Positions 1-64,000 of a DNA stretch of 64,000 nucleotides are shown piece by piece (within the stretch, counting starts at the first letter, position 1; every line of letters begins with the position of its first letter). Both the position numbers and the translations under genes were made by a program. This stretch comes from Tetramitus jugosus (Eukaryota > Protista > Heterolobosea): positions 1-64,000 of the forward strand of contig OW569382.1 of the NCBI GenBank assembly GCA_937625935.1, given 5' to 3'. The notes beneath the pieces are model-generated. The model was not told the origin of the DNA. It did not search any database and worked only from the letters and a program-made list of their open reading frames with translations.

Positions 1-879
1 CCAAACCCAACCCAAACCCAAACCCAAACCCAAACCCAAACCCAAACCCAACCCAAACCCAAACCCAACCCCCAAACCCAAACCCAAACCCAAACCCAAA
101 CCCAAACCCCAAACCCAAACCCAAACCCAAACCCAACCCAAACCCAAACCCAAACCCAAACCCAAACCCAAACCCAAACCCAAACCCAAACCCAAACCCA
201 AACCCAAACCCAAACCCAAACCCAAACCCAAACCCAAACCCAAACCCAAACCCAAACCCAAACCCAAACCCAAACCCAAACCCAAACCCAAACCCAAACC
301 CAAACCCAAACCCAAACCCAAACCCAAACCCAAACCCAAACCCAAACCCAAACCCAAACCCAAACCCAAACCCAAACCCAAACCCAAACCCAAACCCAAA
401 CCCAAACCCAAACCCAAACCCAAACCCAAACCCAAACCCAAACCCAAACCCAAACCCAAACCCAAACCCAAACCCAAACCCAAACCCAAACCCAAACCCA
501 AACCCAAACCCAAACCCAAACCCAAACCCAAACCCAAACCCAAACCCAAACCCAAACCCAAACCCAAACCCAAACCCAAACCCAAACCCAAACCCAAACC
601 CAAACCCAAACCCAAACCCAAACCCAAACCCAAACCCAAACCCAAACCCAAACCCAAACCCAAACCCAAACCCAAACCCAAACCCAAACCCAAACCCAAA
701 CCCAAACCCAAACCCAAACCCAAACCCAAACCCAAACCCAAACCCAAACCCAAACCCAAACCCAAACCCAAACCCAAACCCAAACCCAAACCCAAACCCA
801 AACCCAAACCCAAACCCAAACCCAAACCCAAACCCAAACCCAAACCCAAACCCAAACCCAAACCCAAACCCAAACCCAA
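1..879. repeat. Telomeric repeat array (CCCAAA)n, i.e. TTTGGG on the G-rich strand; left chromosome end
   Basis: Near-perfect hexamer array from base 1 to ~879, C-rich on + as expected for a left end; the few variant units lie in the first ~140 nt. Confidence 0.97.
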
Positions 880-1166
880 GTCAAAATCCATTTTCTCATC
901 ATAATCTCGAAATCATCTCGAAATCCATTTTTATGCAGGAATCCAATGTCAACCATTGTAATCTTGTCTTGTATTCCTTCTTTCTTCATATTACTACACC
1001 TTGGAACATCCAATTATTTACTTGTTGTCTCGCTCCCTCTGCAGAGTGCTCCTGCCGTTGTATTTCAGGTTGACCTCCTTCACAAATCTACTGTCATATA
1101 CATGTAGGTGTTGTATTCCTTCTTAATCCGTTACAATCACTTTCCTCATTGGTCGAAATTCTTTGC

Positions 1167-1362
1167 TGGAGCCAAAAAGCTCCACTGGCCATTGGCCTGA
1201 GAAGAACAGGTGGAGCCAAAAAGCTCCACCAGGAAAACTCTACCTATAAGAACAAAGCTCCACCAACAAAATTAGGCAGAGCCAAAAAGCTCCACCAGAA
1301 AAAAGCTCAATTACACAAGAAAAGTTCCTTAGTAATTTTAGGTGGAGCTTTTTAGCTCCACT
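1167..1362. repeat. Cluster of palindromic GGTGGAGC-N6-GCTCCACC motifs
   Basis: Copies at 1167-1184, 1209-1230 (perfect 8-bp arms, spacer CAAAAA), 1279-1296 and 1341-1362 (spacer TTTTTA, inverted), plus a half site at ~1253-1265. Confidence 0.85.
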
Positions 1363-1501
1363 GGAAACCCAACTTGAAACCCAACTGGTTACATGTACTT
1401 TGCAGAACAGTTCAACAACAACAACATATTTTTTATTGATAAGCTTAGTTTGAGGGTTTCAGAACATGACAAACACGATGCGTACTATTTCATCTAACGA
1501 C

Positions 1502-1565
1502 GGGTTTGGGCTATACAATATTGGTTTGTCTTTATGTCACAACCCAAACCCAAACCCAAACCCAA
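1502..1565. repeat. Interstitial telomeric repeats
   Basis: GGGTTTGGG at 1502-1510 and ~4 CCCAAA units at 1541-1565; further seeds at ~3364-3410 and ~5364-5385. Confidence 0.85.
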
Positions 1566-1959
1566 TGTTTTTTGATTCTTTACAATAGAATAAGTAGATA
1601 ACATGTTGTTCTATTCTGATTCACTTCATGATACTTCTTAACTATTGTTGCCCGCGCTGAATTTCTTCGTCCGCAGATTGGTGTAATCAAGACTTCTGTG
1701 CTGACTTTGAAATGTCTTTATTCAACTATTGAGTCATTTACTTCGTAGTTTGAAGTTTATACATCATGATTCATGTTAATACCTGGTTGATTACTTGTGT
1801 TTTTGGTTCAATACATTCTCGGACTAGTTGAAAGCTGCAGGAGAATGAAACTCTAACCAAGCATAGATTTTATCTTGTAAAGCATAATAGGAGGCTTAAT
1901 AACACTGTCGGTATCAGAGAATCTATGTTCACTTCACTCTTGCACCAATCATGACATAA

Positions 1960-2520
1960 AATTGAGGTTGGGTAAGGGTTTATTAGATGGTTGGATACAG
2001 ATTGAACCTCTGACATGCATTCTCAATGTAAATAACTTCAGAACCAATAGATTACGAACATATATGATAATTAGGACGTAGAAATGCTCTGAATCCTGAA
2101 CAGTCAAAAAGAAAAAAGGTTGGGTAAGGGCTTATACACTGGTTGGAGGAGAAGTCAACCCTAAATGAATTTTTGACATAATTAGTTCGCGATTCAACAG
2201 AGATACAATTGAAGATTCATTGAATGACTACAGAGCTCTCTACGACCTATTCTACCAGATAAAATCAAAAAGTAAAAAAGGGTGGGGTTTGGGTTTATAT
2301 GTTGGCTGGAGGGAAATTGAACCTAAATCTTTTGTTCAACAGAACTGACTTGCGCTCCAATACAAGTGTTATTGAAGGTAAGTTGATTGGCCATAAGGCT
2401 TTCTCATGTTCAACTCCAAAAAATTTGGAGGCCAAAGGTTGGGTTCGGGCTTGTATGCTGGTTGGAGGAGATATCACTCTAAAGTGCAGTCCTTAAGACA
2501 GCACAAGCTCAAAGTTCAGC
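1960..2520. repeat. Degenerate ~155 bp subtelomeric tandem repeat (4 units)
   Basis: GGTTGGGTAAGGG-like seeds followed by (T)GGTTGGA...AACC at 1966, 2118, 2281 and 2437 (spacings 152, 163, 156). Confidence 0.7.
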
Positions 2521-3496
2521 TGGCATACTATTGGAGGCAATAGATAGATCAGAGGTAAGCCAATTCTTTCAACATCTAGTTTAAAACACAAGGTTTTTCA
2601 TACAGAGCTACGTCTTCTGTCATCTCTTTCTGACAACCAAAAACAATTGGAGTAGTGAGCTCTGGAAAAGGTTCTTTAGACTATTAACTTGCTGTGCAAT
2701 AGAAGAAAATTCACTGGAGAGAATCCTGGAGTCATACTAAAGTAAAAACATTGAGCTTGCGTGACCGTATCAACACTTTCCTCTAGTATGTTGTCTTCAA
2801 TTCAAAAGTCTCATTAATCAATTGTTTTAGGCTCATTGTATCTTCGAAAGTAGGTAAGTTGTATGTAGCAGTCACGAGAAAACAACTACTCAATCAGAAA
2901 CAATTCCGATTCAGTTCGAGATAAAAAATGTTCTGATCAGCTAAATCTGATTGAAAAGCGGAGGTGTGTATAACGGAGAGTGATAACAAAGAGTGTATTC
3001 GGCAATGGTTCGTAAGAGTACAGAAGCCTTCATGATTTAGAAGTGATTAACCTCGCTTTCTTGCCCTCATCTATACAAAGCTACAAGTATAGAAAAGGGT
3101 ATAGAGTCCATTGAAAGTGTCTCGCGGTCATTTCAACAAGAATCTGACTGCATTCTTAGGAAAATCTAGAATTGATCAAAAAAAATAGTGAGATTTATCT
3201 TTGGAGCGAGCAGAGGCAGAAAAAAATCAAGAAGTCATGCATTGTTCGCTTGAAGCTCACAAAGCAAAGAAATCTATAATGTTATGCATTGCTCGCTGAT
3301 GCTCGCAAAGCATCCGCTTTTTTTCTATAACGCCTGCGTCTAACGCCGCAGGCAAATTCCTGAGGGTTGGGTTTTGCCAAAAAAAATTTCATAAGCCCAA
3401 ACCCAACCTTTAGTACAAAAAAAAACACCAAAATGCTCCTTTCAAGGAGCTCTTTACTTACAACCCTGCCAGCTAATGCAAGGATAGCTCGTTTAC

Positions 3497-5094
3497 CTAG
3501 TCTCTCCGGTGCAGTGCTTGTTTAACGCCAACCCCCAACCCAGCGTTCACCTCTTGTTCAAATTTTTCAACCAAGTCATTCAATGCCATTGCTTTCTCAA
3601 TTGCAAGTACAGCATTTCGATATTGATCTCGCTTGGTGCGATCTGCTTTGTGTCGTTCTAGTTTTCTCTTGGCATCGATGTATTGGGTCAACTGGTTCAG
3701 TTTGGCGGTTAGATTCTTGGAATGTTCTATTAACAAAGCCTGCCAGTATGTTGTCCAAACATAATTCTTCTTGGACTTGTCATTTGCTACTCTCTCTTTC
3801 AATGAGCTATTGTGCTTCAAAACAAAAGCTTTCATGTCCTTTGGGAGCTTTCTCCAACGTACTGTCGATAGAGTTTCAAGCACTTGTCTTTTTGCTTGTC
3901 TTCTCCTTTTGGGTAGCACAACTTGATCGCTTGATTCACAGCGACTTGGTTGACGAATGGTTGAATCACCAGTGGTGATTGCTATCAGCTCAATCACATC
4001 ACCGATAGGATTGGAAAAGGCGTCCGGATCAAGTAGTGATTGAATGTGTTGGTACTTGGTTTGGGCTGTTACATAACCTTATGTAACATAGAATGGACTT
4101 TACGTCCCTCCATCCCACATGTGTCTTGATGGCGATGTAGTCGCTAGTGTCGACAGAACCCTTGGATCTGATCCCATTGATGATAAATTGGCACACACAT
4201 CCTGATCTCAATGACCTGGGAGTGTATCCCTTTGCTAGATGCTTCGCAGCACTCAATTTCATTGACTTGCTCAATGCATTGTTGTCAACGATTACATTGT
4301 TGTCATTCAAATGAGTGAGCAAAGGCCAAGTCAAACATTCTTGTCTGACTTGGAAGTCGCCTGTCCATATGAGTTGTTGGAAATCATCGCGGGCAAAAAC
4401 ATGCCTTTTGATAGATACCATAAAAGAGCCAGGTTGGGACAAGTGATCATGTTTCCAGTGCCATAGATTGTCTGTTCACGAGGTTCGTGAAGAAGAACTT
4501 TGTCCTTCACGATCGTGAAGATGGACACGGAGGTGTTTCAATTCATTTCCAAACTCTTGTTTTGGATCCCCTCGTCGTGTATCCCGTAGGTGATTGGCTA
4601 AACTATTAGCAAATGTATCGCGCACCGTTTTGTAACTGTAGTTTAGTTCCACTCTCATACTCCACAAAAACAACAAAAAAGTAACTTTCTTGATAGGAGA
4701 AGGTTGTTCCTGATAGCCTTTTAAAGGCCAGTAGAAGCTCAGCAGTCATGGCCAGAGCTTGAATTCGTTCTGTCAACGATTTTGGTTGTTCATTGATGAT
4801 GTGACAGGCTGGAAGATCTTTTGTCCATCTTGTTCAGTGAGAGCAGTCCTCTTGATGAACTTTTGAGTTAATAGATCTATATCATCCAGCAAGTGATCAT
4901 TGATGATGGTATCACCATCCAGAACATTAATTTCCTTGTCAGTCGTCAAAAAACCATCCACAAAGTCAGGATGGTCTTGTTTCTGCAAAATTTTATTGTA
5001 CAAGTTACTGTATCGCTGCTCCATCTTGTTGGTTTTTGTCGGTTGGATGCAACTCAATTCAATCCCAAATCTCTTTGAGGTCATGGTTGGCCAT
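3497..5094 (-). pseudogene. Degenerate tyrosine recombinase (phage-integrase superfamily; DIRS/Crypton/DUF3435-like) with C-terminal basic extension
   Basis: Colinear ORF fragments. Core-binding-like segment PSPIKKVTFLLFLWSMR..YSYKTVRDTF (4476-4770); K and CP-x-x-AL-x-x-YL segment IVKDK...CPNLALLWYL; box II YTPRSLRSG, HVGW and Tyr in ILCYIR (4029-4442). In-frame stops, frameshifts and apparent loss of the box I Arg. Confidence 0.72.
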
Positions 5095-5431
5095 GGCTTT
5101 TAATAGTTTGTCATTAGTCATTATTCATGATTCCAATTGTAGTTCACCGTTCGTCGGAGAGAGTCAGTCCACCGAAAAAGTTCAAATGAATAAAGCTCCG
5201 CAACCTGGAGTTTATGAGCTGACAATGTCAGTCGATTCTCTCATATTTGTTGCTTGTTGTTCTTGTTGTAGGTTTTGTATCCCTTACGCGAAGGAGAAAC
5301 AACCAGGGTCACAACAAAACCAATAACCATCAATTGACTGGGTTCAGGACTACTATAAGTCCTACCCAAACCCAAACCCCAACCCATGCCAACCATGCAA
5401 TAATACCGAACGGTACATAGCGAATCTTGTT

Positions 5432-5683
5432 TTCCCTCCAGACGTGTTTGTCAATTTGCTACATGGTGTCATTGAGCAACACAAGATGCAAAAACGTGTG
5501 ATTATTTAGTCATTTGATGTGAGAACGTTGAAACTCATGAGAGAAAAGTTGTTGGTTGACAAATCAAAGAATTTCCATTTTCAGGACAAGTTGGACGAAT
5601 TGGGGTTCTTGCCAGAGTACTACTCGCCTCCCTATAGTCTAATGACTACTGAGATTGCAGAGTATATGAAGCTAAACAAATGA
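5432..5683 (+). pseudogene. Glycerophosphodiester phosphodiesterase (GDPD) gene fragment
   Basis: Manual translation FPPDVFVNLLHGVIEQHKMQKRVII*SFDVRTL...LDELGFLPEYYSPPYSLMT matches the GDPD pattern RVIIQSFD..LGF.P..YSP.Y; TAG at 5507-5509 replaces Q; not in the ORF track. Confidence 0.65.
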
Positions 5684-6491
5684 GTGCATAATTTTACTTT
5701 TTTCCAGCTTCGAACACTTCAGAGCGGTAGTGATGAGCACGTTAGCTGAGATGCTGGCCATTGTCTTCCATATCCTGATCTACATTGCTAGACAACGAAT
5801 TGTTCATGATATCAGTGTCGAAATAAGCTTCAGTGTCTTCAGAGAGCCTCTTTCTTTTATACATATCACCTGGATGGTAGTGAGCGAAAGTAGCAGGTAA
5901 TGATCTGATCCTCTTCTGTGGATACAATGCTCTCAGAAATGCCTCGTGCCTGCGAGTTCTTCAATATCTTCCAATAGTGAAATATTGTATTTTGCCCTGC
6001 CATAGCACGTGTCTGGAGTGCAACACGAGAACATCATTTGCTCTTCTATCAATGAACCATAGCTGTTTCCGTGAGTTGACAATCATACTCGCTCTGGTTT
6101 ACTGGCTGTGTGTCACTTGCATTGCTTTTTAGCTGAAAAACTTGTTTTTTTATGTGTATCTATTATCACCCTCTGGATTGTTTTTGTTGAATGAGTACCC
6201 ATGTTGAACAAAAGTACTGATGAACTGCCTGTCTTAAAGACACAGGTTTTCTTGCTACGGTACATATGATTGAATGGCGACCACAACAAGATGAGTTGAA
6301 TTGGCTATTCACTTTCGTACGTAATGGAAGTAGGATCCTGGTTTTGCGCAAAATCACATCTTGATGGTGACTAACTTTGTGACTCGATGCACATATGGGA
6401 AAATGAGTCTCATTGTATTCGAGGTTACGTTCAATAATTAGGTTCTTGAACCCTAATTAGGTTTCCACAGATATCAATTGAATGGTGCCTC

Positions 6492-8390
6492 CTATTCATC
6501 ATCAAAATCAGAATCAGTGGAGGTGTCTCCTTTTGCTGGTCCAGATGCAATCATCATCTGTCTGGAAGCAAGATTGAAATAATGACCGTTCTCTATTTTC
6601 ATTAGCTCTGTGTGTGTTCCCTTCTCTCGGAGCTTCCCTTTTTTCATCACACATATTACATCACAGTCAATAACAGTAGAGAGTCTGTGAGCAATGATAA
6701 TACATGTCCTTCCAATCATCAACTTGTCCAGAGCTTCTTGTACAATAGACTCTGATTGAGTATCTAACGCGCTGGTGGCTTCATCCAGCAACATTACTTT
6801 TGGATCTTGAATCATTGCTCTGGCAATAGCGATACGTTGCTTCTGACCACCAGACATGGATACGCCTCGTTCTCCTATAACTGTATTGTATCCATTAGGA
6901 AGTGCAGATATAAATTCATGAGCATTTGCAGCTTTTGCAGCATTGATGAACTCCTCCTCTGTCACGGTTCTTCCACTGTGCTTGACAGCATACAAAATAT
7001 TTTCTCTGATAGTGGTAGCGAATAAGGTAGGCTCCTGTGTCACAATTCCAATGTTACGATGCATCCACCGAGGATCTATCTCTGTAAGATTTGTACTATC
7101 TAACAATATTTCCCCAGATTCAGGCTCGTAGAACTTTTCTAACAGTCCAACAATAGTCGATTTTCCAGATCCTGAAGCACCAACCAAAGCAACTGATTGG
7201 CCAGGAAGAAAAGTGAGATTGAAATCTCTGAGTACACGTAGATTAGGTCTTGTTGGATATGTAAATGAAACATTCTTGAATTCGATATGTCCAACAATCT
7301 TTTCTAAAAACAAACCTCCACTAGGTCTCATTCTTGGAGTTCTTCGTATTACCTTCATCAATGATAACATAGCTTGGTCTGATTTTCCAAAACTAGTTAA
7401 TAAGGTAAGGGACGATGACACACACATAAATCCCAGTAAGAGGTACAGCAATATTTGGAACAAATTTCCAAATGTGATCTTACTCTCAGTTAGCAGCGAA
7501 CCTCCATACCAGAAACCCAATGCTACACAAGCCCAACTGAGGAACATGGAGATACCAATATTTGCACCGTGCAACAAACCCTTTGCAGCAATCCACTTAT
7601 CGCCCTTTTCTAACTCTTGCTGAAACTTCTTCTTCTCTGCCTCTTCTCCATCCATAGATCTCACTGTTCTAATTGCACTCACTACTTCATTAGATATACC
7701 CGCAGCAGAACCAATAACACTATTGATATTCCTCTGAAACAAGCCAACTGATGCACCAGAGACAGTTGCTACCAAGACAAACAAAGGAATAATTGACATC
7801 ATTACCAATGCTATTTTCCATTCCAAAACGAGCGCCATGACAACTGAGAATAATAACTGAACTATCACATTAGCTAACTCTCCTATCTTGGTTGTATAAG
7901 TATCTTGGATCAGTTCCATCGATTCACTTAAATCACTCAATAGCTGTCCCGTTTTTTTCATATCAAAGAAGCCAATCTCTTGATCAAGTAAAGCTGAGAA
8001 GTATGTTTTCTTGAGCTTTGCTCCAATGCGGCCATGAGCAACAGTCATCATCCCATGCCACAGAGTGTATGTGACTAGTGCTCCAATCCCAATCAATGTC
8101 ACCTGTAAAGCAAATGAATTGACCAGACTCGTGACCTTCGCTTTTGCTAAGACGGCCATTGCAGCTGACATAATCTCAGAACCAGTATTCACTCTTGAAG
8201 GATTTGATGCAATGCTATCAAGAACACTGCCAAATACATAAACCACGATGCAGGGAATAATCGCTGCCCCAGCAGCTCCTATCACTCCAAGTAGTATAGG
8301 TATTATTTCTAAACCGATGTACTTCCATGAAATCACGGTTGGTACTCTCTTAGGTTCTCCTACATCTATTATAGTATCTTGCTGACTCAT
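6492..8390 (-). CDS. ABC transporter subfamily B half transporter (TMD-NBD)
   Basis: Multi-pass TM N-half, Walker A GASGSGKS, Q-loop VTQEP, signature MSGGQKQR, Walker B LLDEATSALD, H-loop IAHRL. Confidence 0.95.
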   Translation of the reverse strand: MSQQDTIIDVGEPKRVPTVISWKYIGLEIIPILLGVIGAAGAAIIPCIVVYVFGSVLDSIASNPSRVNTGSEIMSAAMAVLAKAKVTSLVNSFALQVTLIGIGALVTYTLWHGMMTVAHGRIGAKLKKTYFSALLDQEIGFFDMKKTGQLLSDLSESMELIQDTYTTKIGELANVIVQLLFSVVMALVLEWKIALVMMSIIPLFVLVATVSGASVGLFQRNINSVIGSAAGISNEVVSAIRTVRSMDGEEAEKKKFQQELEKGDKWIAAKGLLHGANIGISMFLSWACVALGFWYGGSLLTESKITFGNLFQILLYLLLGFMCVSSSLTLLTSFGKSDQAMLSLMKVIRRTPRMRPSGGLFLEKIVGHIEFKNVSFTYPTRPNLRVLRDFNLTFLPGQSVALVGASGSGKSTIVGLLEKFYEPESGEILLDSTNLTEIDPRWMHRNIGIVTQEPTLFATTIRENILYAVKHSGRTVTEEEFINAAKAANAHEFISALPNGYNTVIGERGVSMSGGQKQRIAIARAMIQDPKVMLLDEATSALDTQSESIVQEALDKLMIGRTCIIIAHRLSTVIDCDVICVMKKGKLREKGTHTELMKIENGHYFNLASRQMMIASGPAKGDTSTDSDFDDE

Positions 8391-8606
8391 CTTCTGGTTA
8401 TCTTTGTTTTGAACTTGGGTTTCATTCGCACGTTTGGGTATTTATGTCATGTTGAGCGGGGTGGACAATAGTAGTGGATGATACGGAAGGAATAATATGG
8501 TGGAGTTCAGAAATCGGACAATACATTTTATTTCCCTCAATGGTCCGCGTATGTGCGCATCATCAGAGCAAAAAACCGATTCGTTTGTTCGCGAAACACG
8601 TCAACC

Positions 8607-10199
8607 ATGGAACAACAACAAGTAGCATCACAACACAGCGTCACACATGAACATGGAATGAGTCAATCCTATTATCTTAAAGCGTGTGTCTCATGTAAAA
8701 CCAAACATCGTGTTTGTGGTCGAGAACTACCGGGTTGTAAGCAATGTAGCATGAAAGGAATCACTTGCTACTACGCTCCTCCAAAGAAGCGTGGTAGACC
8801 TCACAGAGCTCCAGACAGAGTAATGGAAACTCAATCACACGGAACAGAAGTGCAACATACAACAACGCAAAATCATAATGTTTTGAGTCGTGTACTGAGT
8901 ACTTGTTTGGACGAACGTATTAACTATGCACAATGGCTCACAACCAGAGCACTCGTGTTTATTAACATGCAATACAAACCGCTCTTTGCACAATCAGAGT
9001 GCGCCAGAATTGGACAACAGATAGCGATCATATCTCCCTCTGTTGATACAAGTGAGCTTTATAGCCTTACTCAAAGGTTATCCAGAACCGAACTTTGCGA
9101 ACACTCTGTCGCAATGTTTCACAAAGCAAAAGAGGTTGTATTGCATCCAGATGTTTTTCCTTACATTGCATCAAATGCCACGCTTTCATACGTTTGTTTT
9201 GGATTAGCGCTTCATTTAGTAGTAGAGAGGAAACAGATCGTTCCTGAATCTTTATTATTTAGTGCTGCTGCTAAAGTTTTTGTGAAGGCGAATAAGCATT
9301 TAGCGAATGTAGACGTCTCGATGTTACCTGACATTGAAAGATCCAAGGCTTTAGTACATAGGAACAGCATTCTGATTGTGACAATATCATACTATTTTAC
9401 CAAAATCATATACTGTCTCAATTCAGATATTCAAAATTTATCCCTGGAAGATCTGGAGAATGTATTTCATTGGATCCATACGATTTCAAAGTACATCGTA
9501 TTTATGGAGCAAAATGTCTTCTATCGTTCAGTAATGAATCATTTATCAGAAGGAATCAAGAAGTTCTCTACGTTGCAAGGAGTTGCTCGTGTAACAGCTA
9601 TTGTAGAACCACTAGAGGAATTTCTTGTTCACGTTGTCAACAGTTGGTTTAAAGCACCAGAGTCTGCGAGGGTGGTCGTACGAGGATTACAGCTGTTGAC
9701 AATTACTATTGCAATCAAAACCATTCAGGGTTCAGGTGATAAGCTACTGAAGATACTACAATTGAAGCATATTAACCTATTATCGATGCTGCTAACGGAG
9801 AATATTTTCTCAGGTATGCTAGCAACGATCGCGCACCGACTTTGTCTATATGTCTGTGAAATGCATATACAACAGTGTGATCAACTATTATCGAATCCAA
9901 TCTTAGACACAATGATATTTTCAGATATGTTAGCATTTGTACAATCAGATCTTATACTGCTAGATCGTTTAAATAGGTGTGCCCCTTTCCCTCGATATCA
10001 AGAAATACTACAGCAATTGAATTCAAGACTCCTCGTTGTAATCACAGCTATGCAGGAGATGAATAATGTCAAGGAGCAATCAGCGAGTCAAGAAGACAGC
10101 TGTCTTACACGACCGAATGATAATCAAACAAATGCTATTGAGGTTGATAGTGTCACAAGTTGGGATATGGAAGACTTCGACTTCGACTTTGACATTTGA
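8607..10199 (+). CDS. Zn(II)2Cys6 binuclear-cluster transcription factor
   Basis: ACVSCKTKHRVCGRELPGCKQCSMKGITCYY followed by basic PKKRGRP; first ATG at 8607. Confidence 0.88.
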   Translation: MEQQQVASQHSVTHEHGMSQSYYLKACVSCKTKHRVCGRELPGCKQCSMKGITCYYAPPKKRGRPHRAPDRVMETQSHGTEVQHTTTQNHNVLSRVLSTCLDERINYAQWLTTRALVFINMQYKPLFAQSECARIGQQIAIISPSVDTSELYSLTQRLSRTELCEHSVAMFHKAKEVVLHPDVFPYIASNATLSYVCFGLALHLVVERKQIVPESLLFSAAAKVFVKANKHLANVDVSMLPDIERSKALVHRNSILIVTISYYFTKIIYCLNSDIQNLSLEDLENVFHWIHTISKYIVFMEQNVFYRSVMNHLSEGIKKFSTLQGVARVTAIVEPLEEFLVHVVNSWFKAPESARVVVRGLQLLTITIAIKTIQGSGDKLLKILQLKHINLLSMLLTENIFSGMLATIAHRLCLYVCEMHIQQCDQLLSNPILDTMIFSDMLAFVQSDLILLDRLNRCAPFPRYQEILQQLNSRLLVVITAMQEMNNVKEQSASQEDSCLTRPNDNQTNAIEVDSVTSWDMEDFDFDFDI

Positions 10200-10398
10200 G
10201 AGAATTACTGTCCATCACCTGTTTCGAAAAGAATGAAGCATGGTATGTTCAAGAGGAGACTTTAGTGCGACTATCATAGTTGGTTTATGTCTTTGTACGA
10301 CCAAGATTCATAAAACTAAGGTTGAAAACTGAAAGGATCGAACCTGATGAAAGAGTGTCCTCAGGCTGAATCAAAATGTTCAATGGATTCACCGTCAT

Positions 10399-11262
10399 TT
10401 ATTCGACAACTGTTGATGGATAGTAAGCGACTTCCAGAGCAAGTTCTCCTTCGAAAAAATTCAATGGTACATGCTTTGGCGGCATCTCAGTTGAGTCCTC
10501 GCCAATGTCGTCAACAGTGCGTTCACCAAGAGCATCTACAATAATATTTAACAAAGATATGGAGGATTCCTGTACAATACGATTCTTTGTTCTCGCACCT
10601 TCTTCATCATTAACCAATGGCACTACAATCGCATCTGGAAATCGACCTCTCACAGCTTTGTTAAACTTTTTGAACTCTACTTCTTCGTTCATTTGATTAA
10701 TGGCATGTTCCTTATCCCTCTCCAGTTTAATGTCTTTCAATTGGGGTGACTTATCCATCTTTGTAACAGCAAACAGAACAACACATTTCTGTTCTTGAGC
10801 TTCTTTCACAAAGGGTTCGTGATCATCCAATAACGCTGCAATAGGAGATCCGCTAATTGTCAGATAATCAACCACAAAGACCACGACATCAATCAGATAG
10901 TTAATGTTTCTTTCACTAGGTGTAGAGTCAGTCATTTTCTGACCATTCTTGAACTTTCCAGTCAGAATATGTCCATACTCTCCTTTTAGATAGTTTGCAT
11001 TCTTCTTAAAGCCCCAAACATCAACCAAAACAATGTTAGAGTTCTTAATCTCATAGTGTCGGTACTCTTGAGTTAATGTCTCATTCTGGGTCTTATCAGA
11101 TTCATTGCGAACAGCGCACCTTCGACTCACTTTTGTCCCTTCCTCACCGTTGGAGTCAATGTTGTTGATGAGCGAAGATTTGCCCATAGCTGAATCTCCA
11201 AAGAGGAGAACATACACTTTTTTCCTAAAGCTTGGTTTATAATTTTGATAGGGTTGTGCCAT
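10399..11262 (-). CDS. IFI44-like P-loop GTPase
   Basis: G1 GDSAMGKSS, LTQEYRHYEI, G3 LVDVWG, ILTG, IDVVVFVVD, G4 VTKMD; motif order matches the IFI44/IFI44L GTPase domain; first ATG 11262. Confidence 0.75.
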   Translation of the reverse strand: MAQPYQNYKPSFRKKVYVLLFGDSAMGKSSLINNIDSNGEEGTKVSRRCAVRNESDKTQNETLTQEYRHYEIKNSNIVLVDVWGFKKNANYLKGEYGHILTGKFKNGQKMTDSTPSERNINYLIDVVVFVVDYLTISGSPIAALLDDHEPFVKEAQEQKCVVLFAVTKMDKSPQLKDIKLERDKEHAINQMNEEVEFKKFNKAVRGRFPDAIVVPLVNDEEGARTKNRIVQESSISLLNIIVDALGERTVDDIGEDSTEMPPKHVPLNFFEGELALEVAYYPSTVVE

Positions 11263-11450
11263 TCTTATCGTGTTTTTTCTGTGATTTTTGTTGCCTGATG
11301 TGAAGGTTTTTGTTCTGGAGCGGGATATACTGTCAATCTGCAAGGGTTGTAATCTAGTTGTTGTAATATTATTCCGTTCATTGAACAACCGTCAGGGCTC
11401 TTTTTTCTTCTTGAAACAACAAGAACAAAACACCAACAAGAAACAACAAG

Positions 11451-12544
11451 ATGGATTTTTATCGACTCTTAACCATTTGTGGACTTAATTGGAGACTCTA
11501 TGCCTCAGCAGGATTCAATGATTGTAATGAACCTGTATGGAAGCTCCACTTGACCAATTACGAAAAAAAAGTCAAGTTTGAAGCCTTCGTTTTGTCTCGC
11601 GAGGATACTCCCGACATGAAGCAGCACTTGGAGAGTGTCTTCCATGAAAAATGTTCTCTGGTCTACGAGTTTCTGTCTCCCACAGTCACACAAAGTCGCG
11701 TCTCCTCAAAAGTATTCGATTCAACAACTCAGCAGGTCAATATATCAGTCCTATCAGGGATTCCATTTGTGTTCCAAAAGACTCCCTACAACCACCCGGA
11801 GGAGATGGCGATAGAGAGGCTCATTTTCATTCAAAAGAAACCAATAGAACTCCAAAATGAATTACTCAAAACTATTGATTCGTTGAAAGAGAAGATTGTT
11901 GTCTTGGAAAAAGAACTGGCGGAAACAAAAGCAACGTTAGTACCAAGTTCCATACTAGCTAACAATCAATCTTACATTGCCCATATTGGACGATGGCTTA
12001 AGCAATCAGGGTTTAGCAAAACTTCTCTGCTGTACAGAGCATCAACAAATGGATGGACCGCTCAAAATTTTCACTCAACATGTGATAACAGAGGTCCTAC
12101 TTTAACTATCATTCGTTCGTCTTTGAACTATATTTTTGGCGGCTTTACAACCCATCCATGGAATTCTTCTAACACCTATGCGTCAGGGAATGCCCACTCA
12201 TGGTTGTTTTCTCTGTTTAATGCAGCGGGATTGGGACCAATTCAATTACTCAACATCAATGCAAATTCTCAGCACAACCACTCAACTCAAGGACCGACCT
12301 TTGGGTCTGGACATGACTTTCGTATGTATATCTGACTTGCAACTAGTTTTGATCAAATTAGCTCACCATTTCTTTGTTAGATATCTCCAACGGATCAAAC
12401 ACAAACAACAGTAGCTACTCCAACTTGGGAAATTCTTATAGAACTCCGTTGGGTATCTATGGATCCGATGAAGCCAGAAATTTTCTGGCTGGAAGTTACA
12501 GTTTTACTGTTTCGGAAATTGAAGTGTTCCTTGTTCACAATTAA
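11451..12544 (+). CDS. TLDc-domain protein with coiled coil (2 exons, ~344 aa)
   Basis: LLYRASTNGW..FHSTCDNRGPTLTII..IFGGFT..W..GPTFGSGHDF; intron 12322-12380 (GTATGT...TTAG) restores the C-terminus ...FLAGSYSFTVSEIEVFLVHN* with TAA at 12542-12544. Confidence 0.9.
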
Positions 12545-14260
12545 GGTTCCTAAAGAGAGCGGGGCTCGTATAAATGAAAACTTGCTGGACAGAAAACACG
12601 AAAAATCATCAAATAAAGACCCTGTATCATCAAATTATCACCCAACAACACAATAAATCAAACAACATTATGCCTCGTGGTGTGCCTAAAAATGGCAAGA
12701 GGAAGAGAAAGACCCTAGAAAAGGAGAAATACTCGTCACACTCTGTCACACTCGAGCAAAGGTTAAGAAAGTATCTGAGAGTAAGAATGAACGAACTACA
12801 CAAAAACTCATCTATTCCAAAGTCTGAATACAGAAGAGTTGTGGAATATCATCAAAAGGTTAACATTCACTGCTCCAGTTTATGATTTTATCAAACTTCC
12901 ACCCAAGGAGTTGATTGAGATCATTCCTGTGTTGACTCAAGAGATTCGAACACTTGTTGGTGTTGAAACTGACAAGATAATGAATCTTTTGTGGAGAACA
13001 ACACCAACAACATGCTGAAATTTTACTGGCATGTTCAACGATTTGTCATTAACAATAACGAAATTATTTGCACTGCTTCCTTTGTCTCACTTCAAATGCA
13101 GGTGCATGGAAATTGGCACAGAAGAATTGGTTAAGATGCTCCAACGGGCAACGTATCCAAATAGAAGAAAGAACGAAATTCGGGAACCGATAGAATTCAG
13201 ATACAACCTCAAGCGCTTGCACATTGGTGAAAAGAAAATCCAAATAGACTCGATCAGAACTGACGGCATTCAGGTCTCTGTTGTTCTCAGACATAAACTT
13301 GTTGGAAAACACAAAAACAATAAGGCAAAGGAATCCAAGGGCCAAAAAGAAGCAAAGAAGAGCACAAAGAAACAACCGCCATGATTGGTATTGACCCTGG
13401 TATTGTTACATTGTTGAGTTGTGCTGATTCAGATGGCAAGAAGTGGGAGTTCTCTAACAAGACATACAGACATCTGTCACATCATTCAAAAAACTAAGTT
13501 GTTGAACACAAAGCAGAATGGAACAGAAAGAATGGAAAAGATTTAGATGAACTCCACAACTCGATCAAACAAGCCAGTGTATCGACAAGTGATCCATTCC
13601 TCGAACACATTGATTCTGTGATGAAGGTTGAGGATGATTTGTTGGATTTTTATTGCAGCCCAAAGGTGAAGAGACCGAACTGGGACAGCTATATCATGAG
13701 AGACAAAACAATCGCTAACGTTATGAATGATCTTCACAAGAGAGCAAATGGAAGAAAGATGATCATAGGGATGGGCAATGCCGGTTTCAAAAGTTATTTC
13801 AAAGGACACGCTCCAACACCAAAGGACAAATTGCTGAAAAAATTGAATGAACGATTTGACGTGAAGGTGATTGACGAGTTTATGACCAGTCAGACTTGTT
13901 GTGCATGCCATTTTCAGCTCAAGCCAGTGAAGCATAAGAGGCCAGACAAGAATGGAGTATCGGCAATATCTATTGTACGAGGAGTTAAACAGTGTGCAAC
14001 CACTAAATGTTTAGTCACTCACAATAGAGACCTCAACTTGCTTTGTCTTTTGAGAACAGAAATCAATGGACAACCACGGCCAGTTGTCTTCAAGAGGAAG
14101 ACAAGGGTCGCAAAACAATTGAATCGAATGGTGGAACACCTCCAAGGCTCATTCTATCATATAAATCCCAATTATATAGTAGCGTTAAGGTCAGGGAAGG
14201 GCGGTATTTTGGGAACCATATTTTTTATTGTGGACGGATGGGAGTAGACCGCCACCTTAA
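12541..14260 (+). mobile_element. Non-autonomous Fanzor1-carrying element flanked by TTAA
   Basis: TTAA at 12541-12544 and 14257-14260; element ends GGT...ACC; interior is a Fanzor ORF plus a structured 3' end; removal leaves a 40 bp spacer between two convergent stop codons. Confidence 0.8.
12670..14247 (+). pseudogene. Fanzor1 (TnpB-like RNA-guided RuvC nuclease), disrupted
   Basis: Basic N-terminus MPRGVPKNGKRKRK; FALLP..F and IRTDGIQVSV motifs; RuvC-I IGIDPG (13384-13401); GHAPTP; RuvC-II VIDEFMTS (E at 13876); zinc finger CCAC...CATTKC; RuvC-III NRDLN (14023-14037); RPVVFKR. Frameshifts upstream of RuvC-I and a nonsense TAA at 13495-13497. Confidence 0.88.
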
Positions 14261-14280
14261 GTTAGATAAAGCATCAATAT
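14100..14280 (+). ncRNA. Candidate Fanzor omegaRNA scaffold plus flank-derived guide
   Basis: TTAAGGT (14185-14191) pairs with ACCTTAA (14254-14260); GGCGGT (14200-14205) pairs with ACCGCC (14248-14253); TCCCA (14166-14170) can pair with TGGGA (14210 or 14239). Located at the element right end as in TnpB/Fanzor systems; 5' boundary uncertain. Confidence 0.55.
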
Positions 14281-14300
14281 CAAGTAGCAACAAAAATTCA

Positions 14301-15512
14301 TTAGGTAGCAATTGATTGCAGAAGTTCCTCTAGTAACTTTAGTTGCTCCTCATTCTTCTCCTGATACTGCATATCGATACACATCATATCTGCTTCACTC
14401 TTAAACACAGCAAGATAAATAACCCGTTTTTTCTCTCTGGGTTGCTCTAAGTGGACGCCTGACGGAAACTCTTGTTTTTGCAAGTTCCAATACTCCCATT
14501 CAGCTCCCTGTCGTACCCTGAGATTCACCAACACCATATGTATCACACTATTAGTTGAGGAGTGAGCCCTCAAATTGGCTACAATTTCGCTGTAGTCAAA
14601 TAAATTGGGAGCTCCGACAACTAAACTAATATGCAAAACAGCATTTGACGGTGAGCCCTCTTGCGTATGGATATCTGGATACTTGTTAATATGAGATTCT
14701 ATTCCCAATCGCTTCATTCGCTCCGTTAGTACTTCACCAAAAGAGTTGTCCAAATATCTAAAATTCACAATATCCAAGGTGATCTTTTTCTGCTGTTGAT
14801 TCTTAGGGTACACCACCGAAGAAGAGTTCCACCGACTAATATGAGAGGAGTGCTCAAGATTCAGCTGATGAGCTCCATTGGAAGAAAAGAATTGATTTCT
14901 ATCTCTTGAAAAGTTGGTATGGATATCCCTTTGAGTAGTGGTACTGTGATTGATGAAAGGACCCAAGGATTGTACTGTAACTACCCTTTCTTCACTCTGA
15001 ATCGAACCGCTCTTGATCGTGTAACTGAATGTTCTTTGTTCTTGAATATCAAAATCTTGATATCCAGCTTCAGCAACCAGTGCTATCCATTTTCCGTCTC
15101 GAAACACATTGAAGACAAGTTTGGAGGTATCTCTCCCTGCCAAAGAGTAATCCCATACCAATTCAACCATGTTACCAACCAAAGAAGCACGGAAGTTCGA
15201 GAAACGACTGGATGAATACCAGAAACTGGAACAGGGAATTATGGTTCCAACCCTTTTCTGTACCGCGTTATTCTTTGGTGGCTGAGGCACAATCGATGCT
15301 CTGCCATATTTTTGTTCGAAAAGCGATTGAAAGTGGGAATACGATTGAACCAGATCTCTGTCAAGTTCTTTGACTTGTTCGCGTTGAGCCCAGTGAGGAT
15401 TTATGTTCGTGAGTTCACGCAGTAATGTGATGGTTTGGATGGCATCACTTTTCCTATTGACATGTGTTAGAGCACGGAAACAAAAACATGATGATACAGG
15501 AACACAAACCAT
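14301..15512 (-). CDS. Hypothetical protein with a fibronectin type III-like segment
   Basis: 403 aa ORF; VELVWDY...FNVFRDGKWIA...YQD....TFSYTIKS resembles FN3. Confidence 0.6.
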   Translation of the reverse strand: MVCVPVSSCFCFRALTHVNRKSDAIQTITLLRELTNINPHWAQREQVKELDRDLVQSYSHFQSLFEQKYGRASIVPQPPKNNAVQKRVGTIIPCSSFWYSSSRFSNFRASLVGNMVELVWDYSLAGRDTSKLVFNVFRDGKWIALVAEAGYQDFDIQEQRTFSYTIKSGSIQSEERVVTVQSLGPFINHSTTTQRDIHTNFSRDRNQFFSSNGAHQLNLEHSSHISRWNSSSVVYPKNQQQKKITLDIVNFRYLDNSFGEVLTERMKRLGIESHINKYPDIHTQEGSPSNAVLHISLVVGAPNLFDYSEIVANLRAHSSTNSVIHMVLVNLRVRQGAEWEYWNLQKQEFPSGVHLEQPREKKRVIYLAVFKSEADMMCIDMQYQEKNEEQLKLLEELLQSIAT

Positions 15513-15806
15513 GAACCATCATTGTTTTGCAATGATCGAAGGAGGTGCAATAGAGTTGGGTTGTTTAATTCAGAAACAAGGTTTTCGATTGAATTGAGGT
15601 CGTACATCTGTTTTTTTTGGGTTTTTTGATTACATATTTTGTAAAGCTGACTCGGACAAATGTCAAGGAAAAAGAGCCAAACTCCGCCAAAACTTGTATT
15701 TTGGAGGCTTTGATTTGATCTTATCTCGATGTTTTATCAAAACAACCTACTATCTACTGATAGCAATAGCTCCATGAAAATAAACTTAAGGGATGATGAG
15801 TAAGCA

Positions 15807-16889
15807 TCAGTTTATTTTAGAGTACGACTCGTGTGATTCTTGTTGAACCTCCTGCTTTTCATTTCCAAGCTGATTCAGTCCCAAAATTAGAATACTGCCA
15901 TGGAAGATAATGAGAAATTCTGATCCAACAAGAATCCAACTGATACCCGTGTATTTATCTGGAATTATCTGCTTGAACCAGAAAATACTCGCAGTGATAA
16001 TTGTAATCAAATGGGATACAGACATGCCAGTGATGCATGTAATAAATGCAATGGTAGAGAAAAGCCTTGGTTGGTGGCTGCCCTTCAATGCAAATATCAT
16101 GAGACCTGCGAGTGTGGCAAGAAGTCCAAATCCTCCACCTACCATACCCATTGCACAGGTAGCATGATGTAATTTGAGAGTGGGCCCGAGTAATTGTGGG
16201 ATCAATATCATGGCTTGATTCATTAAACGGATTCGTGTGCCTCCAATAACGAAGCAGTTGATACCAAATACGAACAGTATGAAACACACAAACAGCAATA
16301 AATAATCTGAAGTCGTAATAGGAGCTGGTCCGGTTCCATGAGTGGTGCCTGGGGATGTCTGATGAACTTTCTCGTGAAGATTCGTTTGTGGGTCTAAAGC
16401 GGCAGTAGTTTTCTCTCCAGGAGTTAGATTCAACTTGTATCTCCTTAGTTCCCCTTCTAACTTTACAACTGCATTCTGGATACTCGTGATTGCAATATGT
16501 TCATCAGTCAACTTCTGAGAGAATTGATTCACTATATCTAACTTTCTACTTTTGATCTTGATCAGTTGACGTTGGATAAAATCAATATTCTTGTGTTGGA
16601 GTGCCCCAAAAGTTTTGTTCAGCTCTTCAATGTAGGCATCTTGTAACTCATTTCTTTCCTGAAAATCCATCAACCCTGCATTCATTAGGGAAATTGCTTT
16701 CAACACATGTTTCTGTTGTTGGTCTTGGTCCTCCGCTGCAAATGTTGTCTTTTGCAGTTCAAGGAGAAACTCTTTTTCAACTTCGCTCTTGAGTTTTGCA
16801 AGTGTCCTGTTGTATGCTTCAGTACCAACAACATCAATTTCCATAGCGCTGTTAAAAACAGTGCCTGTTTGCTGAACGAAGTGTGCCAT
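15807..16889 (-). CDS. Hypothetical membrane protein (N-terminal coiled coil, ~4 TM helices)
   Basis: 360 aa ORF, charged helical N-half and four hydrophobic segments in the C-half. Confidence 0.7.
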   Translation of the reverse strand: MAHFVQQTGTVFNSAMEIDVVGTEAYNRTLAKLKSEVEKEFLLELQKTTFAAEDQDQQQKHVLKAISLMNAGLMDFQERNELQDAYIEELNKTFGALQHKNIDFIQRQLIKIKSRKLDIVNQFSQKLTDEHIAITSIQNAVVKLEGELRRYKLNLTPGEKTTAALDPQTNLHEKVHQTSPGTTHGTGPAPITTSDYLLLFVCFILFVFGINCFVIGGTRIRLMNQAMILIPQLLGPTLKLHHATCAMGMVGGGFGLLATLAGLMIFALKGSHQPRLFSTIAFITCITGMSVSHLITIITASIFWFKQIIPDKYTGISWILVGSEFLIIFHGSILILGLNQLGNEKQEVQQESHESYSKIN

Positions 16890-17333
16890 TGTCTGTGTAA
16901 TTAATTTATGAGCTGGGGTTGTGTGATTTTAGTGAGCTCGAGGTTAAATCTCCGAAAGAAAGTTTTCACTTCAAAAGTTCATTGAAAGTTCAATCCAAGT
17001 CAACTCAACAACTGATAATTAGGAAACAACCAGACTCACATGTGACAACAAACATCCATAACAAATATTCGTTCCTCCAACAAGTGGTGGTTTTGCCCTG
17101 CATCCATGGTCCTATTCAATTGAACTCAAATTGTTGTCAGATCAAATCTATCCATCAACTTTCAATCTAGAGACACTTATCATTTTTCTTTGTGTCTCTT
17201 GGTCGGATGGATTCCCTCGAAACGTTATCTAAATATCCCGAAGCGATTCGTAACTCAACACAGCGTTGGCCATCAATTTATCAGGATTGCTGCAAACACC
17301 CAGCAGTTAGAAACAACACACAACACAACCAAA

Positions 17334-18620
17334 ATGTTGATCCACAGAGAGTCATTGTTTGACAAGCTTTATACCAATTCCGTGGTTCCACACGATTGGT
17401 CAATCATCGTCAAGAAGCCCATGAGCAGAGAAACAAGAACCTTTTTTGTACATCAAATCGTTCTGGCAGTCTCTAGTGCCATGTTCTCCACAATTTTCCA
17501 GAACAAGGCATTTTCTGTGGAGCACAGCGAGAGAAGCACGACACTTGAATTGGAAGAGTATGAATGGCAAGTGTTCGAAAAAATTTTCATCAAGTTCATG
17601 TACTACTCGGATTTCACTATTGAAGATGGAAAGGAACTTGCTTGTACTCTAGTCATGAGTCGATATTGTCAAATGAGTGAACTGGAGAACTATTGTGTGG
17701 ACTGCAAGGATCATTTTAAGGAAGAAGACGAATTCAGTTACTACATGACACTCTTCGACCATCCTACTCTTTGTATGGATGAAGAGACGAGAAACAGAAC
17801 AATTGACTACGTGTTACAAAACTTTTCCACTCTTCATCAATCAACCGATATGTATTCCTTCCCTAGTGACCTCGTTGTTGATCTCATGTACTCTAATCAA
17901 TTGATTGTCAAGAACGAGGATGAAGTATTCCACTTTATAAACAAGTACATACAAGAGAAAAAGTTGAATGATGAGACGGTGGAGAAACTGTGGGGAGCAG
18001 TGAGAGTCAATTGTTTGAGCCCACAGATTCTTGAAAAACTTTCATCTATTCAGACTGTGAGTGACAACCTTGTGAGAAAGATGTTCAACGATATTGTAAG
18101 ATACAAAACTCTACTGATGACCCCAGGAATAAAAAGTGAAGAAGATCGAATGATATGCGCAAGAAGCTTGGAGTGGACATTCAATCCTGATCGCAAGCAC
18201 CAGGGAATTATCTTGTCCAACAACAATCGAACAGTAGGAATGAGCCTCCCCAATCAGCATGCTTCGGTGATTGGAACTCGAGCTTTCACCACAGGTGTCC
18301 ATGAATGGAATGTTACAATTCAAGGAACCAATAGTCACTGGGTTGGTATCGGAGTTTGCGAAGAAAAGCATCTTTCACTCATGAATGATTTCTCTCACTT
18401 CTGGGGATGCAGTAGTGCCACACAACATTACAAAACATCAGGACCTCTAGCAAGATTTCTTGTTGGAGATATAATCAATGTCAGGTTAGATTGCGACCGA
18501 GGTGTCCTAAATGTTTCGGGGCGAGGAACAAATATATGTGCTTCTGGTCTACAAAAACTCGTTCTGTACCCCATCATCAACCTAACAAACTCTGCTAACC
18601 AGGTAACGATTTCTTGTTGA
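17334..18620 (+). CDS. BTB/POZ-BACK-SPRY domain protein
   Basis: FFVHQIVLAVSSAMFSTIF and KFMYYS (BTB), EDEVF..AVRVNCLS (BACK), LSNNNRTV..GVHEWNV..WVGIGV..GDIINVRLDCD..LYPII (SPRY). Confidence 0.85.
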   Translation: MLIHRESLFDKLYTNSVVPHDWSIIVKKPMSRETRTFFVHQIVLAVSSAMFSTIFQNKAFSVEHSERSTTLELEEYEWQVFEKIFIKFMYYSDFTIEDGKELACTLVMSRYCQMSELENYCVDCKDHFKEEDEFSYYMTLFDHPTLCMDEETRNRTIDYVLQNFSTLHQSTDMYSFPSDLVVDLMYSNQLIVKNEDEVFHFINKYIQEKKLNDETVEKLWGAVRVNCLSPQILEKLSSIQTVSDNLVRKMFNDIVRYKTLLMTPGIKSEEDRMICARSLEWTFNPDRKHQGIILSNNNRTVGMSLPNQHASVIGTRAFTTGVHEWNVTIQGTNSHWVGIGVCEEKHLSLMNDFSHFWGCSSATQHYKTSGPLARFLVGDIINVRLDCDRGVLNVSGRGTNICASGLQKLVLYPIINLTNSANQVTISC

Positions 18621-18774
18621 CAAATACACGAAAAGTTTTGAATAAAACAACAGAACTTCTTCGACCAAAGAATAGCAAGCTTCACACCCAGGAACTTAGT
18701 ACATTGCTTCTTGAATCTTGCACGAAACTCCAGTCTTCGCTTCATTTCAATTCGTTCAGAACGAAAAACTAAAT

Positions 18775-20739
18775 TTATTCTTCACTCGGAAGTTGATGCC
18801 TACTCAGTTTCGCTATTTTGCTCACAGAGTGCACATACTCAGTATTCACCAACTTGTCACGCAGTTTCTTCATGGAGAGAGAACTAGTAGTTATATCTTC
18901 ATATACTTGTCGTGCAACTTTGTGCTTGGCCTGTGTATAACTCTCAGAAAACGCACGATCAATCAAATGATCGTTCACATAAAGTCCAACACAGATCAAT
19001 TTGTACTTGTCCGGATATTCAATCAATGCGTGCATTTGTTCATCCTTGTCATCTTCTGAAGTCAATCCAGCAATGACATTTGCCTTGTACACACTTCTAT
19101 CCATCTCTCTCTGCATATCCACCTCGCGCAGCAACTTTTCCCTTCGCTTGCTGTAAAGAGCTTCAGACATTTGTAATTCGGAACGTACATCAATATATCT
19201 GTATTCTGGCTCATACTTTGTCTGTTGCAACAAAAACTTCTTTAAAATATTTGGATAATGAGTAAAATCCTTTGATTCACTGCTCTCCTGCACATTGTTG
19301 ATCGCCAACGGCACAATCTTTGAGTTAAATAACTGCCACGTCTTATCCATACCGTGGTGCATATAATAGACACCCAATAGTGATCTTAGCACATTGGAAT
19401 GAGCCGCTATTTCCAGTTGTTCTGCACTCTTTTCCTCTGAAATACCATGGAAATGATCTGGATCGTACACTTGTGCAAATGGAACAAAACGAACAAACAC
19501 ATCCATTCCTAAATCCTTCAAAATTTGCTTCAGAGTTGCGAGATTTCTCAATGGTTTTTCAATCGACAATATTTCTTGTTTCGTGAGTGGAATATGAGGC
19601 AAATCTGTAAGAGCAGGCAACACTTGATTCTCCTTGACTTCGACAAGAGAAGTCACGTTTGCTTCCAAGAGTAAATTAGTAACGTTTCCATCTTGTTGCG
19701 GTAATCTCGTTTCCGCCACAGAAAATCTCATTACATAATCTCTCACCAAACTGTCCAACAATGAAGTTCCAAAAGTTTTCAACTCCTACATACAACAATT
19801 TTTTCAAATAATGAACACCAATGAACAAATTGTCAACATCACCAAATACTAACAAAAAAGAAGAAGCAGCAAATATGACTTCACACACGTACAATATTAG
19901 AGAAATGCTTGATGGCATTTGGTGAAATATCTCTTACTGCATTCACCAAGAAACTAGGATCAATCAGCGCTTGAACAAATCTCTGTAGTTCATTGGATTG
20001 CCCAGCACCATTCTCTAAAAATCCATTCTTTTCCAACGTGCTCTGAAAATTGCTCAAAAAGCTTTCATCTGTGATTAAGCTCTGCTTGGAAAACATGTAC
20101 AAGTATCGATCAATAAAAAGCTTCTCTTTGATCACGTCTTTTCCTTGTTGTTCAGCTATTTGTTGTAGGTTGCTACTCTCTGTACCAAATTTTCGAAGCG
20201 CCTTCAACACATCACCCATAACTATACACAATCAACAAAAAACAAACAAAAAAATTTTGTTCGCTTAACAACCCAAAAAAACAACAACAATAAGAAGAAG
20301 AAGAAGACAACAATCACTTACTCTCCGTATGAATGACTCGTTTCGCAGTTGCCAAATTATCAAACTCGACAATCAATTTTTGAATACGTGTTCTATCCGT
20401 TTCTTGCAACTGCTGTAAAAACTCTTGCTTCTTTGGTGTGTCATCCACACGTGGATCATACTGTAAATGAATGATATTTTTAGTTTTTGGTGATGGTTTA
20501 CGAAGTTTGTTGTTGCTATTGTAGATGGACTTCTTTTTGGCATAGTAGTGAGAAGCAGTCGTGTGATAGGAAGCGAGAGAACAAATGACACATGATGATG
20601 ATTGAGAATGATGATGATGATGAGTGGAACATGATGTTGATGATGATGATGTTTGGTTGTGAACGAGTGAAAAGAGAGAGGTGAGTCCTCTGGTTATTGT
20701 TGTTGTTGTTGTTGGTATTCGACTCTTGGTGACTAGCAT
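18775..20739 (-). CDS. MRPL44: Mitochondrial ribosomal protein mL44-like (degenerate RNase III plus dsRBD), 3 exons
   Basis: Introns 20222-20321 and 19786-19892 (GT-AG) join three ORFs; presequence-like N-terminus; SNIELKTFGTS (non-catalytic RNase III signature); dsRBD-like VGLYVNDHLI...AKHKVARQV. Confidence 0.65.
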
Positions 20740-20960
20740 TTTTCTTGTCGTCAAATATGAAAATCAAAGTTTGTGTTTTGTTGAATGTTTGAGTGAAAAA
20801 TTGAAGTTTTTGTTTGGCGGTAAAATTCGCGAATTTTCATAATTCTGCGACTTTCACTCACGAAATTGAGAGTGCCATTGTAAGATGCTTCTCTCTCCAG
20901 TCACAAGAGCAACAACAACATCCATTCTCAAACAACAACAACAACAACAATAATAAAAAA

Positions 20961-22040
20961 ATGAACAAGGATCAAATATCCACCAAACTACGAGAGTTGG
21001 TGATTGAAAACATGAAAACATCATCATCACCATCATCCTCACCACAAGTTGATGTCGAACAACAACAACAACAACAACAAATCATTACCAAATCAAGAGA
21101 TCCAAGCTCATTGGCCGTCATTGCCATCTCTGTTCTCACTCAAGTCATTGAACAATCAAAATCAACAACCATGATGGAACTCAACAATGAGTTGAAATCT
21201 GCAGTCGAATGCATCAAGCACACTGCTCTTCATGATTTGACAGATATTGAAGAACTTCGAACATCTACCATCTCTCTCTACAGTGCCTGTGAATTGTTTA
21301 TGAGATTTGTGACTAGACAATTTGTAGAGAGCAATGATTTCAATGCTTGTAAACAAAAGCTTTCAGAGAGAGGAACATATATTGCTGAATTGTCATCTCA
21401 GAGCAAGAAAAAAGTCGTTACACTGTTTACACCATTCTTTAGAGACAATATGACTGTGATGGTTGTGGGTCACAGTAAAGTGGTCATGTCTGTTTTGCTT
21501 CATGCGGCTCAAAACGTTCGTTTCAGTGTCATTATCCCTGAGAGCAGACCTGATGCTGAAGGTTACAAATCAGCCAATGAACTACAAAAGGCAGGTGTTC
21601 CAGTCACATTGATTGTGGACTCTGCTGTTGCACATGTGATGAATTCGGTTGATTTTGTCTTGTCTGGTGCGGAAGGTGTGGTTGAGAGCGGTGGTGTCAT
21701 CAACAAGATTGGAACATATCAAATTGCTATTTTGGCCAAGGTTCACAAGAAGCCATTCTACGTTGCTGCGGAGAGTTTCAAGTTTGTGAGATCCTATCCA
21801 CTGAATCAATCTGATATTGCTAGCTTCGAGTACATTAACCCACCAGCATACACGCGCATACCAGAAGAACAGAGCTCTTCCAACGATTCTGTCATACTGA
21901 AGGAATTGGACTCTGGAATCACAATCAGAAATCCAACAAGCGACTTCACTCCACCGAGCTACATTACGCTTCTGTTTACGGATTTGGGAATTCTGACGCC
22001 GTCAGGTGTGAGCGATGAACTGATCAAGCTATACACATAA
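20961..22040 (+). CDS. EIF2B1: Translation initiation factor eIF2B alpha subunit
   Basis: ELFMRFVT, ESRPD, VLSGAEGVVESGGVINKIGTYQ, KPFYVAAESFKFVRSYPLNQ, DFTPPSYITLLFTDLGILTPSGVSDELIKLY. Confidence 0.96.
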   Translation: MNKDQISTKLRELVIENMKTSSSPSSSPQVDVEQQQQQQQIITKSRDPSSLAVIAISVLTQVIEQSKSTTMMELNNELKSAVECIKHTALHDLTDIEELRTSTISLYSACELFMRFVTRQFVESNDFNACKQKLSERGTYIAELSSQSKKKVVTLFTPFFRDNMTVMVVGHSKVVMSVLLHAAQNVRFSVIIPESRPDAEGYKSANELQKAGVPVTLIVDSAVAHVMNSVDFVLSGAEGVVESGGVINKIGTYQIAILAKVHKKPFYVAAESFKFVRSYPLNQSDIASFEYINPPAYTRIPEEQSSSNDSVILKELDSGITIRNPTSDFTPPSYITLLFTDLGILTPSGVSDELIKLYT

Positions 22041-22154
22041 GTCAACTTTGCTGTTTGCATGCATCGTCGAACACACATAAAGACATTTTCAGTTCAAGAG
22101 ATGACTCGGAAAATTTTATGATACAGTTATATGGTATTTACTTAGGACCATGGC

Positions 22155-22746
22155 TTAGAACAAGTTAGTTTTCTTCATGATTCTAAAGAACTCCTCTTCA
22201 GTAATCTCACCACTCTTGCTCTTGGATGCCTCTTCAATCATTTCTCGCAATTCATCATCAGTCATGTTCTCACCAAGCTCCTTAGCAACTCTCTTCAAAT
22301 TGGCAAAAGTAATTGTACCAGTGTCATCATCATCAAACAATCTGAAAGCTTTCATAATTTCAGCTCTAGAGTCCTTCTCACTCATTTTGGCTGTCATCAA
22401 GTTCAAAAAATCTGCAAAGTCAATCTTTCCACTTCCTTCCTTGTCAATCTCTGAGATCATCTTCTTGATTTCGTCCTTTTTTGGCTCAAATCCCAGAGCT
22501 CTCATGGCAACTTTCAATTCCTTGGCATCAATCTTGCCAGAGCCATCAGTGTCAAACAAATCGAAAGCTTCTCTAATTTCTTGTCTTTGTTCGTCAGTTA
22601 GCTCTATTTGCACCTTGTTTCCTCTGGCATTGGATCCTATCTTCTTGTATGATTTCTGTGAACAAGATCAGAAAAATTCAAAAAAATTAGCATGTTAAAT
22701 TTCGGATCGTCAACAATTGGTGACGTGAAATTTGGTGCCATACCAT
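22155..22746 (-). CDS. CETN: Centrin (caltractin), 2 exons, 167 aa
   Basis: [35 protein letters not shown]...MKKTNLF; exon 1 is the ATG alone (22744-22746), intron 22656-22743 with GTATGG, GCTAAT branch point and CACAG. Confidence 0.95.
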
Positions 22747-22987
22747 TTTTGTTGTATTGTTCGCTCTGTGATTTTTTATTTTGAGCCTTGCGTTCTTCGA
22801 CTAAAATTCGTAACTCAAACACAAAGTATTTGAGCGCCAAAAAACTTACAATCCGCCGCCATCATTTCACCGAAAATTTCGAGCGTGCACAAACTGATTG
22901 AAACTTCCATTTTTTCACACCAAACCAGACAAACAAAGAAAGAAAACTCTCGCCAACAACAACACACAGTCGCAACAAAAGCATCCA

Positions 22988-24199
22988 ATGGCACAAGTTA
23001 TCCAATTCACCGGTGCACAAAACTTTCGACAACGCATCATTTGCTCCGTTCTGAGCAACCGTCCCATCATTATCACTCAAATTCGATCTCCACCACCATC
23101 CTCATCATCGAACTATCATTATCAACAACGCCAAAACAACAACAACTATAACAACAACAACAACAAGAATAATAAGCAAAAAACTGGATTATTACCTCAT
23201 GAAATCAATTTACTCCGACTCATTGATCGAATCACAAAGGGAACAGCTGTACAAGTGAGTTCCGATGGTACTACACTTTCATTCAAACCTGGTACGATAA
23301 CGAATATGAATGGTCAGCCTATTACCCATCAATGCACCACTGTAGGTGACAGAGGTTTTGGTTATTGGTTAGAGTGCTTGTTGTGCATTGCTCCTTTTGG
23401 TAAAAAAGCTCTTGATATTACGTTGACAGATGGTTTAACAAACTCACAAAAGGATATTTCGGTGGATTGCGTGAGAAACACGACACTCTTCTTGTTGAAT
23501 CAATATTTTTTAAAGAATGGCGATGGCGGCAATGCGACGCTTCAAATTCTCAAGCGTGGTGCGTATCCTGAGGGCGGCGGACAAATTAGACTAAAAATAC
23601 CAATCGTAAAGAACCAAATTCCTCCGATTCAACTACTGAACGAGGGAATGATTAAGCGGGTGAGAGGCATTGCGTATGCGACTCGTGTCGCTCCAGCATT
23701 GGCCAACAGAATGGTCGAGAGTGCAAAGGGATTCATGCACAATTTTATTCCTGATGTCTGGGTGTACACGGATCACTACACGGGAGCTGCATCAGGAAAT
23801 AGCTCTGGTTATGCACTGTATTTGCAAGCAGAGAGTGATACGGGTGTTCGTTTGTCTGTTGAATACACACCTGAACCCACTAATCAAGAGCTAAAAACAC
23901 TCAATGTGCCAGAAGACATTGGAGAACATGCTTCCAAGTTGTTGTGTGAAGAGATTAAGGTTGGTGGCTGTGTTGATCGTATGAACCAGTGGATTGTCTT
24001 GCTGTTTATGGCGTTGAGCTCTCAGGATGTGAGCAAAGTTCGATTGGGAAAGTTGACACCGTACAGTATGGAATGGCTGCGAACGATACGCGAGTTTTTT
24101 GGTGTCGTTTTCAAGATTACACCAGACTATGAGACGAGAACACTGGTGTTGAGTTGTGTCGGAACAGGTTATCGTAATATGGCCAGAAGAAGCAACTAA
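22988..24199 (+). CDS. RCL1: RNA 3'-terminal phosphate cyclase-like protein (18S rRNA biogenesis)
   Basis: FTGAQNFRQR, IAPFGKK, KRGAYPEGGG, IKRVRGIAYATRV, FIPDVWVYTD, PEDIG, DVSKVRLGKL, SCVGTGY. Confidence 0.95.
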   Translation: MAQVIQFTGAQNFRQRIICSVLSNRPIIITQIRSPPPSSSSNYHYQQRQNNNNYNNNNNKNNKQKTGLLPHEINLLRLIDRITKGTAVQVSSDGTTLSFKPGTITNMNGQPITHQCTTVGDRGFGYWLECLLCIAPFGKKALDITLTDGLTNSQKDISVDCVRNTTLFLLNQYFLKNGDGGNATLQILKRGAYPEGGGQIRLKIPIVKNQIPPIQLLNEGMIKRVRGIAYATRVAPALANRMVESAKGFMHNFIPDVWVYTDHYTGAASGNSSGYALYLQAESDTGVRLSVEYTPEPTNQELKTLNVPEDIGEHASKLLCEEIKVGGCVDRMNQWIVLLFMALSSQDVSKVRLGKLTPYSMEWLRTIREFFGVVFKITPDYETRTLVLSCVGTGYRNMARRSN

Positions 24200-24277
24200 G
24201 TAAATGCAAACCACCAAATTTTCAAGTTGTTCTTTTGTTGTTATTATTTTTTACAATTTTATATTACTTAATATGCT

Positions 24278-26736
24278 CTAGTGATATGCGTGGAGGGAGG
24301 ATGTTTGAGATGGATCACCGAATGGACAACGAGAGGTATCTCCCTCTTCGTCCAATGGTTGCAGATGTTGTGTTCTCTGAATACATTGATTGAGCTGCTG
24401 TCTCTTGAGATCCAAATCTTGTTGTGCCTGTTTCAACAACTCTGTATCGCCATCCGCGCTGGCCAACTTTCGTTCCCATTCGATGGTAGCCATGTCTTTT
24501 TCAACCTTCCGTCGCTTGGCGGCTCCTCTTGCGTACTTTGTCCACATTGCTCTGTCGAATGCTTTTAAGAGAGCATATTCGTCAGTGTGATTGATACGGA
24601 ACATGGGATCGATGTTCTCTAATCCAATGACGAATTGATCAATATCTTCGTGACTCGAAAATTTCACCTTCTTTTCCATCTTGAACTTGGCAGCAAAGGC
24701 TTCGTTTGTTGGATAAAAGGATAGTCCACAGGATCCCTTGGTTTTCAGCTTGTTCATAAATATTCCAATAGGTGATTGTCGATGTATACTCGTTTGTATT
24801 CCAAGGTGATCCAATATCGAATCCACAAAGTCCTGACAATTCATCGTAGTGACACAATCACCCCCTGCGGATACATAGTCAATATGACCATTAATATGAA
24901 TAATGTACTTTGCGATCCGTTCCAGAACTTCGACAATTGCACCCGAGGAATGAACTGTAGCGATATCAGCACTCAGAATGGTATTATCTGATCCTAATTG
25001 ACAATTCCTAGGAATGCACAACCCAGAGTTATTGAACTCTATAATAAAAGGGCCCACAAGGAGCGCACTATGAAACTACACGAGATTTGTTCATTAATTG
25101 TAAGAAAAAAGTTTAGTGACTTCACTCGTGGGACAAAAACACAAAATGATTAGATAATTGTGCTCATACATACAATGCCTAGTTCAGGAAAGTATTGACT
25201 GTGAGAAGCCAATGGACTAATCAACCTTCTAAGGTTCATTCTACGCCCTACAGTCAAGGTGTTTCGAACCTCTGTAATTAATAATTTAATTTTCATTGTC
25301 TTCTCTTGTTCCTTTGGATCATATTCCTCAGCAGCTCTCTGCAGCATCTCATCCGTAATCTCAAAGTCATTCTCTCTCTCTTCTTCACCCAATACTTTTT
25401 CAGGATCGGCGACATCATCCAATTCAGTGATAGCACCATTATTATTCTCAACAGCTTCTGCTTCTGGATCACTTTGTTGACTCATAAACTTTTCTTTGAG
25501 AATCTTCTTCTCAAGAGCTTTCAGAATTCTGTCATCCGAGTTGTGTCTCGCTAAGATTTGAGAGACACTCTTGTTAAAGTACTTGTTTTGAAACTCTTTT
25601 TCATTCACAAGACAAAGAACAAACTTGTCAATGATTGCTTCATCTTTCAATTGTTTGCTATAGTATGTAGAAGCAAGGATTTTGCTTTTGACCTTTTGGA
25701 ACTCATTCGTCTTTCCTGTCAATGCCAACCCTGCAGATTCAGACTGGGGTACAGTGACTTGTTGCGGCCGGAAAGACAAAATCACTGGTACCCAAGCAGA
25801 AAACACTTGATCAATGAAGCATGCTATAAACAAAAAGTATCCATAGGGCCAATATCTCTCTGCCGTGACATAGATTTTCCAGAAGAGAGACGATAGAATC
25901 GTAAAGACAACAAACACCAATATCCACTGACATCCAACAATCACCAATTCAATCTGCATGCCACGTCTATTCTGTCCACCGCCTCTACGAACAAACAGAA
26001 ACACAAACAGAATCAATTGTCCAGCCAAATAAAACATGACCTGTCCAACAATCACATAACCAATAATGGGAGAGATGGAACACGTTCGATTAAAACTAAA
26101 ATACAGTGATATATCTCCCTTGGCCACACCAATTATCAAGAAGAACATTCCATGAATCAAAAAAGCAACCAATATCGCAATCGTTGTAAACTTCCATCCG
26201 ATCCAAAACTTCCACAATGATAGTGCTCGTTTCATTCGCTTCGACACATCCAATATATCCTGCGATACTTCTACTGTCATTGTCGTCGAAGCATGATTCC
26301 TTCGACGCATCGTCATGTACAGCATTTCAATCGATTGAAGCTCATTCAACACGATTAATCTCCAACAACGGAGCAAACCAGGCAAAAAGGCAACTGGAAT
26401 CAACAATGAGAAATTAATGGCGTACAAGAAGCAGGGATATCTCCACCGACCAATCATGAACCTCGAAGCACTCATGACAACAATGTACGATTGACCAATC
26501 AATGACAGTAACAACAAGAGTGCGTTCCTAGCTTTCACAGGCTCATGATTTCTTCGTATGATTATGAGTGCACCCAACACCAATAGTTGAATGACACCAA
26601 TAGAGAAAATGATGGCCGAGGAGATGGGGACGGCCAGAGAATCCCGGTAATTGACAAACACTTTTCCGTCTGGACGTGTATCATTGTATGGGGCATTCCA
26701 TGAGCTCTTGGGAAAGGACAGAGGATCCACTGTCAT
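24278..26736 (-). CDS. 7TM receptor-like protein fused to a permuted papain-like (PPPDE/LRAT-type) domain, 2 exons, ~786 aa
   Basis: Seven hydrophobic segments; phase-0 intron 25076-25173 joins to GI|FHSALLVGPFIIEFNNSGLCIP...NCQDFV (His before Cys). Confidence 0.7.
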
Positions 26737-27327
26737 TTAGCAAACGTTTTATGGTCGTCTGATGTCCTTTTCGCGTTTTTGTGGTTTGACAGTGTTGTGT
26801 TCGCAGATTACAGAAGATGCCAAAAGTCAAACAAAAAATTTGTTCGAAGTAAACAATTCTGCGACATCGTCACAAGTCAAATATTTTGTTCTGATCGGAA
26901 GATTAGTCGTGCAACAACCAGGACGGAAATACCTCCCAAGTGTTGTGTGTTATCTTGTGAAACCAACTACTCGTTTCAATTGGACAGTTCATTTTGAGTG
27001 TTTATAACCAATAGAACGGCGATCCATGGCTTCATTTTGTTTGTGGTCGTCTGTTTGCCCAAAGAGAGCGCCATCCTCTTTTTAGCTACTGGGATGAGCC
27101 ATTGAGATGGCATCGTCCACACATTGAGTGTCATCTATTTTAATGACAGCATGACTCTAAGAAATCAAAGTATAAAAGACCCCTGGATAGAAGGTCAAGA
27201 ATCAGTTACTCACTGAAAATAATAACAAAACTATTAAGAACTAAGAACCATCAGGCCATATTGTTTTGAAGTGTTGATCACAATAGTAGTAGAAGAATAC
27301 GATAGAACTTAAATTTTTTAATCAAGT

Positions 27328-30015
27328 ATGATAGCTTCTAATAGAACCCTAAGATTGGGAGCAATGTTGATGCTGGTGTGTCTATTGCTCTTTTCCTGGT
27401 CTGAAGTCATTCGGTCAGCAACCGACTGCCCTCATTTGAGAGAAGGTTTGCTCAAATGGTCCTTGGCTGAGACTTGGACAGCCAATAACATGCAAGTACC
27501 ATCAAACATGAGTACAGTTACTATTAACAACGGAATGCATGTATTGTTAGATGTTGAGAACCCTCCTAGGCTATCTGGTATTGAAATTATGCCCGGTGGT
27601 TCATTGACTTGGGATTTGAAACCCATTCAATTGAACGTCGGCCACATCCTCGTCATGGGTCAAATGATCATTGGTAATGATAGTTGTAGATTTGACCAAA
27701 ACACTGTAATTACGTTGGAGGATGAAACAACGACTCCTGCTGGAGGAGTTGGACAAAAGGTCATTGGTATTTTGGAAGGTGGTGAACTGCTCATGTACGG
27801 AAAGGTTTACAGCCCAGTGTGGACCAGAATAGCAAAAACGGCAACTAAGGGATCTAATTCCATTGAGCTGGTTGAGTCTGTGGAGTGGAGAGTCGGAGAC
27901 AAGATTGTTATTGCTCCAACAGGTTATGACATGAATGAAGCAGAGGAGAATGTAATCAAATCAATCTCCACTGACAACAAAACCATTACTTTGACTAATC
28001 CATTGAAGTATGAACATTTTGGAGTGAGCCCTGACAGTAACGACGGGTTCGAAGAAAGAGCTGAAGTAGGTGTTTTGAATCGATATATCAGAGTTGAGGG
28101 AAACATGAATTCTGAGAAGAATGGATTTGGAGGACATACCATGGTCATGGACATGTACAAGAAGGCTGACTTTGTAGGTGTTGAATTCACTCGATGTGGT
28201 CAAAGAGATGTTCTCGCACGTTATCCAATTCACTATCATGTGGTTGAAACAGGTGCGAACAGTATGGTGAAAGACAACTCAATTCACTACAATTATCAGA
28301 GATGTATTACATTACACTCTGTCAGTTATTTACCAGTTTTGAACAACTTGTGCTATGATGTCGAAGGTCATGGAATTTTCATTGAAGATGGTTATGATGT
28401 AGGTGCAGTGATGGATCACAACTTGGTGATCAAGGTGAATCCAGGAACTCTTCAACCACATGACAAGTATGCCTCCAGTGGTTTCTTCCTAACCAATCCA
28501 AACAACACCTTTACTAACAATCAAGTATCTGGTGCCATTGGTAATGGGTTTTGGTTAGCACCTCCCATGGAACTAATTGGACCAAGTCATGATAAGTATG
28601 ATCCAACTGACCCCTCAAGAACAATCCTTGGAAAGTTTGAAAACAACAAGGTTCGTACTGTTAAGCAGAATGGTTTGTTCGTTGACTTGGGTCCAGATAT
28701 GGAAAATCATCCTGTTGTTCCAGGTTATGATCCAAGACAGAATCCAAACGATCCAAAGTCTACTCCTGTTGCAGCACTATTTTCCAAGTTCCAAGCAACA
28801 AAGGTTTCACAGGTTGGAGTGTACACTCGAGGAGGATATCATGTCATTCAAGATGCAATGATTGGTGGTGCGTTCGCTGGCGTCCGATTTGCTAACGCTC
28901 CTGGGGCTATCGCACGACAAACAATGAGTGGAGGATTGATTACTCGAGTCACAAAGAACAGCCCGACTGACTTGCCTCACAAAGGAACAGATTATGAAAG
29001 TGAACCCGTTAGAGGAATCATTGGCAACGGAGGTCCAAATTCCTTCTCCGGTGTCAAGTTCCAAGGATTCACTCTTCCTAATGGAGCCTGCATTGCATCG
29101 ATGGGAACAGAACAAATGTCACCTCGCAACTCCTACAAGGATTTGGTTTGTGACGGAGGTCAAACTCTTCTCTATGCTAACACTGGAACCAAGGTGACGG
29201 ATAACGAGAAAATGTTTGCTGCTTTGCAGATCCAAGGAACAAGTATTCAGGAAATTGTTGTGAATAATGACTTTATGAGAGCATCTGCCTCTAAATGCGA
29301 AAAGAAGAGTGATTCATTATTGAATTGCAAGAGTGGAACTCATGTTCAACTTGCCATTGAAGACTTATCGTATGCCGATACCGTGTATCCTTCCTCTTTG
29401 AAACCAGCAGATCCCCATGCCACAGTGTATAGACTAAATGCAGCCAACAAGTACAGTGTCAAATCAAAGATTACAGTAACTGGCTATAGTAACACGTTTA
29501 TTACCAGTACTGGAAAGACAACAATGTATCCACTCATTGTTCCACTCGAGGATAGCAGTGATTCCTACGGTATTGCATTCCAACATCAGACACCAACTAG
29601 AACAAGAGTATCTCTGGATAGCGCAACAAAGGGTTCTATGACTATCGTTCACATGTGCTACAATCCAAAGTCCTCGTCTATCAAAGCAATTCAAACAGAG
29701 GGAAAGTCAATGACAGCAGCTGCCAGCGAAAGCGAACTCAGCCAAGGAAACAAGTATTGGTATGATAACAAAAATGGTATTCTCTCCTTCCCTATTGTAT
29801 CTCTGAGAGATGATGTGACAGCGACAGCTGGCAACACCTCTACAATTGTGATAATCGACGCTGAGGTGACAAGTTCCGATCCATTCAATTGTTTCTCCGG
29901 ACTTGAAGGCCAACAGAGTTCTAACGATGCCAACATGATAGTTTCATGGCGTTCTAGCTTGATAATCAGTGTTGTTGTCATCATCTCAACAATGGTTGCC
30001 TTCTTCACCCATTAA
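27328..30015 (+). CDS. G8-domain / parallel beta-helix surface protein (TMEM2/CEMIP/fibrocystin-like)
   Basis: Signal peptide, G8 region, WTRIAKTA..G, RAEVGVLNR, FGGH, GQ..LARYPIHYH, RCITLH, GHGIFIEDG, NPNN; hydrophobic C-terminal TM/GPI tail. Confidence 0.9.
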   Translation: MIASNRTLRLGAMLMLVCLLLFSWSEVIRSATDCPHLREGLLKWSLAETWTANNMQVPSNMSTVTINNGMHVLLDVENPPRLSGIEIMPGGSLTWDLKPIQLNVGHILVMGQMIIGNDSCRFDQNTVITLEDETTTPAGGVGQKVIGILEGGELLMYGKVYSPVWTRIAKTATKGSNSIELVESVEWRVGDKIVIAPTGYDMNEAEENVIKSISTDNKTITLTNPLKYEHFGVSPDSNDGFEERAEVGVLNRYIRVEGNMNSEKNGFGGHTMVMDMYKKADFVGVEFTRCGQRDVLARYPIHYHVVETGANSMVKDNSIHYNYQRCITLHSVSYLPVLNNLCYDVEGHGIFIEDGYDVGAVMDHNLVIKVNPGTLQPHDKYASSGFFLTNPNNTFTNNQVSGAIGNGFWLAPPMELIGPSHDKYDPTDPSRTILGKFENNKVRTVKQNGLFVDLGPDMENHPVVPGYDPRQNPNDPKSTPVAALFSKFQATKVSQVGVYTRGGYHVIQDAMIGGAFAGVRFANAPGAIARQTMSGGLITRVTKNSPTDLPHKGTDYESEPVRGIIGNGGPNSFSGVKFQGFTLPNGACIASMGTEQMSPRNSYKDLVCDGGQTLLYANTGTKVTDNEKMFAALQIQGTSIQEIVVNNDFMRASASKCEKKSDSLLNCKSGTHVQLAIEDLSYADTVYPSSLKPADPHATVYRLNAANKYSVKSKITVTGYSNTFITSTGKTTMYPLIVPLEDSSDSYGIAFQHQTPTRTRVSLDSATKGSMTIVHMCYNPKSSSIKAIQTEGKSMTAAASESELSQGNKYWYDNKNGILSFPIVSLRDDVTATAGNTSTIVIIDAEVTSSDPFNCFSGLEGQQSSNDANMIVSWRSSLIISVVVIISTMVAFFTH

Positions 30016-30432
30016 TACCCATGACAATTTGTAAATAAATTGAACCAATTCTGTGAAAGCGCGCAAACATTTTACAAAAAAACGGTCGAGTCCGAAAGAG
30101 GTGGAACACCTCCAAAATGGAAGGAAACTTCTCATTTTGGTTTGAACTGACATCACCGCACTTGTCATCTTTGATGTGAGGAACAAACAACAAGATGTGA
30201 GAGACATATGAAAGACGGAAAATGAATTACTGTAATTTACTGCACTGTGAATGAGACCACACACATGATGATAAAAATGTTCAATGTTGGCGGTGGTTCC
30301 TCATTGTTCAGTTGTGAGTAGCTACTATTGCTGTTGAGTGGTGTTGGAGATCACTCACTAATATTATTATTATTGTTATTGTTATTTGATTGTTAAATAT
30401 GATTAAAAATCATAAATGGTGGTTGGTAGTAA

Positions 30433-30596
30433 ATGTGTGTGTTTGTGTCTGTGCATGAGAGAGGGGAGAGTGTGAGAGATAGATGGCTAATATATGAGAG
30501 AGAGAGAGAGAAATGTTGAGGTCTCAACTATTGTATGTGTTGAGAGATATTGTTGTTCTTGTCAATATTGTGTGTGTGTGTGTGTGCGTGTGCGTG
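30433..30596. repeat. GT and GA dinucleotide microsatellites
   Basis: (GT)n and (GA)n runs between convergent genes. Confidence 0.7.
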
Positions 30597-30733
30597 CTAC
30601 ATCTATTGTGCATTGAAGATTGAAATGTTCATCAATGGAGACAACAATAAATGGACGACACATTGCACACATCACATACATCAAACATCACTACACACAT
30701 ACAGAAAAGAAAAATGGACAATAATGAGAGACA

Positions 30734-31489
30734 TTATTGCGTTTTGCATCCTTTTCCTCTCTTGCTCTTTGCATTATCCTGTAGTTCTTCTCTCGTTGGT
30801 ATTTGATCCTCTAGAAAGTCTTCTGCACTGACGACTATGACATCGAATTCTTCGACAAAGTGCCATGCCATATCAATCGCCTTCTTCTTGCCCTTTGGCT
30901 TATTGAATTCGACAAATGCAGCTGAAAAGACAAGAGCTCCTGATCGTGTAATTTCAACATATTTGACACCTCCATCACACTTTTTGAAAAAGTTGTTGAC
31001 TTCGTCTTCTTCAACGACAAATGGTAATTCTAGTACACATATGGCCCTGGAAAGAAATGTCTATTTTAGATGGATTAATTGATTGATTGATTCATGGATG
31101 GATGACGACGAATAATTGTTCGTTTTTGTATCATTTGTTTGTTTGGTTGGTTGGTTTCATGTGATATTTGTATGTGTGTATATATATAGAAGGAAGCAAA
31201 TTGTGTCAGTGGTCATTGAATTTCTCGCTCGTCATCGTCATCGACAAAAAAAATCAAAGGTGTTTCGTAGAGAAAAAATTGTTTTTGATGGAGGTTTTTG
31301 GCGCCAAATGTAAGTTATTTTTGTTTTTTGTCGCTGCCCAGTCGCGATGATGAATGGCGGTTGAAGTCTATCATCAGTTGGCTAATATGCGTTGGTGAAA
31401 AAGTGAATAGTGTTTGATCATACCTTGTCCGCTATGCTTCTCTCTGTTAGTTTCCTCTTGAGCAATGTCACGTTGTTTTCTAGAACCAT
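30734..31489 (-). CDS. Small RRM protein with polybasic CaaX-like tail (2 exons, ~130 aa); absent from ORF track
   Basis: Exon 2 (31060-30734): AICVLELPFVVEEDEVNNFF..SAAFVEF..AI...KSKRGKGCKTQ*. Proposed exon 1 31489-31424 with GTATGA donor and in-frame AATAG acceptor at 31061; exon 1 is less certain. Confidence 0.65.
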
Positions 31490-31824
31490 TTTTTGTGTTT
31501 CGCCGTCTATTGTTTTTTTTGATGGGTTTGTGTGTTTGGGTTGTTGGTTTTTGGTGTTTGTAGCTGATGTTGTGTTTTGATTGTTGGTCGTTTGGGTGAA
31601 GAAATTTGGAGTGCTGAACCAAAGTGGGACCTTCTTATCTCGGTGTGGTGTGTTTTGTTTGGGACACTATGTGTTACTGACAGCGGTGAATTTTTGACAT
31701 GTCAGTAATATTGTAAAGCTCAAAATTTTGGCCCTTTCGAGTTGGCTTCCGGTGCGACAAAAACACCCGCACAGGGAGAAATATCCCAGACAGGGTGTCG
31801 ATTGCCCCACGGAGGCGCAAAGCT

Positions 31825-33696
31825 TCAGGTGCCAAAAGACGAATCATCCAGATGAGAGGTAGAGAACAAGTGGCTGTGTTGTTGGTTGAGAAGCTCGAGC
31901 TGGGCGTTGAGGGACTTCTCCAGATCCTCCTTGTGAACCACCTTTTCGACCAGACGTTTGTTGAGCTCTTCCAGATACCTGTTCCGCTTTTTAAGGCTGT
32001 CACAACCGTTTACGAGGTAAATGTTCTTCTTCTTCAATGCTTCGAACTTTTTGTTCCTTGTTATTTGTTTCTCCTTCATTTGATCCATTATATCTTTCAG
32101 TTTGGAATTTTCGGATTGAACTTGATATAGACTCTGTACTTTCTTCCGTTCTTCATTCAGTTCCATGTTGAGCCTGTTATTGAGCTGTTCGTACATTTTA
32201 TCGTTGAATGAGCTTGAAACGGTGTTCTGCTCGAGCTCCAATATCTTTTTTCTCAATGTTTCAATCAGCTTTTCTTTTTCCTGAGTCCTCCGGTCTGATG
32301 CAATCTGAATTTGCTTCTCCTTGTCAGCAGTCATCTGCTCACGAAGTTTCTTTAGATCGTCATTTCGTTGTCTTTTCACTTCTTCAACCTCAGACTTCTT
32401 AGCTGAGAGCTGTTGTTGTAGTTCGGCCATTTCTGTTTCCATCTGTTGTTTAAAGTGCAGTTGCTGTTGCGATAGATATCTCAAGTTTGCTTCGTGCTTC
32501 TTCGCCAGAGTGCTCTTTAATTCCTCCATTTCTACATCTTTTTGAGCAAGTACTCTCTGCTTCTCCATCTCAATTTGCTCTTTTATCTGCTTTACTTTCT
32601 CAGAGTACTCTGAGTTTTGCTTACTCCGAGTCTCATGATCTTCGCACCGCTTCTGTAGCTGAGCAATCTTCTCTTCTCTTTCGTGCATCAACTGATCGTT
32701 CCGGGCCATCTTACTGCGTAAAGTTTGAAGTTCTTCTCGAAGCTTATTGTTTTCTAAAGACCGTGTTTTGAGCATTGTCGTCGAATTTGAGTTCTCATCG
32801 ATCAATCGTTCCATTTCCTTGCTCTCCACACTCTCATTCAACTCCCTCTCCTTTTTCAATCTCTCGACTTGGCTCCTCGAATGTTCATACTTTTGAACAA
32901 TATCCTCTTTGTCTTTCAATGACTTTTCCAACTGTATCGACTTGTGTTGCAACAATTGTCCTCTCAACAAATCTAAACTAATACCGTTTGATTCACCATT
33001 CTTGCTTCTAAGTAAATGTATCTCTTCCTTCATATTTTCTATTTCCTGTGCCAATTGATGATTCGATCGCTTTAATTTATACAAATCTTCTCTTAGCTTA
33101 TCACATTCTTGTTCATATTGACGACACCGACGCGCACAAATATCATACGATCTCTTCAACTGACTGTTCAAATGATAAAGGGAATTTTGATCAGAGAATG
33201 GATGAATCTCCTCCATATGAGAACTTAGGGTTGTAGTTTCTAATGGACTAGTCTTGTTACCAGAGCTCACTGCACTCGTATTAATACTTGTTTGGGAGGT
33301 ACTACTTGGACTAGGTCCATTTGTCTTCAAAGGTGCAAACTCAACATGTTCCTTCTGATCCGTTTTGTTGTTTTGTTGTTGAATTGGTCTTCTGATGGGT
33401 GAGATTCGACGATTAGTAGTTGTAGTTGTGGTCGATGAGGAGAGTCTAGGTGGAGAAGATGGAGGAATGTGAGGAGTAGTTGAAGACGAGTGACTCATAT
33501 CACTGTATGCAAAATTCATACTATTGTTTCCACTACTACTTCCGTTCATACTATTGTTGATACTACTTGGGATACTGGGTATCATGTCGATTAATTGTCT
33601 TAGCTCTAGCTCTCGTTGCCTGTCATAGTACTGAAGCAACTGTTGCTGTTGAATTTGCTTGGAGTCATACTGAAGCGAAGTTAAATTGTTCATCAT
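31825..33696 (-). CDS. Long coiled-coil protein with S/P/T-rich N-terminus
   Basis: ~620 aa; E/K/Q-rich helical pattern over the C-terminal two thirds. Confidence 0.8.
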   Translation of the reverse strand: MMNNLTSLQYDSKQIQQQQLLQYYDRQRELELRQLIDMIPSIPSSINNSMNGSSSGNNSMNFAYSDMSHSSSTTPHIPPSSPPRLSSSTTTTTTNRRISPIRRPIQQQNNKTDQKEHVEFAPLKTNGPSPSSTSQTSINTSAVSSGNKTSPLETTTLSSHMEEIHPFSDQNSLYHLNSQLKRSYDICARRCRQYEQECDKLREDLYKLKRSNHQLAQEIENMKEEIHLLRSKNGESNGISLDLLRGQLLQHKSIQLEKSLKDKEDIVQKYEHSRSQVERLKKERELNESVESKEMERLIDENSNSTTMLKTRSLENNKLREELQTLRSKMARNDQLMHEREEKIAQLQKRCEDHETRSKQNSEYSEKVKQIKEQIEMEKQRVLAQKDVEMEELKSTLAKKHEANLRYLSQQQLHFKQQMETEMAELQQQLSAKKSEVEEVKRQRNDDLKKLREQMTADKEKQIQIASDRRTQEKEKLIETLRKKILELEQNTVSSSFNDKMYEQLNNRLNMELNEERKKVQSLYQVQSENSKLKDIMDQMKEKQITRNKKFEALKKKNIYLVNGCDSLKKRNRYLEELNKRLVEKVVHKEDLEKSLNAQLELLNQQHSHLFSTSHLDDSSFGT

Positions 33697-33872
33697 TTCT
33701 TGGCCGTTTTTTTGTTGTGGTGTGTGGCGCGGGGGAACAGGTTTGGCGCCAACCAATAACCGTACACTGATTTCAACGCCTGTCCTACTCCGGGGAAAAT
33801 GGCAAGTTCTAATTGAACAATGCACAAAAGGATGTTGATCTCTGTTTTTGCGCCAAAACACAAAAACTGTAA

Positions 33873-35108
33873 ATGATCAAAGCTTCTTCATTGTTGTTGC
33901 TCGTCGTGCTTTCACTCACGATTGCATGTTATGCAGTCCTAGCATCACAACAATTAGATTCCCTCATGTCAGAAAGCATCAACAACAAAAACTATTTGAT
34001 ACCAATCAATGATTATCAAATGTTTCAAAGGTATGTGTCATGATCTAGAAGAGAGGATAGAAAAATTGGACCACCATTTTTCGCATCATTATCATCACTT
34101 GACAAAAGCAAAAAACATTTTTTGACACGTCGATTTTTTTTGTAAAGTTCGATTGTGACGGAGAAATCTAAGCCTATTGTATTGCTGGTCACTGTTGGCC
34201 CTGATCGTGCTCAAGACTGTCCATACTGCAGTGTTTTCAAAAAGGTGATGCAAGAGGTTTCCAAGAGAGCTTACGCAGAAGACAAGAAAACTCCAGTTTA
34301 TTTCGCATCGGTTGAGTATTCTGCTGAGACTCAATTGATTGCAAGAGAATTGCAAATTGCTCAGGTACCCATGATTATGATTCTGAAACCAGGCAAGGCC
34401 AATCAACCAATCAAGTGTGATCTCTCCAAACAACAAGTGCACGAGTTTGTGCAGGAACATACGGGAGTGAACGTTGGTCTCTCAGAGGAAGAAATTGTGC
34501 AGATTATGATGAACGATGAGGGATTCAAGAAGGCAAGAAAGGAACAACAACAACAAGCAGGACAGCAACAACAACAACAGGGAGGACAAGCAGAGCAACA
34601 AACATCTCTGTCCTCATGGCTGAGACTAGGTTGGCAAATTGGTTTCATTAGCATGTTCGTCATATTGATTCTGTTCTGTTTGCCCTATCTGACCTCTATT
34701 CGACGATTTACTCTGCTCACAGTTGCATCCTGGATTATCTACGTGATTTGCCAGGGAGGAACCGTGTACAACATGATTCATAACACTGGTCCATTCCAGT
34801 ACAATCCATACACGGAACAGTTCACATTCCTCTATCCAGAGATGCGTTCTCAGTTCAGTCTCGAGGGATACTTTGCTACGGCTTGTATGGTGTTGGGTGG
34901 AGCATGTATTGTTGCAACTACTCAACTCGTGCCACTCGTCAAGAGCAATTATATGCGAAGATTACTGGCTCTATTTTTGGTCTGCATGTTCTGGCTTTGC
35001 TTTGGCACTGTATTTGTATTCTTCTCCTTGAAAATGAGTGGCTATATGCATGGATCTAACATGTACAGTTATGTTCAACTCGCTACAACCCTATTCGGTG
35101 GTAACTAA
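33873..35108 (+). CDS. Oligosaccharyltransferase subunit OST3/OST6 (TUSC3/MAGT1 family), 2 exons
   Basis: Signal peptide exon 33873-34030, intron 34031-34147, thioredoxin-like CPYC, GGTVYNMIH, SQFSLEG and 4 TM helices. Confidence 0.88.
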
Positions 35109-35164
35109 AGAATAATCAGTATTTATTTCACACAATCGACGCGCTCAACTTTTTGTTGCCATCA

Positions 35165-37897
35165 TCACTCTAGTTGGTTTGAATAGAATTGAGGAAAGAT
35201 TGGGACGAGGAATGGTTGACTTGGATTGAGATTCGATGGGGGATAATCGAACATGTTGTCATCTTCGTCACTTGCTTCTTCTGCGTTCTCCCGTATTGAA
35301 TGGTAGTTAGTGTTGGTTGAGGGAGTTGATGTTTCTTCATTGAAATTATCATCCTTGGGATACTCTTCTGATTGCGAGAAGTGTTGTATGCGAGTTGTGC
35401 TCTTTTGTGTCATAAATTGGAAATCATCTTGTGATAGAATGTGATCACTTCCTTGGGATTGATGCTTAGGCATAGGTTTGTTTGTGAAATTAAATACTGC
35501 CATATCTTCATCATCTTCGCTATTGTATTGGAACTGCCTCAGTCGATGTCTTTTGGGAATTTGATCCGCTTTCATCGACCAGTTAGACTCCTGGGAACTC
35601 TGAGTAGAACTATTCCGTTTTGTGTCTGAACCTTCTATAGATTGTGACCCCTCATTATGATTCTCCAGTTCCAGATCAAGAGGATCATCGAATTGGTCTA
35701 TCATATCGTTCTGAGCAGGAGACAACAGTTCATCTCCTGCATCAGATGTTTTATCCATATCTTCATGATTGAACTCGATTTCCATATTCTGTGCCGGTTC
35801 TGGCCTTTTTGTTTGCTTCGATGATTCTTCGAAGGTGTACTCAGCATTTACCTCCAAGGCATCTGAAGATTGTAAATCCGTAACGAAGTTAAAATTACTT
35901 GTTGGATCATCCGCTGTGAACTTGAGATGGGTTATCGATTCGATAGTATGACCAGGCTCACTGAAGCTAAATCTCTCCACATGTCGAGAACTAGTTTCTT
36001 CTTGATGAATAACTTCAGACATTGGTTGGTCTGATTCGCTTTTATCGAAGTGCTCCTCATGTGACATAATTGGTTCTTCGGGAGCGATTGAATCATCAAT
36101 TCGCTGAATCTTCTTCAGTTCATTATCTTCTCCTTGATTTTCATCTCGTTGTCGTTTCTTACTCTTCTTCGAAAGATGATCCTCTCTCGATTCATCCTTC
36201 AAGTCTGATTTGTTAGGGTGGTCAATGACTTCCTGGTGTGCTGACCCACTGGCTTCTCGACCTGTACAAATAGGACTACCATCATTGGTTGAACTCTTTT
36301 CAAAAGGTAAATTCTGCCGACTACCAACCACAAAATGTTTCGGCGTAACTGGTAGTTCTAACTCTCCCCTTTCTTCGCAACTTGTATACCTCCGTATCGC
36401 TCTGTTTCTTCTCTTCTCAGCAAGAACGAACTGATTGATTGTTCCCAGCTCGAAAGACCCAATCGTCATAAAACACTTAGGGCACTGTTTGCGACAGTTC
36501 CGACTACCCACACATCGATGCAGACAAGATAAGTGAAACACATGTTGACAAACCTCCAATTCGTGGATTGATGAACCGTCGTATAAATCCAGCAAACATA
36601 TTCCACAATCTGTGTCTTTGTAAATCTCTGATAGAGACTTTGGTATCTCGTTAATATTGATCCCTAGAATGTCTACACTCTGAACAGGAGCAATTTCCTC
36701 AGATATCGCTGTTGATTGGCTTGTTACTACTGCAGAGGGAACATTTGTGATATGTGGTACTGCCACTGACGACGATTTCCTGGACGAAGATGACGACCTG
36801 TTGGTTTTCTCTTTAAAAGTTGTTGCACAACCTGTTTTGAGCTCACAACTCGGACACACAAACTTGTCTATCTTCTTGGATTGAACTCTGGTGATTGAAA
36901 CACATCTACCGTGCCACCACTCATCACACAAATCACAGGCAATCATCCAGCCGGCACTTGCAGGCTTACGGCAACTACAGTAAAGAATGGTGTCATCCTC
37001 GTCATCTTGTCTAGAAGTACTTTGGGTTTTCTCGACCGAATTGGACTGATTGGTGAGTTGCGACTTCTTTTCAAAATGGTCATAAGGACGGGAGTGGGAG
37101 GCACCATCAGCTGCCGACGCGTCATCCACCAATCTTTGGACAAACAACTCACCCATTGCTCTAGAGTGGTCATCCAACAGCAAAGATGGTTCTTGTGCAA
37201 AATTAAGGATAGTGGAAGAATCTACATTGAATTCAGTGGTTGGTTTGGATTTTTCAACTTGGGGTGATGCCACCGTCGAGCTTTGGTTGTCCGAGGAGTG
37301 TCCACTCGAAGGAGAAGTATCAATGGCGGTGTCCGTTGTAGTTCTACAGTAGTCCGATGTAGAAACAAATGAAATCGAATTTTGGTCGCTGGAAGAAGAC
37401 TTAAGGACCAAAGAACCGTTAATGAGCGACGAGTCGTCATCCTCTGAGCGTAGATCGTGAACTGTGCGTGTTTCGGAGAATGGAAAAAAAGCCAAGGGGG
37501 AGACTCCTGCCTCTTTGGGCATCAAGACAAAAAAGTCTTAGCGAACGGATCAAACATCAAAACAAAAATATTCACTGGCTTCCAGGCTGGATGTGGAAAA
37601 TCATGTTGCGTGACAGAATAGTAGCTGCATACCTTGTTGTGACAGAGTGAGATTAGGTGACTTGTGAATACTTTGCAAGACGAGCTGCACGAGATTGGCA
37701 CCAGTGTCTTGCACGACTCTCCACTGCTTGTTGTGTGAAGCTCCAGAGTGAAGTTTTGGAGATAATCGTTGCCTATTGAGTCTCACATTCTGCAAGTGAT
37801 CACTCCAATGAAGCAAGAAGGAAACGATTTGAGACAAGTCTTTGCAAAGAGCCCCCTTCTTCTGCTTCAGGAGTTGTTCTCTGGGTAGTGGAGGCAT
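35165..37897 (-). CDS. PHD finger plus RING-H2 protein
   Basis: YCSCRKP..MIACDLCDEWWHGRCV..FVCPSC (PHD); CGICL..CQHVFHLSCL..CPKC (RING-H2). Start is either ATG 37522 or an upstream exon 37897-37633 via in-frame intron 37513-37632. Confidence 0.82.
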
Positions 37898-38808
37898 GAT
37901 TTGTAGCTCTTCACTGTCTATTGAGAGATTTTCACGTGTCAATGAGACGTTTTTGGTCAAATTGTTGTTGAAAAAAGAATACAAAAAAATGAGTAAAGCC
38001 CTTAAGTTAGGTACCTAGTGGACAGTCCTCAAAAAGAGACTCATCACATTCAATCAGATCAGTTTGAAGAACTGTAGTAGGTGTGGAGTTCGTCATTTGG
38101 AAGAAGAAATACACCAGAGCTAGTATCTCAAAAAAAATCTGAAAGTTTGTGTTTTTCCTCGCAAAAGCGATGGTGTCCTAATCGTAGTTGTCTGTGTGAC
38201 GCAATCGGCCGAAAAGTACGGAGGGGACCACGATCACATCCCCCTAGCAGGAGATTTTTGTAGTACTTTGGAACTTATGAGTCCGTTTCGCCCTTCCTCG
38301 AGTTCCCCATTTACTTTCCCAGTCGAGGAAGAAGCCTTGGGACGTGGTTTGGCACCAGGACTTTGTTTAAACTCCCACCAACCCCTTCATCAGTACCGAA
38401 CAAACCACAACAACAATTGTCGTTGCCTTGCACCTCTCTCTTCACTTTATCTTCACAACTGGTTGTTGGATTCGTTCTTCTTGTGTGTCTTCGTTTGGTT
38501 GTACGGTCTCTTTGCTCTGAAAGAAACCTTCATTCGAAACAACAATATTTTCCAGCTCATTCGCCAAATCCTAAAAACATCCGTCACCAATCATCAATAC
38601 CGTACCAACTCTGGGTACCTAAACCAAACAAACACCACGAAACCAAGGCACTTGGCGCAACTCGACCTTTTGGTACTACCAAAAAATACGCAAGAGGTCT
38701 CCACACTCGTATTTAACAATCTGCAACCCACACCACCAGCCAAAAGTTCGAAGCAGAAGCAGCAGACAACAACCAACCACTACAGTTGTTTCTCCGCCAT
38801 TCTCAGCA

Positions 38809-39840
38809 ATGATAGCAATGAATCCTTGCACCATGATCCACGATGATAATCCAGGATTCTTCTCCATGAACTATGATCACTTTGTGTGCAATGACTTTGA
38901 AGAGCAGTGTCAATTCTTGGAACATGCTCAACAGTTCTGGGCACCTCAACCTCCCTCACTCTCATTCTCACAACTGCCTTCCTTCTCATCATTATCACCA
39001 AGTCCACTCCCATTGGATCATAAGAATCATCACAAAAATCATCTCAACGACAACAATACAATAATAACAACAGCAAACAGCACTGAACAACAACAAAATC
39101 ATCAGTTGATTGCATTTCGTTGTGAGCGATCACTTCACCAACAACTAGATGAAGAGATCATACCCAGCTTTAGATTTGTTCATCAACAAGCGAAAGCTAA
39201 AGCTTCAGTGCCCTTTTATGGAGCTTCTACTCGTTATCGTCAGCATCAGCCTGAACATGATGAACTTCCTCATAGCCACAACATTGACCTTTCTCACAAC
39301 CCCATGACTGACTGTTTCGATGAATTGTTTGGCGGCGACGACAACGACGAGAACATGTTGAGCGATAACTTTTTTTATTTTGGTAATAGTGTTGATCCTT
39401 CAACAACTGTGATCGCAGCAAACAATAATGATCATTTTACTCAGTACATGACATCGAAACCACACCACCAACGGCAGCAACAACAACAACAATTGAATCA
39501 ATCAGATAATAATAATAACATGATTGTTCATCAATCTGTATCAACTCCTATTCGCTTCGACCTACTTTTTGCTCCTCCAACAACAACAACAACAACAACA
39601 ACTCACTCTCATGATAATAGTCATAGCTCTCATCATCATCATCATCATGACTTTCCCATGATTAACAAAGACTTCTCTTTCCCAAGACCTCCCTCTGTAC
39701 CAACAACGATATCTTATCATGAACAACATCAGTTACAACCAACAAATGGGTTGACTGATCAGTTATATAATAATAATAACGATAATCCCAAAGTACAGCA
39801 ACAGTGGAACATGGAGAACAATCATGGCGATATCCGGTGA
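38809..39840 (+). CDS. Low-complexity N/Q/H-rich hypothetical protein
   Basis: 343 aa open frame with poly-Q, N, T and H tracts typical of this genome; no recognisable domain. Confidence 0.55.
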   Translation: MIAMNPCTMIHDDNPGFFSMNYDHFVCNDFEEQCQFLEHAQQFWAPQPPSLSFSQLPSFSSLSPSPLPLDHKNHHKNHLNDNNTIITTANSTEQQQNHQLIAFRCERSLHQQLDEEIIPSFRFVHQQAKAKASVPFYGASTRYRQHQPEHDELPHSHNIDLSHNPMTDCFDELFGGDDNDENMLSDNFFYFGNSVDPSTTVIAANNNDHFTQYMTSKPHHQRQQQQQQLNQSDNNNNMIVHQSVSTPIRFDLLFAPPTTTTTTTTHSHDNSHSSHHHHHHDFPMINKDFSFPRPPSVPTTISYHEQHQLQPTNGLTDQLYNNNNDNPKVQQQWNMENNHGDIR

Positions 39841-40425
39841 CATCACTTTGGTTATCCCAGGCCGAAAAAAAAGATACGGCTCATCTAGTTCTTTATGTGG
39901 TGAATCGTCATCGTATGTCAGCTTTGTCAGCTGTCATCAAGAATCGCGCGTTTTTTGTGCAAGCTTTTTTCACACACTGGTGATCTGAGTATTTTTGGCG
40001 AGAGATTATTCTGTGGGGGGAGCATTAAACACACAATTTTGCTGATTGCGAATTTGCTTTGTTTCTTCCTTTTCAATTCCTTTGATACCTTAATACACCA
40101 ATGACACACTCCAAACAGAAACAATGATCAGCACAAGAAGAAAGCGAAGTCGTGTTGCCATATGGCACCACACAACATTATTATTAATAAAGATTCCAAT
40201 TTACCTACATTGATTCAGTCAATCAAGGTTCAGAAGAAATTGATTTTGTATTGTCCATGACATTTTGTTTATTTGAGAGGAAAATCTTTTTGCTGTGGTG
40301 CTCGTTGGTTGAGCTATTCAAACTTCTCGGATGCATCATTTATCTGTCTTCTTTTCAGTCTTCAACAGACTTCAATAGCACAGAGAGAAAGACGAAGAAA
40401 GCTTTGAACTCAAGCAAGCATATGC

Positions 40426-40728
40426 TTAACAACGGCAAGATGCCCATCCAGTGGCACGGTCCTTGGAGCAATTGCATCCCTTTCTGAAGCAAGGTTCACA
40501 ACTTTCCATGGTGGCAGTATCAGAGTGTACCATTGGGCGGAAGACTGGCTTTTGAATTGGGAATCGCTTGAAAGAGAGGTCGGAGAAACTTGCGTTCAGG
40601 CAGGCGTCGACACATCTGCCAATTTGGTATTTTCCAGTGTAGCGTGCGCGGCACTTGGAGGCACAGGAGGACTCGGCAGAGGCAACAAAGGCAATGAGCA
40701 ATAGGATGAGAACAATAAAGTATTTCAT
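40426..40728 (-). CDS. Small secreted cysteine-rich protein (100 aa)
   Basis: Signal peptide MKYFIVLILLLIAFVASA; 10 Cys in two modules. Confidence 0.8.
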   Translation of the reverse strand: MKYFIVLILLLIAFVASAESSCASKCRARYTGKYQIGRCVDACLNASFSDLSFKRFPIQKPVFRPMVHSDTATMESCEPCFRKGCNCSKDRATGWASCRC

Positions 40729-41049
40729 GTTAGTAGTTGTAGTATGGGTGTGAGATGTTTTTGTTTTGTTGATTGAGATTGAAAGAATTTGACTGACGTT
40801 CAATCACACGGACGGTGGCGAACACGGGGGAAGGAACACGGCAAAACAGGGAGAATATCTTGCGCCGCCAAAACTTGATTGGGTCATGGCAACAAATACA
40901 ACAACAGTCAACTGACATCAATTTTGTGGTTCTCTGCGCTTTGTTTCCCTCAACAATGAAGGAAGGTTGTGTGGCTTTTTCGTACAACCACCCCCTGCTG
41001 CTCACTTGAGTGCCTGTTGTTTCAGCTTCACCAAAGCTCGTGAACAACG

Positions 41050-41655
41050 ATCCTGGTCGCTCTTTTTATGGTTTTTCGGTAATATTGGGACTTAATATCC
41101 GATTTACTTGTAAGTAGAGGTCCATTACTTCTGTTTCTCTTGGGTAGAAGTGAACTGTGTGACGGAGGATAGTGAGATCATGTCCTCACTTTAACTGCAA
41201 ATTACCTCCTGCTGGGTTAGCCAAACTTGGTTTTAATACAACCATTTCCGCACTGCTTGTTAGTAACGCTTGCATTGTTGTTTCGCTTTTGTTGTGGAGA
41301 AGAGGTGAAGGAGAGTCGTGAGACATCTCCGTTTCACTCCATTCACATAATTCTTGCTTTTTTCGGCCACTGCTACTTTGACTCCATCGGCTACTAAGTT
41401 GGAGATATCTTCGATGACTCTCGTTTCGATGCGTTACTGTACACCGCTTTTTTTTAATACAACCATTGCAGTTGCTCTTTTTATTGTCTTTCGTTTACAT
41501 TAGCCAACGGTCGCAGAGCGTTGGCCCTGGTAATCTGTACCTTATTTCACAAGAGCGTCATTGCTTCTGTTTCTCTTTGGTTGACGTGAACAGTTGATGG
41601 AGTGTCGTGAGGCATCTCCGCTTCACACTGTAACCCCGTCCCTACCAACATACAT
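41050..41655 (+). ncRNA. Candidate cluster of related structured small RNAs (H/ACA sno/scaRNA-like)
   Basis: ORF-free; three pairs of duplicated motifs, GUGA/UGAG-loop hairpins and ACA-NNN boxes after hairpins. Confidence 0.4.
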
Positions 41656-41854
41656 CAACACCGTTTGGTGTACTAGAATGATATGTTTGTCAACGGCAGG
41701 AACAATTGCTTGTTGTTCTCTTCCCGCCCAACATTTCCGTTAGAAGTTTGAGCGCCAAAAATTAATTACGAAAGCGCCAAATTCTGGGAAGAAACTCTCT
41801 TTCTTGGCTCTCGAAAAACTGTCTGAACTCTGATAAAACAAAGAAAGATCAAGG

Positions 41855-42235
41855 ATGTCTGAAAATCTGCTAGGAACATTCATCTCCAAAGAATATCCTC
41901 TCAAGAAAGTGTTGAGAATAGTTTCCAATGAAGCTGTTCTGGTTGTTAGGCTCAACAATGAGGTCACACCCAAGCTAAACCTCCTTGAAATTAAAGCACA
42001 AATATTGGAAGAAGAAAAACTTGTGAAACACCTCCAAAAACAAGAGCAAGAGTTAGAAGCAGCTAAGAAAGAATTGGAGAGAGCAAGATCTTTGCTCGAA
42101 CATCAAGACACAGAGATAGCCCGTCTTGAAGCCATGATTTTCTTAGAGCCTGACCTGAATGCTTCTACCATGAGTGATGTGGGTCTCAATACATCTAGTG
42201 GCTCCGAAACGAGTGATACTCTTTCTGGATCTTAG
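41855..42235 (+). CDS. Small coiled-coil hypothetical protein
   Basis: 126 aa ATG-initiated ORF with E/K/Q-rich helix; GCGCCAAA motifs upstream. Confidence 0.55.
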   Translation: MSENLLGTFISKEYPLKKVLRIVSNEAVLVVRLNNEVTPKLNLLEIKAQILEEEKLVKHLQKQEQELEAAKKELERARSLLEHQDTEIARLEAMIFLEPDLNASTMSDVGLNTSSGSETSDTLSGS

Positions 42236-43001
42236 AGCAGCCAAAACTATTGTTCATGCAGCTATGAATTGACATGGCACATTTCAGAAGATGGATCTTT
42301 CGTGTTTGTTCAATAAACTATCTTCCCTCATTGAAGTAGGAAGCTTATTTTCGTTTCAATCATACTTGCACTACATAATTGTGAAGGTGCAAGTTGAATT
42401 GCAATCCTGGCGACAAACTTTTTATCGCCCTCATCTCCCTTGTTCTTCTCATTGGATTGAGACACCAGATAGCGAAGAGCTAGACAAATTATCCTTACCA
42501 AAGAACTTCTCGTCAATTCATCCACTTGTGGCACCATAGTTTGATTCTTGTTGTTGTTGCTGCTGTTGTTTCTGACTACCTTATCCGAGTAGTTCAATCC
42601 TTGAAGACAATAGAACCAACCCGCTCCAGACGCGACACATTTTACTACTTACGTACGGATACACTCTCACGATAAAATAGTGAAGACAATACGATGCAGC
42701 AGTGGGATGACTGCATCCGAGCGTCCCAAGGACGATCTGGGAAACTAAAAGAAAGGAGGACAGAGCTGCCGTGCCGGAAAAGAAAGGAAGAACAGATGAG
42801 AGCAGTGCGAAACGGAGGAGTCTCACGACCCTCCTTCATCTGTTCACCACAACAAAAGTCAAACAGAAATGAAGTTCTGCGAAGAGATATGCGGCGAAAA
42901 TTGCGAACTACAGTTCGTGCGGCGTTTGATGAATTTGTCTCACGTGATGAGCATGTTTTGCAAAGAAACCCTCTATCGCATCAAAAACACACCATTACCT
43001 A

Positions 43002-46000
43002 ATGATTCTCATGAACAACAGGAACAAAGTGCAAGATAATTCCAACCAGACAAAAGAACCTTTCAAGTACGGTCCCGAAGAACTCTCGGACTTAATGGAG
43101 TCTAATAGCTTGTCAACTTTAAACAATGACTATGGTGGTGTACATAGTATCATTGAAGCTCTGAGGACGAGTCATACTTCAGGTCTTTGTGAGTCGGATG
43201 AGAATCCATTTCATCAACGGAGGGCTCTCTTTGGAGTGAACACTTACCCCTTACCACCTGCAAAGAGTATCATTGTCATGTTTATAGAGAACTTGAATGA
43301 TCTTTCGTTGATTATTTTGATGGTGTTCTCTGTTGTATCTATTGCTTTGGGATTAGCTTTTCCTGATACACCGAATGATAGAAAATATGGTTGGATCGAA
43401 GGTTTTGCTATTTTGATGGCTGTTGTTATCGTTTCTGGGGTGTCTTCCATCAACGATTGGAACAAGGAAAGAAAATTCAGGTCATTGAACAAGGAGAGTA
43501 AAAAGATATTGATATCTGTGACGCGAGAGGACAAGACAACGGAGGTGTTGATCGATGAGATTATGGTGGGAGAAATAGTTCATTTGCGGACCGGTAAGTT
43601 TTCTTTTGTTGAAATTGTTCCAACATCTCAAATCGAACAAGTGTTAATAATTTCGTTATTCATTCGTAGGGGATCAAGTGCCAGCAGACGGTTTATACAT
43701 TACAGGATTTGATCTCAAAACAGATGAGTCAGCTGTCACTGGTGAAACAGATTTAATCAAGAAGACAAAGGATTCTCCTTTCCTAAGAAGCGGAACCCAA
43801 GTAGCCGAGGGGGGATGTGACATGGTGATCGTAGCTGTTGGTCCTTACTCACAGTGGGGTAAGGCACTTACAATGATTGCAAAAGGGAAAATGGATGAAT
43901 CTCCAGAAGAGAAGAAGGAGTTGACCAAGGAGGAAAAAAGGAGGAAGGAGGAGGCAGAATCTGGAGAAACACCATTGGAAATGAAATTGAACGGCCTTGC
44001 CACGAGTATTGGTAAGTTGGGCATTATTGCCGGTGTATTAACAACTGGCGTACTCATTATTGGTTGGGCAGTGAGAAAAGTAATCGATGTGAATCATGGC
44101 GATCAGGAATGGTCAAAGAAGGATGCTATTCAATTGGTCAACTTTATTGTTATCGGTGTTACAATTGTCGTTGTTGCGATTCCCGAGGGTTTACCTCTTG
44201 CTGTCACAATATCACTCGCTTACTCTGTACGAGAAATGTTGTTGGACAATAATTTAGTTAGGCATTTGGCTGCTTGTGAAACCATGGGGGGCGCGACAAA
44301 CATTTGTTCCGACAAAACAGGAACACTAACCTTGAACCAGATGAATGTCGTTCAAGGTTATTTTGGTGGAAAGGACTACAAAGATGCCATTCCTCAACTC
44401 CTAACAAACTTAAAAACGAAGACGATAGATCTTTTAATCGAGGGTGTAATTGTCAACTCAAAAGTTAATGTGATGATGAATGACGTAGAAAAGGAGGAAA
44501 AGCCCAAAACTGAATTTCAAAAGAAGATACATACACTCGGAGTCAAATTGGGAATAGTTAGGCAGCCAAAGGTGAGAAAGAGCAATCCTGAAGATCGATG
44601 GAAGGTAGTAGGATCAAAAACTGAAGGTGCCTTGGTTCTCATGCTAATCAAACACTTCAACAAGAATTTGGAGTACCCAGAACAAGAACTCAAGAGGATG
44701 GAGGCAAATCATTCAATCGCTCACCAATTTAGTTTTTCATCAAAGAAGAAAAGAATGAGTACTGTCATTAGATTAGATCATTTGTTCGATCCGAAAAATC
44801 CCCATATTCCTGATGTTACTCGATTGGACACTTTCAACTACAAATTTTACTCAAAAGGAGCAAGTGAATTGTTATTAGAGGATTGTAGCTATTACTTGAC
44901 GGAGAGTGGAGAGCCAGAAGCAATTGACGAAAAGAAGAAGAGAGAACTCATAAATTGTATCGACACAATGGCCAATCAGGGATTAAGAACACTATGCCTT
45001 GCTTACAAGGATTTCTCTCGTGTGTACCATCCGAGAGCTGACTTGAAACATCACGATTTTAGCATGGGAGATGGTGATTCTCTAGATGGATACATTGAAG
45101 ATCCGAGAGAGAGGGAATATTTCGAATCCATCGATGAAGGAGAGTTGGGCAAGAAAATGACGATGATTGCGATTGTGGGTATCAAAGATCCTGTTAGAGA
45201 AGAAGTACCTGCTGCTGTTTCAACTTGTAAGAAAGCTGGAATCATTGTTCGAATGGTGACTGGAGATAACATCTTGACCGCTAAACATATCGCTCGAGAG
45301 TGCGGAATTCTATCGACAGATGGTATTGCCATTGAAGGGCCAGTGTTTAGAAAAATGAACGATGATGAGATCAAGAAAATATTGCCACGGCTACAGGTGA
45401 TGGCTAGATCAAGTCCTGCGGATAAGTACAGACTTGTAACTAAGCTGAGAGAGCTAGGTGAAGTAGTCGCTGTAACAGGCGACGGTACAAACGATGGACC
45501 GGCACTCAAAGCAGCAGATGTAGGATTGGCGATGGGTTTATCAGGAACTCAAGTCGCAAAGGAAGCGAGTGATATTATTATTTTGGACGACAATTTTGAT
45601 TCAATTGTTCAGAGTGTCAAGTGGGGACGTTGTGTATTTGAAAACATTCGTCGGTTCTTACTCTTCCAAGTTACTGTCAATATTGTTGCACTAGTATTGA
45701 CAGTCATCACTGCCATCACAACATTCATCATTGGTAAAAGAGAGGAAGGAACTGGAATTATCAGATACGAACCACCATTAACAGCTATTCAGCTACTGTG
45801 GGTAAACTTAATCATGGATACTTTTGCTGCCCTTGCTTTGGCCACTGAGAAACCAACAGATGATTTACTCTTGAGGAAACCACATGGAAGAACAGAAAGC
45901 TTGATCAGTAAGAAGATGTGGGTATTCATGGGAGTGCAATCATTTTATCAACTATTGGTGCTATTACTAGAGTATTATATCGCTGAGAGGATAGGAATTT

Positions 46001-46512
46001 TTAAGTGGGAGCAGGATCCACATAGAATAGAGGGCTTGAACAGGACTCTCGTGTTCAACACCTTTGTGTTTCTCCAGTTCTTTAACCAATTCAACGCTCG
46101 AAAGATTAACTTTGAATTCAACATTCTATCGGGCATATTGAAAAGTCCTTGGTTCCTAGTCATTTCAGTGATCACTCTCGCTCTTCAAGTCGTGTTTGTG
46201 AATGTGGAAGGTAAATTTACTCAAACAATGAGATTAGATTGGCATCATTGGTTGATTAGCTTAGGCCTGGCATTCCTTTGTATTCCAATCGGTCTTGTTA
46301 CTCGGATAGTGGCGAGATTTGTCCTGTACGTGGTACAGAGAAGAAAGGAGACTGGATACCAACCCCAAGAGGACTCTGATAAGACTGAGACTGATCCTGA
46401 AGAGCCAAAAGAAACATCAGAACCAACCAAGAACAAGTCGTACGAAGTCATCTTTATTCACCAACAACCAAGGTCAACAAGTGAAAAGAAACTTGAAAAT
46501 TATCACCTCTAA
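43002..46512 (+). CDS. PMCA: Plasma-membrane-type Ca2+-ATPase (P-type IIB), 2 exons
   Basis: Intron 43594-43669; DESAVTGE, IPEGLPLAVT, CSDKTGTLT, KGASE, MVTGDN, TGDGTNDGPALK, QLLWVNLIMDT. Confidence 0.96.
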
Positions 46513-46697
46513 ACACATAAGCTCGTACCAAAAACTCTTGTTCATTCAAAATCCCAGCAACAGAGCATTAAATTTCCCCGCGGTCATCACAAATCAACGA
46601 AATTCCGATCTTGTCAACAGTCAAACTGCTTTGTTGTTAAAAAGCAACGGACAAAAGAGAAAAAATAACGAAAAACGACGAAGAGACAACACCACCA

Positions 46698-47969
46698 ATG
46701 TCATCATCATTGTCAACAACAGACAACAACAACAACAACAATGGCTTCTCCTTTCAACTTTCTCTTGGGGCCAAATTGAATGACTTGGCCGTTGATTTCA
46801 GCACCATCTTCTCCAGACCAGCCTCCCAGTCGTATCTCTCCAGGGATTTACTGCGCCTGTACAAGAAATTCTTTCTGTATGATGAACGAGTGAACGACTA
46901 TGTTCCATGGTTGGACTATTATCATCAATATGTCAACAACAACAACAAATCAACAAACGAACAACAACAGAATAAGAAGAATCATAGTAACAATAGTAGT
47001 AACAATAGTAATAGTAGTAGTAACAATAGTAGTAATAATCATGAGAGTGAGAGTATGATGTGCATGTTTTTGAATACAATGTGCGTGTACATGAATATCA
47101 CTGATTGTTTATTAATCGATAATGACGACTTTGAAAAGAATGGTCTGTATCATCATCATCATCAAGTATCATCAATCAGTAACGGCGGTGGCGGCGGCGA
47201 CAACGACAACAAGAAAATTATTCAGATTCGGGAGGAAACATATGAAGAACACGTACCACACGAGCAAATGCATCAGAGCTTTACAAAATTTCTCAGTACG
47301 TATTTTGGTGATGATCACAAGCTGTGTAAACTATTAAAGTGTGTCGATCAAGCTTTTGTGGTGGCTCTGTTGGGCAATTTGGCTGAAAGCTTATTTTTTT
47401 GCAAGTATCCAATGAGGTTCAAGGATCTACAGGGCACATGGAATATTTGTGTGCGCAAAAATGAAGAAAACTTTTCGTTTATACACAGAAGGAGAGAACA
47501 AGGACTGAAACAAGTCAACAATGCATTGTTGGCAGAGACTTTCCAATTTTCCTGGGAATTGGAGTTTGTTTCCAATAATGATCAATTTGAGCGCTTGGAA
47601 ACCATGCACGTTCGATTGATTGACTTGAATTGGAAGAGCTTATCCCCACTGTTGATGGAGCGGTTAGCGGAGGAGGAGAAAGTGGCCATGGAAAACGAAT
47701 TTCGGACAATGTTTACGGGCAATGACGGTGGTGCGATCGATGAAATTTCTCAGAATCACATGTCTGCATGTGTCAAGAGGAATAAGATGAGTCAGGAGCA
47801 GTTGGTAGAGATGCGAAAACAAGCTCTCGCTAGGCAATTGGAAGCAACCAATCAATTCAATTCAACAACAACAACAACAACGAACAATGGTAGAAACAAA
47901 GCTCCTCAAGATGAAGACACAGAAGACGATACAGCTCACGGTTCTTTTGGCTCCTGTTCCATATTGTAA
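46698..47969 (+). CDS. Hypothetical protein with N-rich tracts and C-terminal CaaX (CSIL)
   Basis: 423 aa ORF; globular core LLKCVDQ..FKDLQGTWNI; terminal CSIL. Confidence 0.7.
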   Translation: MSSSLSTTDNNNNNNGFSFQLSLGAKLNDLAVDFSTIFSRPASQSYLSRDLLRLYKKFFLYDERVNDYVPWLDYYHQYVNNNNKSTNEQQQNKKNHSNNSSNNSNSSSNNSSNNHESESMMCMFLNTMCVYMNITDCLLIDNDDFEKNGLYHHHHQVSSISNGGGGGDNDNKKIIQIREETYEEHVPHEQMHQSFTKFLSTYFGDDHKLCKLLKCVDQAFVVALLGNLAESLFFCKYPMRFKDLQGTWNICVRKNEENFSFIHRRREQGLKQVNNALLAETFQFSWELEFVSNNDQFERLETMHVRLIDLNWKSLSPLLMERLAEEEKVAMENEFRTMFTGNDGGAIDEISQNHMSACVKRNKMSQEQLVEMRKQALARQLEATNQFNSTTTTTTNNGRNKAPQDEDTEDDTAHGSFGSCSIL

Positions 47970-48207
47970 AAACAACATTCAAAGCTATAAAACTTTGTCC
48001 ATTCACACAATCACCATTTTTCCGTAAAGGTAAAACTACGACCGTTATTCAACTGGCGCCTCTTTTCTGTCCGGAAAACACTTGAACTTCGCCTCAAGCG
48101 AACAACAGTTCCACAAAGTCTTTCTTTAGCTTAACAGACAGAAAAAATCAACCATTTCCATCAGAAAAAAAGCAACTCACACAATATACCATATTTCTTG
48201 TATCATC

Positions 48208-49716
48208 ATGTCCTCAGAAGACAATCGTCTCGTTCTCAACCAACCCACCACACAGTCCACATTTGGTCAATCCACTTTTGTTCACAACGAACAAATGCTT
48301 CAACAATTGATTCAAATGGGATTTGATCCTGAACTGTCCAAATCAAGTCTCTTGGCCACAGGCAATCGATCTGTTGATGCTGCCATTTCTCATCTCACTG
48401 ATCCCTCTTCTTCTGTCCCTGCAACAAATACTCCGACTCCCGCCAATATTATTACTCCGACCACTACGATTGAAGATGAATCATCAACCACCACAGCAGC
48501 ACCATTATTCTCATCAGCCAATCAAGTCAAACGAACAGCAGATGTCCTGTCCAGTGCCAGAAGAGGTCTCAAGGGTGACTCACTCGAAAACAAGTTGGAA
48601 TTTGAACAGAGACAACGACAAGTCGAAGCAGAGAGAATGGCCAAGGAACGAAGAGAAGAAAAATTGAGGCTTCAACAGTTGAGACTGAGAGAGCGTGAAG
48701 AACGCGAATCTCGCATCAGAGAACAAGAAGAGAGAAGACTGAGATTTGAACAGAATTTGGTGGCAAGAAACACGGTACAAACAAACAAGTATGACATTTC
48801 TGATGTGGTCAGTGGTGGTCCTGCTGCTGTCACCTCAACTACTAGTGTCCCTACTAGCTCTGCTTCTACAGGTGGTAGTTCAAGTAGCTCAGGTGCAAAG
48901 AGAGATTGTGCGATTCAGGTAAGATTGCCAGATGGATCCAGTGTGACTACAACATTGCAAAGTGATTGTACATTGCATGATTTGTACATGTTTGTTCATG
49001 GTGCTGCACCTGAATTCTCTCATGAACAATTTTCATTGATTTCTCCGTTTCCCCGACGTGAATACAATCCACAAGAGTTGGATTTGAGCACAGTGTCACT
49101 GAGTCAAGCAGGGTTGGTGCCACGTGGTTCCATTGTTGTACAACAATTGAAGAGCAGAGGTGTTGTGACTCGAGGGGAGTCCGATGCTACGACTGCTGCA
49201 ACAACCACACCTGACACTGATGATACTCACGGTGGTGATGAAGATCACGATATGACTGGTGGTGGAGATAATGAAGAGAGTGCATTCCAAGGTGAAGCCA
49301 GATCACTTGGTGACACAACTTCTCATCTCGAATTGTTGGTCATGAACGGTCCATGGTTGCAAGTCAGTGAGGAAGAAGCAGAATTGAACAGCATTCAAAA
49401 CACTCTTCCACAAGCAACAGCAACTGTGAATTACCACCCCATTTCAATCTTTAGACCAAAGTCATGGGTCGATCAGAACTGTGATACCAGGAGAAGAACA
49501 GCTATTAATTTCATGGGACAATCGCTCGTTTCAGAGTCCAGAATCGATCCTTCCAACGGTGTCATGACCAGTCTCACAGGAGCATTCAAGTTGCGCATGG
49601 GTTATCGTGACAGAAGGACAGAGATGTCTCTGGCAATGAACGGAGAAGCAGCACGCACCTACACAATCTTGTCCTTGACAAGCGAGGTTCTCGTGTTGGG
49701 TACAAGCCCTAAATAA
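48208..49716 (+). CDS. UBA-UBX domain protein (p97/CDC48 adaptor)
   Basis: LIQMGF..ATGNRSVDAAI (UBA), coiled coil, IQVRLPDG..FPRR..L..AGLVPRG (UBX). Confidence 0.88.
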   Translation: MSSEDNRLVLNQPTTQSTFGQSTFVHNEQMLQQLIQMGFDPELSKSSLLATGNRSVDAAISHLTDPSSSVPATNTPTPANIITPTTTIEDESSTTTAAPLFSSANQVKRTADVLSSARRGLKGDSLENKLEFEQRQRQVEAERMAKERREEKLRLQQLRLREREERESRIREQEERRLRFEQNLVARNTVQTNKYDISDVVSGGPAAVTSTTSVPTSSASTGGSSSSSGAKRDCAIQVRLPDGSSVTTTLQSDCTLHDLYMFVHGAAPEFSHEQFSLISPFPRREYNPQELDLSTVSLSQAGLVPRGSIVVQQLKSRGVVTRGESDATTAATTTPDTDDTHGGDEDHDMTGGGDNEESAFQGEARSLGDTTSHLELLVMNGPWLQVSEEEAELNSIQNTLPQATATVNYHPISIFRPKSWVDQNCDTRRRTAINFMGQSLVSESRIDPSNGVMTSLTGAFKLRMGYRDRRTEMSLAMNGEAARTYTILSLTSEVLVLGTSPK

Positions 49717-49771
49717 ACCACTGCAATCAAACAAGTAATTAATGTATATAATAATTGTAATATTTACATGT

Positions 49772-50749
49772 TTATTCGTACTTTCTTGTTGCTCTGCCGG
49801 AATCTCCTTCGAATGTTTGTTCGAATGGAGGAACAAGTCTGTTTGGATTGATGGAGTCATGAGACATGTAATAATGGTACTTGATGTGTCTCATGTTCAC
49901 AGTTTCCTTGACACCAGGCATCTGGTAGATATCCATGGTATACTTGTGCAAATTCTTGAATTGAGCGAGCAATTTCCAATTGCACTTGAAATGAGTGTGA
50001 TACACGGTATCGAAACGAACCAATGTCGTAAACAGACGAACATCAGCCATAGTCAACTGATCATTGCTAAACAAGAATCGCTTCTTGTCCAAAATGTTGT
50101 CCAATCTCTCCAATGATGCGAACAATTCCTGATAGGCTTGTTCATAGGGTTTCTGTTGCGTAGCGAATCCACACTTGTACACTCCATTGTTCACCGTATT
50201 GTACACCCATTCGTTCAACTCATCAATCTCCTTCTTCCACTTGCTAGGATACAAATCAAGAGATGGATTCTTTGCCAATCCATTGTTGTTGAACTCTGAG
50301 TTTAACATTTCAATAATCTCAGAGCTCTCATTGGAAACAATCTTGTTTGTCTTCTTGTCAAAGAGCACAGGAACAGTGACTCTTCCTTCATAAATTGCAG
50401 GAGCAGTCGACTTGTTATAAATTTGTCTCAAATACTCCAGCTTCTCATCAGGGAACAATGGCTCTTCATCTCCTTCATGACCAAACCTCCATCCATTTCC
50501 CCGATTTTGTAAGAACCAGTCAACCGTAGTTACTCCGATAATATGATCCAGACCCTTGAGTTTAAGAACAAGAAGGCATCTACATGCCCATGGACAAGCA
50601 TAACTAATGTACAAGTGATACCTGTTTGCTTCTGGAGCAAAATTTGTGGAACCGTCTGCTTTGATCCAATCTCTGAACTGGGAAGTTACACGTTGGAAAC
50701 TACCGTCCTTTGCAGAGTCATCACCTACCTTGAAATCGTGAGCTGTCAT
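49772..50749 (-). CDS. Glutathionyl-hydroquinone reductase (GST Xi class, YqjG/ECM4 family)
   Basis: RYHLYISYACPWA, TVPVLFDKK, NESSEII, NNGVYKCGFA, RLFTTLVRFD.VY..HFKCN, HIKYHYY.SH. Confidence 0.95.
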   Translation of the reverse strand: MTAHDFKVGDDSAKDGSFQRVTSQFRDWIKADGSTNFAPEANRYHLYISYACPWACRCLLVLKLKGLDHIIGVTTVDWFLQNRGNGWRFGHEGDEEPLFPDEKLEYLRQIYNKSTAPAIYEGRVTVPVLFDKKTNKIVSNESSEIIEMLNSEFNNNGLAKNPSLDLYPSKWKKEIDELNEWVYNTVNNGVYKCGFATQQKPYEQAYQELFASLERLDNILDKKRFLFSNDQLTMADVRLFTTLVRFDTVYHTHFKCNWKLLAQFKNLHKYTMDIYQMPGVKETVNMRHIKYHYYMSHDSINPNRLVPPFEQTFEGDSGRATRKYE

Positions 50750-50972
50750 TTTTTTGTTTCACACTGGATGGATAAAAAGTATGTTATTGGTATATGTTGT
50801 TATTGCTTTTTGTGTTGTTGATCTGTTGAGCTGAAATTTTCGCTGCCCTCTTTATTTATACTTTGTGAAAGAAGACTTGGGCTGTGAACCCTTCTCAGAA
50901 CACTCCAACAGGTAAGAGGATGGTCGGACAATATTGCTTGTGTGCTCTTAAGAGACTTCCTAAATGTACAAC

Positions 50973-51962
50973 TCAACTCAAGATGCATCTTGACTTTGGA
51001 GCTGCTTCATTTGGTAGAGGATCTTCAAGGGCAGCCTGTTGATGAAATGTGTAAAGGCGTCTCAGTATTATATCAGACATTAGGGGTGCATTGTCGCAGG
51101 TCAGCTCAAAGTATTCCAAAGGCAAAACATCAAACACTTCTGCACAATCTTCGAGGAACCTATGTTTTGAAATGGGTGCTTCTTCTGACCAAACACCAAC
51201 GCCTACAATTAACACACCTTGGCACGCCTTTGGTGGAACAATATTTAACTGTGGTTGACTCTCCTTGAGGGCTACCAAAGCCCTTGACAAAGAATTAGAG
51301 TCGTAGGTACTACGTGAATAAGCAGTGGAATAACTGTCATCATTCCATGCATGCCGTGTGTCTACTGTGATCACCAAGCTTTGAGCTGCGCGGTAGTATA
51401 ACCTTGAAGTGAAGTCTGGAAAGCACTCTGATCCTTGACCTATCGTCCACCAGTGAAAGGTCAAGTTCGGAGTCACCTTTGGCTGTCGAGAAGCCATGCA
51501 CAAAACCCTGAAATCGATGCCCAACTGGTTGAACGGTGCACCGTCCTGTGGTATCACGAGCTGTTGGCTCTCTAAGGCATCTATCACTGTATGATTAATG
51601 CTGTTCTGCACACCAAACAAAATCTTTGTCTCCGTGCTATTCTTCGAGTGGTCATTCATGGATGTGGCCTCCACTCGATCGAACGGAAATTGATATAAGC
51701 GAACGTAGCACACATAGTCCTTCATTTCTTCACAACAGTTTTGGCTCATCATTGAAGTTATCCCCAGAGATTTCAACCCTCTTGTTGGTTGCCATTGTTC
51801 CATGATGCAAGCAAAGTCTCTCTTGAGAAGCACTGTCCACAAGTATCGGTCGGATAGGATGCGGTCCCGTGCAGCGAAGTTGATCTGAGAATAATGACAC
51901 ACATCGGATATAGGAAGAAAGAGCAGAACCTGGAAGAGTTCATCCCGGCTGAGTGTTGTCAT
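50973..51962 (-). CDS. F-box protein with degenerate Rab/Ras-like domain and CaaX
   Basis: LSRDELFQVLLFLP..LW..LLKRDF (F-box); LGIDF..F..LYYRAAQ (Rab-like, G1/G3 eroded); terminal CILS. Confidence 0.7.
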   Translation of the reverse strand: MTTLSRDELFQVLLFLPISDVCHYSQINFAARDRILSDRYLWTVLLKRDFACIMEQWQPTRGLKSLGITSMMSQNCCEEMKDYVCYVRLYQFPFDRVEATSMNDHSKNSTETKILFGVQNSINHTVIDALESQQLVIPQDGAPFNQLGIDFRVLCMASRQPKVTPNLTFHWWTIGQGSECFPDFTSRLYYRAAQSLVITVDTRHAWNDDSYSTAYSRSTYDSNSLSRALVALKESQPQLNIVPPKACQGVLIVGVGVWSEEAPISKHRFLEDCAEVFDVLPLEYFELTCDNAPLMSDIILRRLYTFHQQAALEDPLPNEAAPKSRCILS

Positions 51963-52065
51963 GTTTTTTGACTTGTGGTTCTTGGGTGGAATTTTCTCTT
52001 TCCACGAACAAAAAACAAAGAACAAGTGTGTGAACCTCGAGTGAGCCCACACAATAGATTTGAGA

Positions 52066-52953
52066 ATGGGATCAACAGAAAGCACACAAGCCAGTAATCC
52101 ATCCTCGGATGAAGAAGAATTGAATCAAAATATTTATGAGGTCTTGTCATGTGACCTGCAATTGTACGTTCTAACGTTCTTGTACCTCACAGACCTGTAT
52201 CACATTTCATTGAGTTGCCAGCATGGTGCGGACTTGGTGCTGAGTGCTAAAAGTGATGGATACCTGTGGATGTTGTTGGCCAGTAACCTCGGGATCAACA
52301 ATAATGAAAACAGCAGTGTCCCACAGGAATGCAGATGCATGTGGAGACAAATTGTTCGTTCAAATATGATCCAATGGGATCCTGAGACAAGGAGACCAGT
52401 CACTGATCTTCGAATGCACAATAACAACAAGACCATATCATACAAGCGATACGGTGAGTGGGATACGATCCTAACCAATAGAAAACTTGAAATGGGAAGG
52501 GTTCATTGTTGGGAATACAGTCTAGATGAATACGGGACTGGTAATGCATACCGCATATTCGTTGGAATTGAGAGAAGCACTTTTGCGTTTACGACAGAGG
52601 GGCGCGACACGATTATCGGGTACTTTAGCGAAGGTGTGAGCTACAATGTTGGTGAGCATTCAATTCACAAAGAGGGATCTCGTACTGGGAGATCTGTTCT
52701 GCAGGAAAAGTTCCAAACGGGAGACAGGATTGCTATCAAACTCGATTTGAAGAATTTGAGCAGCTCAAAGACTGCTTCCATGTATCTCTTCAAGAACAAT
52801 GAGCACTTTCACACAGTGGGGGACATTGCGACACAAGATATAGTGTATTATCCTGCTATTTCAGTCATTGGTCGACAGAGAGTGTCCATTCGAACTAGAG
52901 ATCCTTCCACTCTGCGTTCCAGTATGTGGTTTGGAAATCACAAAATTATGTAA
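52066..52953 (+). CDS. F-box plus SPRY domain protein
   Basis: LSCDLQLYVLTFL (F-box); GRVHCWEY..IFVGI..GDRIAIKLDL..FKNN..YYPAISV (SPRY). Confidence 0.82.
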   Translation: MGSTESTQASNPSSDEEELNQNIYEVLSCDLQLYVLTFLYLTDLYHISLSCQHGADLVLSAKSDGYLWMLLASNLGINNNENSSVPQECRCMWRQIVRSNMIQWDPETRRPVTDLRMHNNNKTISYKRYGEWDTILTNRKLEMGRVHCWEYSLDEYGTGNAYRIFVGIERSTFAFTTEGRDTIIGYFSEGVSYNVGEHSIHKEGSRTGRSVLQEKFQTGDRIAIKLDLKNLSSSKTASMYLFKNNEHFHTVGDIATQDIVYYPAISVIGRQRVSIRTRDPSTLRSSMWFGNHKIM

Positions 52954-53118
52954 ACTTTCAATCGAACAGTTCGTTGGCCCTTTTCTGTAAGTACGGATCA
53001 AAATTATCCGATGTGACAGGTAGGGTAACTTCCCCCTTACATTTGACACATTGCGAGTTCACGAGGTCATAAACACAATCCAGAACACAAAGAACGAACG
53101 AAACGAAACCTCACCCCC

Positions 53119-54711
53119 ATGAAACGATTAAGACTTGAGGAAGAGACTTCTTCCACTCCCAGAAAATTTCTCAAAAATTCTGGTGACTCCAATGGTTTGT
53201 CACATGACATGCTCGTCAACATTTATCACTTCTTGCCTGCACGTGAAGTGTTTGATTCTTGTGCTCTGGTGTCCCAAGATTGGTACCACAGTTTTTCTGA
53301 TCAAAACATGTGGAAAGACAGATACTTGAAAAAGGAGTGGGAGTCTGATACTGCGGATGATACTGTCGTGCCTATTGATCAACCATCGACTCTGAGGGAT
53401 GATCAGACGGATCAAATGAACTGGAAGGCTTGTTACAAGAACAGTGCAAGAAACATGTGGTTGATGGAGACCTATTTGCATAGATTGAAAAAACGTGTAG
53501 AAGCTCTAGCAAATACTCCTGGTATCACAGTGACTCACTTTAATCTGTCTGAAGGCATCACTAAAGACTCTGCTTTTGAAGAGATGGAGAAACTACAATC
53601 AAGTGAAGATGGTGACGTCAAAATCCCAGGTCCTTTGAGAGCGTTCTATCAACAAACAAATGGTTTTGCACTTCGTTGGACGGAAGATCCAGATGCTGAG
53701 CCATTTGAGTCTACCTCGGAGCCACTTCTTGATATCACGCTCATGTCTGGAGAGGAGCAAGATGAAGATGAGGAGGAGGATGAAGAGACAGAGAGCAAAG
53801 TTCGTTCATTTGTCATCAACATTCAGTCCTTAGAAAAGTGCTTCAAGCCCTTTCATACATGCTACTTTGACATATTCGGTAATGATATCGATCTCAGAAC
53901 TCTATTTCCTTTTTCTGTGCCTCAAAATGATCATGTTGACTTCTTGATTGATCAAAATGAGGATGCTGGATATACCTACTGGTGGACTAAACAACACAAG
54001 GAAGAAGGCGACTGGTCTGATGGAATTGATTGGACTGAGTTCACGAATGGAATCAAGTACACGCCTGAAATTGCATCACCGTCTCTTTACCTCGAAGAGC
54101 TCCTCGTAGGAATTGACTACTTTATTGCTCTCCGAGATACCACTCACTCCGCCGAGTATACAGATGTGAAATCTTTGATGTTGGTGAATCCAAGTTTCGA
54201 GTGGAAAGATTTTGAAGATGAAAGAGAGTTAGATCCTCCAAGAGGAGACTATAGCTCTCAAGATCGCGACTTACTGAACATCGCGAACCACAGACGATTG
54301 ACCTCCATTTCTTTCTGCATTCGTTTCGCACATGATGGAATTGAGAGAGTAGTATCATTGTATCCCAAACAATGGAACAAGAAGGGAGGATTGGTTCTGG
54401 AAGGAAAGTTGGAACAACCACTGGTAGGCAACAGTTATACTGTCATCATTAGCGCTGGTAGATATAAACTCGCAAATTCTTGGCAGAATATCGTTGAAAC
54501 CAAGATGGACGACAATGCCGCAACAGGTACCTTGGACATGGAGCTGTTGAATGGTGCAATCACGCTTAGTACCTCAGCAGAGGATATTTCAGTGACATTG
54601 AATGGAAACTATGACTCCTCCGCATTGATCAACAAGATTGCCGGGCTCGGAGTATGGTACCGATTCACCAAAGAGAACTCATTCAAGACAGTGGGCATTG
54701 CTCCCTACTGA
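53119..54711 (+). CDS. F-box protein with SMI1/KNR4-like segment
   Basis: LSHDMLVNIYHFLP..CALVSQDW (F-box); GIT..EEMEK..KIPGPLRAFYQQTNG (SMI1/KNR4-like). Confidence 0.72.
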   Translation: MKRLRLEEETSSTPRKFLKNSGDSNGLSHDMLVNIYHFLPAREVFDSCALVSQDWYHSFSDQNMWKDRYLKKEWESDTADDTVVPIDQPSTLRDDQTDQMNWKACYKNSARNMWLMETYLHRLKKRVEALANTPGITVTHFNLSEGITKDSAFEEMEKLQSSEDGDVKIPGPLRAFYQQTNGFALRWTEDPDAEPFESTSEPLLDITLMSGEEQDEDEEEDEETESKVRSFVINIQSLEKCFKPFHTCYFDIFGNDIDLRTLFPFSVPQNDHVDFLIDQNEDAGYTYWWTKQHKEEGDWSDGIDWTEFTNGIKYTPEIASPSLYLEELLVGIDYFIALRDTTHSAEYTDVKSLMLVNPSFEWKDFEDERELDPPRGDYSSQDRDLLNIANHRRLTSISFCIRFAHDGIERVVSLYPKQWNKKGGLVLEGKLEQPLVGNSYTVIISAGRYKLANSWQNIVETKMDDNAATGTLDMELLNGAITLSTSAEDISVTLNGNYDSSALINKIAGLGVWYRFTKENSFKTVGIAPY

Positions 54712-54913
54712 TACAGAAGCTCCCTTATCATTTCATTGGTCCGTTGTTCCTCCTCGGAAAGTTATTTGGCGAGATCAACCAGATTGAATCCGACCAAACG
54801 ATACTCTACTCATAATAAACACGCCAACTTAATATGCCACCTTCAAAAGTGGCGAAAAACAAAACCATTAAAATTATGAGAAATAGTAAAATTGGTGGTT
54901 TTGTAATCACAAA

Positions 54914-54984
54914 TCGGTCATGGTATAGGGGTAGCATTCCAGACTGTCACTCTGGCGACCCGGGTTCGATTCCCGGTGATCGAG
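54914..54984 (+). tRNA. tRNA-Asp (GTC)
   Basis: Acceptor stem TCGGTCA/TGATCGA, anticodon arm CCAGA-CTGTCAC-TCTGG, T arm CCGGG-TTCGATT-CCCGG, discriminator G, downstream T5 Pol III terminator. Confidence 0.96.
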
Positions 54985-55045
54985 ATCTTTTTGTGATTTT
55001 GGAGTGGTTCGCAGGAGTTCCGGATAACAAACAAAAACCAAAACC

Positions 55046-56185
55046 ATGGGAGCCTTTTTGTGCAAGGATGATCCTGCTGTGACACGCAACGATGCTCACC
55101 CGTACGGCAACTCCAAGTTGTCCCAACAGATACCTACCACCAATATTCAAGAGTTGTTGTCATTCCAGTCTGACGTCCTGGCACTTATTGTCTCTTTTCT
55201 GGCCCATGTGGACAAGCAAGCCAGAATTGCAATGTCCAACAAGTCTGCGGATCGCAACGTGTTCAATCTGAGCTACTGCTGCAAAGAATTTCATTTCAGT
55301 ATTCATTACTCTGACGGTATGAACGAATTTTGGAAGAATCGCCTGTTGCACTACTTTAGTTTCTCTCGGTGGAATCGGAGCTTGTTGTACCAAAAGGAAA
55401 ATGATGCTTATTTGGCACAAATGGTGGATGATTATACGCAAGAAGCAAGTGGATATCGATACTTGTCACAAGCCGAGAAGGAGAGAGTGGGTCTAATGCC
55501 GCCACTGTCCTTCTTTTTTCAGTATCAGATTGAACAATTGAAGGCGATTCGTGAGTTGAGTCAAAAGAAAAACGTGAGATTTATATCACTCACGGGATAC
55601 CACTTGTCAGATGAGCTTGAAGTGATTGATTTCCTTGTTCGACATGTGGCTGATAGGCCGAAACGAAGTCACGAGCGCATATCTCTGACGAATTTGGAGT
55701 ATGAAAAGTGTCATCCTATGGCTCAAAAATTGTTCACCCTTTGTACGAGAATTACTCAGATATGGGTTGACAATAAGCCAATTGTTATTGTACGTATGGA
55801 GCGAAGTGTTGTAGGCTATTACAAGTACAGAGGCTTATCATTTTATGGATACGTCTACTGCGATCGAGAAATCGAACCGAGTGAAGAACCAAACAGCACA
55901 AGCTCAGATAGTCAAATAGCACTCCAAGAAGGACATTTTAAGTCGTCTGGAATTGCTTCCACAGAGAGAAGAGTTATATACTGGATGAAAACCGAGGCAG
56001 GAAAGGTGTTGACAAAGAGAGCTGATAGTTTGTTCCAGGCTCCCCTTTGGAGAGCTGCAGATGAAGAACATACCAAACGACGTCTAAAAGTGAAGAAACG
56101 CATCATTGGCGTACACGACTACAACCACAAGGACACCCTATCGGATTGGCTCAATGGTTCCATCAAGGATGTCTATTGGCGATAA
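55046..56185 (+). CDS. F-box-like protein with N-terminal MGxxxC acylation motif
   Basis: MGAFLC start; LLSFQSDVLALIVSFL..NLSYCCK..FWK resembles an F-box. Confidence 0.62.
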   Translation: MGAFLCKDDPAVTRNDAHPYGNSKLSQQIPTTNIQELLSFQSDVLALIVSFLAHVDKQARIAMSNKSADRNVFNLSYCCKEFHFSIHYSDGMNEFWKNRLLHYFSFSRWNRSLLYQKENDAYLAQMVDDYTQEASGYRYLSQAEKERVGLMPPLSFFFQYQIEQLKAIRELSQKKNVRFISLTGYHLSDELEVIDFLVRHVADRPKRSHERISLTNLEYEKCHPMAQKLFTLCTRITQIWVDNKPIVIVRMERSVVGYYKYRGLSFYGYVYCDREIEPSEEPNSTSSDSQIALQEGHFKSSGIASTERRVIYWMKTEAGKVLTKRADSLFQAPLWRAADEEHTKRRLKVKKRIIGVHDYNHKDTLSDWLNGSIKDVYWR

Positions 56186-56331
56186 AAACCAAACATCGGA
56201 CAAACAATTGCTGTTCAGAACATCATGCAACCACCACACACCCTTCCAAAAAGAATAAAAAAGTAAATAAAAGTAGAATTCAATTTATTCTTCTTCTCCA
56301 TGGAAAGCAAAAAAATCATCAAACCAAAATC

Positions 56332-58788
56332 ATGAATCAAAACAACATCCAACAACAACAACCATCACAACCACCACTCTCAACTTCAACTTTCTCTCCT
56401 TCATCCACAACATCCTCTCCCCACTCTCCCACCTCCAACAACTCGACCAACAACTCTACCGACAACTCTACCAATAACACTTCCAATAACAGTAATAATA
56501 ATAGTAACAATAATGAAGAACCAACGATACTTCAATTACTCATCAGTACAGCTTCTTCACTCAAGAGAGCATTTCCACAGTACAAGCATGTTACGATTGG
56601 TGACTTGGTATTCGGATTGGTCATGGTTGCTCATCAACATGACTCTCACCGTTTTTATGAACAAGAACTCGAAAATCCAAAGTGTCTCAAAATTCCTCCG
56701 ACGACAATGATAACTCCGATGACTACAGCTAAAAATAGTCTTCACATGTGGAAACCACACAAGTATATTAATCCGGAGCATGTTCCAATGACTCTGATTG
56801 AAAAGAGTCATTTGTTGTGTCATTATTCTGATTTGGTGTATTATCCAATTTGTCATTGGGAAGAAGAAGCGCAACAGCAGCAGTTTCAATCCGAAGCTGA
56901 ACACCAATTGGAAAACGGTGAAAATTTAGAAAACGCGGAAAATGCGGAAAACGCGGGAAATGAAAAATTACAGGTTGAAAAATCTGAAAACTCAGAACAT
57001 GCATGTGGTAATCGTAATAGTAGCAATCGAATGGAATGGACACATGATCCAAATTCATCAGAGACAACAACAGAGGGATTGAATTCTATTCTAATGCCAC
57101 ATGCCTATTTGGACAATGGAATGAGACCGACGAGTTACATGAGACATTTGCTGTATTATCGATCGGAATCAAAGCACTGTCAACAAGTGTACATGTGTAA
57201 ATTGGATTTGAATCTAAAGAGCTTGATTGTGAGTATTCGAGGAACGAAAAACGTGTTTGATATATTTACGGATTTGTCATGTGAGGCGAGTGAATTGGAA
57301 GCGCATGAATTTTATTTGACAACGCGACAACAAGGAGAGAAGAATCGGAATCTATCAGCATCATTGCAGTGTGAAACGTTGTGTGAGACGAGTCATGCTG
57401 ATAATGGCGATAATGAAAAGTATGATCAAATGATCAAGGGTACGGTTCATGGTGGGTTTGTCAAATCGGCCACCTCAATGTTTAATCAAATGAAGCCGTT
57501 GATTGATGCCTTGTTCTTGAATCGAAATAAGCCACTATTGGGCACGGATGATGACACACAAATGATGAAATCGTCAAAACATACGATTGTTCATCCTCGG
57601 TTGCATCAGGAGATTGAAACGTATCGCAATGAGATTCAATCTATTGATTTGTGTGGTCATTCGATGGGTGGTGGAGTCGGTACCATCTTGGCCATCTTGT
57701 TGCGAGAGTACTTTATCAAGCAACGCGAGAAGTGCCGCCAGAGTGATCACAGCGATGAAAGTACTGTTTTTTGTCCTGATATTCAAGTGACGACATTTGG
57801 TAGTTCTGCACTCGTTGATGCCAAGTTGTCTCAGTGGTCACAATCATTTGTCAATTCATTTATTTTGGGTGGTGATATCGTCCCTCGTTTGTCTCTCGGT
57901 CAATCAGAGATTTTGCGCCAGGAAGTGAATGCAACCAACTGGAGAGATCGCTTACAAATGATATTGAGTGAGCATGAGAGAGTGGGCTATGTGGCCAATA
58001 AGGCAGATCAATGGCTCACGAGCTGGGGATTGCCTGGTATTTTTAACACGCCTACGAGTGGCACAAACAGTGCGACATCTCCCATGTCTAAAGATGCAAA
58101 TGATGAGGATAGTGTGTTGGCAGGGCCCATGCTTACAGATGCTGCGGAAGCGTTGACGACCTTGGAACAAATGCCGCCTCTTGTAACACTATTCCCACCT
58201 GGTAACTGCTACCTTCTTGTTCCTCTCCGTCACAATGCTACTCGTATCGATTTCAAACAGGTGCTGTTTGATGCAATTGATACTCGGTTCGGTGGAGGCA
58301 ACAGTGAAGATATGACAGAGAGTGACTCAACAGAAGAGAACAGCAGTAAGAAAAGTGTTCTGGAGCGACTGAAAACCGAGTCCACACCGAAGAAGAAGCG
58401 GAGTTACAAGAGTTGGATCAGTAATAGTCTGGGTAACGTTCTGAGAAGCACTGCGAGCAGTCTAATCGAAGACACTCCAGCATCACATCGTGACAGCACA
58501 GAACAGAGTAAGTATCCTGTTCGAGTCATTACGCGGTGCAGTCCAGGGGCAAACAAGGAAGGCTTTGTGCTACGGAGAGTAGATGCTCAACACTTTGACA
58601 AAATCATATTGAGTCAGTACATGTTCGATGATCACAGATTGGACCACATGTTTGACGCATTTAGTTGTGTCTTGAGTATGGAACGGAGGATGATTGAACA
58701 GAATCAAGTTTGCCTCGATGACAACAACATAGATGAAGCACAAGAGTTGTATGTCAGTGCCAAGATACCCTCATTTCCTCAACAATAA
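56332..58788 (+). CDS. Class 3 lipase (DAG-lipase-like)
   Basis: IVSIRGT..DIFTDL, VHGGF, nucleophile elbow GHSMGGG, DIVPRLS, late DH. Confidence 0.9.
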   Translation: MNQNNIQQQQPSQPPLSTSTFSPSSTTSSPHSPTSNNSTNNSTDNSTNNTSNNSNNNSNNNEEPTILQLLISTASSLKRAFPQYKHVTIGDLVFGLVMVAHQHDSHRFYEQELENPKCLKIPPTTMITPMTTAKNSLHMWKPHKYINPEHVPMTLIEKSHLLCHYSDLVYYPICHWEEEAQQQQFQSEAEHQLENGENLENAENAENAGNEKLQVEKSENSEHACGNRNSSNRMEWTHDPNSSETTTEGLNSILMPHAYLDNGMRPTSYMRHLLYYRSESKHCQQVYMCKLDLNLKSLIVSIRGTKNVFDIFTDLSCEASELEAHEFYLTTRQQGEKNRNLSASLQCETLCETSHADNGDNEKYDQMIKGTVHGGFVKSATSMFNQMKPLIDALFLNRNKPLLGTDDDTQMMKSSKHTIVHPRLHQEIETYRNEIQSIDLCGHSMGGGVGTILAILLREYFIKQREKCRQSDHSDESTVFCPDIQVTTFGSSALVDAKLSQWSQSFVNSFILGGDIVPRLSLGQSEILRQEVNATNWRDRLQMILSEHERVGYVANKADQWLTSWGLPGIFNTPTSGTNSATSPMSKDANDEDSVLAGPMLTDAAEALTTLEQMPPLVTLFPPGNCYLLVPLRHNATRIDFKQVLFDAIDTRFGGGNSEDMTESDSTEENSSKKSVLERLKTESTPKKKRSYKSWISNSLGNVLRSTASSLIEDTPASHRDSTEQSKYPVRVITRCSPGANKEGFVLRRVDAQHFDKIILSQYMFDDHRLDHMFDAFSCVLSMERRMIEQNQVCLDDNNIDEAQELYVSAKIPSFPQQ

Positions 58789-58892
58789 GGCGATCTTGAC
58801 GATCTTGAGGTAGCATCGAAATTCTTCATTAACATGAACTCATTGTAAGTTCAATTCCGGAGTTAGTTGAAATGGAACGGCTGCAGGAAACT

Positions 58893-58930
58893 ACGCCCGA
58901 GTTCAACCTCACTCCGTTGAACTCGGGCGT
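58893..58930. repeat. Perfect 15-bp inverted repeat with 8-nt spacer
   Basis: ACGCCCGAGTTCAAC-CTCACTCC-GTTGAACTCGGGCGT. Confidence 0.9.
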
Positions 58931-59048
58931 CATGTCACCGCCGCTCCACCTCCCCTTCTAGGATAGGATAAAATCCAAAGCCTTCTTTCAGCCAATTGTG
59001 TCACAAACAACAACACATATCCCAGAATACAAACAACAAAACTACAAC

Positions 59049-59525
59049 ATGATCATCCATGAGGGCCTATTGCACCAAACTGAGTGCGTCATTATTCACA
59101 AAGAAACCGGACTTGCACTCGACTGGAGTCAATCTGAGAATCCAAACAACACTAAGCCTGTAGTCATCCTCTCCCCATTGGATGTCAACCAAAGAACACA
59201 GAGATGGCAATTCCATTTGAACTTTCTCTACAACTATGTGATTACCACTACCAATGATGCCAAACTTGCAATTCAGGTAGATCCATCCTCTGGTATTGTC
59301 TTGGGTTCTCACAACATTGGACAAGGTGTCCACTGGAGAAGTTATGGTCAAACATGGGCAGTTGAAACCGTTGGACAAACTGATTTGCACAACATTGTTG
59401 AGGTCACTGGTGATAAAACAAAGGGTAAAGCACTTGAATCTGCTGATGGTGCTACCAACACTCCATTCACATCCAAGGTTGATGAATCCAATGTCAACCA
59501 ATTGTGGGAAGTGAGAAAGGTGTAA
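59049..59525 (+). CDS. Ricin B-type (beta-trefoil) lectin-like protein
   Basis: Three QxW repeats (QRW, QTW, QLW) with TGLALD/GKALE starts; no signal peptide. Confidence 0.75.
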   Translation: MIIHEGLLHQTECVIIHKETGLALDWSQSENPNNTKPVVILSPLDVNQRTQRWQFHLNFLYNYVITTTNDAKLAIQVDPSSGIVLGSHNIGQGVHWRSYGQTWAVETVGQTDLHNIVEVTGDKTKGKALESADGATNTPFTSKVDESNVNQLWEVRKV

Positions 59526-59739
59526 TATCCAACGTTGGAATAAAATCTACTGACACTCGAACATGATTTAGAAACAAATTTTATTACTGCCCACCTTTTT
59601 GCATCTTGTGGCGGACTGTTGCGACTCATACCCAAATTCATGACCACATGCATCAATCCATGGATAGATCGGCAGATCTCCGATTCACACACCTTCGTCT
59701 GACTTGGTGAAACAAAAACAACAACAAGAAGGCCCAATC

Positions 59740-61164
59740 ATGTTGCGTGCTTTCCGGACAACACCCAAAAGCTTTTTGCGATCATCATTGTCGCACAAGC
59801 GATCAATCCTTTCAACAAACAATAGCAAATTGTTTCAATTGAAACAACAAGAACAAAAACACGTGCTTTACTACGCTACAGTAGATCCCAAACAATCAAC
59901 AACTGAAGAGAAAATTTCTCTTGATGACGATCGTCATCCCATTCAACAGTTGAATGATCAAAATGAGATCAAAGTAGCTACATACTACAAACAACATCAT
60001 CACGGTATGAGAAACATGATTGTAAAGACATTGATGTTTACTGTTGGTTGCACCTTGTTTGTCTTGTTGGTGGATCAACTGTATCACAAGGATGAATCCA
60101 GTTTGCTTGACACCATGATCCTCAATCCAATAAAGAGCTCTAATTCGTTGTCTTCTTCGTTGTTGGAGAGAAGTACGATTGGAAGCTCCAATGAGGAACA
60201 ATTGAGACTTTTGGGTGAAATGTGGGATCGTTTCAAGTGCGACGTGAAGCGCTATCCTGAGCTTTACTGGATTATTGGCGCCAATGTCGCAGTCTTTTTG
60301 CTTGTTCGAGCTCGATGGAGAGATCCTCGTTTTTATCCATTTTTTGCAAAGCACATGAGTGTGTCTGTGATGGGCACTGTAATGATGGCTCAGCAAGGAA
60401 TGAAAAGATATCACACTTTGTTGACGAGTAGCTTTACTCATGTGGGAGGTCTTCATTTGGCGTTTAACATGTATGCGCTATACAATATGGCACCACTATT
60501 GATTGCGCACTTGGGAACAGCGACATTTTTGTCATTTTATTTCAGTGCGGCGTTGGTGAGTGGTATGGGTGCGTTGACTGTTGATTTGTTACGAAATCGT
60601 GTCATTCGTGGAAGTATTGGTGCCTCAGGTTGTATATTTGCCGTTTTGGCAGCCGGTTTAGCTCTCATGTCTGATGATGCCAGGGTTTCGCTCATCTTTT
60701 TGCCATCGTCCTACAGTTTTGATCCCAAAATCTTCTTGCCCATTTATCTGTGTGGAGAAATCTTGTTCAATATATTGCAGAAGAAGGTGAGTTTAGGAAC
60801 GGCTGCTCATGTTTCTGGAGCACTATTTGGTTATTTGATCATGTCGTTGCTACGCACACGCGAGCACCATCGAAAACCAAGAAAAGTCAGTGTCAATTTG
60901 AGACATCACTTTTATCAAGGAGATGTTGTGCAATTCAGGGCAAATGGCCAAGGAAGAATGGTGTCAAATGTGCTCAAGTATGAAGGAGGATTCAAGAATG
61001 ACAAATTCAATGGTTATGGTGTCCTGGAGACACCTGCACTGAGGTACATTGGCATGTTTGAGAAGGGTCATTTCCATGGACCAGGTAAGTTGCAAGTGTT
61101 GAGTGGTGGAAAGGTTGTAAAGACTATTGTGGGCGAATTTGCTGAAGGAAAAGGACAGCAGTAG
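59740..61164 (+). CDS. Mitochondrial (PARL/Pcp1-like) rhomboid protease with C-terminal MORN repeats
   Basis: Basic presequence; LLTSSFTH..HLAFNM, GASG (Ser), AHVSGALFG (His); YQGD..GQG, YEGGFKNDKFNGYG, YIGMFEKGHFHGPG. Confidence 0.88.
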   Translation: MLRAFRTTPKSFLRSSLSHKRSILSTNNSKLFQLKQQEQKHVLYYATVDPKQSTTEEKISLDDDRHPIQQLNDQNEIKVATYYKQHHHGMRNMIVKTLMFTVGCTLFVLLVDQLYHKDESSLLDTMILNPIKSSNSLSSSLLERSTIGSSNEEQLRLLGEMWDRFKCDVKRYPELYWIIGANVAVFLLVRARWRDPRFYPFFAKHMSVSVMGTVMMAQQGMKRYHTLLTSSFTHVGGLHLAFNMYALYNMAPLLIAHLGTATFLSFYFSAALVSGMGALTVDLLRNRVIRGSIGASGCIFAVLAAGLALMSDDARVSLIFLPSSYSFDPKIFLPIYLCGEILFNILQKKVSLGTAAHVSGALFGYLIMSLLRTREHHRKPRKVSVNLRHHFYQGDVVQFRANGQGRMVSNVLKYEGGFKNDKFNGYGVLETPALRYIGMFEKGHFHGPGKLQVLSGGKVVKTIVGEFAEGKGQQ

Positions 61165-61363
61165 TTTGTGGTAAAATTGCCTGAACCAGTTTTTTACTGA
61201 GCCGTTTTTTTTGCGGTGATACCCAGAATTGCGTCGCAACCAAAAGGGGTACTTGGGACACTGCGAAATTTCACAAAGAAGGGGGTATTGTCACAACGTT
61301 GTCAAACGAAAATTAGGAGAACGGATAGACCCCAAAACTTCGCAACAAACAATCACAAACAAG

Positions 61364-63076
61364 ATGGCCAATACGTGGCTCGAGCGTCAAGCACTAAACG
61401 ATGAAGTATTGTCGTGGAGAGATGGATGGTATGAGCCGTACAACTACACAACATTTATTGGCACATCGTTCACGTTGCAAAGGTATGTAAATAATTTACT
61501 TGTCAGAATTGTGTGGGTGATGGAAATGAACTCATTGTACTGAAATTAATATCAATAGAGATGGCTGGAGCTCGCCTGTCCTTTCATGGATTTTCATTGT
61601 CTACTATGTTTTTATAACGCCGACACTAGTTGCTCTTCTGATATGGAGAAGAAACAAGCAGCCTATTAAGGCCAGAAGTTCTCTGTTAATGATTTTTACA
61701 GTTGTATCTCAGCTTGTGCTTGTTTTGTCGACAACAGGTATGTTTTACATAAATTCATTTAATTCGTTCGTCTGTGCCACATATGAACGAAAATTGCTAA
61801 CTGTGAATGACGATTGGAAGTTCGTTTGGGAATTGGAAGGTGGAGATATCCATGTATATTGTACTCTGTGGTATTCTCGATTCTTGTTCCATACTACTTC
61901 ATTCCGACCATCTTTCGAATGTGGCGTCTCTTCTTCATATTCAGAATCAGTCAGCTGAAAGGCAATCTAGGTGGCAAGAAAAAGGAACGAAAGGAACTTG
62001 CCGAAGTTGTAGAGGAGATAGAGATGAATTCTTCGCCATTCGATGGATATACTCAAGAAACAGACACAGACTTTGATTTCAATCGGAAGAAGAGTCGATC
62101 TATTGCCATTCAAAAGTTTCTCTTCTCCAATCGGTTCTTAGTATCTGTGCTTGTGGCGGTGATGATTATACATTTCCTCATTTGGTTTTTTGCTCTGTTT
62201 ATCCCGTATCCCAATCAACAGAATCTCAAGGAGATGTTTGCGTTTCGATTCACATGTGGGTCTGATGTGCCTCGTTCCGTTATCATTGGTGTTCAGATTA
62301 TTTTCTACCTTTGTATCCAAGCAACGTTTTTGGCAACGTTGTATATATTCAAGATCAGGGACAAGTGGGGAGTGCGTTTGGAGCTTACAGTGTCATTGCT
62401 TATTATTTCCGTGACATTTGCAGCCACACTACTGTTAACGAGTATGGGTGATCTCATTTACTTGAAACCTGAAGCTGCTTTTCCTGCAGTTTTCTACGGT
62501 TTATTTGGACTTTCTATTGACTTGGTTTGGAGTTGTATGTGGCCTATCATCCAATCATTCTTCCCCAAGAACAATAAGCAACTAGATGAGGAACCAGATT
62601 CATTACTCATGGAGGTGCTAGAAGATGAAAACTTTCGGGCAGTCTTTAAACAGTATTGTGCGGCTTCTCTCGTTGTAGAACCAGTATGTTTCTATGAGGA
62701 TAATTGTGAATTCGCTGATCCAAGCAACATGAGCAACAAGAGGCTAATTCGCGAGGCGAAACAAATGATTGAAAAGTACTGTAGAGATAATTCTCCCTTA
62801 TTGCTCAATTTGCCAAACAAGGACAAAATGCTGGAGCCAATCGAGTCCAAGATTAAGGAATACGAAGCAAGGTTGATTCACGAAGCCCAGAACAAGTCGA
62901 ACGACACGCCACAAGAGAGATGGGTCGATCCTAACTTATTCATCAGGATCAATAACGTTTGTCTGAGTGATATGAACAATGATACATTTGTTAGGTTCAG
63001 ATTAGATTCTGCATATGAAACCTACTTGAAGGAGAAACAGAAGCTAGTGAAACAGCAGCAACAATTCGGAATTTGA
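61364..63076 (+). CDS. 7TM-RGS protein, 3 exons
   Basis: Introns 61483-61558 and 61738-61820; TM region then RGS-like LMEVLED..FKQYC..EPVCFYE..IEKYC..SPLLLNL..DTFVRF. Confidence 0.85.
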
Positions 63077-63222
63077 TTCAGTGTTGATAAACAATCCAGC
63101 ACAATTTTTGTTGTTAGGTTTCTGACAGATGTATGTCTCAACAACATTGTTCTTTTCATTTGCGGACATTGTTCGTTGACCTCGAATTTGATTTCAATTG
63201 CAACATGCAATATTCAGTTTTA

Positions 63223-64000
63223 TTATGATGCTTCTTCACTAGCAGGTGTTGAGCGCCTCTTAAGAATTAGATGTTCTTTCTGAATCTTGGCAGTCACTAA
63301 GGTTTCTACAACAGGTTCATGTGTCAGCGGGTCAATGTTAGATGGGAATTCAAATCGATAGTTTTGCAAAAATCTGACCACAATAGCTGTGATCTCAGTC
63401 ATGGCAAATTTCTTTCCCACACAAGTGCGAGTACCATAACTGAATGCCTGAAAAGCAGTAGTTTCATACTTCTTAGTGGAGCGATCAGGGTCGAAAACGA
63501 GAGGTGCTTCCCAGATTTTCTCATTCATGTGAGCAATGTACGTATTCACCAAGATGTTGGTGCCTCGAGGAATGTTGAATCCTCCCAAAGTATCATCTCC
63601 TTTTGCCACCTTTGGCACTGCGACGATCGGACTATGCATTCTTAGACACTCATTAATACATTTCTGAACATAGGGCAATGAAGAATCATATGAAAAACTT
63701 CTACCCTCCAGTTCTCTATCAATTTCATCAATACACTTTGTCTGGATATGAGGATTCTTGGCCAGTTCGCAGAATAGATGTCCCATGACAGTAGCCGATG
63801 TCTCATGACCTGCAAAAAGAAAGATAAAGGTATTGGATAGAATCTCTTGATCAGTCAGCCTTGACTCTCCCTCACCAAGCTCATTCGACTTCAACAACAG
63901 ACTGATCAGATCTGAGCGAGCTTCAAAACCTTTCTTTCTCCTTTGATTCAAGAGATCAAGGATATAGTTCTGAACTGCTGTCTTGGCATTCCAAATCGGA
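63223..64000 (-). CDS. Cytochrome P450 (5' part beyond window)
   Basis: FAGHETS, ECLR, FDPDR, heme motif FSYGTRTCVG. Confidence 0.95.
   Translation of the reverse strand, partial: PIWNAKTAVQNYILDLLNQRRKKGFEARSDLISLLLKSNELGEGESRLTDQEILSNTFIFLFAGHETSATVMGHLFCELAKNPHIQTKCIDEIDRELEGRSFSYDSSLPYVQKCINECLRMHSPIVAVPKVAKGDDTLGGFNIPRGTNILVNTYIAHMNEKIWEAPLVFDPDRSTKKYETTAFQAFSYGTRTCVGKKFAMTEITAIVVRFLQNYRFEFPSNIDPLTHEPVVETLVTAKIQKEHLILKRRSTPASEEAS

Follow-up and report, generated by a model that had tools for sequence, protein, structure and literature searches.

What does a Fanzor1 nuclease do for a transposable element that carries no transposase of its own? The question is raised by a stretch between two host genes of the heterolobosean protist Tetramitus jugosus, which we analysed within a window of 64,000 nucleotides (contig OW569382.1, positions 1 to 64,000; hereafter the window). 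It covers the telomeric beginning of contig C39 in a genome of 26.35 Mb and 56 contigs (the published assembly has 26.3 Mb and 52 chromosomes; PMC11106597). Its positions 1 to about 880 are a telomeric CCCAAA (TTTGGG) array, an uncommon repeat unit, and some 12 kb separate the element from the end of the chromosome.

A dead Fanzor1 element between two undamaged genes

Two TTAA tetramers enclose 1712 bp with the termini GGT...ACC (Table 1), in agreement with the coordinates and ends given by an earlier, sequence-only reading of this DNA, and no transposase was found inside the window copy, as that reading had stated. Its description of the ends as fully readable is too generous for the left one: compared with the right end in reverse complement it agrees in just 5 of 13 positions, and it has no second occurrence in the genome, whereas intact siblings carry terminal inverted repeats (TIRs) of 12-15 bp. 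The left boundary that it proposed is sound: the subterminal CGTATAAAT lies at the same offset as in 16 sibling left ends, and the allele of a soil strain is rebuilt to a canonical end at the same position (see below).

Table 1. Features of the element and its neighbours, in window coordinates
Feature	Position	Strand	Remarks
Host TLDc-domain gene	11451..12544	+	Pfam TLD, E 1e-19; 59-nt intron at 12322-12380
Left TTAA target-site duplication (TSD)	12541..12544	+	forms the predicted TAM (W-TTAA) together with the A before it
Left end, degenerate	12545..12575	+	remnant GGT of TIR A; scrambled sequence; subterminal CGTATAAAT (12567-12575)
Fanzor1 pseudogene	12670..14165	+	80-82% nucleotide identity to closest relatives
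TDG motif, end of WED region	13259..13267	+	kept in siblings and SpuFz1
RuvC-I DPG, catalytic Asp	13393..13401	+	read as IDPG, D at 13393
RuvC-II alternative Glu, with CxxC six residues on	13876..13908	+	IDEF, E at 13876; fingerprint per PMC10711439
Second half of the zinc finger, CxxxxC; RuvC-III NRD with catalytic Asp	13993..14031	+	D at 14029
Predicted omegaRNA scaffold	14150..14260	+	prediction; hairpin near 14161-14180, internal TTAAGG at 14185-14190, central hairpin
Right TIR, type A	14244..14256	+	terminates in GACCGCCACC
Right TTAA TSD	14257..14260	+	predicted last part of the RNA scaffold
Predicted guide (host flank)	14261..14276	+	equals the post-TTAA sequence of the empty site; inferred from PMC10711439
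Convergent host gene	14301..15512	-	403 aa; no clear Pfam match; undisturbed

Neither neighbouring gene is damaged. Spliced contigs of the TLDc gene, present in three runs, continue into the left end of the element, and the spliced translation terminates in ...FLVHN. Because its TAA stop codon (12542-12544) is part of the left TTAA, the insertion leaves the TLDc protein intact. The convergent gene ends 40 bp past the right TTAA. On the far side, the TLDc gene lies head to head with a GTPase gene (MMR_HSR1; 10399-11388, minus strand), with about 60 bp between them.

The reading frame of the nuclease carries the fingerprint that defines Fanzors, namely DPG and a shifted Glu six residues before the zinc finger (PMC10711439), here as IDEFMTSQTCCAC, CATTKC and NRD. 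All motifs listed by the sequence-only reading (IDPG, IDEF and NRD of RuvC, CxxC/CxxxxC, TDG and a basic N-terminus, which begins at ATG 12670) were located, and the C-terminal piece matches Pfam Cas12f1-like TNB (E 1.2e-5). It had reported frameshifts and one TAA, which are there, but had understated the decay. Aligned with three relatives, the copy shows a 366-bp in-frame deletion at about 12746, corresponding to residues ~28-149 of intact siblings, together with about five frameshifts (near 12848, 12976, 13057, 13175 and 13363), small deletions near 13382 and at 13496-13505, the latter yielding an in-frame TAA near 13497, a 12-bp deletion at 14035 directly after NRD and a loss of 8 bp at 14159, besides the scrambled left TIR. 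With its deletion, frameshifts and stop it is a pseudogene: the Fanzor1 element is genuine, but this copy is dead. In the RuvC part, amino-acid identity to the nearest sibling (L003) is 86%, with dN/dS of 0.11 at dS of about 0.7, so that the copy is the sole remaining member of a distinct subfamily, formerly under selection. Reconstruction of this copy, suggested earlier, would start from a heavily deleted relic that is not the informative member, and is unnecessary since intact siblings exist.

The same insertion in a soil strain

Contigs from two metatranscriptomes, of a soil strain about 98% identical, carry the same site filled. Both runs rebuild to TTAA followed directly by GGTGGCGGTG, a canonical type-A TIR; the rebuild is partial, some difference rows being unseen, but no other register gives identical letters in both runs. 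The contigs match the window as far as 12646, beyond which they jump to 14308, 65 letters being unread. This filled allele with its canonical TIR confirms where the element begins on the left. It also shows that the insertion came before the two strains separated and that decay took a different course in each allele. The contigs included no empty version of the site.

Three other readings that concern the left end were discarded. A boundary near 12646, where the soil contigs skip, is ruled out by the rebuilding of the soil allele to a canonical TIR at 12545. The window left end is not a long target duplication, the agreement being limited to TTAA plus G. A sequence at C27:284028, one mismatch from the window left end, sits next to a tRNA-like stretch and was judged a chance match.

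A family of about 40 loci with intact Fanzor1 genes

DNA and protein searches of the genome place the window copy in a family of about 40 loci, at least 19 of which hold full open reading frames of 628-649 aa, so that the multi-copy family with intact siblings foreseen by the sequence-only reading does exist. These siblings are ordinary in size for Fanzor1 proteins (about 600-800 aa; PMC10711439) rather than compact, as they had been called. Complete siblings, 19 in number, measure 2.2-4.6 kb. Values of dN/dS between intact siblings (0.09-0.27) indicate purifying selection, and the proteins are mosaic, divergent N-terminal halves being joined to identical C-terminal halves. IDPG is present in the window copy and in 20 of 21 aligned proteins, with no motif match in L018.

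The family is almost certainly Fanzor1, as had been proposed from the letters. In addition to the fingerprint described above, a sibling matches SpuFz1 over residues 131-614 (phmmer E 1.1e-15) and in a profile comparison at E 6e-28, far ahead of all else. A Foldseek search with an AlphaFold model of a sibling, of low confidence (pLDDT 56) and used solely for a coarse fold search, placed Fz1 structures (SpuFz1, PpFz1 and GtFz1) in the first seven positions, before Cas12f and TnpB.

Close relatives beyond the genome are few (59-85% identity, in metagenomes); two terminate in CCGCCACC followed by TTAA, as the family does, and two in another right end. The metagenomic loci L052:2437-4560 and L054:1631-3897, which encode Fanzors 63-64% identical, have a right end reading ...CTACTCTAT without TTAA; either this clade moved to another carrier or its ends were lost. 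At G000:C32:2808-4989 (L045), a type-B element encodes a divergent Fanzor1 (39-44% identity) with one frameshift, and a JGI metagenome (L081) has the same allele. At L031:3169-3903, the C22 element lies directly upstream of, or inside, a RING-finger gene.

Ends, cargo and the carrier

Two types of TIR occur in the family, A (GGTGGC[C/G]GTC...) and B (GGATGTAGTTCG), each 12-15 bp long, of the form GG...CC and flanked by TTAA. The right end GACCGCCACC followed by TTAA recurs at independent loci, more than 20 of them, whose flanks are unrelated, and TTAA duplications are present at siblings; both were the outcome that the earlier reading had expected from a check of independent loci. Long regions upstream of the nuclease, read for nine elements, are mosaics of host pieces (VPS35, E 1e-51; flanks of other insertion sites) and hold no transposase. 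A small zinc-ribbon reading frame in the type-B left ends is confined to those elements. There is no recombinase in the elements examined, which are TIR/TSD elements, unlike IS607 with its serine recombinase.

The combination of a TTAA TSD with RR...YY termini defines Kolobok, a superfamily present in Naegleria, and the source of this rule contrasts it with piggyBac (PMC9587614). The family displays the TTAA TSD and RR...YY termini with short TIRs, while the window copy retains only GGT...ACC. We infer that the element was moved in trans by a DDE transposase, most likely of Kolobok type. Mobilisation in trans, as proposed before, is supported; for the enzyme, then called unknown, the Kolobok-type RR...YY ends give a more definite pointer. 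The autonomous partner sharing these ends, for which a search had been recommended, did not appear. A PF20700 profile search of the genome gave no candidate, its control being likewise without any match; relaxed end patterns across the genome recovered only Fanzor elements and one 85-bp mini-element; and scans of metagenomes and viruses yielded no transposase-bearing relative, the five viral pattern matches being close to chance level by estimate. As the searches brought up no transposase that shares these ends, the Kolobok assignment is drawn from the ends, and membership of that superfamily stays provisional.

A carrier derived from piggyBac, moved by one of the piggyBac-type transposases of this genome, would share the TTAA duplication. 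The genome does encode PF13843 piggyBac-type genes with open frames of 582-968 aa, and piggyBac is given as a Fanzor carrier in PMC13565253, whereas Kolobok is absent from the carriers in that source and in PMC3627910. The ends of the examined piggyBac loci (found for two of three) start with C, however, and resemble neither TIR A nor TIR B, and GG...CC agrees with the Kolobok rule (PMC9587614), so that we regard a piggyBac origin as quite unlikely.

Several loci deserve separate mention. A piggyBac-type transposase of 582 aa, with two equal-scoring matches (G000:C18:38324-40259, L058, and C39:393561), has a 19-bp inverted repeat with outer four bases AATT, not TTAA. Piggybac-type transposases at G000:C18:149500-151700 (L057) and C30:266267 have frames of 729 and 968 aa, and their catalytic domain contains a large Cys-rich insertion. 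The mini-element at G000:C31:454915-455010 (L071), of about 85 bp, has GGTGGC TIRs and a degenerate omegaRNA-like interior and is a possible ghost locus. At G000:C8:461447-461770 (L068), a 319-bp ghost copy is internally deleted, and a metagenome contig (L080) shows the same site with another internal deletion.

A predicted omegaRNA that takes in the terminal TTAA

The omegaRNA would derive from the right end of the element, with the host flank as guide. In all eight right ends compared, pairing is possible between the internal TTAAGG and the terminal CCTTAA, TSD included; it would place the TSD inside the scaffold, as reported for other Fanzor1s (PMC10711439). Hairpin 1 shows an exchange of G-C for A-U between the window copy and L053. 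The predicted scaffold fold of the window copy is weakened and does not surpass that of shuffled sequences (z of -0.1), whereas the folds of relatives do (z of -1.7 to -5.6). RNAalifold on an automatic alignment was weak and gave no useful consensus. The terminal stem is invariant and hence shows no covariation.

A TAM that would spare the element itself

A filled right end reads CC-TTAA followed by the target, so that a nuclease with a plain TTAA TAM would cut its own element; the TAM is therefore probably longer than the 5'-TTAA predicted by the sequence-only reading. The flanks point to (T/A)TTAA. The base at -1 of the left TTAA is T or A in 30 of 32 cases, C in two and G in none, against a background of 38% C+G (p 5e-5), whereas the base at +1 of the right TTAA is G in 16 of 38. 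The difference between C at -1 (2/32) and G at +1 (16/38) is significant by Fisher's test (p 7e-4; TIR-intact copies alone, p 1e-3). A symmetric preference of the transposase would make the two frequencies equal, in contrast to what is observed; an oriented transposase could give identical flank asymmetry. On the simplest reading, the TAM would be (T/A)TTAA, sparing the CC-TTAA end of the element, and insertions with C at -1 would not be restored and hence be lost. The sole TIR-intact copy with C before its left TTAA, at G000:C24:244775-248274 (L020, L042), has a damaged right TTAA (CC-TT-GG), a single case.

Target duplications at copies with only a right end

Copies with a right end only outnumber those with a left end only by 17 to 2 (p 7e-4), left ends having been sought by independent genome-wide patterns. 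At six of the 17 right-end-only copies, TTAA and the first 9-22 nt of the copy's own right flank, which is its predicted target, are found again at the left junction. The duplications extend to +9 (C48 and C2), +11 (C52), +12 (C3), +16 (C24) and +21/22 (C25); the C2 junction was placed by hand once the duplication was known, so that five of 17 remain if it is set aside. None of 272 mismatched flank/junction pairs used as a control reaches 10 matching bases. The long duplication is absent from the other 11 of 17, and no mirror duplication was found at the two left-end-only copies. Two of the six scarred copies consist merely of the last 33 and ~125 bases of the element. The ceiling on duplication length (at most +22) fits the cut positions of SpuFz1 and GtFz1, which lie at 14-21 nt (PMC10432273).

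The duplicated junction at C2, with about 190 bp of its left flank, recurs inside complete type-A elements, which suggests that truncated copies may again acquire a left end further upstream and in this way take up host DNA. One further right-end fragment, at G000:C10:247203-247330 (L047), shares nine bases at its left junction with its own target at +15 to +23, without TTAA.

A model of restorative homing and its alternatives

We think it likely, from the comparison of genomic copies, that the window element is a dead copy of a non-autonomous cut-and-paste transposon carrying Fanzor1, in a family that undergoes restorative homing by Fanzor1. In this model, a DDE transposase, most likely of Kolobok type, would excise and insert the element in trans. 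The transcribed right end would give an omegaRNA whose scaffold takes in the TIR and TTAA and whose guide is the host flank. The site after excision would then present W-TTAA and a match to the guide, and Fanzor would cut it about 14-21 nt downstream, upon which copy-back repair would restore the element, with the sister chromatid or homologue as template. Repair would begin more easily at the right-hand broken end, and aborted repair would leave a right-end-only copy with TTAA and up to ~21 target bases duplicated, whereas the filled right end, CC-TTAA, would escape cutting because the TAM excludes C at -1. Restorative homing has been shown for the bacterial TnpB and IscB only (2026 review, PMC13565253), and our literature search found no report of it for Fanzor. 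A further claim, to which we give about even credence, has three parts: that the junctions record Fanzor1 cutting emptied donor sites in vivo and driving copy-back, that a TAM extended by one base (W-TTAA versus the element's own CC-TTAA) solves self-targeting in a Kolobok-type carrier, and that aborted products regaining an upstream left end explain the capture of host DNA.

The main rival holds that the scarred truncated copies are one-ended or aborted insertions by the transposase, in which the right end was joined at TTAA and host repair closed the other side, Fanzor being a passenger or cutting other targets. It too yields a duplication beginning exactly at TTAA, it is how Bao and Jurka read the 7-19-bp duplications at 5'-truncated Chlamydomonas Fanzor elements (PMC3627910), and it accords with the 11 of 17 right-end-only copies that have no scar. 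It also predicts left-end-only copies with mirror duplications, however, where the ratio is 17:2 and no mirror was seen, and it predicts no ceiling on length, where every duplication stays within +22; purifying selection on the nuclease and the missing C at -1 are left unexplained. We consider this reading unlikely. Truncation at the 5' end and duplications of variable length are also typical signatures of LINEs, and the truncated copies might be retroposed transcripts made by LINE target-primed reverse transcription, which would likewise give 13-25-bp duplications at TTAA-like sites. Such copies would bring along the flank of the donor, whereas the right flank here is that of the new site; moreover, the copies have no poly(A) tail and end exactly at the TIR, and in several the Fanzor start is preceded by 1-2 kb of cargo with strands mixed, which makes retroposition very improbable. 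For the window copy, which has lost both nuclease and left TIR, it follows that the element is now immobile and acts as the 3' UTR of the TLDc gene.

Relation to known systems

One of the closest parallels is Spu-1 of Spizellomyces punctatus with its nuclease SpuFz1 (PMC10432273; PDB 8gkh), which like the present family combines a Fanzor1 of similar size with transposase-less TIR elements, many near-identical intact copies and ghost loci. Its TAM CATA (CA plus TA) reaches upstream of the TSD, as does the predicted W-TTAA. Spu-1 has 30-nt inverted repeats, whereas the family has a 4-bp TTAA TSD, GG...CC TIRs of 12-15 bp in two interchangeable types and host-gene cargo; identity to SpuFz1 in the structural alignment is about 17-19%. 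GtFz1 of Guillardia theta (PMC10432273, PMC11423790) has a TTAA-type TAM, predicted here as well, and the same Fanzor1 fold (Foldseek E 1e-7), but its loci lack inverted repeats and it has Asn at the third catalytic position, in contrast to the TIRs, TSDs and canonical Asp of the family. The CRe-1/2/3 elements of Chlamydomonas (PMC3627910) share 5'-truncated copies, 7-19-bp duplications after a fixed tetranucleotide and an excess of 3' ends; their carrier is a Helitron, and they were read as products of one-ended rolling-circle transposition before RNA-guided cutting was known. With the Kolobok superfamily (PMC9587614) the family shares the TTAA TSD, RR...YY and short TIRs, but its elements have neither transposase nor KolX. 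Homing by TnpB of IS200/605 and IS607 (PMC13565253) resembles the present proposal in its right-flank guide, left-flank TAM and cutting of the emptied site. For TnpB and IscB homing is experimental, whereas the evidence here is genomic and the putative carrier is a DDE cut-and-paste element with a TSD.

The family bears on the natural role of Fanzors and makes the question of homing directly testable: the protist can be cultured, at least 19 of the enzymes are intact, the guides can be read, the TAM prediction is sharp (W-TTAA, not C-TTAA) and the scar lengths predict the cut site. The window copy is valuable because it points to the family and because a wild strain shares its site, in differently decayed form. 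If the proposed reading is true, Kolobok-type ends would join the carriers of Fanzors.
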